NCBI GenBank assembly: GCA_002841655.1
Contig: PHAH01000001.1
Coordinates: forward strand, 1 to 34,257
Source of the DNA: Candidatus Falkowbacteria bacterium HGW-Falkowbacteria-2
Lineage (GTDB): Bacteria > Patescibacteriota > Patescibacteriia > Patescibacteriales > UBA12465
Length of the DNA: 34,257 nt
Direction: 5' to 3'
Position numbers and translations under genes: made by a program
Part shown: positions 1-34,257 of the stretch, piece by piece
Layout of the letters: every line of letters begins with the position of its first letter
Numbering within the stretch: position 1 is the first letter of the stretch
The notes under the pieces: generated by a model
Seen by the model: only the letters and a program-made list of their open reading frames with translations
Told to the model about the DNA's origin: nothing
Databases searched by the model: none

Positions 1-439
1 ACAGAAAGGTTATTATCACCCTTAGGTCATACATCGCTAAGGGCTGAGAAACCTCGTTAAGTGGGGCGATCATCTGCCACATAAGCATCGTGAAACCGAG
101 AAAAAAGAACAAAATAGAAAGGGTTAGCTTTAGTGGTCGATACTTCTTGTTCAGCTGTATTGATTGCAATAGTAACTGTCTCTGCATTAAGGCAGTTACA
201 AAGCAAGCGATTACACCAAGAGTGAAACTGATAATATATATTACCGGTGCTTCAGGAGGTAATTTTTCTCGTGAAACGTAATACACGATTATCATCATCA
301 GGGGGAAGCCAATAATGGTCGCTATTTTTATCACCAACCAAAGCAGGCTGAGAATATACTCTTTCGAGCCATACCGACTCATGCGCAACTGTACGCTAAT
401 TAAGTAGCAGAACAGAATTACTGTAGCAACAAAAATCAT
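1..439 (-). CDS. multi-pass membrane protein, hypothetical; 3' end cut by window edge
   Basis: ATG at 439-437. Hand translation of the minus strand stays open to base 2 (146 codons, MIFVATVILFCYLISVQL...) and shows several hydrophobic helices. Absent from the ORF track because it has no stop in the window. Confidence 0.55.
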   Translation of the reverse strand, partial: MIFVATVILFCYLISVQLRMSRYGSKEYILSLLWLVIKIATIIGFPLMMIIVYYVSREKLPPEAPVIYIISFTLGVIACFVTALMQRQLLLQSIQLNKKYRPLKLTLSILFFFLGFTMLMWQMIAPLNEVSQPLAMYDLRVIITFL

Positions 440-452
440 GTCTTATACTTTT

Positions 453-923
453 TTAGGTGAGTGATTGTTCATCAATTTTGTAAACTGGTTCTGCGGTTTT
501 ATAAGACATTATAAAACCAACAGAAGAAATAACGGCGTAAAGGGCAAAGAAGGAGCTCAGCCTGAAGTCGAGGTAGATAATGAGTGAAACTGACAGGCAT
601 AGACTAGCCAGAGTGGCACTATAGCGTCCAAACTTATACATAAAGTCTATTCGCCTTTTAATCAATTGATAATGGACAAGACTGCTTGTGGCGGCCACAT
701 AGGCGATTAGAGCGGTATATACCCGACTATCAATCGTACTTAACTGCAAAGCCAGCAGGGTGGCCGGCACGGCACACCATAGGATTCGAATTAAAGCCGC
801 TTTGGCAAAACCAGGGTCTGATTGCAGCCTCATCACCTTAATGGCAGTCCTGATTGCAATCACTGAAAAGAAAATCCCCGCTAACGCGAGAATAATAACT
901 AACATCGTGTTCATGGTGCTCAT
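453..923 (-). CDS. small multi-pass membrane protein, hypothetical
   Basis: 156-aa ORF with an ATG start and 4-5 hydrophobic segments, lying 13 bp upstream of the previous gene. Confidence 0.65.
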   Translation of the reverse strand: MSTMNTMLVIILALAGIFFSVIAIRTAIKVMRLQSDPGFAKAALIRILWCAVPATLLALQLSTIDSRVYTALIAYVAATSSLVHYQLIKRRIDFMYKFGRYSATLASLCLSVSLIIYLDFRLSSFFALYAVISSVGFIMSYKTAEPVYKIDEQSLT

Positions 924-1033
924 GGCTTGAAGTTTTTAGGTTATTGTTAAAGAATTACTAGAACATTAGTATATTATCAGGATTATGTCAATACTGCTGT
1001 TTTTACTTAAATTCTGTCAAAATTATTCTAATA

Positions 1034-1066
1034 TAATAAAAAATAGACACCGCTAGGTGTCTATTT
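1034..1066 (-). terminator. intrinsic terminator downstream of 1082..1732
   Basis: 11-bp stem AAATAGACACC (1041-1051) / GGTGTCTATTT (1056-1066) with loop GCTA and a T-rich tail on the minus strand. Confidence 0.6.
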
Positions 1067-1081
1067 ATATTGTATATTTTT

Positions 1082-1732
1082 CTAATTTGCACTTGGCTTA
1101 ATGAAATTGCGGATAATTGACCTGAAACTACGTTGTTTCTTAGCTTCAGGCATAGTCTTCAGATTATCACCAGCATGGCTTTCACGAAAAGCCTCTTGGC
1201 GCACATTAATTCGACTACCCTGCCCGCCATTCCTGAAACTTTCTGCCCGCATACGGCTATCTGCTGATTCAACAAGTTCCTCATATTTCTCTTCCTCCCC
1301 TTCCTCCATCATCATTTCAACATCCTTCACCGCCTCCACATCACTCATTATCTTTTCTCTTCCTTCCTCACGATTAATGGATATTGTCTTCTCACTGCCG
1401 GAAATAGAGGCAGCGCCGATGGGGCCAGAGACTTCCGGATTTAATTCTTCAATCTTGTAGTCGGCCAGGTTAGAGGCTAACTCAGAAGCAGGAAAACTTT
1501 CCTCAATTTCCTGATCTGCTTCCTCGCTTCCCTCTTCTTCCCCGAATCCCTCATATGAATTATCAGCAATATCTTCCACCGTTTTGTATCCATACTTAGG
1601 GTTATTAGCATCAACAATCTCTTCATCTTCATCAGCGGGTGTTTCACCCAACGGACGACGATTCTTTCGATCTAAGGCTTCATTTAATTGTGTGCCAAGA
1701 ATATTGGCCTCTACATTGAAATTTTCCTTCAT
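1082..1732 (-). CDS. highly acidic, low-complexity hypothetical protein with basic C-terminus
   Basis: 216-aa ORF with an ATG start, long D/E-rich runs and no hydrophobic segment. It is flanked by its own terminator. Confidence 0.65.
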   Translation of the reverse strand: MKENFNVEANILGTQLNEALDRKNRRPLGETPADEDEEIVDANNPKYGYKTVEDIADNSYEGFGEEEGSEEADQEIEESFPASELASNLADYKIEELNPEVSGPIGAASISGSEKTISINREEGREKIMSDVEAVKDVEMMMEEGEEEKYEELVESADSRMRAESFRNGGQGSRINVRQEAFRESHAGDNLKTMPEAKKQRSFRSIIRNFIKPSAN

Positions 1733-1801
1733 AGAGTTAATGTAAATTATTGAATTCCCTCCTTACTATATATTTTGTAATCTGAAAGCAATTTTGTCAA
1801 T

Positions 1802-1826
1802 AAAAAAACCCCTACTTAATGAGGGG
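1802..1826 (-). terminator. intrinsic terminator downstream of 1839..2366
   Basis: Stem CCCCT (1809-1813) / AGGGG (1822-1826). The A7 run at 1802-1808 gives a T7 tail on the minus strand. Confidence 0.55.
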
Positions 1827-1838
1827 TCAAATATTCTT

Positions 1839-2366
1839 CTAATCCATGATGCGATTAGTGCATTTAAAGCGTAGCGAAATGCAGGCACATATTGGCCTTA
1901 TCGCCAGCTTCAAACTTGAAAGGACGAAGAAAGTGATGAGAACAACCATCATTTCCATGGCATACAGATATATCAACGTAAGATCTTTATCCGCTTGCAA
2001 GTATTTGTACGCATAGCGAATAAACAATGTCAGACAAATAGCATGAACCATAATACTCGCTCCCCTAGCCATTGTCGCGCTCATTACCCTGTTTTGCGCA
2101 ATCAAATGGTGATGATATAGCGCGGAGGCAACACAGATGATTGCTACCGGCATGAAAACATAGGCACAATAGGCAAGGCTAATGAGACCGAGGTGGACCA
2201 GGAGAATAATCACAAAATACAAAATGATAGAAATGCACGCCGCCCAAATAAAGAGCTTAAAGTGCCAAGGGAAAGCCGGTTGAAAGGGATAGCGTCGATA
2301 AATACTCACAATTGAGTAAATACCGACAAAAGCTAGAGCAGCCAGTAGTAAATTTAATACTTCCAT
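1839..2366 (-). CDS. multi-pass membrane protein, hypothetical
   Basis: The ORF track gives 1839..2420 from a TTG start. The first ATG is at 2366 (MEVLNLLLAALAF...). About 5 hydrophobic helices. Confidence 0.6.
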   Translation of the reverse strand: MEVLNLLLAALAFVGIYSIVSIYRRYPFQPAFPWHFKLFIWAACISIILYFVIILLVHLGLISLAYCAYVFMPVAIICVASALYHHHLIAQNRVMSATMARGASIMVHAICLTLFIRYAYKYLQADKDLTLIYLYAMEMMVVLITFFVLSSLKLAIRPICACISLRFKCTNRIMD

Positions 2367-2452
2367 GATTACAAGGTTTATAGGGTTTGATGATTGATTT
2401 GTTTCAAAGGACAATGCCAAATACTATCATCAAATAATGGATTAGTAAAGGA

Positions 2453-2482
2453 ATAACAAAAGACCCCCTGTGAAGGGGGTCT
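2453..2482 (-). terminator. intrinsic terminator downstream of the giant surface-protein gene
   Basis: 8-bp GC-rich stem AGACCCCC (2461-2468) / GGGGGTCT (2475-2482) with T-rich tails on both strands. Confidence 0.75.
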
Positions 2483-2521
2483 TTTTGTTTGACTATATCT
2501 AATCTCTAAAGAGAATAAATA

Positions 2522-5500
2522 TTAGTTCTTAGACAAGGTCCAGGTCTGGGTATCCAATCCGGGTACATTGTAGCCATTAGCCCAAGTATAAGCGGAGATG
2601 GAAGCGCCATCAGACCAAGCGAAATTGCCGTCTAAGTCAGTTGTCAATGCTCCAGTCAAAGAATCGAAAGGAGTATCTTCAACAATCTTAGCAGTGATGG
2701 ATTCAGAACCAGTACCAGAAACACCTACAGTCGCAATAACTTCGAAGGTCTTAGTCGTGCCAGCGGCAACGATTTCAGGAGAAGCTAAAGTAATAGTCAG
2801 GTCGTCGCTATCAAGAGCAGCAGTTGCAGCCTTGTTGGCGCCATTAACCTTTAGGGTGTTGGTGGTAGTTGCCAAAGTTGCACTTGCAGTCTTACTGGTG
2901 AGCAAGGTGAAGCGACCAACGGTCACATCAGCATTTGCATCAGCAGTAACAGTGAACTTAGCGATTACCTTGTCACCAGCGTTTAAGAGAGTATCCGGTA
3001 AAGCTTGATAGGTAACGGTCGGGATAGTCTTGCGGATGATGAAGGTGGATGCAGTCAAGACAGCAGGATTGCCACCCTGGCCATCCAAAGTAACTGTCTG
3101 TTCAGCACCAGCGGAAGACTTAAACTTCACGCTTTCAACCTGTAACTGGAATGTCTTGTTAGTAGCAGTCGCATCATTCTCAATGTTGTTGAGAGAGAGG
3201 CGTACAGACAAGGTCTTAGAACCATTAGCTGGAACAACAATAGTGTTGTTAGCAATAGTAAACTTGCCAGCGCCATTAACTGGGACGAACTGATCGATTA
3301 AAGTGGAGCCATCATAAAGTTTGATAGCAGCAATTCTAGGATCAGCATCTACTCCCTCATCATTGCTGATGTTGATTTCACTTAAATTAGCGACATCATT
3401 AACAGCTGTGAGTTTAATCTGAGCGACTTCCTGGTCCATAGCCTTAGAAACTAAGAGACCATCAACAGGAGAATCACCACCAACTTCTACAGTCAAAGTA
3501 CCAGAAGCCTTAACCTGGAATTGAGTTGTTTGAGCAGTGTTTCCAGAGGAGATAACGGTACCGCGAGAATCTTGAGCATTAATTGTCATAACTGTAGCGA
3601 AGTAGCTATCAGTTACAGCTGAAGAATCAATAGTACCCTTAATCTCTAAGCTCTTAGTGGTATCTTTTGCAATGTTGACATTCAATGAAGAGAAGTTTGC
3701 ACCGCTCGATCCAAAGTCAACAGTATTGCCAACCTGAACGCCATCAACATAAAGCTTCATATCAGAGATAGCTGAAGCTAATGTAGCTGTAGTTGAGCCG
3801 ATATTGCCGCCAAAAGAAACGGAAGTAATTTTTACTTCATCGTTGGTGGCCTTTACAGTAAATTTACCGAAAGAGATATCGGTGCTACCAGCAACAACAG
3901 GCTTGTTGTTACCATAGCCGTCGTTGCGGACAGTAGTTAAAGCAGCTCCCTGTACAGTGAAGGTAGCGCCAGTTGCGCTTCCGCCAATAGTAGCAACGGA
4001 GTTACCAGACACTACGTATTCAGCGTTAAATCCGGTGAAAACATCGGTGCCAAGAATCTTGGCATAGAATGCAGAAGTGGCTGTGGCATTGCTTTTAGCT
4101 TTAACCATAACTCTCACTTCGTTATCACCCTTATTAAGGCTGATTGAGCTGTCGATATCTGCAGTCAACAAAGTAGTTGTGCTTACAGAAGGATCGAAAG
4201 AGTCAAGAAGAACTCCGTTAAGGAATACTCTGACGTTTTCGAACTGGTTGGTTGTAGTTGCAGTGGTTGCATCAGAACCATACCAAATCTTCATGCCATC
4301 AGCAACGACCTGTTCGTCAGCGCGAATGTTGGCAATTAAGACAACATTATCTGTGCCCTTAACGATAGTTGTGTCAGATGGAGAAGTGCTTTTCTTTGAG
4401 ATTGATACATTACCAGCCTCGATTGTTCTGATAGAGATCTGGTGAGCATCTGCTAAAACAGTGCTGGAATTTGTGGTGTAAGTATTTACGCCGAATCCAG
4501 TGCTTTTTTCATAAGCAACTAAGTCAGTAGACTTGTTTAACTCAAGAACAAAGCTGTTAAGACCGGTGTTTTCCTTAGAGATGATATCTCCTTTAACATA
4601 AAAGAGTTTGCTACCATCATCCTTCAAAAGGTCGAAACCTTCATTGAAGAAGAAAGTGACAAAGCGACCATCAACAGTATATCTGGAAGTTACCTTGTTA
4701 CCAGCATGTTCCAGGTAAAGATTCATGGTTGTTTTGGAAAGATCCTCAACACCATTGTTCTTTAAAGTGATGGAGCTCAATCTTACATCCTTAGCAGCGG
4801 TGCCGCCAGAAGTATTGAATCCGAGCTCAAAGCGACCCATGTCAACCTTCTCATCGCCAACCTTAATAGTGCTGGTAGCAACATTCATACCAGTCATAGC
4901 AAGCTTAGCAACATCATAAGCAATCAAAGACATTAAATTACCATTGATTGGGAATGAGCCGGTAACAGAAGCGGCAGTAGCACTAACTGCGGAAGCAGAA
5001 GCTACAGCGAGACCAATATTACCAGTGCCAGTGCCAGTTAAAGAAGCAACGAGATCGATGCCTAAGGTCTGACCAGCTGGGATGTTAAGAGCAGGAGAGA
5101 AAACTAAGATAGCTTCATCGTTCGAATTCATTGATTTCTTCGAAGCGATTACGTTACCGTTGTATTCAGCCCAAACTTTGTCTACATCATTGTAAGATGA
5201 AAGACCAATTCTCTTAACAGTAATTGAATTGATAGATACATTACCATCAGAAGCAGCGGTCAAGTTAACCTTAGTGAAAGGAACTCTAACGCCATTCTTC
5301 GGGATGGAAGTAGACATTGGGGTCTGTGAGCTTAAAGCTAAAGACAAACCAGAACCTGTGATTGGAGAACCAACGCCACCTGAAGGAGCTGAGAAAGTTT
5401 CAGCACCAGTGATGCTTGAACCAGAAGCGGTTAAAGTCATTGTGGTGGTAACAACATTGTTGAAGCTGAAGCGATTTGCATTGAATGCAGATTCGCTGGC

Positions 5501-6055
5501 AATCAAACGATAGTTGGTGCCATCAAAGTAATAGATGCTTGCGTTGTCAGCATTCTTCAATAAAGTACCAGCTGGGTAAGTACCAGAAGGTAATGGTGAG
5601 CCAACAGTGTAGTTGGTGAAGAATGAGTCAGCGACGTCGACGATGATCTTGTTCCAATTGGAACCGTACAAAGCGATAGCATCAGCTTCACTCTGGATCT
5701 TTCTTAAAACGCCATTAGGAGTAACAGCGTAAACAGAAGGATCGGTTGTGATTTTCACGAGCTTAGTGCCCGGTCTCATTGTAACGTTAGAACCTAACGG
5801 ATAGGTCTGTAATTCAGAAGCTGGGATGGTTACCACGCCGCTGAAGTCAGCATACCAAGAGAAATAAACGGATTCGCTTGGGAAGACATATCTTTTTCCA
5901 TCGGAGCCAAGGTAATAAACGGAGGACAAGCCATCCATTTTAATCAAATCACCAGCCTGTGCAGCAGCCTTAGCTGTATTCACAGTTAAACCGCTCATAG
6001 CGATGATTGACAATACCATTACGCCGATAGTTAAGAATTTGCGTAATTTTTTCAT
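2522..6055 (-). CDS. giant secreted surface / S-layer-like protein (1177 aa)
   Basis: The ORF runs to 6106 from a TTG. The ATG at 6055 gives MKKLRKFLTIGVMVLSIIAMSGLTVNTAKAA, a classic signal peptide. The remainder is T/S/V/G/A/N-rich and beta-rich with no cysteine. The N-terminus carries two copies of a YY.G.DG.RY.F..ES.F-like motif. Confidence 0.9.
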   Translation of the reverse strand: MKKLRKFLTIGVMVLSIIAMSGLTVNTAKAAAQAGDLIKMDGLSSVYYLGSDGKRYVFPSESVYFSWYADFSGVVTIPASELQTYPLGSNVTMRPGTKLVKITTDPSVYAVTPNGVLRKIQSEADAIALYGSNWNKIIVDVADSFFTNYTVGSPLPSGTYPAGTLLKNADNASIYYFDGTNYRLIASESAFNANRFSFNNVVTTTMTLTASGSSITGAETFSAPSGGVGSPITGSGLSLALSSQTPMSTSIPKNGVRVPFTKVNLTAASDGNVSINSITVKRIGLSSYNDVDKVWAEYNGNVIASKKSMNSNDEAILVFSPALNIPAGQTLGIDLVASLTGTGTGNIGLAVASASAVSATAASVTGSFPINGNLMSLIAYDVAKLAMTGMNVATSTIKVGDEKVDMGRFELGFNTSGGTAAKDVRLSSITLKNNGVEDLSKTTMNLYLEHAGNKVTSRYTVDGRFVTFFFNEGFDLLKDDGSKLFYVKGDIISKENTGLNSFVLELNKSTDLVAYEKSTGFGVNTYTTNSSTVLADAHQISIRTIEAGNVSISKKSTSPSDTTIVKGTDNVVLIANIRADEQVVADGMKIWYGSDATTATTTNQFENVRVFLNGVLLDSFDPSVSTTTLLTADIDSSISLNKGDNEVRVMVKAKSNATATSAFYAKILGTDVFTGFNAEYVVSGNSVATIGGSATGATFTVQGAALTTVRNDGYGNNKPVVAGSTDISFGKFTVKATNDEVKITSVSFGGNIGSTTATLASAISDMKLYVDGVQVGNTVDFGSSGANFSSLNVNIAKDTTKSLEIKGTIDSSAVTDSYFATVMTINAQDSRGTVISSGNTAQTTQFQVKASGTLTVEVGGDSPVDGLLVSKAMDQEVAQIKLTAVNDVANLSEINISNDEGVDADPRIAAIKLYDGSTLIDQFVPVNGAGKFTIANNTIVVPANGSKTLSVRLSLNNIENDATATNKTFQLQVESVKFKSSAGAEQTVTLDGQGGNPAVLTASTFIIRKTIPTVTYQALPDTLLNAGDKVIAKFTVTADANADVTVGRFTLLTSKTASATLATTTNTLKVNGANKAATAALDSDDLTITLASPEIVAAGTTKTFEVIATVGVSGTGSESITAKIVEDTPFDSLTGALTTDLDGNFAWSDGASISAYTWANGYNVPGLDTQTWTLSKN

Positions 6056-6106
6056 AAGTAATAGATAAATCACTGACAGTTGTCCACACAATAGTAGCGA
6101 GAACAA

Positions 6107-6706
6107 ACTGTTAATGATGAAAGAATTCGTTTTAACATACGGATTTCTCTTCTCTCTTTACCTTTTTACATTCGAGGATTTTATCTTTGTCACTCGTGGT
6201 CTCATTCCAGCCACAGGAAGTTCAAATTTATAGATTGATCGGAATCCCGCTCCACCAACCAAGTCGGCAAGCAAGCTTTAAGACTGACATAACGATTAAG
6301 TACTGCCAGCCTCTTAGGCTTCTTTAGCCGAGGCTGGAGAAAAGCTTAACCAATCTACGGGGAACTTCTTGTAGCCTTCTTTTGACCAGAGAGCAACTTG
6401 GACTAAATCCATGTCTGCTTTGAGGTATTGAAGGCAGAAAAATCTTTCGGAAAAACGTTTCTAGTTAATAAGGAGCGATTACCTCCCACATAATTGGGAA
6501 TCGACCTTGACTAGGCTCGCTTTAACCCTGGGCCACCGGCTGCTGTAGAGTAATCCACTGCAGTCGGACTCGCCAGGATTTATTAGTTTATCTCCGTAGT
6601 GCAATCTAGATCGGAAGAGTTCAGTAATCTGATCTTCTAAAAAAGCATCGACTTCAGAGGCAAACTAATAAACACCGGCGAATACCAGTATTTAAGTTTC
6701 TAAATG
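6107..6706 (-). other. 600-nt ORF-free leader / possible structured RNA upstream of the surface-protein gene
   Basis: No ORF of 60 aa or more in any frame. GC is visibly higher than in neighbouring intergenic DNA. Several stems are present, e.g. CCAGCCTC 6306-6313 / GAGGCTGG 6330-6337. Confidence 0.3.
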
Positions 6707-7507
6707 TTATTTAATGAGCTCGCGCACTTCCTTAATCTTCTCCATGGCGCCGTTATATTCTTTATTATCAAACAAGGTTTTAGCTTCATCGAGAATCTCA
6801 TTGGCAGCCTTTACATCTTTAACTGGTTCAGTTTTGACTTCGAGAGTACCAGTAGCACTAGACGTGGCGGTGGTGGTTGGGGTAACAGTACCGTTGTTGA
6901 TTGAGAGCTGGAGACCAGCGCCATCTTTTTCAGTACCGGCAGAAATAATGATGCCATCTTCACTTACAGCTGAATCAGATACTTCAGGAGCAATGGCAGT
7001 TTTCTGGATGGCGGCGATACGGGCACGGACGGTATTAATTTCACGATCGAAGTTCTTATTGAGCTCGGCAACCTTCACTTCATTATGAGCTCCCTCTTCT
7101 GTTCTTGATAAAACTTCGGTAATCGCTTCAGCGTGATCAGCGGCAAACTTCACTTCTAATTTTGCCTTCTCTTCATTATTGAATACGGTTGAGAGTTTTG
7201 CCTTCTCCGAAATGATACGCGCGATGTATAGAGATTCATCCGGCTTCGCTCTATTAAAGGCGAGGTGACCAAAGGCGCTAGCGCCAGTGGCAAACAATAG
7301 TAAGGCACCTAAAACCAAGGCCGGTTGAGAGACGGTCATGGTGAAGCTACGAGCATCAATTAAGATGCGCTTCCAGACAGACAATTCCTTTACCCCAGAG
7401 TTAGAGATTTGGGATAGCAAAATCTCCCGGTTGCTTTTCAACCAGGCTGAATCAGGAGTTATCTTCTTGAGGTCCTTCAGTTGTTTGATGAAGTTATTCT
7501 CAGTCAT
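6707..7507 (-). CDS. single-pass membrane protein resembling DUF5667-type putative anti-sigma partners
   Basis: The ORF track starts at TTG 7513; the ATG is at 7507 (MTENNFIKQLKDLKKITPDSAWLKSNREILLSQI). It has one TM segment followed by a helical/coiled region and a T-rich linker. The family call is from memory of CPR annotations. Confidence 0.7.
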   Translation of the reverse strand: MTENNFIKQLKDLKKITPDSAWLKSNREILLSQISNSGVKELSVWKRILIDARSFTMTVSQPALVLGALLLFATGASAFGHLAFNRAKPDESLYIARIISEKAKLSTVFNNEEKAKLEVKFAADHAEAITEVLSRTEEGAHNEVKVAELNKNFDREINTVRARIAAIQKTAIAPEVSDSAVSEDGIIISAGTEKDGAGLQLSINNGTVTPTTTATSSATGTLEVKTEPVKDVKAANEILDEAKTLFDNKEYNGAMEKIKEVRELIK

Positions 7508-7638
7508 ACGCAATAGTATACGGATGAGTAGTCATTATGTTACAGTCCCCTGCTCCATTTCCGCCCGTCTTTATTGATGATTTCTCGCCCTACCTGACTT
7601 AAGTCTAGAGATATGTGGACTTAAGGTTGAAGATTGTA

Positions 7639-7736
7639 TTTGACCCGAGATTTCTCTAAATGATATAATAATAGTGTCGAGTCCGTTCCTGCTTCCTCAG
7701 TTAAAAAATAAGCACCCGAAAGGGTGCTTATTTAAT
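7639..7736 (+). ncRNA. mini-unit A: promoter + ~60-nt transcript + terminator (candidate sRNA)
   Basis: TTGACC 7639-7644 and TGaTATAAT 7661-7669. Transcript GTGTCGAGTCCGTTCCTGCTTCCTCAG..., then hairpin AAATAAGCACCC-GAAA-GGGTGCTTATTT at 7706-7733. Confidence 0.4.
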
Positions 7737-7805
7737 AGATATTTCGGGATTCTTATAGGCATGAACTTGACCTTTATATTATAGCACTCTAAGGGTAAGA
7801 GTCAA
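7703..7805 (-). ncRNA. mini-unit D: promoter + ~70-nt transcript + terminator (candidate sRNA antisense to the tRNA-like gene)
   Basis: Minus-strand TTGACT 7805-7800, 16-nt spacer, TGcTATAAT 7786-7778. Transcript GGTCAAGTTCATGCCTATAAGAATCCCGAAAT..., then the same hairpin 7733-7706 followed by T6. Confidence 0.45.
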
Positions 7806-7821
7806 GCAACCCAGAGCTGGG

Positions 7822-7889
7822 TGGACCCGCGGGGAATCGAACCCCGAGGCGATGAGTGTCAAGTTCATGCCTAAGACCACGTCGGGCCC
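7822..7889 (-). tRNA. non-canonical tRNA-like gene (68 nt), identity undetermined
   Basis: GGGCCCGACGTGGTCTTAGGCATGAACTTGACACTCATCGCCTCGGGGTTCGATTCCCCGCGGGTCCA. The 7-bp acceptor stem has a G3:U70 pair. The T arm is canonical (CGGGG-TTCGATT-CCCCG) and the discriminator is A. The core is about 5 nt too short to hold both a D arm and an anticodon arm. TGcTAGAAT (7908-7900) lies just upstream. Confidence 0.5.
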
Positions 7890-7953
7890 ACTAGAAATCA
7901 TTCTAGCAAATACGTGGTAACTGCAGGATAACAAGACGTTAACTATTTTATAA

Positions 7954-8051
7954 TTGACTCTGTAATCAAAAATGATGCAATTAAATTGTCGATTCCGTTT
8001 CTGAGCCCTGAATCCATTATCAAATAAGCACCCTTTCGGGTGCTTATTTTT
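7954..8051 (+). ncRNA. mini-unit B: promoter + ~65-nt transcript + terminator (candidate sRNA)
   Basis: TTGACT 7954-7959, 16-nt spacer, TGaTGCAAT 7973-7981. Transcript TTGTCGATTCCGTTTCTGAGCCCTGAATCC..., then hairpin 8022-8049 plus a T-run. Confidence 0.4.
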
Positions 8052-8074
8052 ATGCTGAAGTTCTATAAGACCAA

Positions 8075-8102
8075 TTGACAAAGCGTGGCTTAATGTTATG
8101 CT
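8075..8102 (+). promoter_or_regulatory. sigma70-type promoter for 8129..8413
   Basis: TTGACA 8075-8080, 16-nt spacer, TGtTATGCT 8094-8102. Confidence 0.55.
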
Positions 8103-8128
8103 TTTCATATCACCAACACACTTTAGTT

Positions 8129-8413
8129 ATGGAAAATAATACCAGCAAGCATCCGCAACATGTCGTTGGTTATGATGGTTCATTTAAGGACTTAGCTGAG
8201 GCTATTGGCACCATGAGCTACGATCAAGTTGCCGTCTTCCTTGGTGAGCTCGCCGCAAACATTCTCGAGCAAGCCATTTCCGACTTAAAAGTACGAAACA
8301 GACCTAAGCTGGCCCAACATTTATTCGCAGCGGCTGGAGAAATCAAAAAAGCTCAAAGTGAAATGGACTCCGCCTGGAAGGTCTGCAAACCGTATATGCC
8401 AAAACAATCTTGA
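8129..8413 (+). CDS. small hypothetical protein (94 aa)
   Basis: The ORF track starts at TTG 8075, but that TTG is the -35 box. The first ATG after the promoter is at 8129 (MENNTSKHPQHVVGYDG...). The protein looks helical and soluble, with no recognised motif. Confidence 0.6.
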   Translation: MENNTSKHPQHVVGYDGSFKDLAEAIGTMSYDQVAVFLGELAANILEQAISDLKVRNRPKLAQHLFAAAGEIKKAQSEMDSAWKVCKPYMPKQS

Positions 8414-8420
8414 TAATAAA

Positions 8421-8443
8421 GGAAGTATTTACTTCCTTTTTTT
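8421..8443 (+). terminator. intrinsic terminator of 8129..8413
   Basis: GGAAGT (8421-8426) / ACTTCC (8431-8436) followed by T7. Confidence 0.7.
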
Positions 8444-8444
8444 A

Positions 8445-8546
8445 TTGACTGCCCTCCCAATAGTGATATAATAATAGTGTTAAGTTCGTTCTTGCTCGAA
8501 TCCCGAATAGAATATCAAATAAGCACCCTTTCGGGTGCTTATTTTT
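8445..8546 (+). ncRNA. mini-unit C: promoter + ~70-nt transcript + terminator (candidate sRNA)
   Basis: TTGACT 8445-8450, 16-nt spacer, TGaTATAAT 8464-8472. Transcript GTGTTAAGTTCGTTCTTGCTCGAATCCCGAATAG..., then hairpin 8517-8544 plus a T-run. The hairpin probably also terminates the convergent sigma gene. Confidence 0.4.
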
Positions 8547-8582
8547 ATATACAAATTCGGTTTGTTTAATCTATTTCTTTTC

Positions 8583-9173
8583 CTATCTCTTTCCCTTCTC
8601 CATCTCACCTTCAACCATCTCTTTGAGGGCGGCTAGGGCGCGGTGAAGGATGACGCGGATGTTGCCTTTTGACTTACCAGTAACAGCCGCGATCTCTTCC
8701 AGGCTGAGGTCGTTTACAAAGCGCAAAATGATCACCTCACGGTATTCTTCTTTAAGAAGGGGCAACTGCTTGCGGATGAGCTCCATGTCGCTCTCTTGGT
8801 CCATATTGGCAGCCAGGTCCTGATTGTCATCAACTACATCAATCGGGTTATTCTCATCATCAAGCGAAACCTCTAGCTTATTCCCACTTTCGCGGTAGTA
8901 GTCGATGATGGAGGTGCGAGCAACCTTATATACTAAAGCGCGCAGAGTGCGGCTATCACTTAGACTGTTTGACTGGATATAGTTCCAGGCTTTAAGGAAG
9001 ATCATGGAAGTGAGATCACGAGCTTCTTCTTCACGCCCAACTTTAAAGTAGACGAAACGATAAACGTCTTCCACGTAGTCATCGTAGACTTTAATAAATG
9101 CCTCCTTATCTCCACTTTTCAGCTGTTGCAACAGTTGCTTGTCCTTGAATTTTTTTATTAGATTGGGGGCCAT
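8583..9173 (-). CDS. RNA polymerase sigma factor, sigma-70 family, ECF-like (regions 2 and 4)
   Basis: Region 2 is DVYRFVYFKVGREEEARDLTSMIFLKAW. Region 4 HTH is LSLEEIAAVTGKSKGNIRVILHRALAALK. The ORF track starts at TTG 9185; the ATG is at 9173. Confidence 0.85.
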   Translation of the reverse strand: MAPNLIKKFKDKQLLQQLKSGDKEAFIKVYDDYVEDVYRFVYFKVGREEEARDLTSMIFLKAWNYIQSNSLSDSRTLRALVYKVARTSIIDYYRESGNKLEVSLDDENNPIDVVDDNQDLAANMDQESDMELIRKQLPLLKEEYREVIILRFVNDLSLEEIAAVTGKSKGNIRVILHRALAALKEMVEGEMEKGKR

Positions 9174-9353
9174 GATTATAATCAAAAATAAAGGGAGTAT
9201 TTCCCTTTCGCTAAGATATCTATTTTAACTTCTATATTCTAGCACAAAAATGCAAAAAAGCAAGAAATTTTTACCCCTTTTTGTTGTGTATAATAAGACG
9301 CAAATAGTTATAAATTCGTCACTTTCAGGTGTGAGCGATCTTCTTCCTTGCTA

Positions 9354-9382
9354 TTGACTAATTTAAAGAATAGTGATATGCT
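9354..9382 (+). promoter_or_regulatory. sigma70-type promoter for 9445..9717
   Basis: TTGACT 9354-9359, 17-nt spacer, TGaTATGCT 9374-9382. A 7-bp 5'UTR hairpin AAGTCTA/TAGACTT follows. Confidence 0.5.
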
Positions 9383-9444
9383 TGGACTAAGTAGCAATTT
9401 TAAGTCTACGATATTCTAGACTTAAATCATAATATATCAATTAC

Positions 9445-9717
9445 ATGCTCGAGCCATACAAAAGCACTTCCCTCAAAAACCCTCTCTGGTTATCGGTTTC
9501 GGAGGCTGCTAAAATCGGAGGAATAAAAGACAAGACAGTTCGTCGGGCCCTAAAAGCCGAAAGCGGTCTCAAGTTTAAAATTATCAACAACCGCTATCAG
9601 ATTGAACTCGGCTCCCTCGTCGTCTATCTCCACCGCAGCACAAAGCTCAAAAATAAGTTTTTCGAGCATGGCCTTGGACAATATTGGCCGAAGGAAAACG
9701 GCAGAAAAAATAATTAA
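9445..9717 (+). CDS. small helix-turn-helix DNA-binding protein (excisionase/MerR-like HTH)
   Basis: LSVSEAAKIGGIKDKTVRRALK is an HTH-like segment. 90 aa with an ATG start. Confidence 0.6.
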   Translation: MLEPYKSTSLKNPLWLSVSEAAKIGGIKDKTVRRALKAESGLKFKIINNRYQIELGSLVVYLHRSTKLKNKFFEHGLGQYWPKENGRKNN

Positions 9718-10175
9718 CTTCTGACAATAGATTTATATATTCTATACAATTCAAATAAAACAATTAAGCCCGCTGGCAACAAGATGATATATTTTGTCCC
9801 CAGCGGGCTTTTGATATAGGCAAGTATTGTTCCTAGACCCGGGATAATGCCGACAACTTTTCCGATAATCATCTCCTCGTAAACTGGCTCGCCATCTACA
9901 GCTAAATTCGCATCCCCTTTAGTGCGATAGGCGTCGCCGGCTAAAACGATACGATGAGTGATGATATCTTCCCCGCTTTGGAATACGATAATCTCTCCTG
10001 CCTGATACGAACTCTTCTCTTTGGCGATGCAGAGGCTTGAAGTATCAATAGCCGGCTCCATCGATCCAGAGATGTTTGTAAAGAAGCGATACCTTCCCAT
10101 TCCTGATGAAAAAATAATAACTAGGATAGTTAGAAGTAGGTAAGCAGAAACAAAGATTGAATAAGCAATTTTCAT
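9714..10175 (-). CDS. sipW: signal peptidase I, SipW/archaeal type (copy 2)
   Basis: N-terminal TM segment, then SGSMEPAI (catalytic Ser), ITHRI (His) and GDAN motifs, then a C-terminal TM segment. Confidence 0.8.
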   Translation of the reverse strand: MKIAYSIFVSAYLLLTILVIIFSSGMGRYRFFTNISGSMEPAIDTSSLCIAKEKSSYQAGEIIVFQSGEDIITHRIVLAGDAYRTKGDANLAVDGEPVYEEMIIGKVVGIIPGLGTILAYIKSPLGTKYIILLPAGLIVLFELYRIYKSIVRS

Positions 10176-10184
10176 AAATATAAT

Positions 10185-10739
10185 TTATTCCCACAAACCA
10201 CTCTTAACTAAATTATGGATACGTCTTTCCGCAAATATCCTCTCCCCTTCGGTTCGATATTTGAATTCAAAATCACATTCCTGCCCCTTGAGCTCGACCT
10301 CATCTCCTATGAAGCTAATGACATAAATCCAGGCCTGGTTATCAGAGAGGATTGAATCAAAAGAAAGTGAGGAAAGTGGTCCACTATACTCCTTGTTGAA
10401 GCGACGATTGTATATTTCGATATTTAAGGCCTCGCACAATGGATTGTCTTGTGCCATTAAAGCGGTGAGTCGATAGTTCGTTTTTTCGCCATTAGCCTGA
10501 ATATTAACAGCGCCAATATCGAATCCTCCAGGTTTTAGTCCGGAGGTGTTAAATAGGCTTTCTATTTTATCTGCACTCGACGTCTCACTTACCAGCAAGT
10601 CGAGCGAAACAACTTTAAACTGATTGTCCCTTATCATCCTCTCAGCAAACATATCTGCAGCCGTATAGTCTGTTTGGTTTAAGATTGCATAAAGGAAAAG
10701 ACACCCAAGCGCAGCAAATTTTATCCTAGCGTCAATCAT
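10185..10739 (-). CDS. secreted hypothetical protein with divergent SipW-cognate-like signal region (TasA/TapA-like candidate)
   Basis: Hydrophobic N-terminus, then TDYTAADMFAERMIRDNQFKVVSLDL. Compare TDAYFTANRTTSANKFSAGTMDLDV in the upstream gene. Its start overlaps the sipW-1 stop by 8 nt. Confidence 0.55.
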   Translation of the reverse strand: MIDARIKFAALGCLFLYAILNQTDYTAADMFAERMIRDNQFKVVSLDLLVSETSSADKIESLFNTSGLKPGGFDIGAVNIQANGEKTNYRLTALMAQDNPLCEALNIEIYNRRFNKEYSGPLSSLSFDSILSDNQAWIYVISFIGDEVELKGQECDFEFKYRTEGERIFAERRIHNLVKSGLWE

Positions 10740-11283
10740 GCTTATCTTTTAACTTCAATAATTCATCTAAAACAAACAAAGTGACAGGAATGAGGAGCAA
10801 GGCGATGAATCCTGCTTTAGTCTGACCAAAGGCAACCAAAAAGCCGAGTCTTGGTATCACTGCCTGCACACGACCGACGATTTGTCTGTCGCTAACCTCA
10901 TCTTCATCACTTGTGGCATTAGCATCGCCTTGAGTAATATAATTCTCATTTTGAACATTATCTTTTATAATGCGGTGTGTGATGATGCGGTCTTCTTCGT
11001 TTACAAAGGTAATAATGTCGTTTACCTGGTAGCCTTCCTCTTTCTTGACGATAATAATGTCACCGGTTGAAATTGCAGGCTCCATAGACCCTGATCGAAC
11101 CGAAAAGGTGCGATACTCGCCATAGATGCCAAGATTTGAAACTAATAGATAGGCGGCTAGGAGAAAGATAATGATAAAGCCTAGCCAACTAACAGATTTT
11201 AATATGTAATTTATAATTTTCATGGGTAATTGAGAAAGAGCGGCAAATGATATGATAATCATATTATCCGCCGCTCTAATCAT
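10732..11283 (-). CDS. sipW: signal peptidase I, SipW/archaeal type (copy 1)
   Basis: SGSMEPAISTGD, ITHRI and GDAN motifs with flanking TM segments. It starts 2 nt after the TasA-like stop. Confidence 0.8.
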   Translation of the reverse strand: MIRAADNMIIISFAALSQLPMKIINYILKSVSWLGFIIIFLLAAYLLVSNLGIYGEYRTFSVRSGSMEPAISTGDIIIVKKEEGYQVNDIITFVNEEDRIITHRIIKDNVQNENYITQGDANATSDEDEVSDRQIVGRVQAVIPRLGFLVAFGQTKAGFIALLLIPVTLFVLDELLKLKDKHD

Positions 11284-11285
11284 TT

Positions 11286-11897
11286 CTATAATTCGCCGTC
11301 AATCTTTTGCACTAAGCGAAAGTTGAGATCGAATCGGACCGAGTCACTTTGCACTTCGTTCCCATAGGCGCTTTGGTCAACTGACCAATGTGCCGTGATA
11401 TTTGCTTCTTCACCAGCCGCTAATACTATTGGCGTCAATTGATTCCATTTTGTACCAAAGAGATCGGCTTGATCAGAACCAAGAAGCGATTGAGCAACTT
11501 CATTGCCGTTTAAAGAAATCTTTAAACTAATGGCCTTGCCCAATTCACCCTCATCATCAACCGCACATGCTGGTTCAGCGAAGGCCTCTTGATCGTTACA
11601 ACCATTATCGGTATTTTCTAGATTCTGTAGTCTGAGTAAAAGTCTGCCTGGTAAAGTGCCGCTGTTTCGCACTACCCAGGTCTTTTCACCGCTGAGCTCA
11701 CTGCTGATACCGATATTATCGATAACAAAGGGTTCGAGCTTATTCCCGTTTGAAGAAACATCAAGATCCATTGTTCCAGCAGAAAATTTGTTGGCGCTGG
11801 TTGTCCTGTTGGCGGTGAAATAGGCATCGGTGCCAAACACGGCTACGCCGGTAACTAAAATAATTAAAAGAACGCTAAAGAGAACTTTCTTATTCAT
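11286..11897 (-). CDS. TasA/camelysin-family secreted protein with SipW-cognate signal peptide
   Basis: MNKKVLFSVLLIILVTGVAVFGTDAYFTANRTTSANKFSAGTMDL matches the SipW-cognate signal pattern. About 200 aa and beta-rich. Confidence 0.75.
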   Translation of the reverse strand: MNKKVLFSVLLIILVTGVAVFGTDAYFTANRTTSANKFSAGTMDLDVSSNGNKLEPFVIDNIGISSELSGEKTWVVRNSGTLPGRLLLRLQNLENTDNGCNDQEAFAEPACAVDDEGELGKAISLKISLNGNEVAQSLLGSDQADLFGTKWNQLTPIVLAAGEEANITAHWSVDQSAYGNEVQSDSVRFDLNFRLVQKIDGEL

Positions 11898-11971
11898 ACA
11901 ATTTGAGGATAAATTACGGTTAGGAGTAAAGAACGAATCAAAAAAGGGTGCTTCATGTGATTTTAAAGGAG

Positions 11972-11998
11972 CAAAAAAATACCAGCGCGAAACGCGCT
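11972..11998 (-). terminator. hairpin + T-run (second terminator after HU, or attenuator ahead of the tasA-like operon)
   Basis: AGCGCG (11984-11989) / CGCGCT (11993-11998) with a 3-nt loop. On the minus strand it is followed by GGTATTTTTTT. Confidence 0.4.
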
Positions 11999-12063
11999 AA
12001 TATTTTATCCCTCCTTATTTAATTTATTTCACCATACTATATCACATTGGGCACTCTCTAGGC

Positions 12064-12094
12064 AAACAAAAAAGCACCTGATTCCGTAGGCGCT
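12064..12094 (-). terminator. intrinsic terminator of HU gene
   Basis: Minus-strand AGCGCCT-ACGGAATC-AGGTGCT followed by T6. Confidence 0.7.
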
Positions 12095-12124
12095 TTTTTG
12101 ATATTTGAGGAAGTCTATTTAAAC

Positions 12125-12406
12125 TTATAAAACAGCATCCTTCACAGCCTTTGCAAGGCGGAACTTAACAACAGTCTTAGCTGGGATTTTGATAGTTTCA
12201 CCAGTTGCAGGATTGCGGCCTTCACGTGCCTTTCTTTTTGCCTTCACTAATTTACCGAAACCAGGAACGAGGCATTCTCCGCTCTTCTTCACTTCTTTGT
12301 AAACGAAAGTAGACATAGTTTCAAAAAAACCGTTGACATCTTTCTTGCTTAAGCCGGTGGCTTCAGCCATGTTGGCGACGAACTGCGCCTTAGTCACTTT
12401 TGACAT
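12125..12406 (-). CDS. hup: HU family DNA-binding protein
   Basis: 93 aa. GFGKL...RKAREGRNPATGETIKIPAKTVVKFR is the typical HU beta-arm. Confidence 0.9.
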   Translation of the reverse strand: MSKVTKAQFVANMAEATGLSKKDVNGFFETMSTFVYKEVKKSGECLVPGFGKLVKAKRKAREGRNPATGETIKIPAKTVVKFRLAKAVKDAVL

Positions 12407-12654
12407 ACGCTTTGCATGGGGCCTTTATTACGAAGCGACGAGCGTGACCGCAAGTCGGCGTAACAAGTAGCCGATTAAAGAATATTTTATTAAAAAATAA
12501 ATATTATAAATAAAGAATAAATCAGTTTAAGGCTTATGTTTATTGAGTATAAATTAACCTCAAATTATTTATCCCCTATTTATATGGTTATTATAACACA
12601 ATAAAAAAATAATGCCAATAAATACAAGGTTTTAGTGATACTAAAAAAGTTGAC

Positions 12655-12689
12655 AAAATAAAAAAACTGACTCCGGTTAAAGAATCAGT
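12655..12689 (-). terminator. intrinsic terminator of 12710..13546
   Basis: Minus-strand ACTGATTC / GAGTCAGT (8 bp including one G:U), followed by TTTTTTATTTT. Confidence 0.7.
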
Positions 12690-12709
12690 AATTATAGCGT
12701 CCATATTTA

Positions 12710-13546
12710 TTAGAAAATCAGACGGTATAAATTTACGAAATCGACGTTCAACTCAATGAGATCAAGTCTTTGCGCCATCTCTTTTCCATATCGCGCTCGA
12801 TACTGAAGATTAACAAATTCGAAGTATCGATCTTCACGCATGAAGGCAAAAGCGAAGCCGGCACCGAATTCATAGTAGCTGTTTTGACTACCACCATCAT
12901 AGAGATATGCAGCCACTAACTTAGGCTCAAACTGCCAGCGTGGCAACATCACCTTCTTAATCGTTACTTCCGGCAGAACTTTGAAATAGGCTTTGTTCAC
13001 CGCCTTAAAGTTTACCTTGTCGGAAATGAAACCACCTTCTTCAACCCAGGTTCCCGTTCGTTTGGACCAGTACGGGTCTTGATAGCTGATGCCAAACTTG
13101 TAGGATCGAAACCAGCGGTTTTGCTTGTCATTGATATTACCGCCTGTTACAACATAGAGACCGTAGTCATTTTGCCAAGCCTCAGCGCCGCTATTGTTAT
13201 CAACACCGTGGTCACGGAAGAATTTAAAACTGGGATTAAACCAGAATACAAAATTGTGATTAGATGTTAATTCTCCCCACGTATCATAGGAAGCACCGAA
13301 AGCCAACTCCTTAGATTTGTAGGCGTAGTTGTTGAAGTTTACGTCTACAATAACGAAGTTAACGAAGCCACCAAAACGATGGTTGTTGGTCTTGTGCGCA
13401 AGACCGGCCTGGGTGTAGGCGTACATTCCAGATCCGCTCGGATCGGTCAGGTAGCCAACACCGCTGAACTCACCAAGCTCCCAGCGACTTTGCGCGAGAG
13501 ACATAAATGGCAGAGCTAATAAAAGCAAAAGCACTCTTTGTTTCAT
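12710..13546 (-). CDS. secreted beta-barrel-like (outer-membrane-protein-like) hypothetical protein
   Basis: Signal peptide MKQRVLLLLLALPFMSLAQS. The sequence is aromatic-rich with alternating hydrophobic/polar strands (YEFGAGFAFAFM, FEFVNLQYRARYG). The C-terminus NLYRLIF ends in Phe, like an OMP beta-signal. Confidence 0.6.
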   Translation of the reverse strand: MKQRVLLLLLALPFMSLAQSRWELGEFSGVGYLTDPSGSGMYAYTQAGLAHKTNNHRFGGFVNFVIVDVNFNNYAYKSKELAFGASYDTWGELTSNHNFVFWFNPSFKFFRDHGVDNNSGAEAWQNDYGLYVVTGGNINDKQNRWFRSYKFGISYQDPYWSKRTGTWVEEGGFISDKVNFKAVNKAYFKVLPEVTIKKVMLPRWQFEPKLVAAYLYDGGSQNSYYEFGAGFAFAFMREDRYFEFVNLQYRARYGKEMAQRLDLIELNVDFVNLYRLIF

Positions 13547-13604
13547 GATATCTGTTTTTGGGTTGAAAAATATGATTAGTGAAATGAACTAGCGAATAAA
13601 AAAC

Positions 13605-13631
13605 ATTATAACTTAATCGTGATTTTGTCAA
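13605..13631 (-). promoter_or_regulatory. consensus sigma70 promoter for 12710..13546
   Basis: Minus-strand TTGACA 13631-13626, 15-nt spacer, TATAAT 13610-13605. Confidence 0.5.
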
Positions 13632-13660
13632 TAACAAAAGACCGGAATATTACTCCGGTC
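13630..13660 (-). terminator. intrinsic terminator of the AlkD-like gene
   Basis: GACCGGA (13640-13646) / TCCGGTC (13654-13660) with minus-strand tail TTTTGTTATT. Confidence 0.65.
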
Positions 13661-13688
13661 TCATATATCCTAATAAGTGATTCTAAAG

Positions 13689-14411
13689 CTACATCCGTAA
13701 ATAACGCAACCTTTCTTTTTCTGGTAACCGCTCAATCGCATAGCGTAGGGCGGTTCGCGGGAGACGGGTGGCATATTCATCAAGAAAATGGCGCAGCACC
13801 TTTTCATCCTTCTTCCCCATTTCTCGCAACATCCAGCCGACGGCTTTGTGCATCAAATCTTCTTTATCATTCAACAACATCTTGGCGAGCTCAATTATTT
13901 CCTCAAACTCTCCATTCTTAATTAACGCAATTGTGCTTACCACTGCCAGGCGCCTGTCCCAGAGATTTTTTGAACGGGAGTATTTATATAACTCGCTCCT
14001 CTTTTCCGGATGACGACGTAAATAATCACCCCAGATTTTATAAACAGATAAATCGACTAAGTCCCAATTGTTTATTCCTTTTCGATTAGCATGATAGAAA
14101 GTGACAAGAGCTTTACGTTCATTATCAGCTTTCGCCTTTTCGTATTTTGAAACTAGAATAAGCAAACCAAGCAAACGGATTTCGTGGTATGAATTTTTTA
14201 TTAACACCGCTACGTCCTCTAGGCTGGCCTCAGAATATTGTTTAGCCAAAGCGCGCGTGACAGGTACAGTTATGCCCAAAAACTTATCCCCTTCGCCATA
14301 TTGACCCTTCCCGGTTTTGAAAAAGTGACCGAGGAATTTACCCTTATCAGCATCAGCCTCCTTCATCATCGCTTTGATGATTGTTTTATGATTTATTAGG
14401 TTTTTTGGCAT
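13689..14411 (-). CDS. DNA alkylation repair protein (AlkD/AlkC-like HEAT-repeat glycosylase family)
   Basis: FFKTGKGQYGEGDKFLGITVP, NNWDLVD and HKAVGWMLRE are motifs typical of the DNA_alkylation family. The ATG at 14411 is preferred; an upstream ATG at 14471 would add 20 atypical residues. Confidence 0.8.
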   Translation of the reverse strand: MPKNLINHKTIIKAMMKEADADKGKFLGHFFKTGKGQYGEGDKFLGITVPVTRALAKQYSEASLEDVAVLIKNSYHEIRLLGLLILVSKYEKAKADNERKALVTFYHANRKGINNWDLVDLSVYKIWGDYLRRHPEKRSELYKYSRSKNLWDRRLAVVSTIALIKNGEFEEIIELAKMLLNDKEDLMHKAVGWMLREMGKKDEKVLRHFLDEYATRLPRTALRYAIERLPEKERLRYLRM

Positions 14412-14478
14412 AATAGTATATAAAGTGTAACAATACGTCTTCTCGTCCGTATTATTAATGTTACAGAACATTAATAAC

Positions 14479-14752
14479 GGAGATTTACACTCAAAGCTCT
14501 CGTTCCCTGCCGATAATGATTATCGTCAGCGAACGGGGGTCGAACAGTCAAAAAGAACTTGTTCGACAGGCCAAGAGCCGGTCACTCTAGGTTCCCGCCT
14601 TATAAACATAACTCTTAAATGTATGAGAGAACTAAGCGGATTCCTAGGGTTTCTGGTGCTAATCCTTGCCCTGCGTTGGGTAATGCCTCCGGAAGCTGCC
14701 GATCTTGCTGGTGAAATCCTTGTTTCGATCCTAACGATCATCAGGAATCTCC
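14479..14752 (+). ncRNA. GC-elevated structured region, class unknown (strand tentative)
   Basis: End-closing helix GGAGATT 14479-14485 / AATCTCC 14746-14752. A three-way junction spans 14496-14578. Open frames on both strands here look like GC-rich RNA rather than protein. A + strand terminator follows at 14781. Confidence 0.35.
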
Positions 14753-14772
14753 TCATGCAGGCTCGCACCTAA
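14623..14772 (+). CDS. alternative reading of the same region: 49-aa small membrane protein
   Basis: ATG 14623 gives MRELSGFLGFLVLILALRWVMPPEAADLAGEILVSILTIIRNLLMQART, stop at 14770-14772, terminator immediately after. There is no SD motif, and the start codon sits inside a predicted hairpin. Confidence 0.2.
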   Translation: MRELSGFLGFLVLILALRWVMPPEAADLAGEILVSILTIIRNLLMQART

Positions 14773-14780
14773 AGATATTA

Positions 14781-14812
14781 AAGCCTTTCATTTTTTGAAA
14801 GGCTTTTCTTTT
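14781..14812. terminator. bidirectional hairpin terminator
   Basis: AAGCCTTTCA (14781-14790) / TGAAAGGCTT (14796-14805). T-rich on the + side. On the minus side it directly follows the stop of 14811..15473. Confidence 0.65.
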
Positions 14813-15473
14813 ACTCCGCTAGCTGCAGTGGTATCTCTCCGCGCCACAACTTCCCTTCTTTACGCGCAAAGAATATTAATTTTTTTTCATCCGGTGTGAG
14901 TTTGAGATCATAGATGCGCTCATAGGCTTGACTCTCTTGTCCGTTGATAACAATCATATCACCCCTGCCATCGCGCGCCTTATACACAAAAGCCTTGCTA
15001 TCTTTAGTAAACAAGCGTGGCTCAAAAATCCAATCATACTCTTTTCCAGGAATGCCGTTAATTACCGCCACCTGCTTATACTCCCTGCTAGCGGTATAGG
15101 CGAAGCTTTTTCCATCCGGAGAATAGCCCATGTAGTTGATACTATCGAATTTCGGTCCGGCTACACCGTTATATACCACCCTCACGCCGTCAGTCTTAGT
15201 CACGTAAGCATAGCTTAAACCATCGGGCGAACCCATAACGGAGACGTCGTCGTAGCTCTTAGGTTCTGGTAGGTCGGCGACTACCACCTCCGATATATCC
15301 TCACTCGTTGAAAGTGCTGGCAGTGAGTTAGTGTTCTGAGGAGTCAGCGGTGACCAAGTTTTCTGACGAGAAACGAGAAAGAGCAAAGAGACGGTGATAA
15401 TAAAAAGAATCAGTATCGCCCACGCCAGACGTCGCTGATTCAAGTTTATCCTTAATTCTTTTTTGTGAGCCAT
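14811..15473 (-). CDS. membrane-anchored repeat protein (PD40/WG-like beta-propeller repeats)
   Basis: N-terminal TM segment followed by repeated SPDG.S.AY...G..VV.NG..G..YD-type units. Confidence 0.6.
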   Translation of the reverse strand: MAHKKELRINLNQRRLAWAILILFIITVSLLFLVSRQKTWSPLTPQNTNSLPALSTSEDISEVVVADLPEPKSYDDVSVMGSPDGLSYAYVTKTDGVRVVYNGVAGPKFDSINYMGYSPDGKSFAYTASREYKQVAVINGIPGKEYDWIFEPRLFTKDSKAFVYKARDGRGDMIVINGQESQAYERIYDLKLTPDEKKLIFFARKEGKLWRGEIPLQLAE

Positions 15474-15510
15474 ATGATTATTCTATATGCGCTCATTATA
15501 TCAAATCGTT

Positions 15511-15975
15511 TCAATAATGATAATCTTTGCCGGCGTTAATTAATAATCCACGATAGATTTGTTCAAGTAAAACCACGCGTGCGAGCTCGTGTGGGAAGGT
15601 TAGAGTCGATAAAGATATACATTTATATCGTTTTCGGAATTCTTCTTCCCAGCCTAAAGCGCCACCGATTACCAAAACTAAATCACGGCCATCATATTCG
15701 TTTAGAAAGCTCGCAAAAGAGGGAGAGTCAAAAACATTGCCCTTTTCGGCCAATAGAAATATATCAGCTTTTGGTAGCTTGTGCACAACTTTTTCGATTA
15801 CTTCATTTTCCTGCCTTTTCGAACGATTCTTGTCATTCTTCCCAAACGGAGAAGCACTCGTTTCAATGAGCTTGAAACGAGCATAGGGAGCGATGCGTTT
15901 TTCATAATCAGCTGCCAAAGTTTGCAAAGCCTTATTTTTCAAGGCGCCGACAGCGATGAGGGTAATGTTGTTCAT
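15511..15975 (-). CDS. rlmH: 23S rRNA (pseudouridine1915-N3)-methyltransferase RlmH (SPOUT)
   Basis: LVIGGALGW...FPHELARVVLLEQIYRG is the characteristic C-terminus. The ATG at 15975 (MNNITLIAVG) is preferred over the track start at 15999. Confidence 0.85.
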   Translation of the reverse strand: MNNITLIAVGALKNKALQTLAADYEKRIAPYARFKLIETSASPFGKNDKNRSKRQENEVIEKVVHKLPKADIFLLAEKGNVFDSPSFASFLNEYDGRDLVLVIGGALGWEEEFRKRYKCISLSTLTFPHELARVVLLEQIYRGLLINAGKDYHY

Positions 15976-16087
15976 AAAGATATTATAGCAGAAGCGCAAA
16001 AAAATATTTAGGTCAAGACCTCGGCATCGTTTGACAAAATATAAATTTTGTATTTAAATATACATGAGGTAACCAAAACAGAGAACC

Positions 16088-16381
16088 ATGAAAACAAAAA
16101 ACCGTTTCACCGAAATCCAGGACATTTTTACCAAGTATGAAAACAGAATGAGCGATCTACCCGACGAGAACGAGTGTCAGATTATACTCCTCGAACTTGT
16201 GAAAGCAGCCACAAGTATTAAGCCGAAAGAAACCGGTCTGGCCAGCAAATTTGAATCAGATTGGTTCAACTTCCGTGACAAAATCAAAGATTTTTCCGAC
16301 TGTCGCATCTATCTAGATGCTAAAAAAGAAATTGAGAAACACTTATCTGCCATTCTTGAACCTGATAGTGTTAACTCCTAA
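16088..16381 (+). CDS. hypothetical protein (97 aa)
   Basis: ATG start, TTGACA promoter about 55 nt upstream, own terminator. No motif recognised. Confidence 0.6.
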   Translation: MKTKNRFTEIQDIFTKYENRMSDLPDENECQIILLELVKAATSIKPKETGLASKFESDWFNFRDKIKDFSDCRIYLDAKKEIEKHLSAILEPDSVNS

Positions 16382-16393
16382 AAGACTCTCTCC

Positions 16394-16421
16394 AAGGCCC
16401 CGAACAACAGGGGCTTTTTTC
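16394..16421 (+). terminator. intrinsic terminator of 16088..16381
   Basis: GCCCC (16397-16401) / GGGGC (16410-16414) followed by T6. Confidence 0.7.
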
Positions 16422-16478
16422 TTAATAAAATGTAACATTTTCTATATTTTTTCGTATACTATAGCAGAGAGAAAACAT

Positions 16479-16604
16479 ATGCAATTTAATCACATGTTAC
16501 AGCTGAAGAACACAAATTGCCCGGTCATCATTGATCGCGGTTATTTTGTCGTTTCTGCCCGTTCTGGGCCAGTTGGCATGTTTAGCATTATGATTGCGCC
16601 CTAA
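16479..16604 (+). CDS. candidate 41-aa small ORF
   Basis: MQFNHMLQLKNTNCPVIIDRGYFVVSARSGPVGMFSIMIAP. TATACT -10 at 16455-16460 and a strong terminator at 16641. It is the 3' part of track ORF 16317..16604. Confidence 0.3.
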   Translation: MQFNHMLQLKNTNCPVIIDRGYFVVSARSGPVGMFSIMIAP

Positions 16605-16640
16605 AAGGGCTCTCTAATATAATCAAAGGACACTAGCCAA

Positions 16641-16675
16641 TCTCGGCCCTACGGAATCAGGGTCGAGATTTTTTT
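16641..16675 (+). terminator. strong intrinsic terminator
   Basis: 10-bp stem TCTCGGCCCT (16641-16650) / AGGGTCGAGA (16659-16668), loop ACGGAATC, then T7. Confidence 0.8.
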
Positions 16676-16724
16676 GTTAAATGTCTTATCGTTCTTTTCA
16701 AATGTGAAACCAAAACCAAACTAT

Positions 16725-17900
16725 ATGAAAACAACAATCGTCCGCACCTACACTTTGATGGCCTTTTTATTAAGGTTCGCGCCAGCTTTCTTTTTTGCAA
16801 CCTATCAGCTCTTCCTCACCGAGCATGGCATGAGTATTTTCCAAATCAGTCTCATTAACGGCGCCTACATGCTAAGCGTCTTTATCCTTGAAGTGCCCAC
16901 TGGCGCTTTCGCCGATAGTTTTGGTCGGAAGCAATCAATTGTCTGGGGCTGTATTATCTTAGGTCTTTCCTTTCTCATCTACTTCACGTCTGATAGTTTC
17001 GGTGGTTTCATCATTGCTGAAATCGTTGGGGCTTTAGGATCTACTCTCATTTCTGGAGCTTTAGATGCCTGGGCCGTTGATTCTTTAGCCGCTGCTAATA
17101 TTGATACTCCTCTAGAAGCTCTTTTCAAACGGGAGGAAGGATATAAGCAAGCTGGTGTAATTAGTGGTAGCTTAATTGGCTCCTTCATCGGCTCAGTCAA
17201 TTTAAGTCTTCCCTGGCTAATCAGTGGAGCTCTAATGTTGGCTTCCGCCATTTGTGCCCATCGACTCATGATTGAGACCAGGCAAAGAGAAAGCGTCTTC
17301 AAGTTCAGTTTAGCCCCACTTCTCCACACAGCTCGGGACAGCTGGATTTCCAGTCGCTCCAACCCCGCTTTTCTTCGCCTCGCCGGTGTTGGTGCCATCT
17401 TGATGATGAGCGTGCAATCACTGAATATGCAGTGGCCGCTTTTGTTCCGTACAGGCTTTAATCTGCCTGTTTGGTCCCTCGGGGTTATCTTTGCCGGCAT
17501 TGCGACCACAACGGCGTTAGGAGCCCGTTTTGCGCCTCTCACGGCTCGTAAAACAAGACATGGGGGTCAAGGATTAGCGATTGCTTTCTTCATCATTGGC
17601 ATCACCATGATTCTCAGTGGACAAGCCTCATTTGTCGCTCCGGCTTTAACCTATTTTCTGCTTCATGAATTCGGTCGTGGTTTATTCGGACCCTTAAAAA
17701 AGGCCATGATTAATCGCCGTATTGATGGTCAAAATCGAGCGACCATGCTCTCACTTGATGCTATGGCCCTCTCGGCTGGCGCCTTTGTTGGATTAATTGG
17801 TGGGGGTTGGCTAGGTACACATTCCATCGCTCTTGCTTGGTCGGGCTCCGGGATTCTCTTACTTGCGGTCGTTCCCCTGCTCTACCGCAAAGCCGTATAA
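16725..17900 (+). CDS. MFS transporter
   Basis: About 12 hydrophobic helices and an FADSFGRKQS loop motif (D-x-x-G-R-K). ATG at 16725; the track start at 16674 is a TTG inside the terminator tail. Confidence 0.8.
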   Translation: MKTTIVRTYTLMAFLLRFAPAFFFATYQLFLTEHGMSIFQISLINGAYMLSVFILEVPTGAFADSFGRKQSIVWGCIILGLSFLIYFTSDSFGGFIIAEIVGALGSTLISGALDAWAVDSLAAANIDTPLEALFKREEGYKQAGVISGSLIGSFIGSVNLSLPWLISGALMLASAICAHRLMIETRQRESVFKFSLAPLLHTARDSWISSRSNPAFLRLAGVGAILMMSVQSLNMQWPLLFRTGFNLPVWSLGVIFAGIATTTALGARFAPLTARKTRHGGQGLAIAFFIIGITMILSGQASFVAPALTYFLLHEFGRGLFGPLKKAMINRRIDGQNRATMLSLDAMALSAGAFVGLIGGGWLGTHSIALAWSGSGILLLAVVPLLYRKAV

Positions 17901-17980
17901 CAAAAAGGAAGTCTTCTGACTTCCTTTTAATATACATCGCAATTTAAATACAGAATTAATAAATGTTGAATCCCCTTCAA

Positions 17981-18505
17981 CTATCCCCTCAACTTTGAAA
18001 CAGTGAGAGCGCCGACAAACAGAAAAAAGCCAGAGAGAACAATACTAGCGCCAGCTGGCAGACTGAAGACAAGGGCGGCCGCTAAACCAATCCAGACAGC
18101 AAATAGAGCAAAAATACCTGAACCAAATAAGGCTTCTTTAAAGTTGCGAGCATTCTGCAAAGAAGCAGCGGCTGGCAGAATCAAGAGGGCGGAAACGAGC
18201 ATGACACCGACAGCGGACACGATACCAATAGCGGCGTCGCCATACAACTTCGAACGAGAACCGAGTTTGAAAACGAAGAACGCGGCAACCACGGTTAGTG
18301 GAACCGAAATATAGAAAGGGTATAAACCAAATAATAGTCCAAGAGCTACCCCACCGAAACTTACGTGCGCTAGACCGTCTCCAATTAAGGAGAGTTTTCT
18401 CAACACTAAAAATACTCCCAAGACCCCAGCCAAAACCGCCGCCAAGGAACCGGCGATGAGGGCACGAATCAAAAAATCATATTCAAAAAAGTTTAGGAGC
18501 TCCAT
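17981..18505 (-). CDS. znuB: metal ABC transporter permease (ABC-3/ZnuB-like), unusually short
   Basis: RKLSLIGDGLAHVSFGGVALG and LLILPAAASL match ZnuB/MntB-type permeases. It is only 174 aa against roughly 260-290 aa for typical members. Confidence 0.7.
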   Translation of the reverse strand: MELLNFFEYDFLIRALIAGSLAAVLAGVLGVFLVLRKLSLIGDGLAHVSFGGVALGLLFGLYPFYISVPLTVVAAFFVFKLGSRSKLYGDAAIGIVSAVGVMLVSALLILPAAASLQNARNFKEALFGSGIFALFAVWIGLAAALVFSLPAGASIVLSGFFLFVGALTVSKLRG

Positions 18506-18508
18506 AGA

Positions 18509-19243
18509 TTAGTGATGATGCTGATGACAAATTAAATGCTGCGCAAAGTCGCCAAAATAATCTTGCATCGCGGGTGAATGACAAAAATCAGCAAATGGTC
18601 CAAAGAATATCAATTTCTCATCGAGATATAATAAGGAGCGGGCGTAGCGCCCGATATCAGCCGTGTCATGCGTTACCATCAATATCGCCATGTTTTTTTC
18701 CCTGTTTGCCTTCTCTAACATCGCAAAAAACTTTTCCCGCACCACTGGATCAAGAGCGGTAGTCGGTTCATCTAGGATAAGTAGCTGTGGCTCGCGAATT
18801 AAAGCCCGGGCTAACAGCACTCGCTGCTGTTGTCCGCCAGAAAGACGAGTAAATAACCTGCTTTCTTTCTCTTCAATTGCTAATTCTTTTAGAATCGCTC
18901 TCGCCTTAGCTTTAGCCTCACCTCTCTTCCCGTTTACCAAACCACTAGCGACCACCTCTAAAACGCTCGCGGGAAACAAGGGGTTGTGTTGTCTTTCTTG
19001 AGGTAAATAGGCAATTTTATCCCACTGCGTGAAACTGGATAAATCCTGACCGAACAGTTCTATTTTCCCGGTCGATATTGGGGCTAGATTAAGTAGAGCC
19101 TTAACCAAACTTGTCTTCCCGGCTCCGTTTGGTCCCGCTAAGCCAATATAATCACCTTCATTTATAACAAAAGACACGCCCGCCACTGCTGGGCGTTCGC
19201 TATAGGCGACACTAAGGTTGTCCACTTTGATAATTACTGACAT
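18509..19243 (-). CDS. znuC: metal ABC transporter ATP-binding protein (ZnuC-like)
   Basis: Walker A GPNGAGKTS, signature LSGGQQQR, Walker B LLILDEP, and a Cys/His-rich tail ...CHSP...ICHQHHH. Confidence 0.85.
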   Translation of the reverse strand: MSVIIKVDNLSVAYSERPAVAGVSFVINEGDYIGLAGPNGAGKTSLVKALLNLAPISTGKIELFGQDLSSFTQWDKIAYLPQERQHNPLFPASVLEVVASGLVNGKRGEAKAKARAILKELAIEEKESRLFTRLSGGQQQRVLLARALIREPQLLILDEPTTALDPVVREKFFAMLEKANREKNMAILMVTHDTADIGRYARSLLYLDEKLIFFGPFADFCHSPAMQDYFGDFAQHLICHQHHH

Positions 19244-20190
19244 TTTAAGCCTAATTTTAATTTCTCTAAATTCTCCCTCATAATACGTTCATAAGTCAAG
19301 CCCGCCCGCAAATCTTCGCGCGAAAGATTATGGGCGGAGTTTAGGGTAAGAATGGAAACATTTGCCTCAGAAGCTAAGGCTTCGGCTAAATTACGACTAT
19401 CAGTCGCCTCCGTAAAGACATATTCGGCTTGCTTCTCCCGCAACAGGTTGGTTAGCTCAATCAAACGATTAGGGTTGCTTTCAGCATCAGGCGAGAAACC
19501 TTGAGCGGCTTCATGCTGCAGGCCATAGCGATCAGCTAAATAGCCGAAGGCAAAATGACCGGCGTATATTAAATCCTTCAGTTCGCACGAACTAAGCCCC
19601 TCGCGATAGTCACTATCCAGTGCCGCCAGACGTGCCGTATAATCTTCGGCGCGGGAATTATAGTATTCGGTATTTTCGGAATCGACCTCACCTAGTTTTT
19701 GAGCTAAGCGATCAGCGGCTTTAGACATAATTACCGGATCTAACCAGATGTGCGGATCAACGCCATGGCCCTCCTCTTCCTCATCAGCTTCTTCCCCCTC
19801 ATGCTCATCATCATCTTCAAGGGTAGCATAACCCTCTCCCAGGGCGCTTGAAGACGGTGCGCCATTCCCAAGGCTGCTGATAATATCACTGGCCCATGGT
19901 TCGAGATAATCGCCAGTATAGACGAATAAGCTAGCACCACCAATGTTAATCATGTCGTTTGGTGTTGGTTCAAAGGAATGAGCCTCAACCCCTGGTGGTA
20001 ATGGCAGACTGACGCCAACCTTTGCACCGCCGATTTCACGCGCCAAGTCATACCAAGGAAAAAGACTGGCAACAACATATATTTTATCATCATCCTCTTT
20101 CGGTTTACCCTCCCATGAAGAAGTGACCGCCCAGACGGCTGCTAAGATTAATAGTACAAATACCCCTAAATAAATATATTTTTTCCTCAT
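19234..20190 (-). CDS. znuA: metal ABC transporter substrate-binding protein (cluster-9 ZnuA/TroA-like)
   Basis: N-terminal anchor, an acidic/His loop DDDEHEGEEADEEEEGHGVDPHIWLDP, and DPHIW motifs. It overlaps znuC by 10 nt. Confidence 0.8.
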   Translation of the reverse strand: MRKKYIYLGVFVLLILAAVWAVTSSWEGKPKEDDDKIYVVASLFPWYDLAREIGGAKVGVSLPLPPGVEAHSFEPTPNDMINIGGASLFVYTGDYLEPWASDIISSLGNGAPSSSALGEGYATLEDDDEHEGEEADEEEEGHGVDPHIWLDPVIMSKAADRLAQKLGEVDSENTEYYNSRAEDYTARLAALDSDYREGLSSCELKDLIYAGHFAFGYLADRYGLQHEAAQGFSPDAESNPNRLIELTNLLREKQAEYVFTEATDSRNLAEALASEANVSILTLNSAHNLSREDLRAGLTYERIMRENLEKLKLGLKCQ

Positions 20191-20208
20191 ATTATTTCAT
20201 TTGAATAA

Positions 20209-21309
20209 TTATTCAAACCGGAACAAAATTATTTCTCCTTGCCCAAGCGTCCTAAGAGGTGGTCCCCAAGTGCCAGTGCCCGCACTGGTATATGTCAACA
20301 TTTCTTTATATGTTTCCAGGCCATAGGAGAAGCGTCCATACATCAGCCAGGTCATAAAGGAGATTGGAAATATTTGACCACGGTGGGTATGTCCGGATAA
20401 CATTAGCTTTGCTCCCAAATCACTAGCTTCCGCCTGATCGACCGGAACGTGATTTAAAACTATTCGGGGCAAATCCGCTTCTTCACGTATATTTTCGATA
20501 TCTCGGCGCAAATCACTATGATCTCTCGCTAAATAATTAAATCCAATTACTTCGATATTTTCCACTACAGTCGCTTCGTCCGAAAGCAGAATCATATCAC
20601 CTTCCTCCACCAGTCTTTCCATCTCGCCGTCGTAGACATAATAGTCGTGGTTACCGGGGGTAAAGATGAGCGGCGCTTCAAAGCTCTGGAGGGCCGGTAC
20701 AAATTCACTGAGCTGCCTATCACTGCCATCAATTAAATCGCCACTGATCACGGTGAAGTCAGGCTCTAGTTCATTGACTATGTTAGCAACTCTAACAAGC
20801 CAGGCCGGTCGATATACGGAACCAATGTGTAAGTCGGAAAGTTGCACGAAGCTTTTACCTGATAATTCTGCTGGCCAACCACTCAAGGTGATTGTTTTCA
20901 CTCTTGGATTATAGGCATTATATGTGCCCAGAATAAACAGAGCAACGGCCAGTGAGAAGGTTATAATCGCAATTAATCGCTGCTTATCTAACAACTTTTC
21001 CTGATATTTCGACCTAACCTTTTTTATAATCGCAAACACCAACCAATATATTGCCCCTAGGAGCATTAGCTGAGTCAGCAAACCAAACATCGTCGCGCTA
21101 ATCGTATAGAGAGCATGGATGAGATTACCACCCTCACCGCGCATGATGATAAATACTGATAAGAAAAAGACCGAGATGACAATAAAAAAGGCGAGAAGCC
21201 AACCTTTATATCTCACTAGGCGCGGAAAGGCTTGTAATACGAGCTTCCAAGCAAAATAATGCCCTAATATTACCAATGATAGAAACACTAAAAATGATAA
21301 AATCATCAT
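20209..21309 (-). CDS. membrane-anchored metallophosphoesterase (calcineurin-like)
   Basis: 4-5 N-terminal TM segments, then the motifs LSDLHIG, GDLIDG, GNHDY and GHTHRGQ. ATG at 21309; the track start at 21333 is a TTG. Confidence 0.8.
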   Translation of the reverse strand: MMILSFLVFLSLVILGHYFAWKLVLQAFPRLVRYKGWLLAFFIVISVFFLSVFIIMRGEGGNLIHALYTISATMFGLLTQLMLLGAIYWLVFAIIKKVRSKYQEKLLDKQRLIAIITFSLAVALFILGTYNAYNPRVKTITLSGWPAELSGKSFVQLSDLHIGSVYRPAWLVRVANIVNELEPDFTVISGDLIDGSDRQLSEFVPALQSFEAPLIFTPGNHDYYVYDGEMERLVEEGDMILLSDEATVVENIEVIGFNYLARDHSDLRRDIENIREEADLPRIVLNHVPVDQAEASDLGAKLMLSGHTHRGQIFPISFMTWLMYGRFSYGLETYKEMLTYTSAGTGTWGPPLRTLGQGEIILFRFE

Positions 21310-21408
21310 ATATTTTAAAATAAGATATAACAATATTAGCAGAAAATCTGCTTTTTGGGAAATGAAAAACGGCTCTTTTAAAAAGGCCGTTTTCGGTAGA
21401 TTTAAAAT

Positions 21409-22941
21409 TTACAGAACGTTTGCAGCCAGCTCAGCGAGCTGACTTCTAACGCTTTGATTTAACGTTTGCACATGCACAATCGGATAATTGCGCATTTTGG
21501 CAATAGCATGAGCTAGCCCCGATGATTCTCTCGAAATTCTCGGGTTATCGATTTGCGATAGGTCGCCAGTAAGGATGACTTTAGTGCCGCTCCCTGCTCT
21601 AGTGATAATCGTTTTGATTTTTGCCCGATTAAGATTTTGTGCCTCTTCAACAATGACAAGTGCTCGCCGTGGGGTAGTTCCCCGGATGTGCTGAATTGAC
21701 TGAAAATAGATTTTTAGATTTTCAAGCAATTTCATCCCTTCATTGCCAACAGTAACAATTCCGTTACCCGGCGATGATTGAGTTGCTGTCTGCTTTCCGT
21801 CTTTTTTCCTATTTGTCGAGCGAGTGTTAATAAGACTAATATTCTGAAATATAGGAACCATCCAGTGAGATGCTTTGTTATTCATATCTCCGGCTTGATA
21901 ACCCATATCTTCATCGGGTGGACCAACAACCGAGCGGACAATAATGATTTGATCATATCTGCCCTGGGCTATGCCCTCAATTCCTGCTAACAAGGCTATC
22001 AGAGTCTTGCCCGTACCAGCTCCGCCTTGCAAGATTACTAAGTCTTTTTTAGGATCAAGAACATAATGCACCGCAATAATCTGCTCCCAATTAGTCGTGC
22101 CTTTTTTTGATAAAGGCTTGATGCCAAGAATATTGAAAGTGTTCTTTAAGAAGATAAGTCTATCACCCTCAGGGACTGCCGCAAATTGAGGTTTCTTATA
22201 CCCGTCCTCTTCAGTGAGTATCAAGACAGCGTCATTTTTAGGTAATTTATCCCTACTCTTAATCAGATAATAACTCTGCTCAGTTTCTTTATCGAACAAG
22301 ATATCAGCAGACTTAATCTTGAATTTCTTCAATTGCATCTGATTTTTAGGTAGCTTCACTTGATCACTTTTATAGGGCTCAACAATCAAACTTGAATCCA
22401 GACCGACTTCCTTTGCAAAGATTTGCATGTTGATGTCGTTAGTAATCAGCTTTATTTTGTCGTAGCCCATATAAGGGCTGTTGGCCAACTTACGGTTTAG
22501 TAAGACATAATTAACCGTGGCTAAAATGCGGTGATCAGCGATTGTCATATCGAGATATTTCAGCTTTCGCTGTTCTTTCTCAATTATTAGATTACCCTTA
22601 TTTGCCGTCTGAAGCGCATGAATAGCTTTTATGGCTCTTTGTGCTTCCTCGCTGGTATCGTACTTTTTTTTTAATCCGTCTAACTCAATTAATACTTGAT
22701 AAGGGATCACCAATAGATTACCTCCTTTCTGTAAGTCTGGAATCGCCCGATCAACTGATTCAATTAGGACATTAGTGTCCACAATAATTACATTTTTCCC
22801 GCGACGGGACTCCACCTCCTTAAATGACAGAGACTGGCCTGGTTTAGCTGACAACTGCACCTGTTTATTGGCTACGACCTTAGTTTTGAGGTTTACCTTC
22901 TTGGGTGGCAATTGTTTTGCCTTCTGCTGATTTTGATACAT
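21409..22941 (-). CDS. PIN-domain + PhoH-like ATPase (PhoH2/YlaK type)
   Basis: VIIVDTNVLIES (PIN) is followed by Walker A GGAGTGKT and a PhoH-type C-terminal half. The first ~50 aa form a basic N-terminal extension. Confidence 0.8.
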   Translation of the reverse strand: MYQNQQKAKQLPPKKVNLKTKVVANKQVQLSAKPGQSLSFKEVESRRGKNVIIVDTNVLIESVDRAIPDLQKGGNLLVIPYQVLIELDGLKKKYDTSEEAQRAIKAIHALQTANKGNLIIEKEQRKLKYLDMTIADHRILATVNYVLLNRKLANSPYMGYDKIKLITNDINMQIFAKEVGLDSSLIVEPYKSDQVKLPKNQMQLKKFKIKSADILFDKETEQSYYLIKSRDKLPKNDAVLILTEEDGYKKPQFAAVPEGDRLIFLKNTFNILGIKPLSKKGTTNWEQIIAVHYVLDPKKDLVILQGGAGTGKTLIALLAGIEGIAQGRYDQIIIVRSVVGPPDEDMGYQAGDMNNKASHWMVPIFQNISLINTRSTNRKKDGKQTATQSSPGNGIVTVGNEGMKLLENLKIYFQSIQHIRGTTPRRALVIVEEAQNLNRAKIKTIITRAGSGTKVILTGDLSQIDNPRISRESSGLAHAIAKMRNYPIVHVQTLNQSVRSQLAELAANVL

Positions 22942-23118
22942 TGCTTGGGGGGTATTAGTGGATGTTGTTAATTAACTAGTTGCACTTTAATCTTATTGCA
23001 CTCAACCCTAAACTGTCAAGAAGAAAATCTTATCCACATACAATTGGAAATAAGGCAATATTTACAGGAACCAGATGGTATACTATAATATATTATCGTG
23101 TGACTATAGTACCCTAAA

Positions 23119-23655
23119 ATGAAAAACGCCATGAAAAAGCCCACCAAATTAAGGCTATTTATGGCGATTGCCGGTAGCCTTATCTTTTTGATAATCGCTC
23201 TGCTCAAACTTGAGAATCTAGGAATGATAACAATTCCAGATATTGTGAGCGTCCGCCTTTACCGGCAGGATCAATTCTCCCTCGGGGCTCCTGAGTATTT
23301 CAGTTTGCCTCGTTCCTATTCCAGACTATGGGATATAACCATGCTGCCGATATTTATCGGCTTGCTCCTATGGTCTTGGCGTCATGCTGCCAAAGAGTCT
23401 AACCTCAGAATACTAATATTTGAGGCGCTCATAATCATGATCGCAGCTTACTGCATAACATCAAACATGGTGGCATTAAGCTTTGCACTTGTCTTTGCCA
23501 CTATTAGTGGCTTCATCTTCGGTGACTGGACCGCAATTTTCCTCTCAATCGGAATTGGTTTCGTCGCTGGTATTGTTTCCTTCGGCCTGTTATTCGGCTT
23601 AGTAATAAGTGCTATATCTTTTAGCATCTTCCTAGGACTGAAGCGCATCTTCTAA
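23119..23655 (+). CDS. multi-pass membrane protein, hypothetical
   Basis: 178 aa, ATG start, about 5 hydrophobic helices, TTACAG/TATAAT promoter upstream. Confidence 0.65.
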   Translation: MKNAMKKPTKLRLFMAIAGSLIFLIIALLKLENLGMITIPDIVSVRLYRQDQFSLGAPEYFSLPRSYSRLWDITMLPIFIGLLLWSWRHAAKESNLRILIFEALIIMIAAYCITSNMVALSFALVFATISGFIFGDWTAIFLSIGIGFVAGIVSFGLLFGLVISAISFSIFLGLKRIF

Positions 23656-23690
23656 AAAAGCCCGCTATTTAAAGCGGGCTTTATTCTTTT
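23654..23690. terminator. bidirectional intrinsic terminator
   Basis: AGCCCGCT (23659-23666) / AGCGGGCT (23673-23680), flanked by an A-run and a T-run between convergent genes. Confidence 0.75.
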
Positions 23691-23701
23691 CCTAAGACTT
23701 T

Positions 23702-25165
23702 TTAGTTGGAGCTCAGCTTGCCGAGGTCAAGCTCTTCATCCATTCTTATCTGACTAACAAATTCAGGCATATGGCTCACCATAATAATGGCGCCCTCGAA
23801 TTCGTTAATGGCTTTCGCAATAATAGGGATATGACGGAAGTTAATATGGTTTGTCGGTTCATCAAGAATGAGTAGACCTGGCTTCATTAATGCTAGGCGA
23901 GCAAAGGCCAACAATCCTTTCTGCCCTTCTGACAAAGCGGCAACCGGCAGCGCTAAAACCTCGCCAGTTAACAAAAACCCGGCAGCAGTTGAACGCAGCT
24001 CCTGTTCGCCTAAGCCATCCATTAAATCGGCCTCTAATACTTTATAGGCCGTTTTTTCAAATGGCAGGTTCGCAAAGTCTTGACTGTAGTAACCGACTTT
24101 TACTTTCGGGTTTATCGTTAATCCTTCCTGCGTACCGGCGACAAGCGCACGTAATAACGTGCTTTTGCCAATACCGTTAGGACCAGTTACCAGCAGACGG
24201 GTGCGACGGGTCATCACCTTATTGGCCTCAACCAATATCGGTTCATGCTTCTTAATAACACGCACCTTATCAAGACGTACAATTTCGCCAACTAAATCTT
24301 CTTGTTCTTTTATTTCAAAATCTCTAATCGTCTTATCCTCACGGCGAACATCAACCATATTTTCTTCCAGCTCTTCCGTTTCTTCTTTCATCTTTTGAGC
24401 CAACTTACGCATCTTGCCACCCTTATGGGCAAAGAAGTTCACCTTCTCTTTGCGGTCAATAATCTTCTTTTCGAGCTGCGCATTCTTCTTGATTTCACGC
24501 TCAACCCGCCTACTAATTTCTTCCACCACGGAATAATAGTCACCAACATACATTTCGGTCTGATGGGTAAAGACATCAAGATAGATAACACCTTCGGTGA
24601 AACAGTTTAAGAAATCTGCATCATGAGAGATAACAATCACCGTCTTCTCATACATAATTAAGAAACTAAGCAAATGATCAATTCCCTCTTTATCTAAATT
24701 ATTCGTTGGTTCGTCGAGCAAGAGAATGTCGGGGTCCTGAATGAGAGCGTAGGCTAAAAGTATACGGGCCTGTTGTCCACCGGAAAGCTCACCGACGATG
24801 CGATCAAAGGGGGCCTCAAGATTCACGGCTTCCATCACTTTGCTAATGCGGCTACGCAGATTGGCTGGTTTCTCTTTAAAAGCAGACGCAAAATAATCTT
24901 CGAGGGTAAGGGTTAGGTGCTCACGAGCCATTGTCTGATTGGCGGCACCGATACTAGGATTATTGGTTGTCGAAATCTTGCCACTCTTAGGAGCAGTTTC
25001 GCCTTTGATAAGAGAAAAGATGGTACTTTTGCCAGCTCCATTCTGACCCATCAGGGTAATTTTTGAGCCCCGGCGTACGCTAAAGCTGGCCTCTTTGAGG
25101 ACCGGTTTCTTCGCGAGATACTCGAATGTTACCTCATCAAATCTTAAAATCACTTCTTCTGCCAT
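23702..25165 (-). CDS. ABC-F family ATPase (two ABC domains, no TM domain)
   Basis: GQNGAGKST / LSGGQQAR / LLLDEPTN, then a charged linker, then GPNGIGKST / LSEGQKG / LILDEPTN. Confidence 0.85.
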   Translation of the reverse strand: MAEEVILRFDEVTFEYLAKKPVLKEASFSVRRGSKITLMGQNGAGKSTIFSLIKGETAPKSGKISTTNNPSIGAANQTMAREHLTLTLEDYFASAFKEKPANLRSRISKVMEAVNLEAPFDRIVGELSGGQQARILLAYALIQDPDILLLDEPTNNLDKEGIDHLLSFLIMYEKTVIVISHDADFLNCFTEGVIYLDVFTHQTEMYVGDYYSVVEEISRRVEREIKKNAQLEKKIIDRKEKVNFFAHKGGKMRKLAQKMKEETEELEENMVDVRREDKTIRDFEIKEQEDLVGEIVRLDKVRVIKKHEPILVEANKVMTRRTRLLVTGPNGIGKSTLLRALVAGTQEGLTINPKVKVGYYSQDFANLPFEKTAYKVLEADLMDGLGEQELRSTAAGFLLTGEVLALPVAALSEGQKGLLAFARLALMKPGLLILDEPTNHINFRHIPIIAKAINEFEGAIIMVSHMPEFVSQIRMDEELDLGKLSSN

Positions 25166-25238
25166 AACTTATTTAATAATACTTAATAATTTCTCCCATA
25201 GGATAACAAAGTTCTTTAAAAAAAGCCAGTCTCATATC

Positions 25239-25266
25239 AAAAGAAGCGGCCAACAACAACCGCTTC
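25239..25266 (-). terminator. intrinsic terminator of DUF378 gene
   Basis: Minus-strand GAAGCGG / CCGCTTC followed by TTTT. Confidence 0.6.
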
Positions 25267-25296
25267 CCCTTGATGACTACCCCTAGCCAAATTTTC

Positions 25297-25494
25297 TTAT
25301 GTTCGTGATGATCTCGGCGCATCAGCGGCCACCAAGATGGCGCTTAATCCGACGAGGACATAGATGACACGTGTCGCAATGGTCATGCCACCGAAGATAG
25401 CGGCAACTAGATCAAAGCTGAATAATCCCACGAGCCCCCAGTTTAGGCCGCCGATCACGAGCAGCACTAAGGCGATACTGTTTAGCGTTTTCAT
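25297..25494 (-). CDS. DUF378 family small membrane protein
   Basis: 65 aa. IGGLNWGLVGLFSFDLVAAIFGG is typical of DUF378. Confidence 0.75.
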   Translation of the reverse strand: MKTLNSIALVLLVIGGLNWGLVGLFSFDLVAAIFGGMTIATRVIYVLVGLSAILVAADAPRSSRT

Positions 25495-25592
25495 AGATTT
25501 TTGGCCGGCTTTATTTAGAAGCTCGGCGATTAATTATATGTAAATTAGCTAATTGGTCGCGGATCGTCGTCCCAGGTCGGACGCGATCCAAT

Positions 25593-25623
25593 TAAAAAAA
25601 GGCGCCCGCTTTAGCGTTGCGCC
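25593..25623 (-). terminator. intrinsic terminator overlapping the YceI-like stop codon
   Basis: Minus-strand GGCGC (25623-25619) / GCGCC (25605-25601) followed by T8. Confidence 0.6.
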
Positions 25624-26267
25624 GAAATGTCTACTATTAACTGTATTTCATCCTTAATTATCGCATCCCCTAAATCCTTGAAAAACTTATTCGAGGCGTA
25701 TGTCACATCCCAGTTTGTTCGGTCAATCATGAGACTGGTTATGGCTCTAAGCTCGCCGTCAATTTCTCCTAGATATGCATCAAATTCAATTGGATTCGTT
25801 TTATCTTTCACCGTCAAATCGCCCACTATTCGATATAGCCCTTCACTGGTTTCGCCAACAGAGGTAATTACCAGCTTCGCTTCGGGATATTGTTCAACCG
25901 CAAAGAAATCCTTGCTCTTCAAATGATTCTCCAACATCTCAATATTATCATCCGTTTCGATGGTGCGCATGTCAGCTATGAATTCGCCGCTACTTAAACG
26001 CCCGTCAGTTATCTCTAGTCGACCGCTGTTAAAGCGAACCGTGCCATCATGAGCACTGCCGATTAACTTCTCTCCATGCCAAACAATCACTGACGAAGTC
26101 GTATTCATAAAATACGTACCGTCCGCCGGCATCACGGCGCCTTCCAGCTCCGTCGCCGGCAAGGCGCCATTATCTGGAGACTGATAATTGGTATTGCGCC
26201 CGGTAGTGCAAGCACCCAAAGATATCAGTCCAACTCCCAATATTATTATAACGAGATATTGTCTCAT
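25611..26267 (-). CDS. YceI-like lipoprotein
   Basis: ATG at 26267 gives MRQYLVIIILGVGLISLGAC, a lipobox. YceI-type motifs follow (...LENHLKSKDFFAVEQYPEAKL..., GDLTVKDKTNPIEF). The track start at 26324 adds 19 aa. Confidence 0.75.
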   Translation of the reverse strand: MRQYLVIIILGVGLISLGACTTGRNTNYQSPDNGALPATELEGAVMPADGTYFMNTTSSVIVWHGEKLIGSAHDGTVRFNSGRLEITDGRLSSGEFIADMRTIETDDNIEMLENHLKSKDFFAVEQYPEAKLVITSVGETSEGLYRIVGDLTVKDKTNPIEFDAYLGEIDGELRAITSLMIDRTNWDVTYASNKFFKDLGDAIIKDEIQLIVDISAQR

Positions 26268-26374
26268 ACGAGCATCGAAATTATTAAGCCCGTATATTAT
26301 AGCATCATACGGATATTGACGCAAGTATGCTCTATAAGGTATAATACAGTAATTAAAGTAACTATTAGAATTAT

Positions 26375-26725
26375 ATGGACAAGATGAACAAATTCAAGTG
26401 CCACGGCGCTGTCCAGTCCACCCTTGCCGCTATTGGCGGTAAGTGGAAAATTCTCATTCTCTGGCATCTCCTCGAAAAAAAGATGCGCTTCAACGAGTTG
26501 CAAAAAAGCCTTAAAACCATCTCTCAAAAGATGTTGGCTAATGAACTGCGCTCCTTGGAAGCTAATGGCCTCGTGCATCGTGAGGTCTTCCGACAGGTAC
26601 CGCCAAAGGTGGAGTACTGGGCGACGACATATGGCGAAACCTTGAAGCCACTGCTAACGGCGATGGCTGACTGGGGCTACGCTCATAAGACTAAGAAGCC
26701 GAAAATGAGAAAGGCCTTAAAATAA
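26375..26725 (+). CDS. HxlR family transcriptional regulator
   Basis: C..VQSTLAAIGGKWKILILWHL...MRFNELQKSL..ISQKMLANELRSLEANGLVHR is a winged-HTH of HxlR type. Confidence 0.85.
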   Translation: MDKMNKFKCHGAVQSTLAAIGGKWKILILWHLLEKKMRFNELQKSLKTISQKMLANELRSLEANGLVHREVFRQVPPKVEYWATTYGETLKPLLTAMADWGYAHKTKKPKMRKALK

Positions 26726-26734
26726 TACGACCCT

Positions 26735-27307
26735 ATGTCAAAATACTTAATCATCTATGCCAACCCGCGGCATGAGGGCCATTCAGGCTATCTCTTGCAA
26801 CAAGTTGAAAGCCGTTTAGCGGCACGTGGCGCCGATTTTGAGGTCATCGATCTCTATCGCATCGGTTATGACCCTATTCTAAAACCAACTGAATTATATA
26901 GTGCCCCTAATCGCGTAATTGATCCGCAAAATATTGAGTTTCAAAAAAAGATAAAGGCCGCTACCTCCCTGCTCTTTATTTATCCGACTTGGTGGCAAGC
27001 GCCACCGGCTATTTTGAAAGGATTCATTGATCGTGTCTTCACTAGTGGCTTCGCCTTCACCTACGTCAACGGCCTGCCTATTGGCCTACTCAAAGACAAG
27101 AAAGCGGCTGCCTTCACTACCAGCGGTAGCCCCGCCTTCTTCCACTTCATTACCGGCAATCCCGCTCTTAAAGTTCTACTCAAATACACGTTAGCCTTCT
27201 GCGGAATGCGGACTAAGGGCTTCTCCCTAGGACGCGCCCTCCATCTTAACGAAAACGGCCATGAGCTTGAACTGACGGCTGACCGCATCGTTGAATATAT
27301 AATGTAA
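26735..27307 (+). CDS. NAD(P)H dehydrogenase (quinone)/flavodoxin-like fold oxidoreductase
   Basis: LIIYANPRHEGHSG and IYPTWWQAPPAILKGFIDRVF match the Flavodoxin_2 family. Pairing with HxlR is a common arrangement. Confidence 0.8.
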   Translation: MSKYLIIYANPRHEGHSGYLLQQVESRLAARGADFEVIDLYRIGYDPILKPTELYSAPNRVIDPQNIEFQKKIKAATSLLFIYPTWWQAPPAILKGFIDRVFTSGFAFTYVNGLPIGLLKDKKAAAFTTSGSPAFFHFITGNPALKVLLKYTLAFCGMRTKGFSLGRALHLNENGHELELTADRIVEYIM

Positions 27308-27316
27308 GCTTTATAT

Positions 27317-27347
27317 AAAAACAGACCCTTCCTGGGTCTGTTTTTTA
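27317..27347. terminator. bidirectional intrinsic terminator
   Basis: ACAGACCC (27321-27328) / GGGTCTGT (27334-27341) followed by T-run. Confidence 0.75.
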
Positions 27348-27375
27348 TTGTATTCTCTATATTATTCTCTCCAAT

Positions 27376-29937
27376 CTATTTCACACTAACCAGTGGTTGA
27401 AGCAAAATATCAGCATCCTTCTTTTTATTTGAGCGGTAGTATATTAGCTTGAATGCTTCAGTGCTAGCCAGATAGAGGGCGCAGATGCCGAGTATCCAGA
27501 CAATGTATATCGGCTTAGGCGCGACGAAATGGAAGTATTTAGCACCAAAGGCTGTGAACGGGATGATGACAGCCAAAGCCGCCGCGGGCAAGGTAAGCCA
27601 AAGCAGAGCTTTACCTGGACGGCGAGCGAAGAGGAAGAAACGACGACTCCGAATAGAGAAGATGAAGACTAGTTCTGTTAGAACACTAGCGATGAACCAG
27701 TTTGTCTGCAATATCGACGGCGAGATACGACTGAAGATAGCAAAAGACATGAAGTCAAAGATGGTGCTAATAACACCTAAAGCTAAGGCGGCAATAATTA
27801 TTTCCCTGGTATCGTAGCGCTTCGGTGTTTTTAGCTCCTCATCATCCACCCTGTCACCCGCAATAGCAATCATGGGAAAGTCGGAAAGAAGATTGAGAAG
27901 CAAGATTTGTAAGGGCAACATTGGGAGATATGGAATTAGCAGAGAGGCAATCGCCACAGCATAGAAGTTGCCAAAATTCGAAGCCAGCGTAGCTTTAATA
28001 TACTTAATACTATTAGCAAATATCGCTCGGCCCTCGCGAATACCATCGATAATAATATTTAAATCGTTTTCAAGCAAAATAATATCAGCAGCTTCGCGGG
28101 CAATGTCAGATGCATTATCAACCGCCAAAGAAACCCCGGCTGCTTTCAGTGCCGGCGCATCATTAATACCATCTCCCAGATACCCGACACTATACTTCTC
28201 TTGCAGTCGTTTAATTATTTCATGCTTCTCGTCGGGTGCGACCCGAGCGAAGATGTTATATTGCTCTAGTGCCTTATCCTTTTCCTCGTCGCTTAAAGTT
28301 GAAAATACCGAAGCGAGCATCACCTCGCTTGGACGCGCACAAAGGCCAACTTCTACGCCCACTGCGCCAGCCACCTCCGCACTATCACCGGTAATAATCT
28401 TAATCTTTATCCCTAGTTCTGCCGCATGAGCTACCGCCGATATTGTACTCGCTTTTACTGGATCAGAAAAAGAGATAAGTCCTATGAAGTTCATTTTTTT
28501 CTCTTGCTCCCGGAAGCGACTCCCAAAATCGTCAAAATGTAATTTACTTATTCTTTTAGAGGCGACAGCTAATACACGCCTGCCCAAAGCGCCCTGCTTA
28601 CGCGCCCAGTCTTCAATCTTCTTAGTATCAGCGACAGTACACATTGGTAATATCACTTCCAATGCTCCACGTACGACGAATACCGCCTTCTTATCCTTCT
28701 CCGCTAATACATTATTACGCAGAAACTTCGGATCAAAGGGTGATTCAAATAACACCTTGTAATCACTTAACCAATTTTGCCCACTCTTGCCCGCCGCCAA
28801 GCGAATCGCCTGATCGAAAGGGTCGTCGTTTTCCACATCGGGTCCAGAAGCTAATAGGCTAAGAAGTAGCGTCTCTTCCTCGCCTTGCGGCGTCAAAGCA
28901 AAGCGATCAGCGACTCTCAACTTGTTTTCAGTGAGCGTGCCCGTCTTATCAGAACAAAGGATTTCAATATTACCCAGATCCTCAACCGCCGACAAGCGTT
29001 TCACAACAACTTTACGCTTAGCTAAATTCGCCGCTCCTTTTGAAAATGAAAAGGTCATTACCAACGGTAAAGCTTCGGGGATAACACCAATGGCAAGAGC
29101 GATACCGAATAATAATAGTTCGGTCCAGTTGAGACTACCGCCCTTAATAACAAAGTTTAATAGCAAAATAAAAGCGAGTGTCACCAACACCAACTTCATG
29201 ATAAAGGAGGAAAACTTGCTAATCCCCACCTGAAAATTACTTATCCTTTTGGTTGAGGACGTAAGACTCGCTATCCGCCCGAATTCTGTATGCTTGCCGG
29301 TAACAGTCACCATCGCCAAGGCCCGACCCGAAACAACAGCGGTCCCTGCAAACACCATATTACTCGCTGCCGAAATATTCTTGTCAGCTGACGGTAAACG
29401 CTCGGCTTGCTTATATACCGCTTCTGATTCCCCGGTTAAGGCTGATTCGTCCACACTAAAATTATGAACCGAAAGGATTCGGGCATCCGCCCCAATCTTA
29501 TCGCCAGTTTCAAGCACGACAACATCGCCAGAGACTAGCTCATCCATTGGAATATTCTGCTCCCGCCCACTGCGTATCACTTTCGAGCGCCAAGAGATGA
29601 GTTTTGAAAGCATGCCGGCTGTTTTTTCTGACCGATATTCTTGAAAAAAGCCAAGCGCGGTATTGATAGCGATAAAGAGGAAAATCATTATCCCTTCAGA
29701 GTAATTAGTAAGGGCGGCTGACAAAATGGCTGCCGCGAGCAACATATAGATGAAGGGGGACTTAAGCTGCCTGATCATAATCTGCCAGGCGCTAGCACGC
29801 GACACGCTAATAATATTGCGGCCCCCAGTTTGCAATCTATTCTGAGCATCTTCGGTACTAAGTCCAGTTTCACAGCTACTAGCTTTTTGCTTACACAAAT
29901 CTAACACATCTAGGGTCGCGTATTCTTGCCATGCCAT
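27376..29937 (-). CDS. cation-transporting P-type ATPase (P2/P3, MgtA- or Ca-ATPase-like)
   Basis: TGES, DKTGTLT and GDGINDAPALK motifs, with 10 predicted TM segments. Ion specificity cannot be determined by eye. Confidence 0.85.
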   Translation of the reverse strand: MAWQEYATLDVLDLCKQKASSCETGLSTEDAQNRLQTGGRNIISVSRASAWQIMIRQLKSPFIYMLLAAAILSAALTNYSEGIMIFLFIAINTALGFFQEYRSEKTAGMLSKLISWRSKVIRSGREQNIPMDELVSGDVVVLETGDKIGADARILSVHNFSVDESALTGESEAVYKQAERLPSADKNISAASNMVFAGTAVVSGRALAMVTVTGKHTEFGRIASLTSSTKRISNFQVGISKFSSFIMKLVLVTLAFILLLNFVIKGGSLNWTELLLFGIALAIGVIPEALPLVMTFSFSKGAANLAKRKVVVKRLSAVEDLGNIEILCSDKTGTLTENKLRVADRFALTPQGEEETLLLSLLASGPDVENDDPFDQAIRLAAGKSGQNWLSDYKVLFESPFDPKFLRNNVLAEKDKKAVFVVRGALEVILPMCTVADTKKIEDWARKQGALGRRVLAVASKRISKLHFDDFGSRFREQEKKMNFIGLISFSDPVKASTISAVAHAAELGIKIKIITGDSAEVAGAVGVEVGLCARPSEVMLASVFSTLSDEEKDKALEQYNIFARVAPDEKHEIIKRLQEKYSVGYLGDGINDAPALKAAGVSLAVDNASDIAREAADIILLENDLNIIIDGIREGRAIFANSIKYIKATLASNFGNFYAVAIASLLIPYLPMLPLQILLLNLLSDFPMIAIAGDRVDDEELKTPKRYDTREIIIAALALGVISTIFDFMSFAIFSRISPSILQTNWFIASVLTELVFIFSIRSRRFFLFARRPGKALLWLTLPAAALAVIIPFTAFGAKYFHFVAPKPIYIVWILGICALYLASTEAFKLIYYRSNKKKDADILLQPLVSVK

Positions 29938-29991
29938 AATTTTAGTTTAATAATATACCTTTATATTACCGTGTTTAAATCTTCTTGGCAA

Positions 29992-30022
29992 AACAAAAAC
30001 GCCCCGTCTAAATGGCGGGGCG
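29992..30022 (-). terminator. intrinsic terminator of SIMPL gene
   Basis: Minus-strand CGCCCCG / CGGGGCG followed by TTTTTG. Confidence 0.7.
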
Positions 30023-30035
30023 CTTATTATATTTT

Positions 30036-30773
30036 TTATTTTACTTCGTAGACAAGAGTCACTTCCACTCTGATTTCATTCTGCCCAGTCTGAATGCTTG
30101 GCGCCTCAATACTTTTCGCCTGATCAGCCGCCATCTCTAAACGAGCGTTAGCATACACTGGAGTTGGCATTGGCACATCAAAGCTCTCATAAACGCTCTT
30201 GACCTTGCCCAACTCAAGTCCAGCCTGAGATGCAATGAGCTCGGCTTTTTCTTTAGCCTTCTCAATTGCCAATTCTCTGGCTTGATTCTTTAATTCAAAT
30301 TCGTCATCAATGGTGAAATTTACATTATCAATCTGATTTGCGCCTTGTTCAGTGGTTTTAGCGATGACATCACCGATCTTAGCTAAGTCACGAACTTTAA
30401 TGCTGACGTTCTGAGAAATTTCATAGCCCATTAAGACTTGCCCGCGGTTCTCCATCCAATTATACACTGGTCTGAGGGAGTAGTCGGCAGTCTTTATATC
30501 CTTCTCTTCAATGCCGAGGTCAGTTAGACTCTTGATAATGGCGTTCATCTTGTTAGTACTGTCTGCAGTTGCTTCCGCTGCCGTCCTCTTTGGCTCAGTC
30601 TTTAAGCCCACGGTAATATTGGCAATATCAGCCTTAGCGTAAACAACCCCCGAGCCGCTCACTGAGAAACGGTCCTGGTTGTCACTTTTCTTTTCTAGAG
30701 CCATTGAAACAATGGCAACAGCAGCTACGGCCAGAATGCCGAGAGCGGCTAAGATAACTTGTCCTTTTTTCAT
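30036..30773 (-). CDS. SIMPL (DUF541/BP26-like) domain protein
   Basis: N-terminal anchor, then VSGSGVVYAKADIANITVGL and GYEISQNVSIKVRDL, typical of the SIMPL family. Confidence 0.75.
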   Translation of the reverse strand: MKKGQVILAALGILAVAAVAIVSMALEKKSDNQDRFSVSGSGVVYAKADIANITVGLKTEPKRTAAEATADSTNKMNAIIKSLTDLGIEEKDIKTADYSLRPVYNWMENRGQVLMGYEISQNVSIKVRDLAKIGDVIAKTTEQGANQIDNVNFTIDDEFELKNQARELAIEKAKEKAELIASQAGLELGKVKSVYESFDVPMPTPVYANARLEMAADQAKSIEAPSIQTGQNEIRVEVTLVYEVK

Positions 30774-30838
30774 AAGGTTATAAAAAATTAGTAATTATTC
30801 ATCTTTAATAACAACGTCTTAGTATAAGAAAGGTAACA

Positions 30839-32227
30839 CTAGAACAACTGAGCCTTTACCACGATGGCACTAAATACTGCGAAAAAAGCAATGATTGTAT
30901 AGATAATTACCCGTCGCCAAGCTTTAGGACGGAATTCCTTTGCCAAGGCACGTCGATTTAAAATGGTGACTAGAATAATATGGATAAGCATCGCGAAGGC
31001 ATTGATAACGGCGCCAAGCACAATCAGCGTTTTAGGCTCATAGAAATTGAAAAGGAACAGGGTGACACCAAAGAGAATCTGTGACCAGATAAAGATGTAG
31101 TATAGACGTGACAGCTTAATCTTATTATTCTTAGTTTTTCGCAACTGAATAATGGCGGCATTTTCCGACATAATACGACTGGTTGAATCCATGATGCCTA
31201 ATTGAGTCTGAAATAGCATCACGCCCACCACCAATAAGAAGATGGAGCCGATGAAAGGGTTTATCAAAGAGGATATCTGCACACCCTCGCTAATCACGAA
31301 ATTTATCCCCTGAGCATTGCCAGCTAGGCCAAAGACGGTGTTATAGGCGAGGAACATCAGCATTATCATCGAAATACTGCCAATAAACCAGAAGACAAGT
31401 AGGTGCTCCCAGTTAATTAGCCGCCACCAGTGCTTAAAGCGACTAACATTTTCCGCGGTAACCGCAAATGATTCGCCCTCCAGCTTGATAGCGGGCACTT
31501 TGCCTTTGTGAGCAAAAAGACCGGTTATTTTCTGAGAATAGTGACCCATGCCATAACCTTTTTCTTTAATATAAATAGATTGCGTTAAATTTAGATTTCC
31601 ACCAGCACCGGAGTAAGCAAAAGCGCCGAGAAAAGTGGCGATAGCAATACCTGGCGCTAAAAACCAAAAGCCTTCACCGCGACCAATGAGCCCAGAAGCG
31701 AGCACGGGCCAACTATCAGGCGCGCTCAGATAGACTGCCAACACAAAGATAAAAGGGACGCCAATAAAAATGACGGCTTTTGTGATTGTTTCCATTAAAC
31801 TGTAGATCACTCGTCCAAACGTCAGAATAAAGCCGATGAGGAGCAACAAACCAATTGCCAACCATTTAAAATCCTCCATTCCGAAGACAAAAGCTAACAC
31901 TTGCGCAGAGGCGGCCACGATACCGGGTAAACCAAAGCCAATGAAGGTGGAGAGGATGAACCAATACCCAGCTCGGGGTAAAAAGCGGGCAATACCGACA
32001 AACACACTCTCCCCTTTGACAAGAGCGTAACGCTCTATTTCCATGTTAATGAAGAACTGAAAGGTAATACCAAGCACAGCACCCCAAGCGACGCCAAGAC
32101 CATAGTTAGAAACGAGATAGGGCCAGAGAATGATTTCGCCCGATCCTAAGCCCAAAGCTAGAATTATAAAACTCGGTCCCAACATTTGTTTTAAACGTAG
32201 GGGTAAAGGGAACTTTTTTAAAGCCAT
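30839..32227 (-). CDS. Nramp-superfamily-like transporter, divergent
   Basis: ATG at 32227 (MALKKFPLPLRLKQMLGPSFIILALGLGSGEIILWP...). About 11 TM segments. The N-terminal LGP.F segment aligns to Nramp TM1, but the canonical DPGN is replaced by GSGE. Confidence 0.55.
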   Translation of the reverse strand: MALKKFPLPLRLKQMLGPSFIILALGLGSGEIILWPYLVSNYGLGVAWGAVLGITFQFFINMEIERYALVKGESVFVGIARFLPRAGYWFILSTFIGFGLPGIVAASAQVLAFVFGMEDFKWLAIGLLLLIGFILTFGRVIYSLMETITKAVIFIGVPFIFVLAVYLSAPDSWPVLASGLIGRGEGFWFLAPGIAIATFLGAFAYSGAGGNLNLTQSIYIKEKGYGMGHYSQKITGLFAHKGKVPAIKLEGESFAVTAENVSRFKHWWRLINWEHLLVFWFIGSISMIMLMFLAYNTVFGLAGNAQGINFVISEGVQISSLINPFIGSIFLLVVGVMLFQTQLGIMDSTSRIMSENAAIIQLRKTKNNKIKLSRLYYIFIWSQILFGVTLFLFNFYEPKTLIVLGAVINAFAMLIHIILVTILNRRALAKEFRPKAWRRVIIYTIIAFFAVFSAIVVKAQLF

Positions 32228-32329
32228 GTTGATATAATTAATTACAATTAATTTTATTATACCAGCTGAAGACAAATAATTAAAATAAAAAAGGTCCAAG
32301 AAATATCCAGGACCTTTACGCATAGCTGC

Positions 32330-32857
32330 CTAACCAACAGCATAACTTGCTTTATTGAAACTAATTGATACAGATATCATCTTATGCTCACTAATTTTTT
32401 TAGCGATATCTACATAGACGATTATCTCAGGAGATATACCACGAAATAACATTGGAGGACGATATCTAATCTCCTCTAGAATATCCTGACCATGTTTGGT
32501 CAAGGAGTAGGTGGGCCAGCTAGTACTAAACAAGGAAACGCGCTGGCGTGTAAGACATCCTTGTTTCGATAAATCCTCAAGAAATGAGTAGTTTTCAATC
32601 GCATCTATTAAGCCATGCGATGAAGGGTAGGCGATGGCATTTAAAACGAGAAATTCATATCCTTTTAAAAAAGGTTGGAATTTTTCGTGTCCTTTTACTG
32701 CTACAAGAGTTTTTTGATGTATTTGTACCAAGCCTGCAGCATAAAGGTATTCAATTACCAACGCAACAGCATAGGTAATGTCCCATTCTGTTTTTTTCCA
32801 GTAGTGAAATAAATAGTATTTCTCCACCGGGCGTAAACTCTTTTGTTTTTCGGGCAT
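32330..32857 (-). CDS. hypothetical protein
   Basis: The ORF track gives 32330..32953 from a TTG only 42 bp from the divergent mscL start. The first ATG is at 32857 (MPEKQKSLRP...). No motif recognised. Confidence 0.5.
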   Translation of the reverse strand: MPEKQKSLRPVEKYYLFHYWKKTEWDITYAVALVIEYLYAAGLVQIHQKTLVAVKGHEKFQPFLKGYEFLVLNAIAYPSSHGLIDAIENYSFLEDLSKQGCLTRQRVSLFSTSWPTYSLTKHGQDILEEIRYRPPMLFRGISPEIIVYVDIAKKISEHKMISVSISFNKASYAVG

Positions 32858-32995
32858 CGGGTGTTGAGTTTTAGTGAACTTTAAATTTGAGATTAGTTCG
32901 ATTATTATATCAATATTTGTCAAACCAGTCAATATAATTCCCTTTAATTTCAACTATTCCTGTGATATACTTTTTATATATAATATTTAAGCTAT

Positions 32996-33430
32996 ATGAA
33001 ATTTATTAAAGAATTCAAAAAATTTGCGCTGAAAGGCAATGTCATTGACCTCGCCGTCGCCGTTATTATCGGTGGTGCCTTCGGCAAAATAGTCTCTTCC
33101 CTGGTAGCTGACATCGTTATGCCCCTGATTGGGCTGATAATGGGTGGCGTTGACTTCACTGACTGGCACGTCACGCTACGCCCAGAAATCAGAAATACCT
33201 CCGATGAGGTTGCTGAGCAAGCCCTGACCATGAATACGGGAATATTTTTGCAAAACATTGTTGACTTCGTGATTATCGCCCTCTCTATCTTCGTTGCTCT
33301 GAGGGTATTAATAAGAATAAAGAATCGTTTCGCCAAAAAAGAGGAAGAAGAAGCTGCGCCGCCATCAGAACCCAGCACACAAGAAAAACTATTGATGGAG
33401 ATAAGGGACTTGTTAAAAGAAAAACAGTAA
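32996..33430 (+). CDS. mscL: large-conductance mechanosensitive channel MscL
   Basis: [46 protein letters not shown] is a near-textbook MscL N-terminus. Confidence 0.9.
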
Positions 33431-33431
33431 C

Positions 33432-33465
33432 AAAAAAGAGGCCCTCGATAGAGAGCCTCTTTTAT
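33432..33465. terminator. bidirectional intrinsic terminator
   Basis: AAGAGGC (33436-33442) / GCCTCTT (33455-33461) with an A6 run before and a T-run after. Confidence 0.7.
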
Positions 33466-33469
33466 CTTA

Positions 33470-34257
33470 CTATTTCGACTTTCCTTCCCAGACAATACTT
33501 AGATTATTCTGATAAGCATAACTGTTACTCAGGACATGATTATTTGTTAAATTAATTGTTCTTTCCTGTCCGGATCTATTTTTTAAACAAGACTGATCCA
33601 AGCTTTGCTGGAATAAGCCCGCCCTATTGGTAGAGTGCCCATGGCGTTTATCTACTAACACTGCTTTAAAATCATTTTCCTCAGCAAACTTTGAAATACG
33701 CGTGGTTATTGCCTGGTATAGTTTTTTTGCAGAAACTTCGGAAACAAGACTAACAGCTGGATTAGGACAATAGAGAAGATACTTTCCATCCGGCTCATCC
33801 ATCTGTAAAAGCATTGTGGTGCCGACACATTTCTCTTTTTCCTGATCAAAGAGAACGAACTCGAAATATTTATCATTCTCAAGCATTTTACGGTCTCGCG
33901 CCACACAAACATCGCCCACCATGCGAGCATGGGCATTCTCTTTATTTTTTGAGAAGTACCCCATAATAATACGATTCTTCCGTAACTTAGTCTCGTTCTT
34001 TAGTAAATCGACTTCTTTGATGTCCTCATACTTAGCGATCTCTTCTTGAAGACGGTTATAAATTGTTGCCTGCATACCTTGGACCTTCTGAGTGTCAATA
34101 CAGTTCTCTTCATCAATCACAAATAGCTCATCAATCTGTCGCTTCCAAACCTCAGGTAAATCCCCCCAATCATTTCCTTCGAACAAGGAGGCAAAATCTT
34201 TCGCTCTTTTCAAGATGCTATCGTGGCCTTGGAATATATTTTTAATTGTTTTTTCAA
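33470..34257 (-). CDS. hypothetical protein, 5' end outside window
   Basis: The track starts at TTG 34213. The same frame stays open to the window edge (..EKTIKNIFQGHDSI-LKRAKDF..), so the N-terminus is probably missing. No motif recognised. Confidence 0.55.
   Translation of the reverse strand, partial: EKTIKNIFQGHDSILKRAKDFASLFEGNDWGDLPEVWKRQIDELFVIDEENCIDTQKVQGMQATIYNRLQEEIAKYEDIKEVDLLKNETKLRKNRIIMGYFSKNKENAHARMVGDVCVARDRKMLENDKYFEFVLFDQEKEKCVGTTMLLQMDEPDGKYLLYCPNPAVSLVSEVSAKKLYQAITTRISKFAEENDFKAVLVDKRHGHSTNRAGLFQQSLDQSCLKNRSGQERTINLTNNHVLSNSYAYQNNLSIVWEGKSK

Follow-up and report, generated by a model that had tools for sequence, protein, structure and literature searches.

Small RNAs that resemble a tmRNA without its coding part have been described from mycobacteriophage DS6A, from jakobid mitochondria and from Mallomonadaceae plastids. 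Outside organelles, these TLD-only (CDS-less) tmRNA homologues are known just from one phage and a few odd bacteria. One such molecule is reported to be a strong inhibitor of tmRNA, perhaps via SmpB titration (PMC4131195; PMC11915505). Neither paper describes a partner RNA for them. The tRNA-like RNA presented here matches them in size (about 65–70 nt) and architecture, with a G3:U70 acceptor stem, a canonical T arm, a short stemless D-loop analogue, a short helix for the anticodon arm and no tag frame. It differs in its chromosomal location within a Patescibacteria-like bacterium, in having its own putative promoter and in covarying with a separately encoded small RNA, while its homology to tmRNA as opposed to tRNA-Ala is limited by a sub-threshold Rfam score.

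Two base-paired RNAs, one of which has an alanine-accepting tRNA-like end, also make up the two-piece tmRNA of permuted ssrA genes in alpha-proteobacteria and cyanobacteria. There, cleavage of a single precursor yields the pieces, which pair via acceptor stem and helix 2, and the molecule has pseudoknots as well as a clear tag frame. At this locus, in contrast, the tRNA-like RNA is complete alone, the second RNA has its own predicted promoter and would invade the inner helix, and a tag frame is doubtful. In loop-initiated antisense systems such as CopA/CopT, RNA I/RNA II and Sok/hok, as at this locus, a single-stranded end or loop nucleates on a partner loop and spreads into the stem, and a fast-evolving specificity region keeps its complementarity. 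Their partner is an mRNA or primer rather than a tRNA-like RNA, and pairs of the CopA/CopT type are automatically complementary because they are opposite strands of the same DNA. The segments considered here are separate, with about 85 nt between them on one strand, and thus need compensatory change to stay complementary. The 3'ETS-leuZ sponge of RyhB and RybB likewise involves a tRNA-associated RNA pairing with a small-RNA seed. However, 3'ETS-leuZ derives from the spacer of a genuine tRNA operon and targets Hfq-dependent small RNAs with conserved mRNA targets, whereas here the pairing site is part of the tRNA-like body itself and the seed lacks conservation. To our knowledge, the regulatory RNAs of Patescibacteria (CPR) are poorly characterised, and our literature search on them returned no description of the pair reported here.

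The window (the whole stretch of DNA analysed, 34,257 nucleotides) contains four promoter-to-terminator units, A to D, and a tRNA-like gene between D and B. Judged from the DNA alone, and with moderate confidence, we propose that the units are a small-RNA family and that unit D would encode an RNA dedicated to strand invasion of a mini-tmRNA-like partner. The features of the locus are as follows.

7543-7515: ECF-type promoter of the DUF5667 gene, GTAACA-N15-CGTATA
7640-7740, plus strand: unit A; -35 TTGACC 7640-7645, -10 TGATATAAT (hexamer 7664-7669), predicted +1 G7676 (GUCGAGUCCGUUCCUG...); 3' end in the shared hairpin 7706-7733, CCYGAR box absent; HMM match 7641-7734, 63.7 bits
7700-7805, minus strand: unit D; -35 TTGACT 7805-7800, -10 TATAAT 7783-7778, predicted +1 G7771; transcribed part with pairing segment GUCAAGUUCAUGCCUA 7771-7756, AAUCCCGAA box and hairpin 7733-7706 (UUUC loop), then a U run
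7819-7889, minus strand: tRNA-like (TLD-only tmRNA-like) RNA gene, 71 nt; acceptor stem GGGCCCG/CGGGUCC with G3:U70, discriminator A, then CCC; 10-nt D-loop analogue with GG at nt 12-13, D stem absent; sole inner helix AGGCAUGA/UCAU(C)GCCU with 9-nt loop; T arm CGGGG-UUCGAUU-CCCCG; arm pairing with unit D 7873-7858
7890-7910, minus strand: putative promoter of the tRNA-like gene, extended -10 TGCTAGAAT (TG 7908-7907, hexamer 7905-7900)
7954-8054, plus strand: unit B; -35 TTGACT 7954-7959, -10 TGATGCAAT (hexamer 7976-7981), predicted +1 G7988 (GUCGAUUCCGUUUCUG...), GAGCCCUGAA box, hairpin 8022-8049; HMM match 79.1 bits
8075-8102: promoter of orf94, TTGACA-N16-TATGCT
8129-8413, plus strand: orf94 (small conserved protein), flanked by units B and C; own terminator 8415-8442
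8445-8549, plus strand: unit C; -35 TTGACT 8445-8450, -10 TGATATAAT (hexamer 8467-8472), predicted +1 G8479 (GUUAAGUUCGUUCUUG...), AAUCCCGAA box, hairpin 8517-8544; HMM match 81.2 bits
8583-9185, minus strand: sigma gene, convergent with unit C

The gene between D and B looks like an alanine-type tmRNA without the coding part. Its only Rfam match is to tmRNA (RF00023), which beats tRNA as best match within the clan but reaches 30 bits (E 4.8e-10) against a gathering score of 47; the three copies known, from the window and the related genomes L011 and L175, score 30, 28.9 and 18.7 bits (18.7 in L175), all below 47. Sequence and cmscan alignment agree on a tRNA-like domain with a 7-bp acceptor stem carrying G3:U70, a UUCGA T loop and a stemless D-loop analogue whose GG lines up with that of canonical tmRNAs of identical acceptor stem. 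Between the two halves lie just a 7–8-bp helix and the 9-nt loop (about 25 nt), in place of an mRNA-like region with its resume codon, tag frame and pseudoknots. Neither is this a canonical tRNA, given the missing D stem, the loop of 9 nt and the negative ARAGORN result (0 tmRNA and 0 tRNA in the window). Its would-be anticodon varies among close relatives (UGA vs UAA). As the tmRNA score lies below the Rfam gathering score, the RNA may instead descend from tRNA-Ala, of whose genes its acceptor stem and T arm are also typical. The minimum free energy is unexceptional (z -1.36), and in L175 a C:A mismatch interrupts the T stem. Read from the sequence, the predicted start lies 2–4 nt ahead of G1, and the block TTTGCTAGAATGATT at the promoter is conserved in L011 and L175. 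There is no smpB gene within the window. A metagenome scan with a loose T-arm/acceptor pattern returned ordinary tRNA-Ala and tmRNA genes only, and phage records and viral contigs yielded phage tRNA-Ala genes and nothing resembling this gene. The preliminary description of the locus overlooked both the gene and the 16-nt inverted repeat that links it to unit D.

The four mini-units on which that description centred are real. The 12-bp hairpin AAATAAGCACCC-N4-GGGTGCTTATTT occurs in exactly three identical copies (7706-7733, 8022-8049 and 8517-8544; 0 expected from shuffles), there are four sigma-70-type promoters, and a search of the 34-kb window with an HMM trained on 10 units recovers four full-length copies and no more, at 64–81 bits. 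A repeat finder recovers a 5' family (7661-7693, 7973-8005 and 8464-8496; 73–88% identity), a 3' family, and a 102-nt inverted match between units D and C (7704-7805 vs 8445-8546, 74%). Promoter-like sites within 7000-9500 number 11, against 5.4 +/- 2.4 in shuffles, and the best three are those of A, C and D, each with 11/12 matches plus the TG extension. Unit B (spacer N16) has a weaker -10 and is absent from the scan list. Spacing from the -10 to the predicted +1 is invariant across 12 units. The predicted transcripts are about 65 nt long and have no structure outside the terminator, which is also the sole structure found by consensus folding of 10 units. Contrary to the statement that no unit holds an ATG-initiated frame, D has an ATG at 7762-7760 that opens 21 codons passing through the terminator, although it lacks an SD and is not conserved. 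A and D were said to converge on one hairpin; 7706-7733 does end both, but only the reading on D's strand has the family UUUC loop. The hairpin is also a bidirectional terminator for neighbouring genes, as that of unit C doubles as the terminator of the convergent sigma gene. Terminators with this stem are also found in unrelated phyla, so the hairpin does not mark the family specifically: a genome-collection scan gave 51 hairpin loci, mostly unrelated terminators across many phyla, with real units only in L011, L016, L021, L046 and L054. Rfam 15 gave no match at gathering score anywhere in the window, and sub-threshold matches on the units (ctRNA_pND324, STnc50, Phe_leader) aligned the terminator alone. 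T-loop-like strings in the units (UCGAGUCC, UCGAUUCC, UCGAAUCCC) were considered as relics of a tRNA attachment site and found no support. The protein encoded by orf94, which is associated with a unit in one further genome too, is 59% identical to that at 6682-6963 (minus strand) in L185; it has no Pfam or PDB match, and a word-indexed protein search returned no homologue.

In related genomes, full units of the same architecture occupy the syntenic sigma/DUF5667 spacer (L011, L175, L186, L176, L016/L185, L046 and L021). Their consensus is TTGACT, a variable spacer, TGnTATAAT, exactly 6 nt, GUYAAG, a CCYGAR box and the hairpin. Conservation extends to the promoter hexamers but not to the spacers between them. 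The family, which belongs to a narrow clade of Patescibacteria-like genomes, has its home in the intergenic spacer that separates an ECF-like sigma gene from a DUF5667 (anti-sigma-like) gene. The distribution is not that of a MITE or dispersed repeat, with all four copies lying within 0.9 kb, none elsewhere in the 34 kb, and one copy in relatives at the same locus. The comparative data favour maintained genes for short RNAs over random repeats, as was suggested previously, but not a set of four equivalent paralogues, as D is the cognate partner of the tRNA-like gene. Units A, B and C are diverged paralogues, probably products of hairpin-mediated duplication or inversion, and the position of C is the site of the single unit in L011, L175, L046 and L021. 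In both L011 and L175 the same tRNA-like gene is followed by one unit. Seven further genomes contain unit homologues. Units without a nearby tRNA-like gene, which hold the same intergenic position in more distant Patescibacteria-like genomes, are present in L016, L021 and L046, and L186 and L176 retain a unit beside a deleted remnant of the gene. This persistence without, or after loss of, the tRNA-like gene means that the small RNA must have, or have had, a partner-independent role. The three genomes with both genes are close relatives, with sigma proteins 95% identical.

Unit D and the tRNA-like gene are linked by a perfect 16-nt inverted repeat (7756-7771 / 7858-7873; blast E 4.9e-4 within the window), through which nucleotides 1–16 of the predicted unit D RNA are the perfect complement of the 5' strand and loop of the inner helix. 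In the alignment of the window, L011 and L175, all 48 of 48 cells are paired between unit and tRNA-like arm and 7/16 intermolecular pairs have changed on both sides with pairing retained, a value reached by 0/500 shuffles; slid registers pair at just 21–40%. The inner helix covaries as well (23/24 cells paired, double changes in 3/8 pairs), and as its 3' strand changes along with the intermolecular pairing the covariation is three-way. The intermolecular helix begins at the predicted +1, the seventh nucleotide after the -10, and spans 16 bp in all three genomes. The cognate duplex of unit D has an energy of -31.9 kcal/mol, within a range of -31 to -33.5 kcal/mol for cognate duplexes, compared with -17 to -27 for non-cognate ones and about -14 to -18 for shuffles. 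Co-folding gives a net gain of -11.6 to -18.6 kcal/mol for cognate pairs (-18.6 for unit D) and of -0.4 to -4.7 for A, B and C, whose complementarity to the tRNA-like RNA is weak and wobble-rich. In the loci examined, neither A, B or C nor the units of partner-less genomes were found to have a complementary site.

These observations suggest a molecular model for the pair. Each unit would be the gene for a small RNA of about 65 nt, transcribed from its own sigma-70-type promoter, starting at a conserved G (GUYAAG...), unstructured for about 40 nt and ending at an intrinsic terminator. In the lineage of the window, the partner of unit D would be the 71-nt alanine-type tRNA-like RNA, of tmRNA-TLD architecture and without a coding region, transcribed just upstream of D. 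The small RNA's 5' GUCAAG may dock on the CUUGAC loop of the sole inner helix, the loop acting as a toehold, and pairing could then spread to exactly 16 bp and oust the helix 3' strand, which nucleotides 9–16 of the small RNA nearly copy. The region equivalent to tmRNA helix 2, beside the elbow, would be remodelled and the two RNAs joined 1:1. The most likely consequence, we infer, is gating by the small RNA, which would control whether a TLD-only tmRNA mimic is available or active. This mimic would presumably be alanylated and may act through SmpB, and it would in turn sequester the small RNA 5' end.

Control may run in the opposite direction, with the small RNA as the effector, at the sigma/anti-sigma locus or elsewhere, and the tRNA-like RNA as a younger, lineage-specific anti-sRNA that soaks up its 5' end, in the manner of sponges derived from tRNA precursors, for example the 3'ETS of leuZ. 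We consider this rather unlikely, although the units are older and more widely spread than the tRNA-like gene and survive its loss, and the gene is never found without a cognate unit (window, L011, L175). The paired 16 nt differ at 7 positions despite sigma proteins 95% identical, which makes a conserved mRNA target for this segment hard to see, and the 8–10 kb around partner-less units contain no other complementary site of at least 14/16. An explanation at the level of DNA, in which promoter and bidirectional-terminator cassettes insulate convergent genes and act as recombination substrates, is improbable. Here the inverted repeat would be kept by template switching or gene conversion, and quasi-palindrome template switching could indeed hold inverted repeats complementary without RNA selection. 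The hairpin also terminates the sigma gene and other small genes, stands bare in L030, L177 and L178, and is the point to which deletions and an inversion map (L178 vs L176, the L186/L176 remnants, and the orientation of the window vs L011). Yet the sole two imperfect positions of the pairing, when read on the predicted RNA strand, are G-U and not A-C; the helix start coincides with the predicted +1 in three genomes; the third segment (the helix 3' strand) covaries too; and the transcribed part keeps GUYAAG and CCYGAR, in contrast to the variable promoter spacers.

A further reading, which would amount to trans-translation by two independently expressed RNAs, is a split tmRNA: the alanine-charged tRNA-like RNA would dock on nucleotides 1–16 of a unit RNA that is transcribed separately and has no start codon, and the unit would provide a tag frame ending at UAA in the 5' arm of the hairpin. 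Units do lack a start codon, several have a UAG just ahead of the +1, and a frame N/S-P-E-x-x-I-K-stop can be read in D, B, L011, L175 and L021. Within it the AAU/AAC/AGC-CCC/CCU-GAA/GAG box varies at each third base, and the differences between L021 and L054 and between L186 and L176 are synonymous. We regard it as highly improbable, as this periodicity is based on very few substitutions, the frame is broken or shifted in C, L186, L016 and L046, the tags lack the usual hydrophobic-Ala-Ala end, and units occur without the tRNA-like gene; moreover, the single-stranded part exits beside the tRNA-like body and not distal to helix 2 as in tmRNA. Scarcely credible, finally, is a leader or attenuator in which the unit terminator controls read-through from B into orf94 and from D into the DUF5667 gene, with the tRNA-like RNA acting like a T-box tRNA. 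While B and D do lie upstream of these genes on the same strand, each gene has its own promoter, A and C have no downstream gene in their direction, and in relatives the single unit is convergent with the sigma gene. Neither consensus folding of 10 units nor manual checks found a conserved antiterminator alternative. CCCGAAA could pair with the terminator UUUCGGG in D and C, but this candidate was rejected as the pairing is not kept where the loops change, in L011, L175, L016, L046 and L021.

Our preferred model of a small RNA that invades a tRNA-like partner makes the locus a compact, testable RNA-RNA pair, built on a 16-bp helix with three-way covariation. It would represent natural strand displacement of the toehold type, kept by compensatory evolution between two separate genes. 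The locus may show how a cell controls a potential inhibitor of ribosome rescue or, alternatively, how a tRNA-shaped RNA is used for small-RNA titration.

The four-unit region was recovered as in the preliminary description, with its hairpins, repeats and promoters all found again, and also holds an overlooked 71-nt gene for a tRNA-like RNA. Units A to D are predicted promoter-to-terminator genes for small RNAs of ~65 nt.

Features of the unit cluster
6707-7513 (-), DUF5667 gene, anti-sigma-like, one flank of the cluster
7640-7740 (+), unit A
7700-7805 (-), unit D
7889-7819 (-), tRNA-like gene, 71 nt, between units D and B
7908-7900 (-), extended -10 TGCTAGAAT, 5' of the tRNA-like gene
7954-8054 (+), unit B
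8129-8413 (+), orf94, 94 aa, between units B and C
8445-8549 (+), unit C
8583-9185 (-), ECF-like sigma gene, other flank of the cluster

The tRNA-like RNA (GGGCCCG-ACGUGGUCUU-AGGCAUGA-ACUUGACAC-UCAU(C)GCCU-CGGGG-UUCGAUU-CCCCG-CGGGUCC-ACCC) has a 7-bp acceptor stem with G3:U70 and discriminator A, which form the alanine identity set, a canonical T arm and one inner helix, with no D stem. ARAGORN made no call on the gene. Of the Rfam models it fits that of tmRNA best, at 30 bits (E 4.8e-10), short of the gathering score of 47, in an alignment joining the two halves of the tRNA-like domain (TLD) across a 310-position deletion. The GG of its D-loop analogue, at nt 12-13, is placed identically in canonical tmRNAs with the same acceptor stem. 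A small hairpin overlapping the 3' ACC(C) (window 7813-7822 (-); also L011 3312-3322 and L175, L-numbers denoting loci of other genomes) covaries, with CCAG..CUGG in the window and L011 and CCGG..CCGG in L175, and might serve in processing or termination.

The repeat finder returned a perfect 16-nt inverted repeat, 7756-7771 / 7858-7873, which makes nt 1-16 of unit D (GUCAAGUUCAUGCCUA; predicted +1 at 7771) the complement of the inner-helix 5' strand and of most of the loop. L011 and L175, whose sigma proteins are 95% identical to that of the window, each carry one tRNA-like gene followed directly by one unit, in the order and orientation of the tRNA-like gene and D; among the genomes compared, only these three carry the pair.

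Unit 5' ends and the complementary tRNA-like arms
Window: unit 5' end GUCAAGUUCAUGCCUA; tRNA-like arm UAGGCAUGAACUUGAC
L011: unit 5' end GUUAAGAUCACGCUUG; tRNA-like arm CAAGCGUGGUCUUAAC
L175: unit 5' end GUCAAGAACACGUCUG; tRNA-like arm CGGACGUGUUCUUGAC

In this three-row alignment all 48 cells of the intermolecular helix are paired and 7 of 16 pairs show double-sided changes; none of 500 shuffles attained the observed pairing, and slid registers pair at 21-40%. The helix is 16 bp long and starts at the predicted +1 in all three genomes, and just two of its cells are not Watson-Crick, both of them G-U when read on the predicted RNA strand. Covariation extends to the inner helix of the tRNA-like RNA, with 23 of 24 cells paired and double changes in 3 of 8 pairs once a single bulged base is taken out by hand, and nt 9-16 of each small RNA nearly copy the 3' strand of that helix (CAUGCCU, CACGCUU, CACGUCU). 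Three segments thus co-evolve, which at the level of sequence is the signature of the small RNA and the 3' strand competing for the 5' strand. Computed cognate duplexes reach -31 to -33.5 kcal/mol, compared with -17 to -27 for non-cognate ones. Co-folding gives cognate pairs a net gain of -11.6 to -18.6 kcal/mol, and units A, B and C with the tRNA-like RNA of the window just -0.4 to -4.7 kcal/mol, while C and A could form 15 and 14 of the 16 pairs if G-U is allowed.

Within the window the 28-nt hairpin AAATAAGCACCC-N4-GGGTGCTTATTT occurs three times (7706-7733, 8022-8049, 8517-8544), where chance would give none. The repeat finder also identified a common 5' block (7661-7693, 7973-8005, 8464-8496), a common 3' block, and unit D as an inverted 102-nt copy of unit C. 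Among the sigma-70-like sites in 7000-9500, the promoters of A, C and D rank highest (11/12 each, plus the TG extension); the -10 of B, TGATGCAAT, is weaker. The terminator hairpin is the sole fold of the predicted RNAs, leaving the 5' ~40 nt unstructured. The preliminary claim that no unit contains an ATG-initiated ORF misses an ATG in D (7762-7760), whose frame lacks an SD, continues through the terminator and is not conserved. The Rfam search of the window gave no family at gathering score. T-loop-like strings in A (UCGAGUCCG, 7677-7685), B (UCGAUUCCG, 7989-7997) and C (UCGAAUCCCGA, 8496-8506) could have arisen by chance or be left over from tRNA-derived sequence.

Related loci came from a hairpin scan of the genome collection and from sigma homologues, whose source labels are Patescibacteria or Falkowbacteria. 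The scan returned mostly unrelated terminators, with extended similarity in L011, L016, L021, L046 and L054. Full-length copies detected by the unit HMM were confined to the window (4), L011, L175, L186, L176, L016/L184/L185, L046, L021 and, at a weaker score, L054. All units share TTGACT or a close variant, a spacer unalignable between genomes, TGnTATAAT or TGnTAAAAT and, exactly 6 nt after the -10, G-U-Y-A-A-R, followed downstream by a CCYGAR box and AUAUCAAAUAAGCACCC-loop-GGGUGCUUAUUUUU. In L046, L021, L011 and L175 a single unit lies in the sigma-DUF5667 spacer, convergent on the sigma gene 3' end, as does unit C. Of the more distant relatives, L030, L177 and L178 have the hairpin alone; neither unit nor hairpin occurs in L179-183, L187 and L188. 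A longer diverged sequence in L199 (2746-2860 (-)) and L054 (3854-3960 (-)) begins GUCAAGCUAGCC and ends in the same hairpin beside a sigma gene; this may be a remote variant of the unit, but the HMM recognises only its hairpin. The 11-bp stem AATAAGCACCC/GGGTGCTTATT is invariant across all units while loops vary, and the identical stem also stands between convergent genes of unrelated phyla as a bidirectional terminator (Saccharibacteria L004, L025, L033, L036 and L038; also Acinetobacter, Algoriphagus and Bacillus), with 51 matches in the scan against ~0.1 expected for random sequence.

Across the loci compared, the tRNA-like gene is always accompanied by a cognate unit; units also occur without it. 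In L186 and L176 (sigma 88%) a D-like unit is still present, but of the tRNA-like gene before it only the final ~20 nt remain, joined to half a hairpin (...AAGCACCCTAA|C(CCCG)CGGGTCCACCCGGCTCCGGT); here the tRNA-like gene has been deleted and the unit retained. Relative to L176, L178 has a deletion bounded by two hairpin copies and lacks the unit and two cargo genes. Compared with L011 and L175, the window segment holding the tRNA-like gene and D has the opposite orientation, and it is flanked by hairpin copies. Rearrangement mediated by the palindromic hairpins is the inferred origin of the four-unit expansion. Hairpin copies lie at breakpoints of deletions and an inversion (L176 vs L178; L186; window 7706-8049).

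The window is chromosomal (42.6% GC) and the surrounding genes are ordinary housekeeping genes: HU (Bac_DNA_binding, identified in the near-identical contig L001), SPOUT methylase, ZnuA/ABC, P-type ATPase and PhoH-PIN. Small cargo genes (DUF3800, NYN, HTH, HicA, orf94) have a hotspot in the sigma-DUF5667 spacer. Orf94 is a conserved small protein with a 59% identical homologue in L185 (6682-6963 (-)), both followed by their own terminator and then a unit; it has no Pfam or PDB match, and a word-indexed protein search returned the query alone, although the homologue is a called gene. An ECF-type promoter, GTAACA-N15-CGTATA (7515-7543 (-)), kept in L179, L182, L186 and L200, ends ~9 nt before the DUF5667 ATG (7508-7506), so near that it suggests a leaderless or near-leaderless mRNA. 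The palindrome (GAT)AAGTCYAS-N6-8-STRGACTTA(TC) between the units and the DUF5667 gene is conserved in all relatives (L021, L046, L030, L176, L179, L182, L185), is degenerate in the window (7596-7634; GACTTAAGTCTAGAGAT / GACTTAAGGTTGAAGAT), and may be an operator. A 1194-aa ORF (2522-6106 (-)) lacks a significant Pfam domain; its large homologues in L179, L182, L185 and L187 likewise come after the DUF5667 gene.

What the analysis shows is the anatomy of the genes, their conservation, the three-way covariation and the specificity of cognate pairing. TLD-only tmRNA relatives, which lack the coding part, are known from phage DS6A, jakobid mitochondria and some plastids, and a molecule of this type is reported to be a strong inhibitor of tmRNA, perhaps through SmpB titration (PMC4131195; PMC11915505). 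The favoured reading is therefore a dedicated pair, with the small RNA gating a mini-tmRNA-like RNA. Both RNAs would be made, the conserved loop CUURAC would offer a toehold to the conserved small-RNA 5' GUYAAG, and pairing would then displace the inner-helix 3' strand and remodel the region corresponding to tmRNA helix 2. In the main rival reading the roles are reversed, and the tRNA-like RNA would be a sponge that titrates the small RNA. That the paired segment changes so fast speaks against its having conserved mRNA targets. It is less likely that the complementarity arose purely at the DNA level, since every mismatch is G-U, the helix begins at +1 and covariation includes a third segment. 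A split tmRNA, formed by the tRNA-like RNA and unit RNA, is attractive, since the units lack a start codon and an N/S-P-E-x-x-I-K-stop frame can be read whose variation is third-position-like. Support for it is weak, as several units have a broken frame and the geometry is unlike tmRNA.

The units are read as a lineage-specific small-RNA family, the founding member of which would pair with the overlooked TLD-only tmRNA-like RNA. The pair joins two known kinds, a base-pairing small RNA and a CDS-less tmRNA relative, and the literature searched held no description of such a partnership.

Follow-up and report, generated by a model that had tools for sequence, protein, structure and literature searches.

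What is a tRNA-like gene of only 68 nucleotides doing beside a predicted transcription unit that is perfectly antisense to it over 16 nt? The question arises in the window, the 34,257-nt stretch of DNA that was analysed (contig PHAH01000001.1, positions 1 to 34,257, from Candidatus Falkowbacteria bacterium HGW-Falkowbacteria-2). An earlier note, made from the sequence alone, had proposed that a non-canonical tRNA-like RNA is encoded here together with dedicated antisense RNAs. At this locus there is a real two-RNA module that had apparently not been described before; searches of the literature on tmRNA, tRNA-like RNAs and CPR/Patescibacteria found no description of the element. The tRNA-like gene and the elements belonging to it are as follows.

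7822..7889, minus strand: 68-nt tRNA-like ('mini') gene, placed by its sequence, MFE fold, Rfam tmRNA match, family model R1 and family covariation
7847..7872, minus strand: long hairpin of the tRNA-like RNA (its positions 18-43), from folds and family covariation
7858..7873, minus strand: target segment TAGGCATGAACTTGAC, consisting of the last base of the D region, the 5' strand of the hairpin and most of its loop; complement of the 5' end of unit D
7900..7908, minus strand: extended -10 TGCTAGAAT, putative, some 10 nt before G1 of the tRNA-like gene, as read from the sequence

On the minus strand from 7889 to 7822 the gene reads GGGCCCGACGTGGTCTTAGGCATGAACTTGACACTCATCGCCTCGGGGTTCGATTCCCCGCGGGTCCA, with CC next at 7821-7820. 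The 7-pair acceptor stem (GGGCCCG/CGGGTCC) with its G3:U70, the discriminator A (A73), the canonical T arm (CGGGG-TTCGATT-CCCCG) and the spacing of exactly 36 nt from the acceptor 5' strand to the T stem can all be read directly, as the note had described them. Between acceptor and T arm lie a miniature D arm and a long hairpin of 8 pairs, (A)GGC-AUGA / UCAU-C-GCC(U), with one C bulged in the 3' strand and a 9-nt loop, ACUUGACAC, that contains a U-turn-type CUUG. The MFE fold is only modestly better than those of shuffles (z -1.72). There is no good -35 for the gene, and the consensus promoter scan did not call its putative extended -10. No convincing second T-arm-like site was found in the 34-kb window.

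ARAGORN finds no tRNA and no tmRNA in the window and Rfam at its gathering thresholds finds no match, RF00005 included, so that the fold drawn by hand is not that of an ordinary tRNA misread. The sole notable Rfam match of the tRNA-like RNA is to tmRNA, RF00023, at 30 bits (E = 4.8e-10, gathering score 47); the alignment spans both ends of the model, with an internal deletion of 310 nt that is the whole mRNA-like middle. The mascRNA model (27.6 bits, E = 0.0038) and RF04321 (16.9 bits, E = 0.54) match weakly. The nearest known relative is, on this below-gathering score, the tRNA-like domain of tmRNA, which displaces the minihelix-type acceptor that had been thought conceivable. The G3:U70 and A73 that mark alanine identity in tRNA(Ala) and tmRNA are both present in the window copy.

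The second RNA of the pair is encoded immediately beyond the 3' end of the first.

7704..7773, minus strand: unit D RNA, cognate antisense partner, about 70 nt, from its promoter, the inverted repeat and duplex scores, with the 5' end placed from the position of the -10
7778..7805, minus strand: unit D promoter, TTGACT-16-TATAAT, with 11/12 consensus matches and TG before the -10
7706..7733, both strands: bidirectional terminator hairpin common to units A (plus) and D (minus), from repeat and inverted-repeat searches

The promoter starts 17 nt past the 3' end of the tRNA-like gene and on the same strand, which bears out the suggestion that unit D has a promoter of its own; promoters and RNA ends, here and throughout the family, are those predicted from consensus. 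Unit D runs from a 5' anchor, GTCAAGTTCATGCCTA (7771-7756), through a linker with GAATCCCGA to the terminator hairpin, AAATAAGCACCC....GGGTGCTTATTT, and a U tract; the window contains 3 copies of this hairpin where 0.02 would be expected. The 16-nt inverted repeat, 7756-7771 and 7858-7873 (TAGGCATGAACTTGAC / GTCAAGTTCATGCCTA), is 100% complementary, and the antisense match claimed for it is beyond what shuffled sequences give: the ungapped pairing score is 27.5 compared with 13.3 +/- 1.9 in 300 shuffles (z 7.4), and RNAduplex gives -30.0 compared with -13.3 +/- 2.8 kcal/mol, with 0/300 shuffles as good. When the two RNAs are cofolded, the predicted complex gains 16.2 kcal/mol in stability over the separate monomers, and in it the hairpin is opened.

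The same two-RNA arrangement is found in 18 loci of several lineages of the ultra-small CPR bacteria (Saccharibacteria, Peribacteria, Gracilibacteria, Doudnabacteria and unnamed groups), with a second module in one of them (L023). This gives 19 tRNA-like genes, each with a partner whose 5' end fits its own hairpin, and such comparative evidence greatly strengthens the core reading of the note, a non-canonical tRNA-like RNA with a dedicated antisense RNA. G3:U70 and A73 are present in 19/19 aligned members (pair 3-68 GU:19), a conservation that is largely imposed, given that the collection scans demanded GGG at positions 1-3 and TCCA at 70-73. Only L257 and the second module of L023, a covariance-model find, were reached without the search pattern, and both are related to loci selected by it. 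The covariance model built from the family, R1, scores the window gene at 72.9 bits.

In the alignment of the 19 members, 86.8% of cells pair, compared with 65.3% in shuffles, and there are 104 cells with double-sided changes, compared with 38. Compensatory changes affect 3/3 pairs of the D stem and 9/9 pairs of the hairpin, and are seen in all four helices. This supports a compact cloverleaf as the family fold, with an acceptor stem, a 3-bp D stem, a long bulged hairpin and a T arm. The conserved D arm is a miniature one, with a 3-bp stem and a 4-nt YGGU loop. The note had the window RNA forming a D arm or an anticodon-like arm but not the two together; covariation backs both the 3-bp D stem and the long bulged hairpin, and the D arm then proposed, CGTG-GTCTTAGG-CATG, is not the conserved one.

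The hairpin loop, of 7 to 9 nt in the family, has the consensus N-U-Y-G-W-C-A, with its U at the position of U33. A UNR U-turn core is present in 19/19 loops and the stricter YUNR in 10-11/19, YUNR loops being a feature of antisense control that was reportedly described by Franch et al. in 1999. In its conserved letters the loop looks like a recognition loop, and what it would recognize can be read in two ways. One is a codon: a decoding tRNA with a reduced D arm, in which a CGU or UGU (Thr) or UGA (Ser) loop combined with alanine identity would make a deliberate mistranslator, held under antisense check. ARAGORN does call L014 and L250 tRNA-Thr(CGU), and the long hairpin stacked on a 3-bp D stem is about the length of the anticodon/D limb of a tRNA. 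This is very unlikely to be the explanation, since the loop varies in length, the putative anticodon is followed by C and not by a purine, ARAGORN misses the other 17 members, the window copy among them, and the Rfam tRNA model reaches its threshold for L021 only (31.7 bits), a copy outside the 19 that bear partners. The dimensions of the window RNA (a D stem of 3 bp, a hairpin of 8-9 bp, a loop of 9 nt) are not those of a tRNA either. The conserved letters are equally well explained by the other reading, pairing of the loop with the 5' end of the partner.

A partner lies within about 150 nt of the tRNA-like gene in 18/18 CPR loci, with cognate complementarity scores of 26-40, while the second-best site in the flank scores 12.5-21.5 (z against shuffles 5.9-12.3). 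In an all-against-all matrix the cognate mean is 30.5 and the non-cognate mean 11.9, and the cognate partner is the best match for 16/18 tRNA-like RNAs, the exceptions being near-identical relatives. The second module of L023 has a different hairpin and a partner to match (16/17 pairs and one G:U), although the 3' parts of the two L023 partners are nearly identical. All that the anchors have in common between lineages is a UGWCRA-like motif, which pairs with the loop of the tRNA-like RNA; the rest of each anchor tracks only its own tRNA-like RNA. Comparison of the 16-nt segments with their counterparts in other loci, which the note had suggested, therefore finds pairs that differ between lineages and match within each locus.

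The position and strand of the partner vary. The window and L023, L070, L014, L243-L247, L250 and L254 have it downstream of the tRNA-like gene and on the strand of that gene. In the Peribacteria-type loci (L029, L083, L249, L255) it lies upstream and is divergent, and in the Gracilibacteria-type loci (L045, L057, L251) it lies downstream and is convergent. Yet a promoter-like -35/-10 and a terminator always combine to give an antisense RNA. From the -10 box to the start of the anchor there are 0-9 nt in the 18 loci and 8 nt in the second module of L023, and the terminator follows everywhere. That the partner is antisense in every orientation of the genes indicates selection on the RNA and not on a DNA repeat. 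A second contact, between the GAATCCC motif of the linker and the 5' strand of the T stem, was also considered; in other partners, part of the sequence complements the D region. Such a contact was rejected as a family feature, with the cognate partner best in just 3/19 cases, and may be lineage-specific, as in L243-L247.

All 19 intact copies have partners. The family model also gives high scores to minis of the Poribacteria (L055, L063) and of other bacteria for which no partner is detectable; further tmRNA-like minis on phage contigs have none either, so a mini is not necessarily toxic by itself. An all-against-all BLASTP of the ORFs within 4 kb of the 18 modules found no protein family shared across lineages.

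Among close relatives of the window the module comes and goes. In L257, where the neighbouring sigma factor is 95% identical, the pair is re-matched, with a different inner sequence. In L262 (88%) a deletion derivative has lost the tRNA-like gene and kept a D-like partner, in L260 (81%) there is a partner-like unit only, and in L265-L268 (78%) the lone partnerless tRNA-like copy of the clade is a remnant with a broken acceptor stem. Neither part of the module is present in L259 and L269, and elsewhere the same spacer holds NYN, DUF3800 or Xre-type genes. The module is therefore accessory, patchily distributed and fast co-evolving.

Decay in L265-L268 and L262, a variable spacer with duplicated units and the modest z of the window fold are what might be expected if nothing here functioned: the element could be a decayed tRNA or tmRNA pseudogene, what is left of an integration site, or a pair of inverted repeats from a small mobile element, and duplication could have produced the 16-nt match as a by-product. 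That is scarcely credible. Compensatory changes are seen in all four helices across lineages, and the complementarity in trans is kept as the sequences change and in both DNA orientations, which terminal inverted repeats cannot do. On this ground, inverted repeats of a mobile element and an integration-site remnant were ruled out; such a remnant would in addition hold only the 3' part of a tmRNA gene, without a paired 5' acceptor strand. The CPR-type search pattern has 0 matches in the viral collection, and a phage origin of the CPR type was dropped as well.

The window holds further units that resemble unit D, and an ORF between two of them.

7640..7737, plus strand: unit A, partner paralogue, with promoter TTGACC-18-TATAAT, anchor GTGTCGAGTCCGTTCCTGC and terminator
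7954..8053, plus strand: unit B, partner-like paralogue, with a degenerate -10 missed by the promoter scan, anchor TTGTCGATTCCGTTTCTGAG and terminator 8022-8049
8131..8413, plus strand: 94-aa ORF of unknown function, between units B and C
8445..8548, plus strand: unit C, with promoter TTGACT-16-TATAAT, anchor GTGTTAAGTTCGTTCTTGC and terminator 8517-8544

The minus-strand sigma-factor gene (8583-9185) converges on unit C and ends just before the terminator of that unit. Units A to C had been credited with weaker versions of the complementarity of unit D. For unit C this holds, with a duplex z of -2.8, 3/300 shuffles as good and 14 contiguous pairs, the pairing being with the loop region if G:U is allowed; units A (z -1.7, a weak duplex) and B (z -1.9) do not pair appreciably (RNAduplex, 300 shuffles). 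The anchors of units A and C are closer to the complement of the hairpin of the relatives (L257/L265 type). None of units A to C matches the window tRNA-like RNA well, and a simple model of one antidote for one target leaves these three extra partner-like units unexplained.

The 94-aa ORF has no Pfam match, and a word-indexed search found no homologue, so that its use as an anchor for finding relatives was dropped. Local tblastn identifies a homologue, 59% identical, beside the partner-like unit in L260/L261. The ORF is absent from L257, although L257 has a tRNA-like gene and a partner; it is possibly cargo of the same variable spot and is not needed for the module.

Several paralogues with diverged 5' ends (units A-D), loci with a partner only (L260, L262) and partner promoters near consensus might suggest that the roles are reversed, the partners being working regulators of mRNAs elsewhere and the tRNA-like RNA a stable sponge or decoy that titrates them. 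There is precedent in the enterobacteria, where tRNA-derived fragments are known as sponges of sRNAs. This is unlikely, however, as the conserved, structured and covarying element is the tRNA-like RNA, and a sponge needs no acceptor, D or T arm and no G3:U70. The anchors, as described above, track their own tRNA-like RNA; there is no other target for the unit A anchor in the 34-kb window, and the only repeat of unit D within 7400-8800 is the tRNA-like gene.

The likeness to tmRNA raises a further alternative, a split trans-translation RNA in which the tRNA-like RNA would be the tmRNA domain and the partner a separate mRNA-like piece, the intermolecular helix of 16-20 bp replacing helix 2 and the ribosome resuming on the partner. 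The best Rfam match is to tmRNA, and the Gracilibacteria member L045 reaches the gathering score of RF00023 (47.8 against 47). The intermolecular helix is about as long as helix 2 of tmRNA. In some partners there are short frames that end in or near the terminator loop, those of L083 (PTKWVTNPPP) and L255 (PTTWVTDPLP) having their stops at the same place, and L023 has UAGUAG. But three-frame translations of the partners show no common frame, resume codon or C-terminal motif, in several partners every sensible frame runs into the terminator without a stop, and a 1-nt indel between the shared 3' parts of the L023 partner paralogues breaks any common frame; the idea that the partners encode a tag or peptide was accordingly rejected. 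Pairing at the 5' end of the partner would make the coding part leave the helix beside the tRNA-like core, the opposite of tmRNA, and close relatives lack the module, keep only its partner or have it in decay. No SmpB gene was found in the flanks of any module (tblastn, with an E. coli SmpB query), which says little, as SmpB is not always linked to ssrA.

Two-piece tmRNAs joined by base pairing are known (PMC11915505), which lends the split arrangement a precedent, but a standard tmRNA is found in 78% of Patescibacteria genomes, a proportion that equals that of other phyla represented mainly by metagenome assemblies (PMC11915505, Supplementary Table 2). As so many of these genomes already have a standard one, the module is probably additional to a normal tmRNA. 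On all these grounds together, a split trans-translation RNA is quite improbable.

The preferred reading, to which we would give a probability of roughly 55%, is that of a self-contained module: an alanine-type tRNA/tmRNA mimic would be opened and inactivated by an antisense RNA with a 5' tail, and the two may form a toxin-antitoxin-like system made of RNA alone. The first RNA would be a stable, compact mimic of about 68 nt, the top half of which resembles the tRNA-like domain of tmRNA; it is presumably expressed, processed like a tRNA and, given the alanine identity set of G3:U70 and A73, probably charged by AlaRS. The second, unit D in the window, would be expressed from its strong consensus promoter and begin with a single-stranded 5' tail that complements the long hairpin in its 5' strand and loop; a short linker and the terminator hairpin would complete it. 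Most likely, the tail would nucleate on the U-turn-type loop and then invade the hairpin, forming an intermolecular duplex of 16-20 bp that would unfold the tRNA-like shape. RNase III acts on antisense-target duplexes of the hok/sok type, and the duplex would be long enough for it. By unfolding the mimic and offering RNase III a substrate, the second RNA would switch the first one off, the logic being that of hok/sok-type antisense control with a tRNA mimic as the target instead of an mRNA. Unopposed, an alanyl-tRNA/tmRNA mimic may interfere with translation or ribosome rescue.

What such a switch would be for is suggested by the distribution. A toxin-antitoxin-like or defence-like role for RNA only is favoured on the evidence of a handful of relatives, in which the module is accessory, patchy and fast co-evolving, the partner survives alone and the partnerless tRNA-like gene is broken. 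More tentatively, and with considerable doubt, it may be a true addiction or defence module whose toxin is the alanine-charged mimic, freed when a labile antisense antidote decays, for example on transcription shut-off during phage infection. The freed mimic might then enter ribosomes, or titrate AlaRS, EF-Tu or SmpB, so that translation or ribosome rescue is blocked.

Small tmRNA-like and tRNA-like RNAs are usually seen as solitary housekeeping molecules, whereas here one has a private antisense RNA across deep CPR lineages. A co-evolving antisense RNA points to regulated or mutually dependent use of a mimic of the translation machinery. Should the mimic prove to be charged and to enter ribosomes, the module would be a natural on/off switch for a tmRNA-like RNA without a coding region, and a new class of RNA-RNA toxin-antitoxin or defence system in bacteria that cannot yet be grown alone; if the addiction reading is true, it would be the first toxin-antitoxin system made from a tRNA mimic, and widespread in CPR bacteria. 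Annotation by ARAGORN and Rfam thresholds misses these genes or, in some lineages and on phage contigs, labels some of them tmRNA, which can distort surveys of ribosome-rescue capacity. The covariation in trans also means that nature supplies over ten orthogonal RNA-RNA pairs built on a single scaffold.

An acceptor and T-arm module without a normal anticodon arm is shared with mascRNA, with the modules associated with YrlA/Y RNA and with alanine minihelices. Of these, mascRNA is eukaryotic and cut from a long non-coding RNA, and YrlA is larger, permuted and associated with Rsr; none is known to have a cognate antisense RNA, unlike the module here. The tRNA-like domain of tmRNA is closer. It too combines a 7-bp acceptor stem, G3:U70 and A73 with a canonical T arm; its D loop contains GG, the D stem is vestigial or absent, and a helix replaces the anticodon arm. 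The differences are that the window copy is without the UUCGAC and GGAC motifs, which the phage-borne minis keep, that the family has a covarying 3-bp D stem, and that the module is accessory and not universal. We know of no dedicated antisense RNA for any form of tmRNA.

At 30 bits, and with no room for an mRNA-like domain in 36 nt, the window RNA is not a standard tmRNA. By architecture alone, as a tRNA-like domain closed by a short helix-2-like hairpin, it would class with tmRNAs that have no coding region, of which 9 'Standard, no CDS' sequences are on record, 3 of them from Patescibacteria (PMC11915505), and for which a jakobid mitochondrial example is attributed to Jacob et al. 2004, as cited in PMC11915505. 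The two-piece tmRNAs of alpha- and beta-proteobacteria and cyanobacteria likewise draw a tRNA-like function from two base-paired RNAs, but here the gene is not permuted, both acceptor strands being in one 68-nt RNA in the standard order, and the second RNA has its own promoter on either strand, pairs with the hairpin only and carries no tag reading frame.

Among antisense systems, the type VIII toxin-antitoxin pairs (CreT/CreA, SdsR/RyeA) are alike in that both parts are RNA and in a proposed toxin that acts on translation; CreT sequesters a tRNA. They differ in that CreA works via Cascade on a promoter and that SdsR and RyeA are overlapping antisense genes, and to our knowledge no known RNA toxin is a tRNA mimic. 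A type I toxin-antitoxin system in the ordinary sense is not what is found, the target being a 68-nt tRNA-shaped RNA without a reading frame. By its predicted layout the partner itself is nevertheless an antisense RNA of the hok/sok kind, with a 5' tail complementary to a U-turn loop and then a terminator hairpin. With hok/sok and the antisense RNAs of plasmid copy control it shares a short and, as predicted here, strongly transcribed RNA of this layout, a U-turn (UNR/YUNR) target loop, a long perfect duplex, adjacent genes, a patchy distribution and orphan antisense genes. It differs in that the pair comes from neighbouring, non-overlapping DNA and not from overlapping strands, and in that the target is a small tRNA-shaped non-coding RNA in place of a toxin mRNA or a replication primer.

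The tRNA-like gene of the window (minus strand, 7889-7822) reads GGGCCCG-ACGUGGUCUU-AGGCAUGA-ACUUGACAC-UCAUCGCCU-CGGGG-UUCGAUU-CCCCG-CGGGUCC-A and is followed by CC. The features ascribed to it in the earlier note, a 7-pair acceptor stem with G3:U70, discriminator A, a canonical T arm and a stretch of 36 nt from the acceptor 5' strand to the T stem, are all present in the sequence. ARAGORN calls no tRNA or tmRNA in the whole window, and the window has no Rfam match at curated thresholds. At permissive thresholds, the gene has one notable match, to tmRNA (RF00023; 30 bits, E = 4.8e-10, gathering score 47). In that alignment the two ends of the model are matched and 310 positions inside it are missing, so the element resembles a tmRNA tRNA-like domain whose middle is empty.

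The window is chromosomal DNA of the CPR/Patescibacteria type; homologues of its sigma factor are named Patescibacteria or Falkowbacteria by their sources. Besides the features listed below, it encodes transporters of the ABC and P-type classes and a PhoH/PIN protein. Between 7640 and 8548 there are four mini transcription units, each with a promoter, about 35 variable nt and a hairpin AAATAAGCACCC-NNNN-GGGTGCTTATTT; one bidirectional terminator is common to units A and D.

Features around the tRNA-like gene
6707-7513, minus strand: DUF5667 protein (putative anti-sigma)
7596-7634: short tandem-like direct repeat GACTTAAGTCTAGAGAT / GACTTAAGGTTGAAGAT, upstream of the DUF5667 gene
7640-7737, plus strand: unit A, promoter TTGACC-18-TATAAT
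7805-7778 (promoter) and about 7773-7704 (RNA), minus strand: unit D, TTGACT-16-TATAAT
7954-8053, plus strand: unit B, degenerate -10, no call in the promoter scan
8131-8413, plus strand: 94-aa ORF, no Pfam domain and no word-indexed homologue
8445-8548, plus strand: unit C, promoter TTGACT-16-TATAAT
8583-9185, minus strand: ECF sigma factor

A hairpin, AAGCACCC-NNNN-GGGTGCTT, lies shortly after the sigma-factor gene ends and has been duplicated together with the small units. A palindromic 'TTAAGTC…GACTTAAG'-like sequence is kept at the same place as the direct repeat in the related loci L257, L260 and L262; repeat and palindrome could be an operator or a sigma-dependent promoter element.

Unit D lies immediately downstream of the tRNA-like gene on the same strand, and its first bases, GTCAAGTTCATGCCTA (7771-7756), are, as had been noticed, the exact complement of tRNA-like positions 17-32, a match far above what chance would give (z 7.4, ungapped pairing score). 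RNAduplex gives -30.0 kcal/mol for the two RNAs, versus -13.3 +/- 2.8 kcal/mol for 300 shuffles, none of which does as well. Cofolding in silico predicts a heterodimer that exceeds the monomers in stability by 16.2 kcal/mol and has the hairpin opened. Of the weaker complementarity claimed for units A to C, that of C stands, at a moderate level with G:U allowed (z -2.8), but A and B have no significant pairing. The anchors (5' pairing segments) of A and C are closer to what would pair with a hairpin of the L265/L257 type, as if these units were partners to a tRNA-like variant that is earlier or absent.

Related loci were sought in one genome per GTDB species with a loose tmRNA-like tRNA-domain pattern allowing only 18-48 nt in the middle. 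Among the matches listed are 67-69-nt elements with perfect acceptor stems from Saccharibacteria, Peribacteria, Gracilibacteria, Doudnabacteria and other Patescibacteria, together with numerous tRNA(Ala) genes and 3' ends of ordinary tmRNAs. A tighter pattern added 13 loci from metagenomes and had no match in the viral collection. The scans forced GGG…UCCA, so the conservation of G3:U70 is mostly by construction. The flanks bear out the antisense arrangement: each of the 18 CPR loci has a partner unit within about 150 nt, with promoter-like -35/-10 sequences, a terminator, and a first 14-20 nt that can pair with the 5' strand and loop of that locus's own hairpin, RNA ends being placed from consensus promoters and terminators.

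When all were scored against all, cognate pairs reached 26-40 (mean 30.5) versus a non-cognate mean of 11.9, and the cognate partner was the best match for 16 of 18 tRNA-like RNAs, the exceptions being near-identical relatives. The family covariance model, R1, located a second module in locus L023 that the search pattern had overlooked, with a different hairpin, GAGCGAUGAGUUAGCAC, and its own partner starting GUGCUAACUCAUCGUUC. The 3' parts of the two L023 partners are almost identical; the pairing segments alone have been swapped, both together. By these comparisons, the module consists of two adjacent predicted genes, one with the build of a structured mimic of tRNA and the other with that of a small RNA bearing a 5' tail and a terminator, whose trans complementarity co-varies. 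A further contact proposed for the partner linker, with the T stem or the D region, does not hold generally: the cognate partner is the best match in just 3 of 19 cases.

In the window, L023, L070, L014, L243-L247, L250 and L254, the partner follows the tRNA-like gene on its strand (108-118 nt from the tRNA-like gene start, where measured). Peribacteria-type loci (L029, L083, L249 and L255) have it upstream and divergent, and Gracilibacteria-type loci (L045, L057 and L251) downstream and convergent with a shared terminator. Some lineages thus have an inverted repeat in their DNA and others a direct one, yet the RNAs are antisense throughout. This excludes the inverted repeats of a transposon and indicates that selection acts on the pairing of the two RNAs. 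Because no terminator separates the two genes at same-strand loci, read-through transcripts with pairing in cis are possible there. In L083 and L255 the tRNA-like gene is followed, after a few tens of bases, by an ORF with an N-terminus (MLEKLRHLAREHADLQAKL…) that by eye resembles peptide chain release factor 1; this may be coincidence or a link to translation.

The structure was assessed by aligning 19 copies (18 CPR loci and the second L023 module) to the model and counting pairs. In all, 86.8% of cells pair, versus 65.3% in shuffles and 45-67% with partners slid, and 104 cells change on both sides versus 38 in shuffles. These counts support four helices: an acceptor stem of 7 bp, a 3-bp miniature D stem whose loop is the tetranucleotide YGGU (compensatory changes in 3/3 pairs), a long hairpin of 8-9 bp (compensatory changes in 9/9 pairs; one bulged 3'-strand base in most copies) and the T arm. 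The anticodon-like arm proposed from the window thus exists but is longer, the proposed D arm is not the conserved one, and the two, thought to exclude each other, coexist in miniature. Given this covariation, it is very improbable that the module is a non-functional remnant. The hairpin loop is 7-9 nt (consensus N-U-Y-G-W-C-A), with a UNR U-turn core in 19/19 and YUNR in 10-11/19. ARAGORN labels two family members tRNA-Thr(CGU), as might suit a decoding mistranslator tRNA, but the variable loop size and the C in place of purine-37 argue against decoding, and such a role is very improbable.

Syntenic loci were obtained through sigma-factor homologues, and the spacer between the sigma-factor and DUF5667 genes (window 7513-8583) was compared.

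Spacers of close relatives (percentage identity of the sigma factor)
L257:10591-10991, 95%: tRNA-like gene with the same acceptor stem, a near-identical T arm and a different interior, …GCAAGCGUGGUCUUAACAU…; partner starts GUUGUUAAGAUCACGCUUG and matches its own tRNA-like RNA with one G:U
L262:2594-3995, 88%: tRNA-like gene deleted, remnant …GGGTCCACCC fused to a terminator; D-like partner kept, anchor GGTCAAATCTATGCCTG
L259 (1005-1146) and L269, 82%: spacer empty
L260:10663-12150, 81%: one partner-like unit, with the 94-aa ORF homologue (59% identical, 11697-11957) beside it, and an NYN-domain gene; no tRNA-like gene
L265-L268 (L265:4588-6686), 78%: tRNA-like remnant with unpaired acceptor strands; no partner; DUF3800 gene

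Because these spacers hold a re-matched, partial, decayed or no module, the module is accessory, fast-evolving and quickly turned over, in a spot that gathers variable cargo: within this clade the spacer may be empty, may hold the RNA module, or may hold genes of the NYN, DUF3800 or Xre-type HTH kinds. The 94-aa ORF is absent from module-bearing L257. A DUF3800-IX RNA motif (RF02968, 44.9 bits, above the gathering score) adjoins the DUF3800 gene at L265:4678-4741, and L269 has a HicA-type toxin gene just beyond the DUF5667 homologue.

U-turn loops are nucleation sites for antisense pairing, Sok is an example of a 5'-tailed antisense RNA, and RNase III cleaves long duplexes. By analogy, the 5' tail of the partner would nucleate on the loop of the mimic, then invade its hairpin, and so inactivate or destabilise it, while the free mimic would probably be processed like a tRNA and charged with alanine, as G3:U70, A73 and the tmRNA-like top half suggest. 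Antisense inactivation is the favoured mechanism, at a probability of roughly 55%. Every intact CPR copy comes with a partner, partners are also met on their own, and the clade's single copy lacking a partner is broken in its acceptor stem. The module thereby fits a toxin (the tRNA mimic) with its antidote (the antisense RNA), or at least tight negative control; a toxin-antitoxin or defence role specifically is a tentative suggestion. That the tRNA-like RNA is instead a sponge for partner RNAs, some of which do stand without it, is unlikely.

Despite the tmRNA-like ends, a split tmRNA is improbable: no reading frame, resume codon or tag-like ending is shared among the partner RNAs, and in L023 the part common to both partners carries a 1-nt indel between them. 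No SmpB gene was found near the modules, nor does any protein family recur in their neighbourhoods across lineages. According to the accessible text of the tmRNA database paper (PMC11915505), standard tmRNA is present in 78% of 6,765 Patescibacteria genomes, similar to other mainly-MAG phyla, so by these phylum-level counts the tRNA-like RNA is most likely an addition to a normal tmRNA and not a replacement. That text reports only 9 'Standard, no CDS' tmRNA sequences, 3 in Patescibacteria, and does not discuss them further.

Family-like mimics with no detectable partner are also found in other bacteria. The Poribacteria copies (L055:2700-2767, L063:1469-1537; 68-70 bits with R1) have none, and sit inside a long stem made by their flanks (AACCGCTGAACACCT … AGGTGTTCAGCGGTTTTT). 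Coding-region-less tmRNA-like minis occur in a Gammaproteobacteria MAG (L111:209-276, 63.7 bits with RF00023) and a Cyanobacteria MAG (L103:828-904, 58.9 bits). Phage and viral IMG/VR contigs (L127, L128, L140, L151, L158, L162, L172, L227, L235, L240; e.g. L240:5833-5899, L158:1418-1490) carry tmRNA-like genes of 59-70 nt that are the tRNA-like domain only, in the form GGGGGTGAAAGGGTTTCGA, a short palindromic hairpin, GGACG, the T arm and CCACCTCCACCA. These score 53-65 bits, above the Rfam tmRNA gathering score, some adjoin phage tRNA genes or arrays (L240, L158), and no antisense partner is detectable at these loci; they may be SmpB decoys or tag-free rescue RNAs.

No Rfam family covers the tRNA-like RNA and partner together, and the literature searched yielded no description of a mimic of tRNA or tmRNA that has a dedicated antisense RNA, encoded in trans and co-evolving with it. 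There are precedents for each ingredient, in tmRNAs without a coding region and in antisense RNA control, and there is a real chance that their combination here is a new class of RNA-RNA module.
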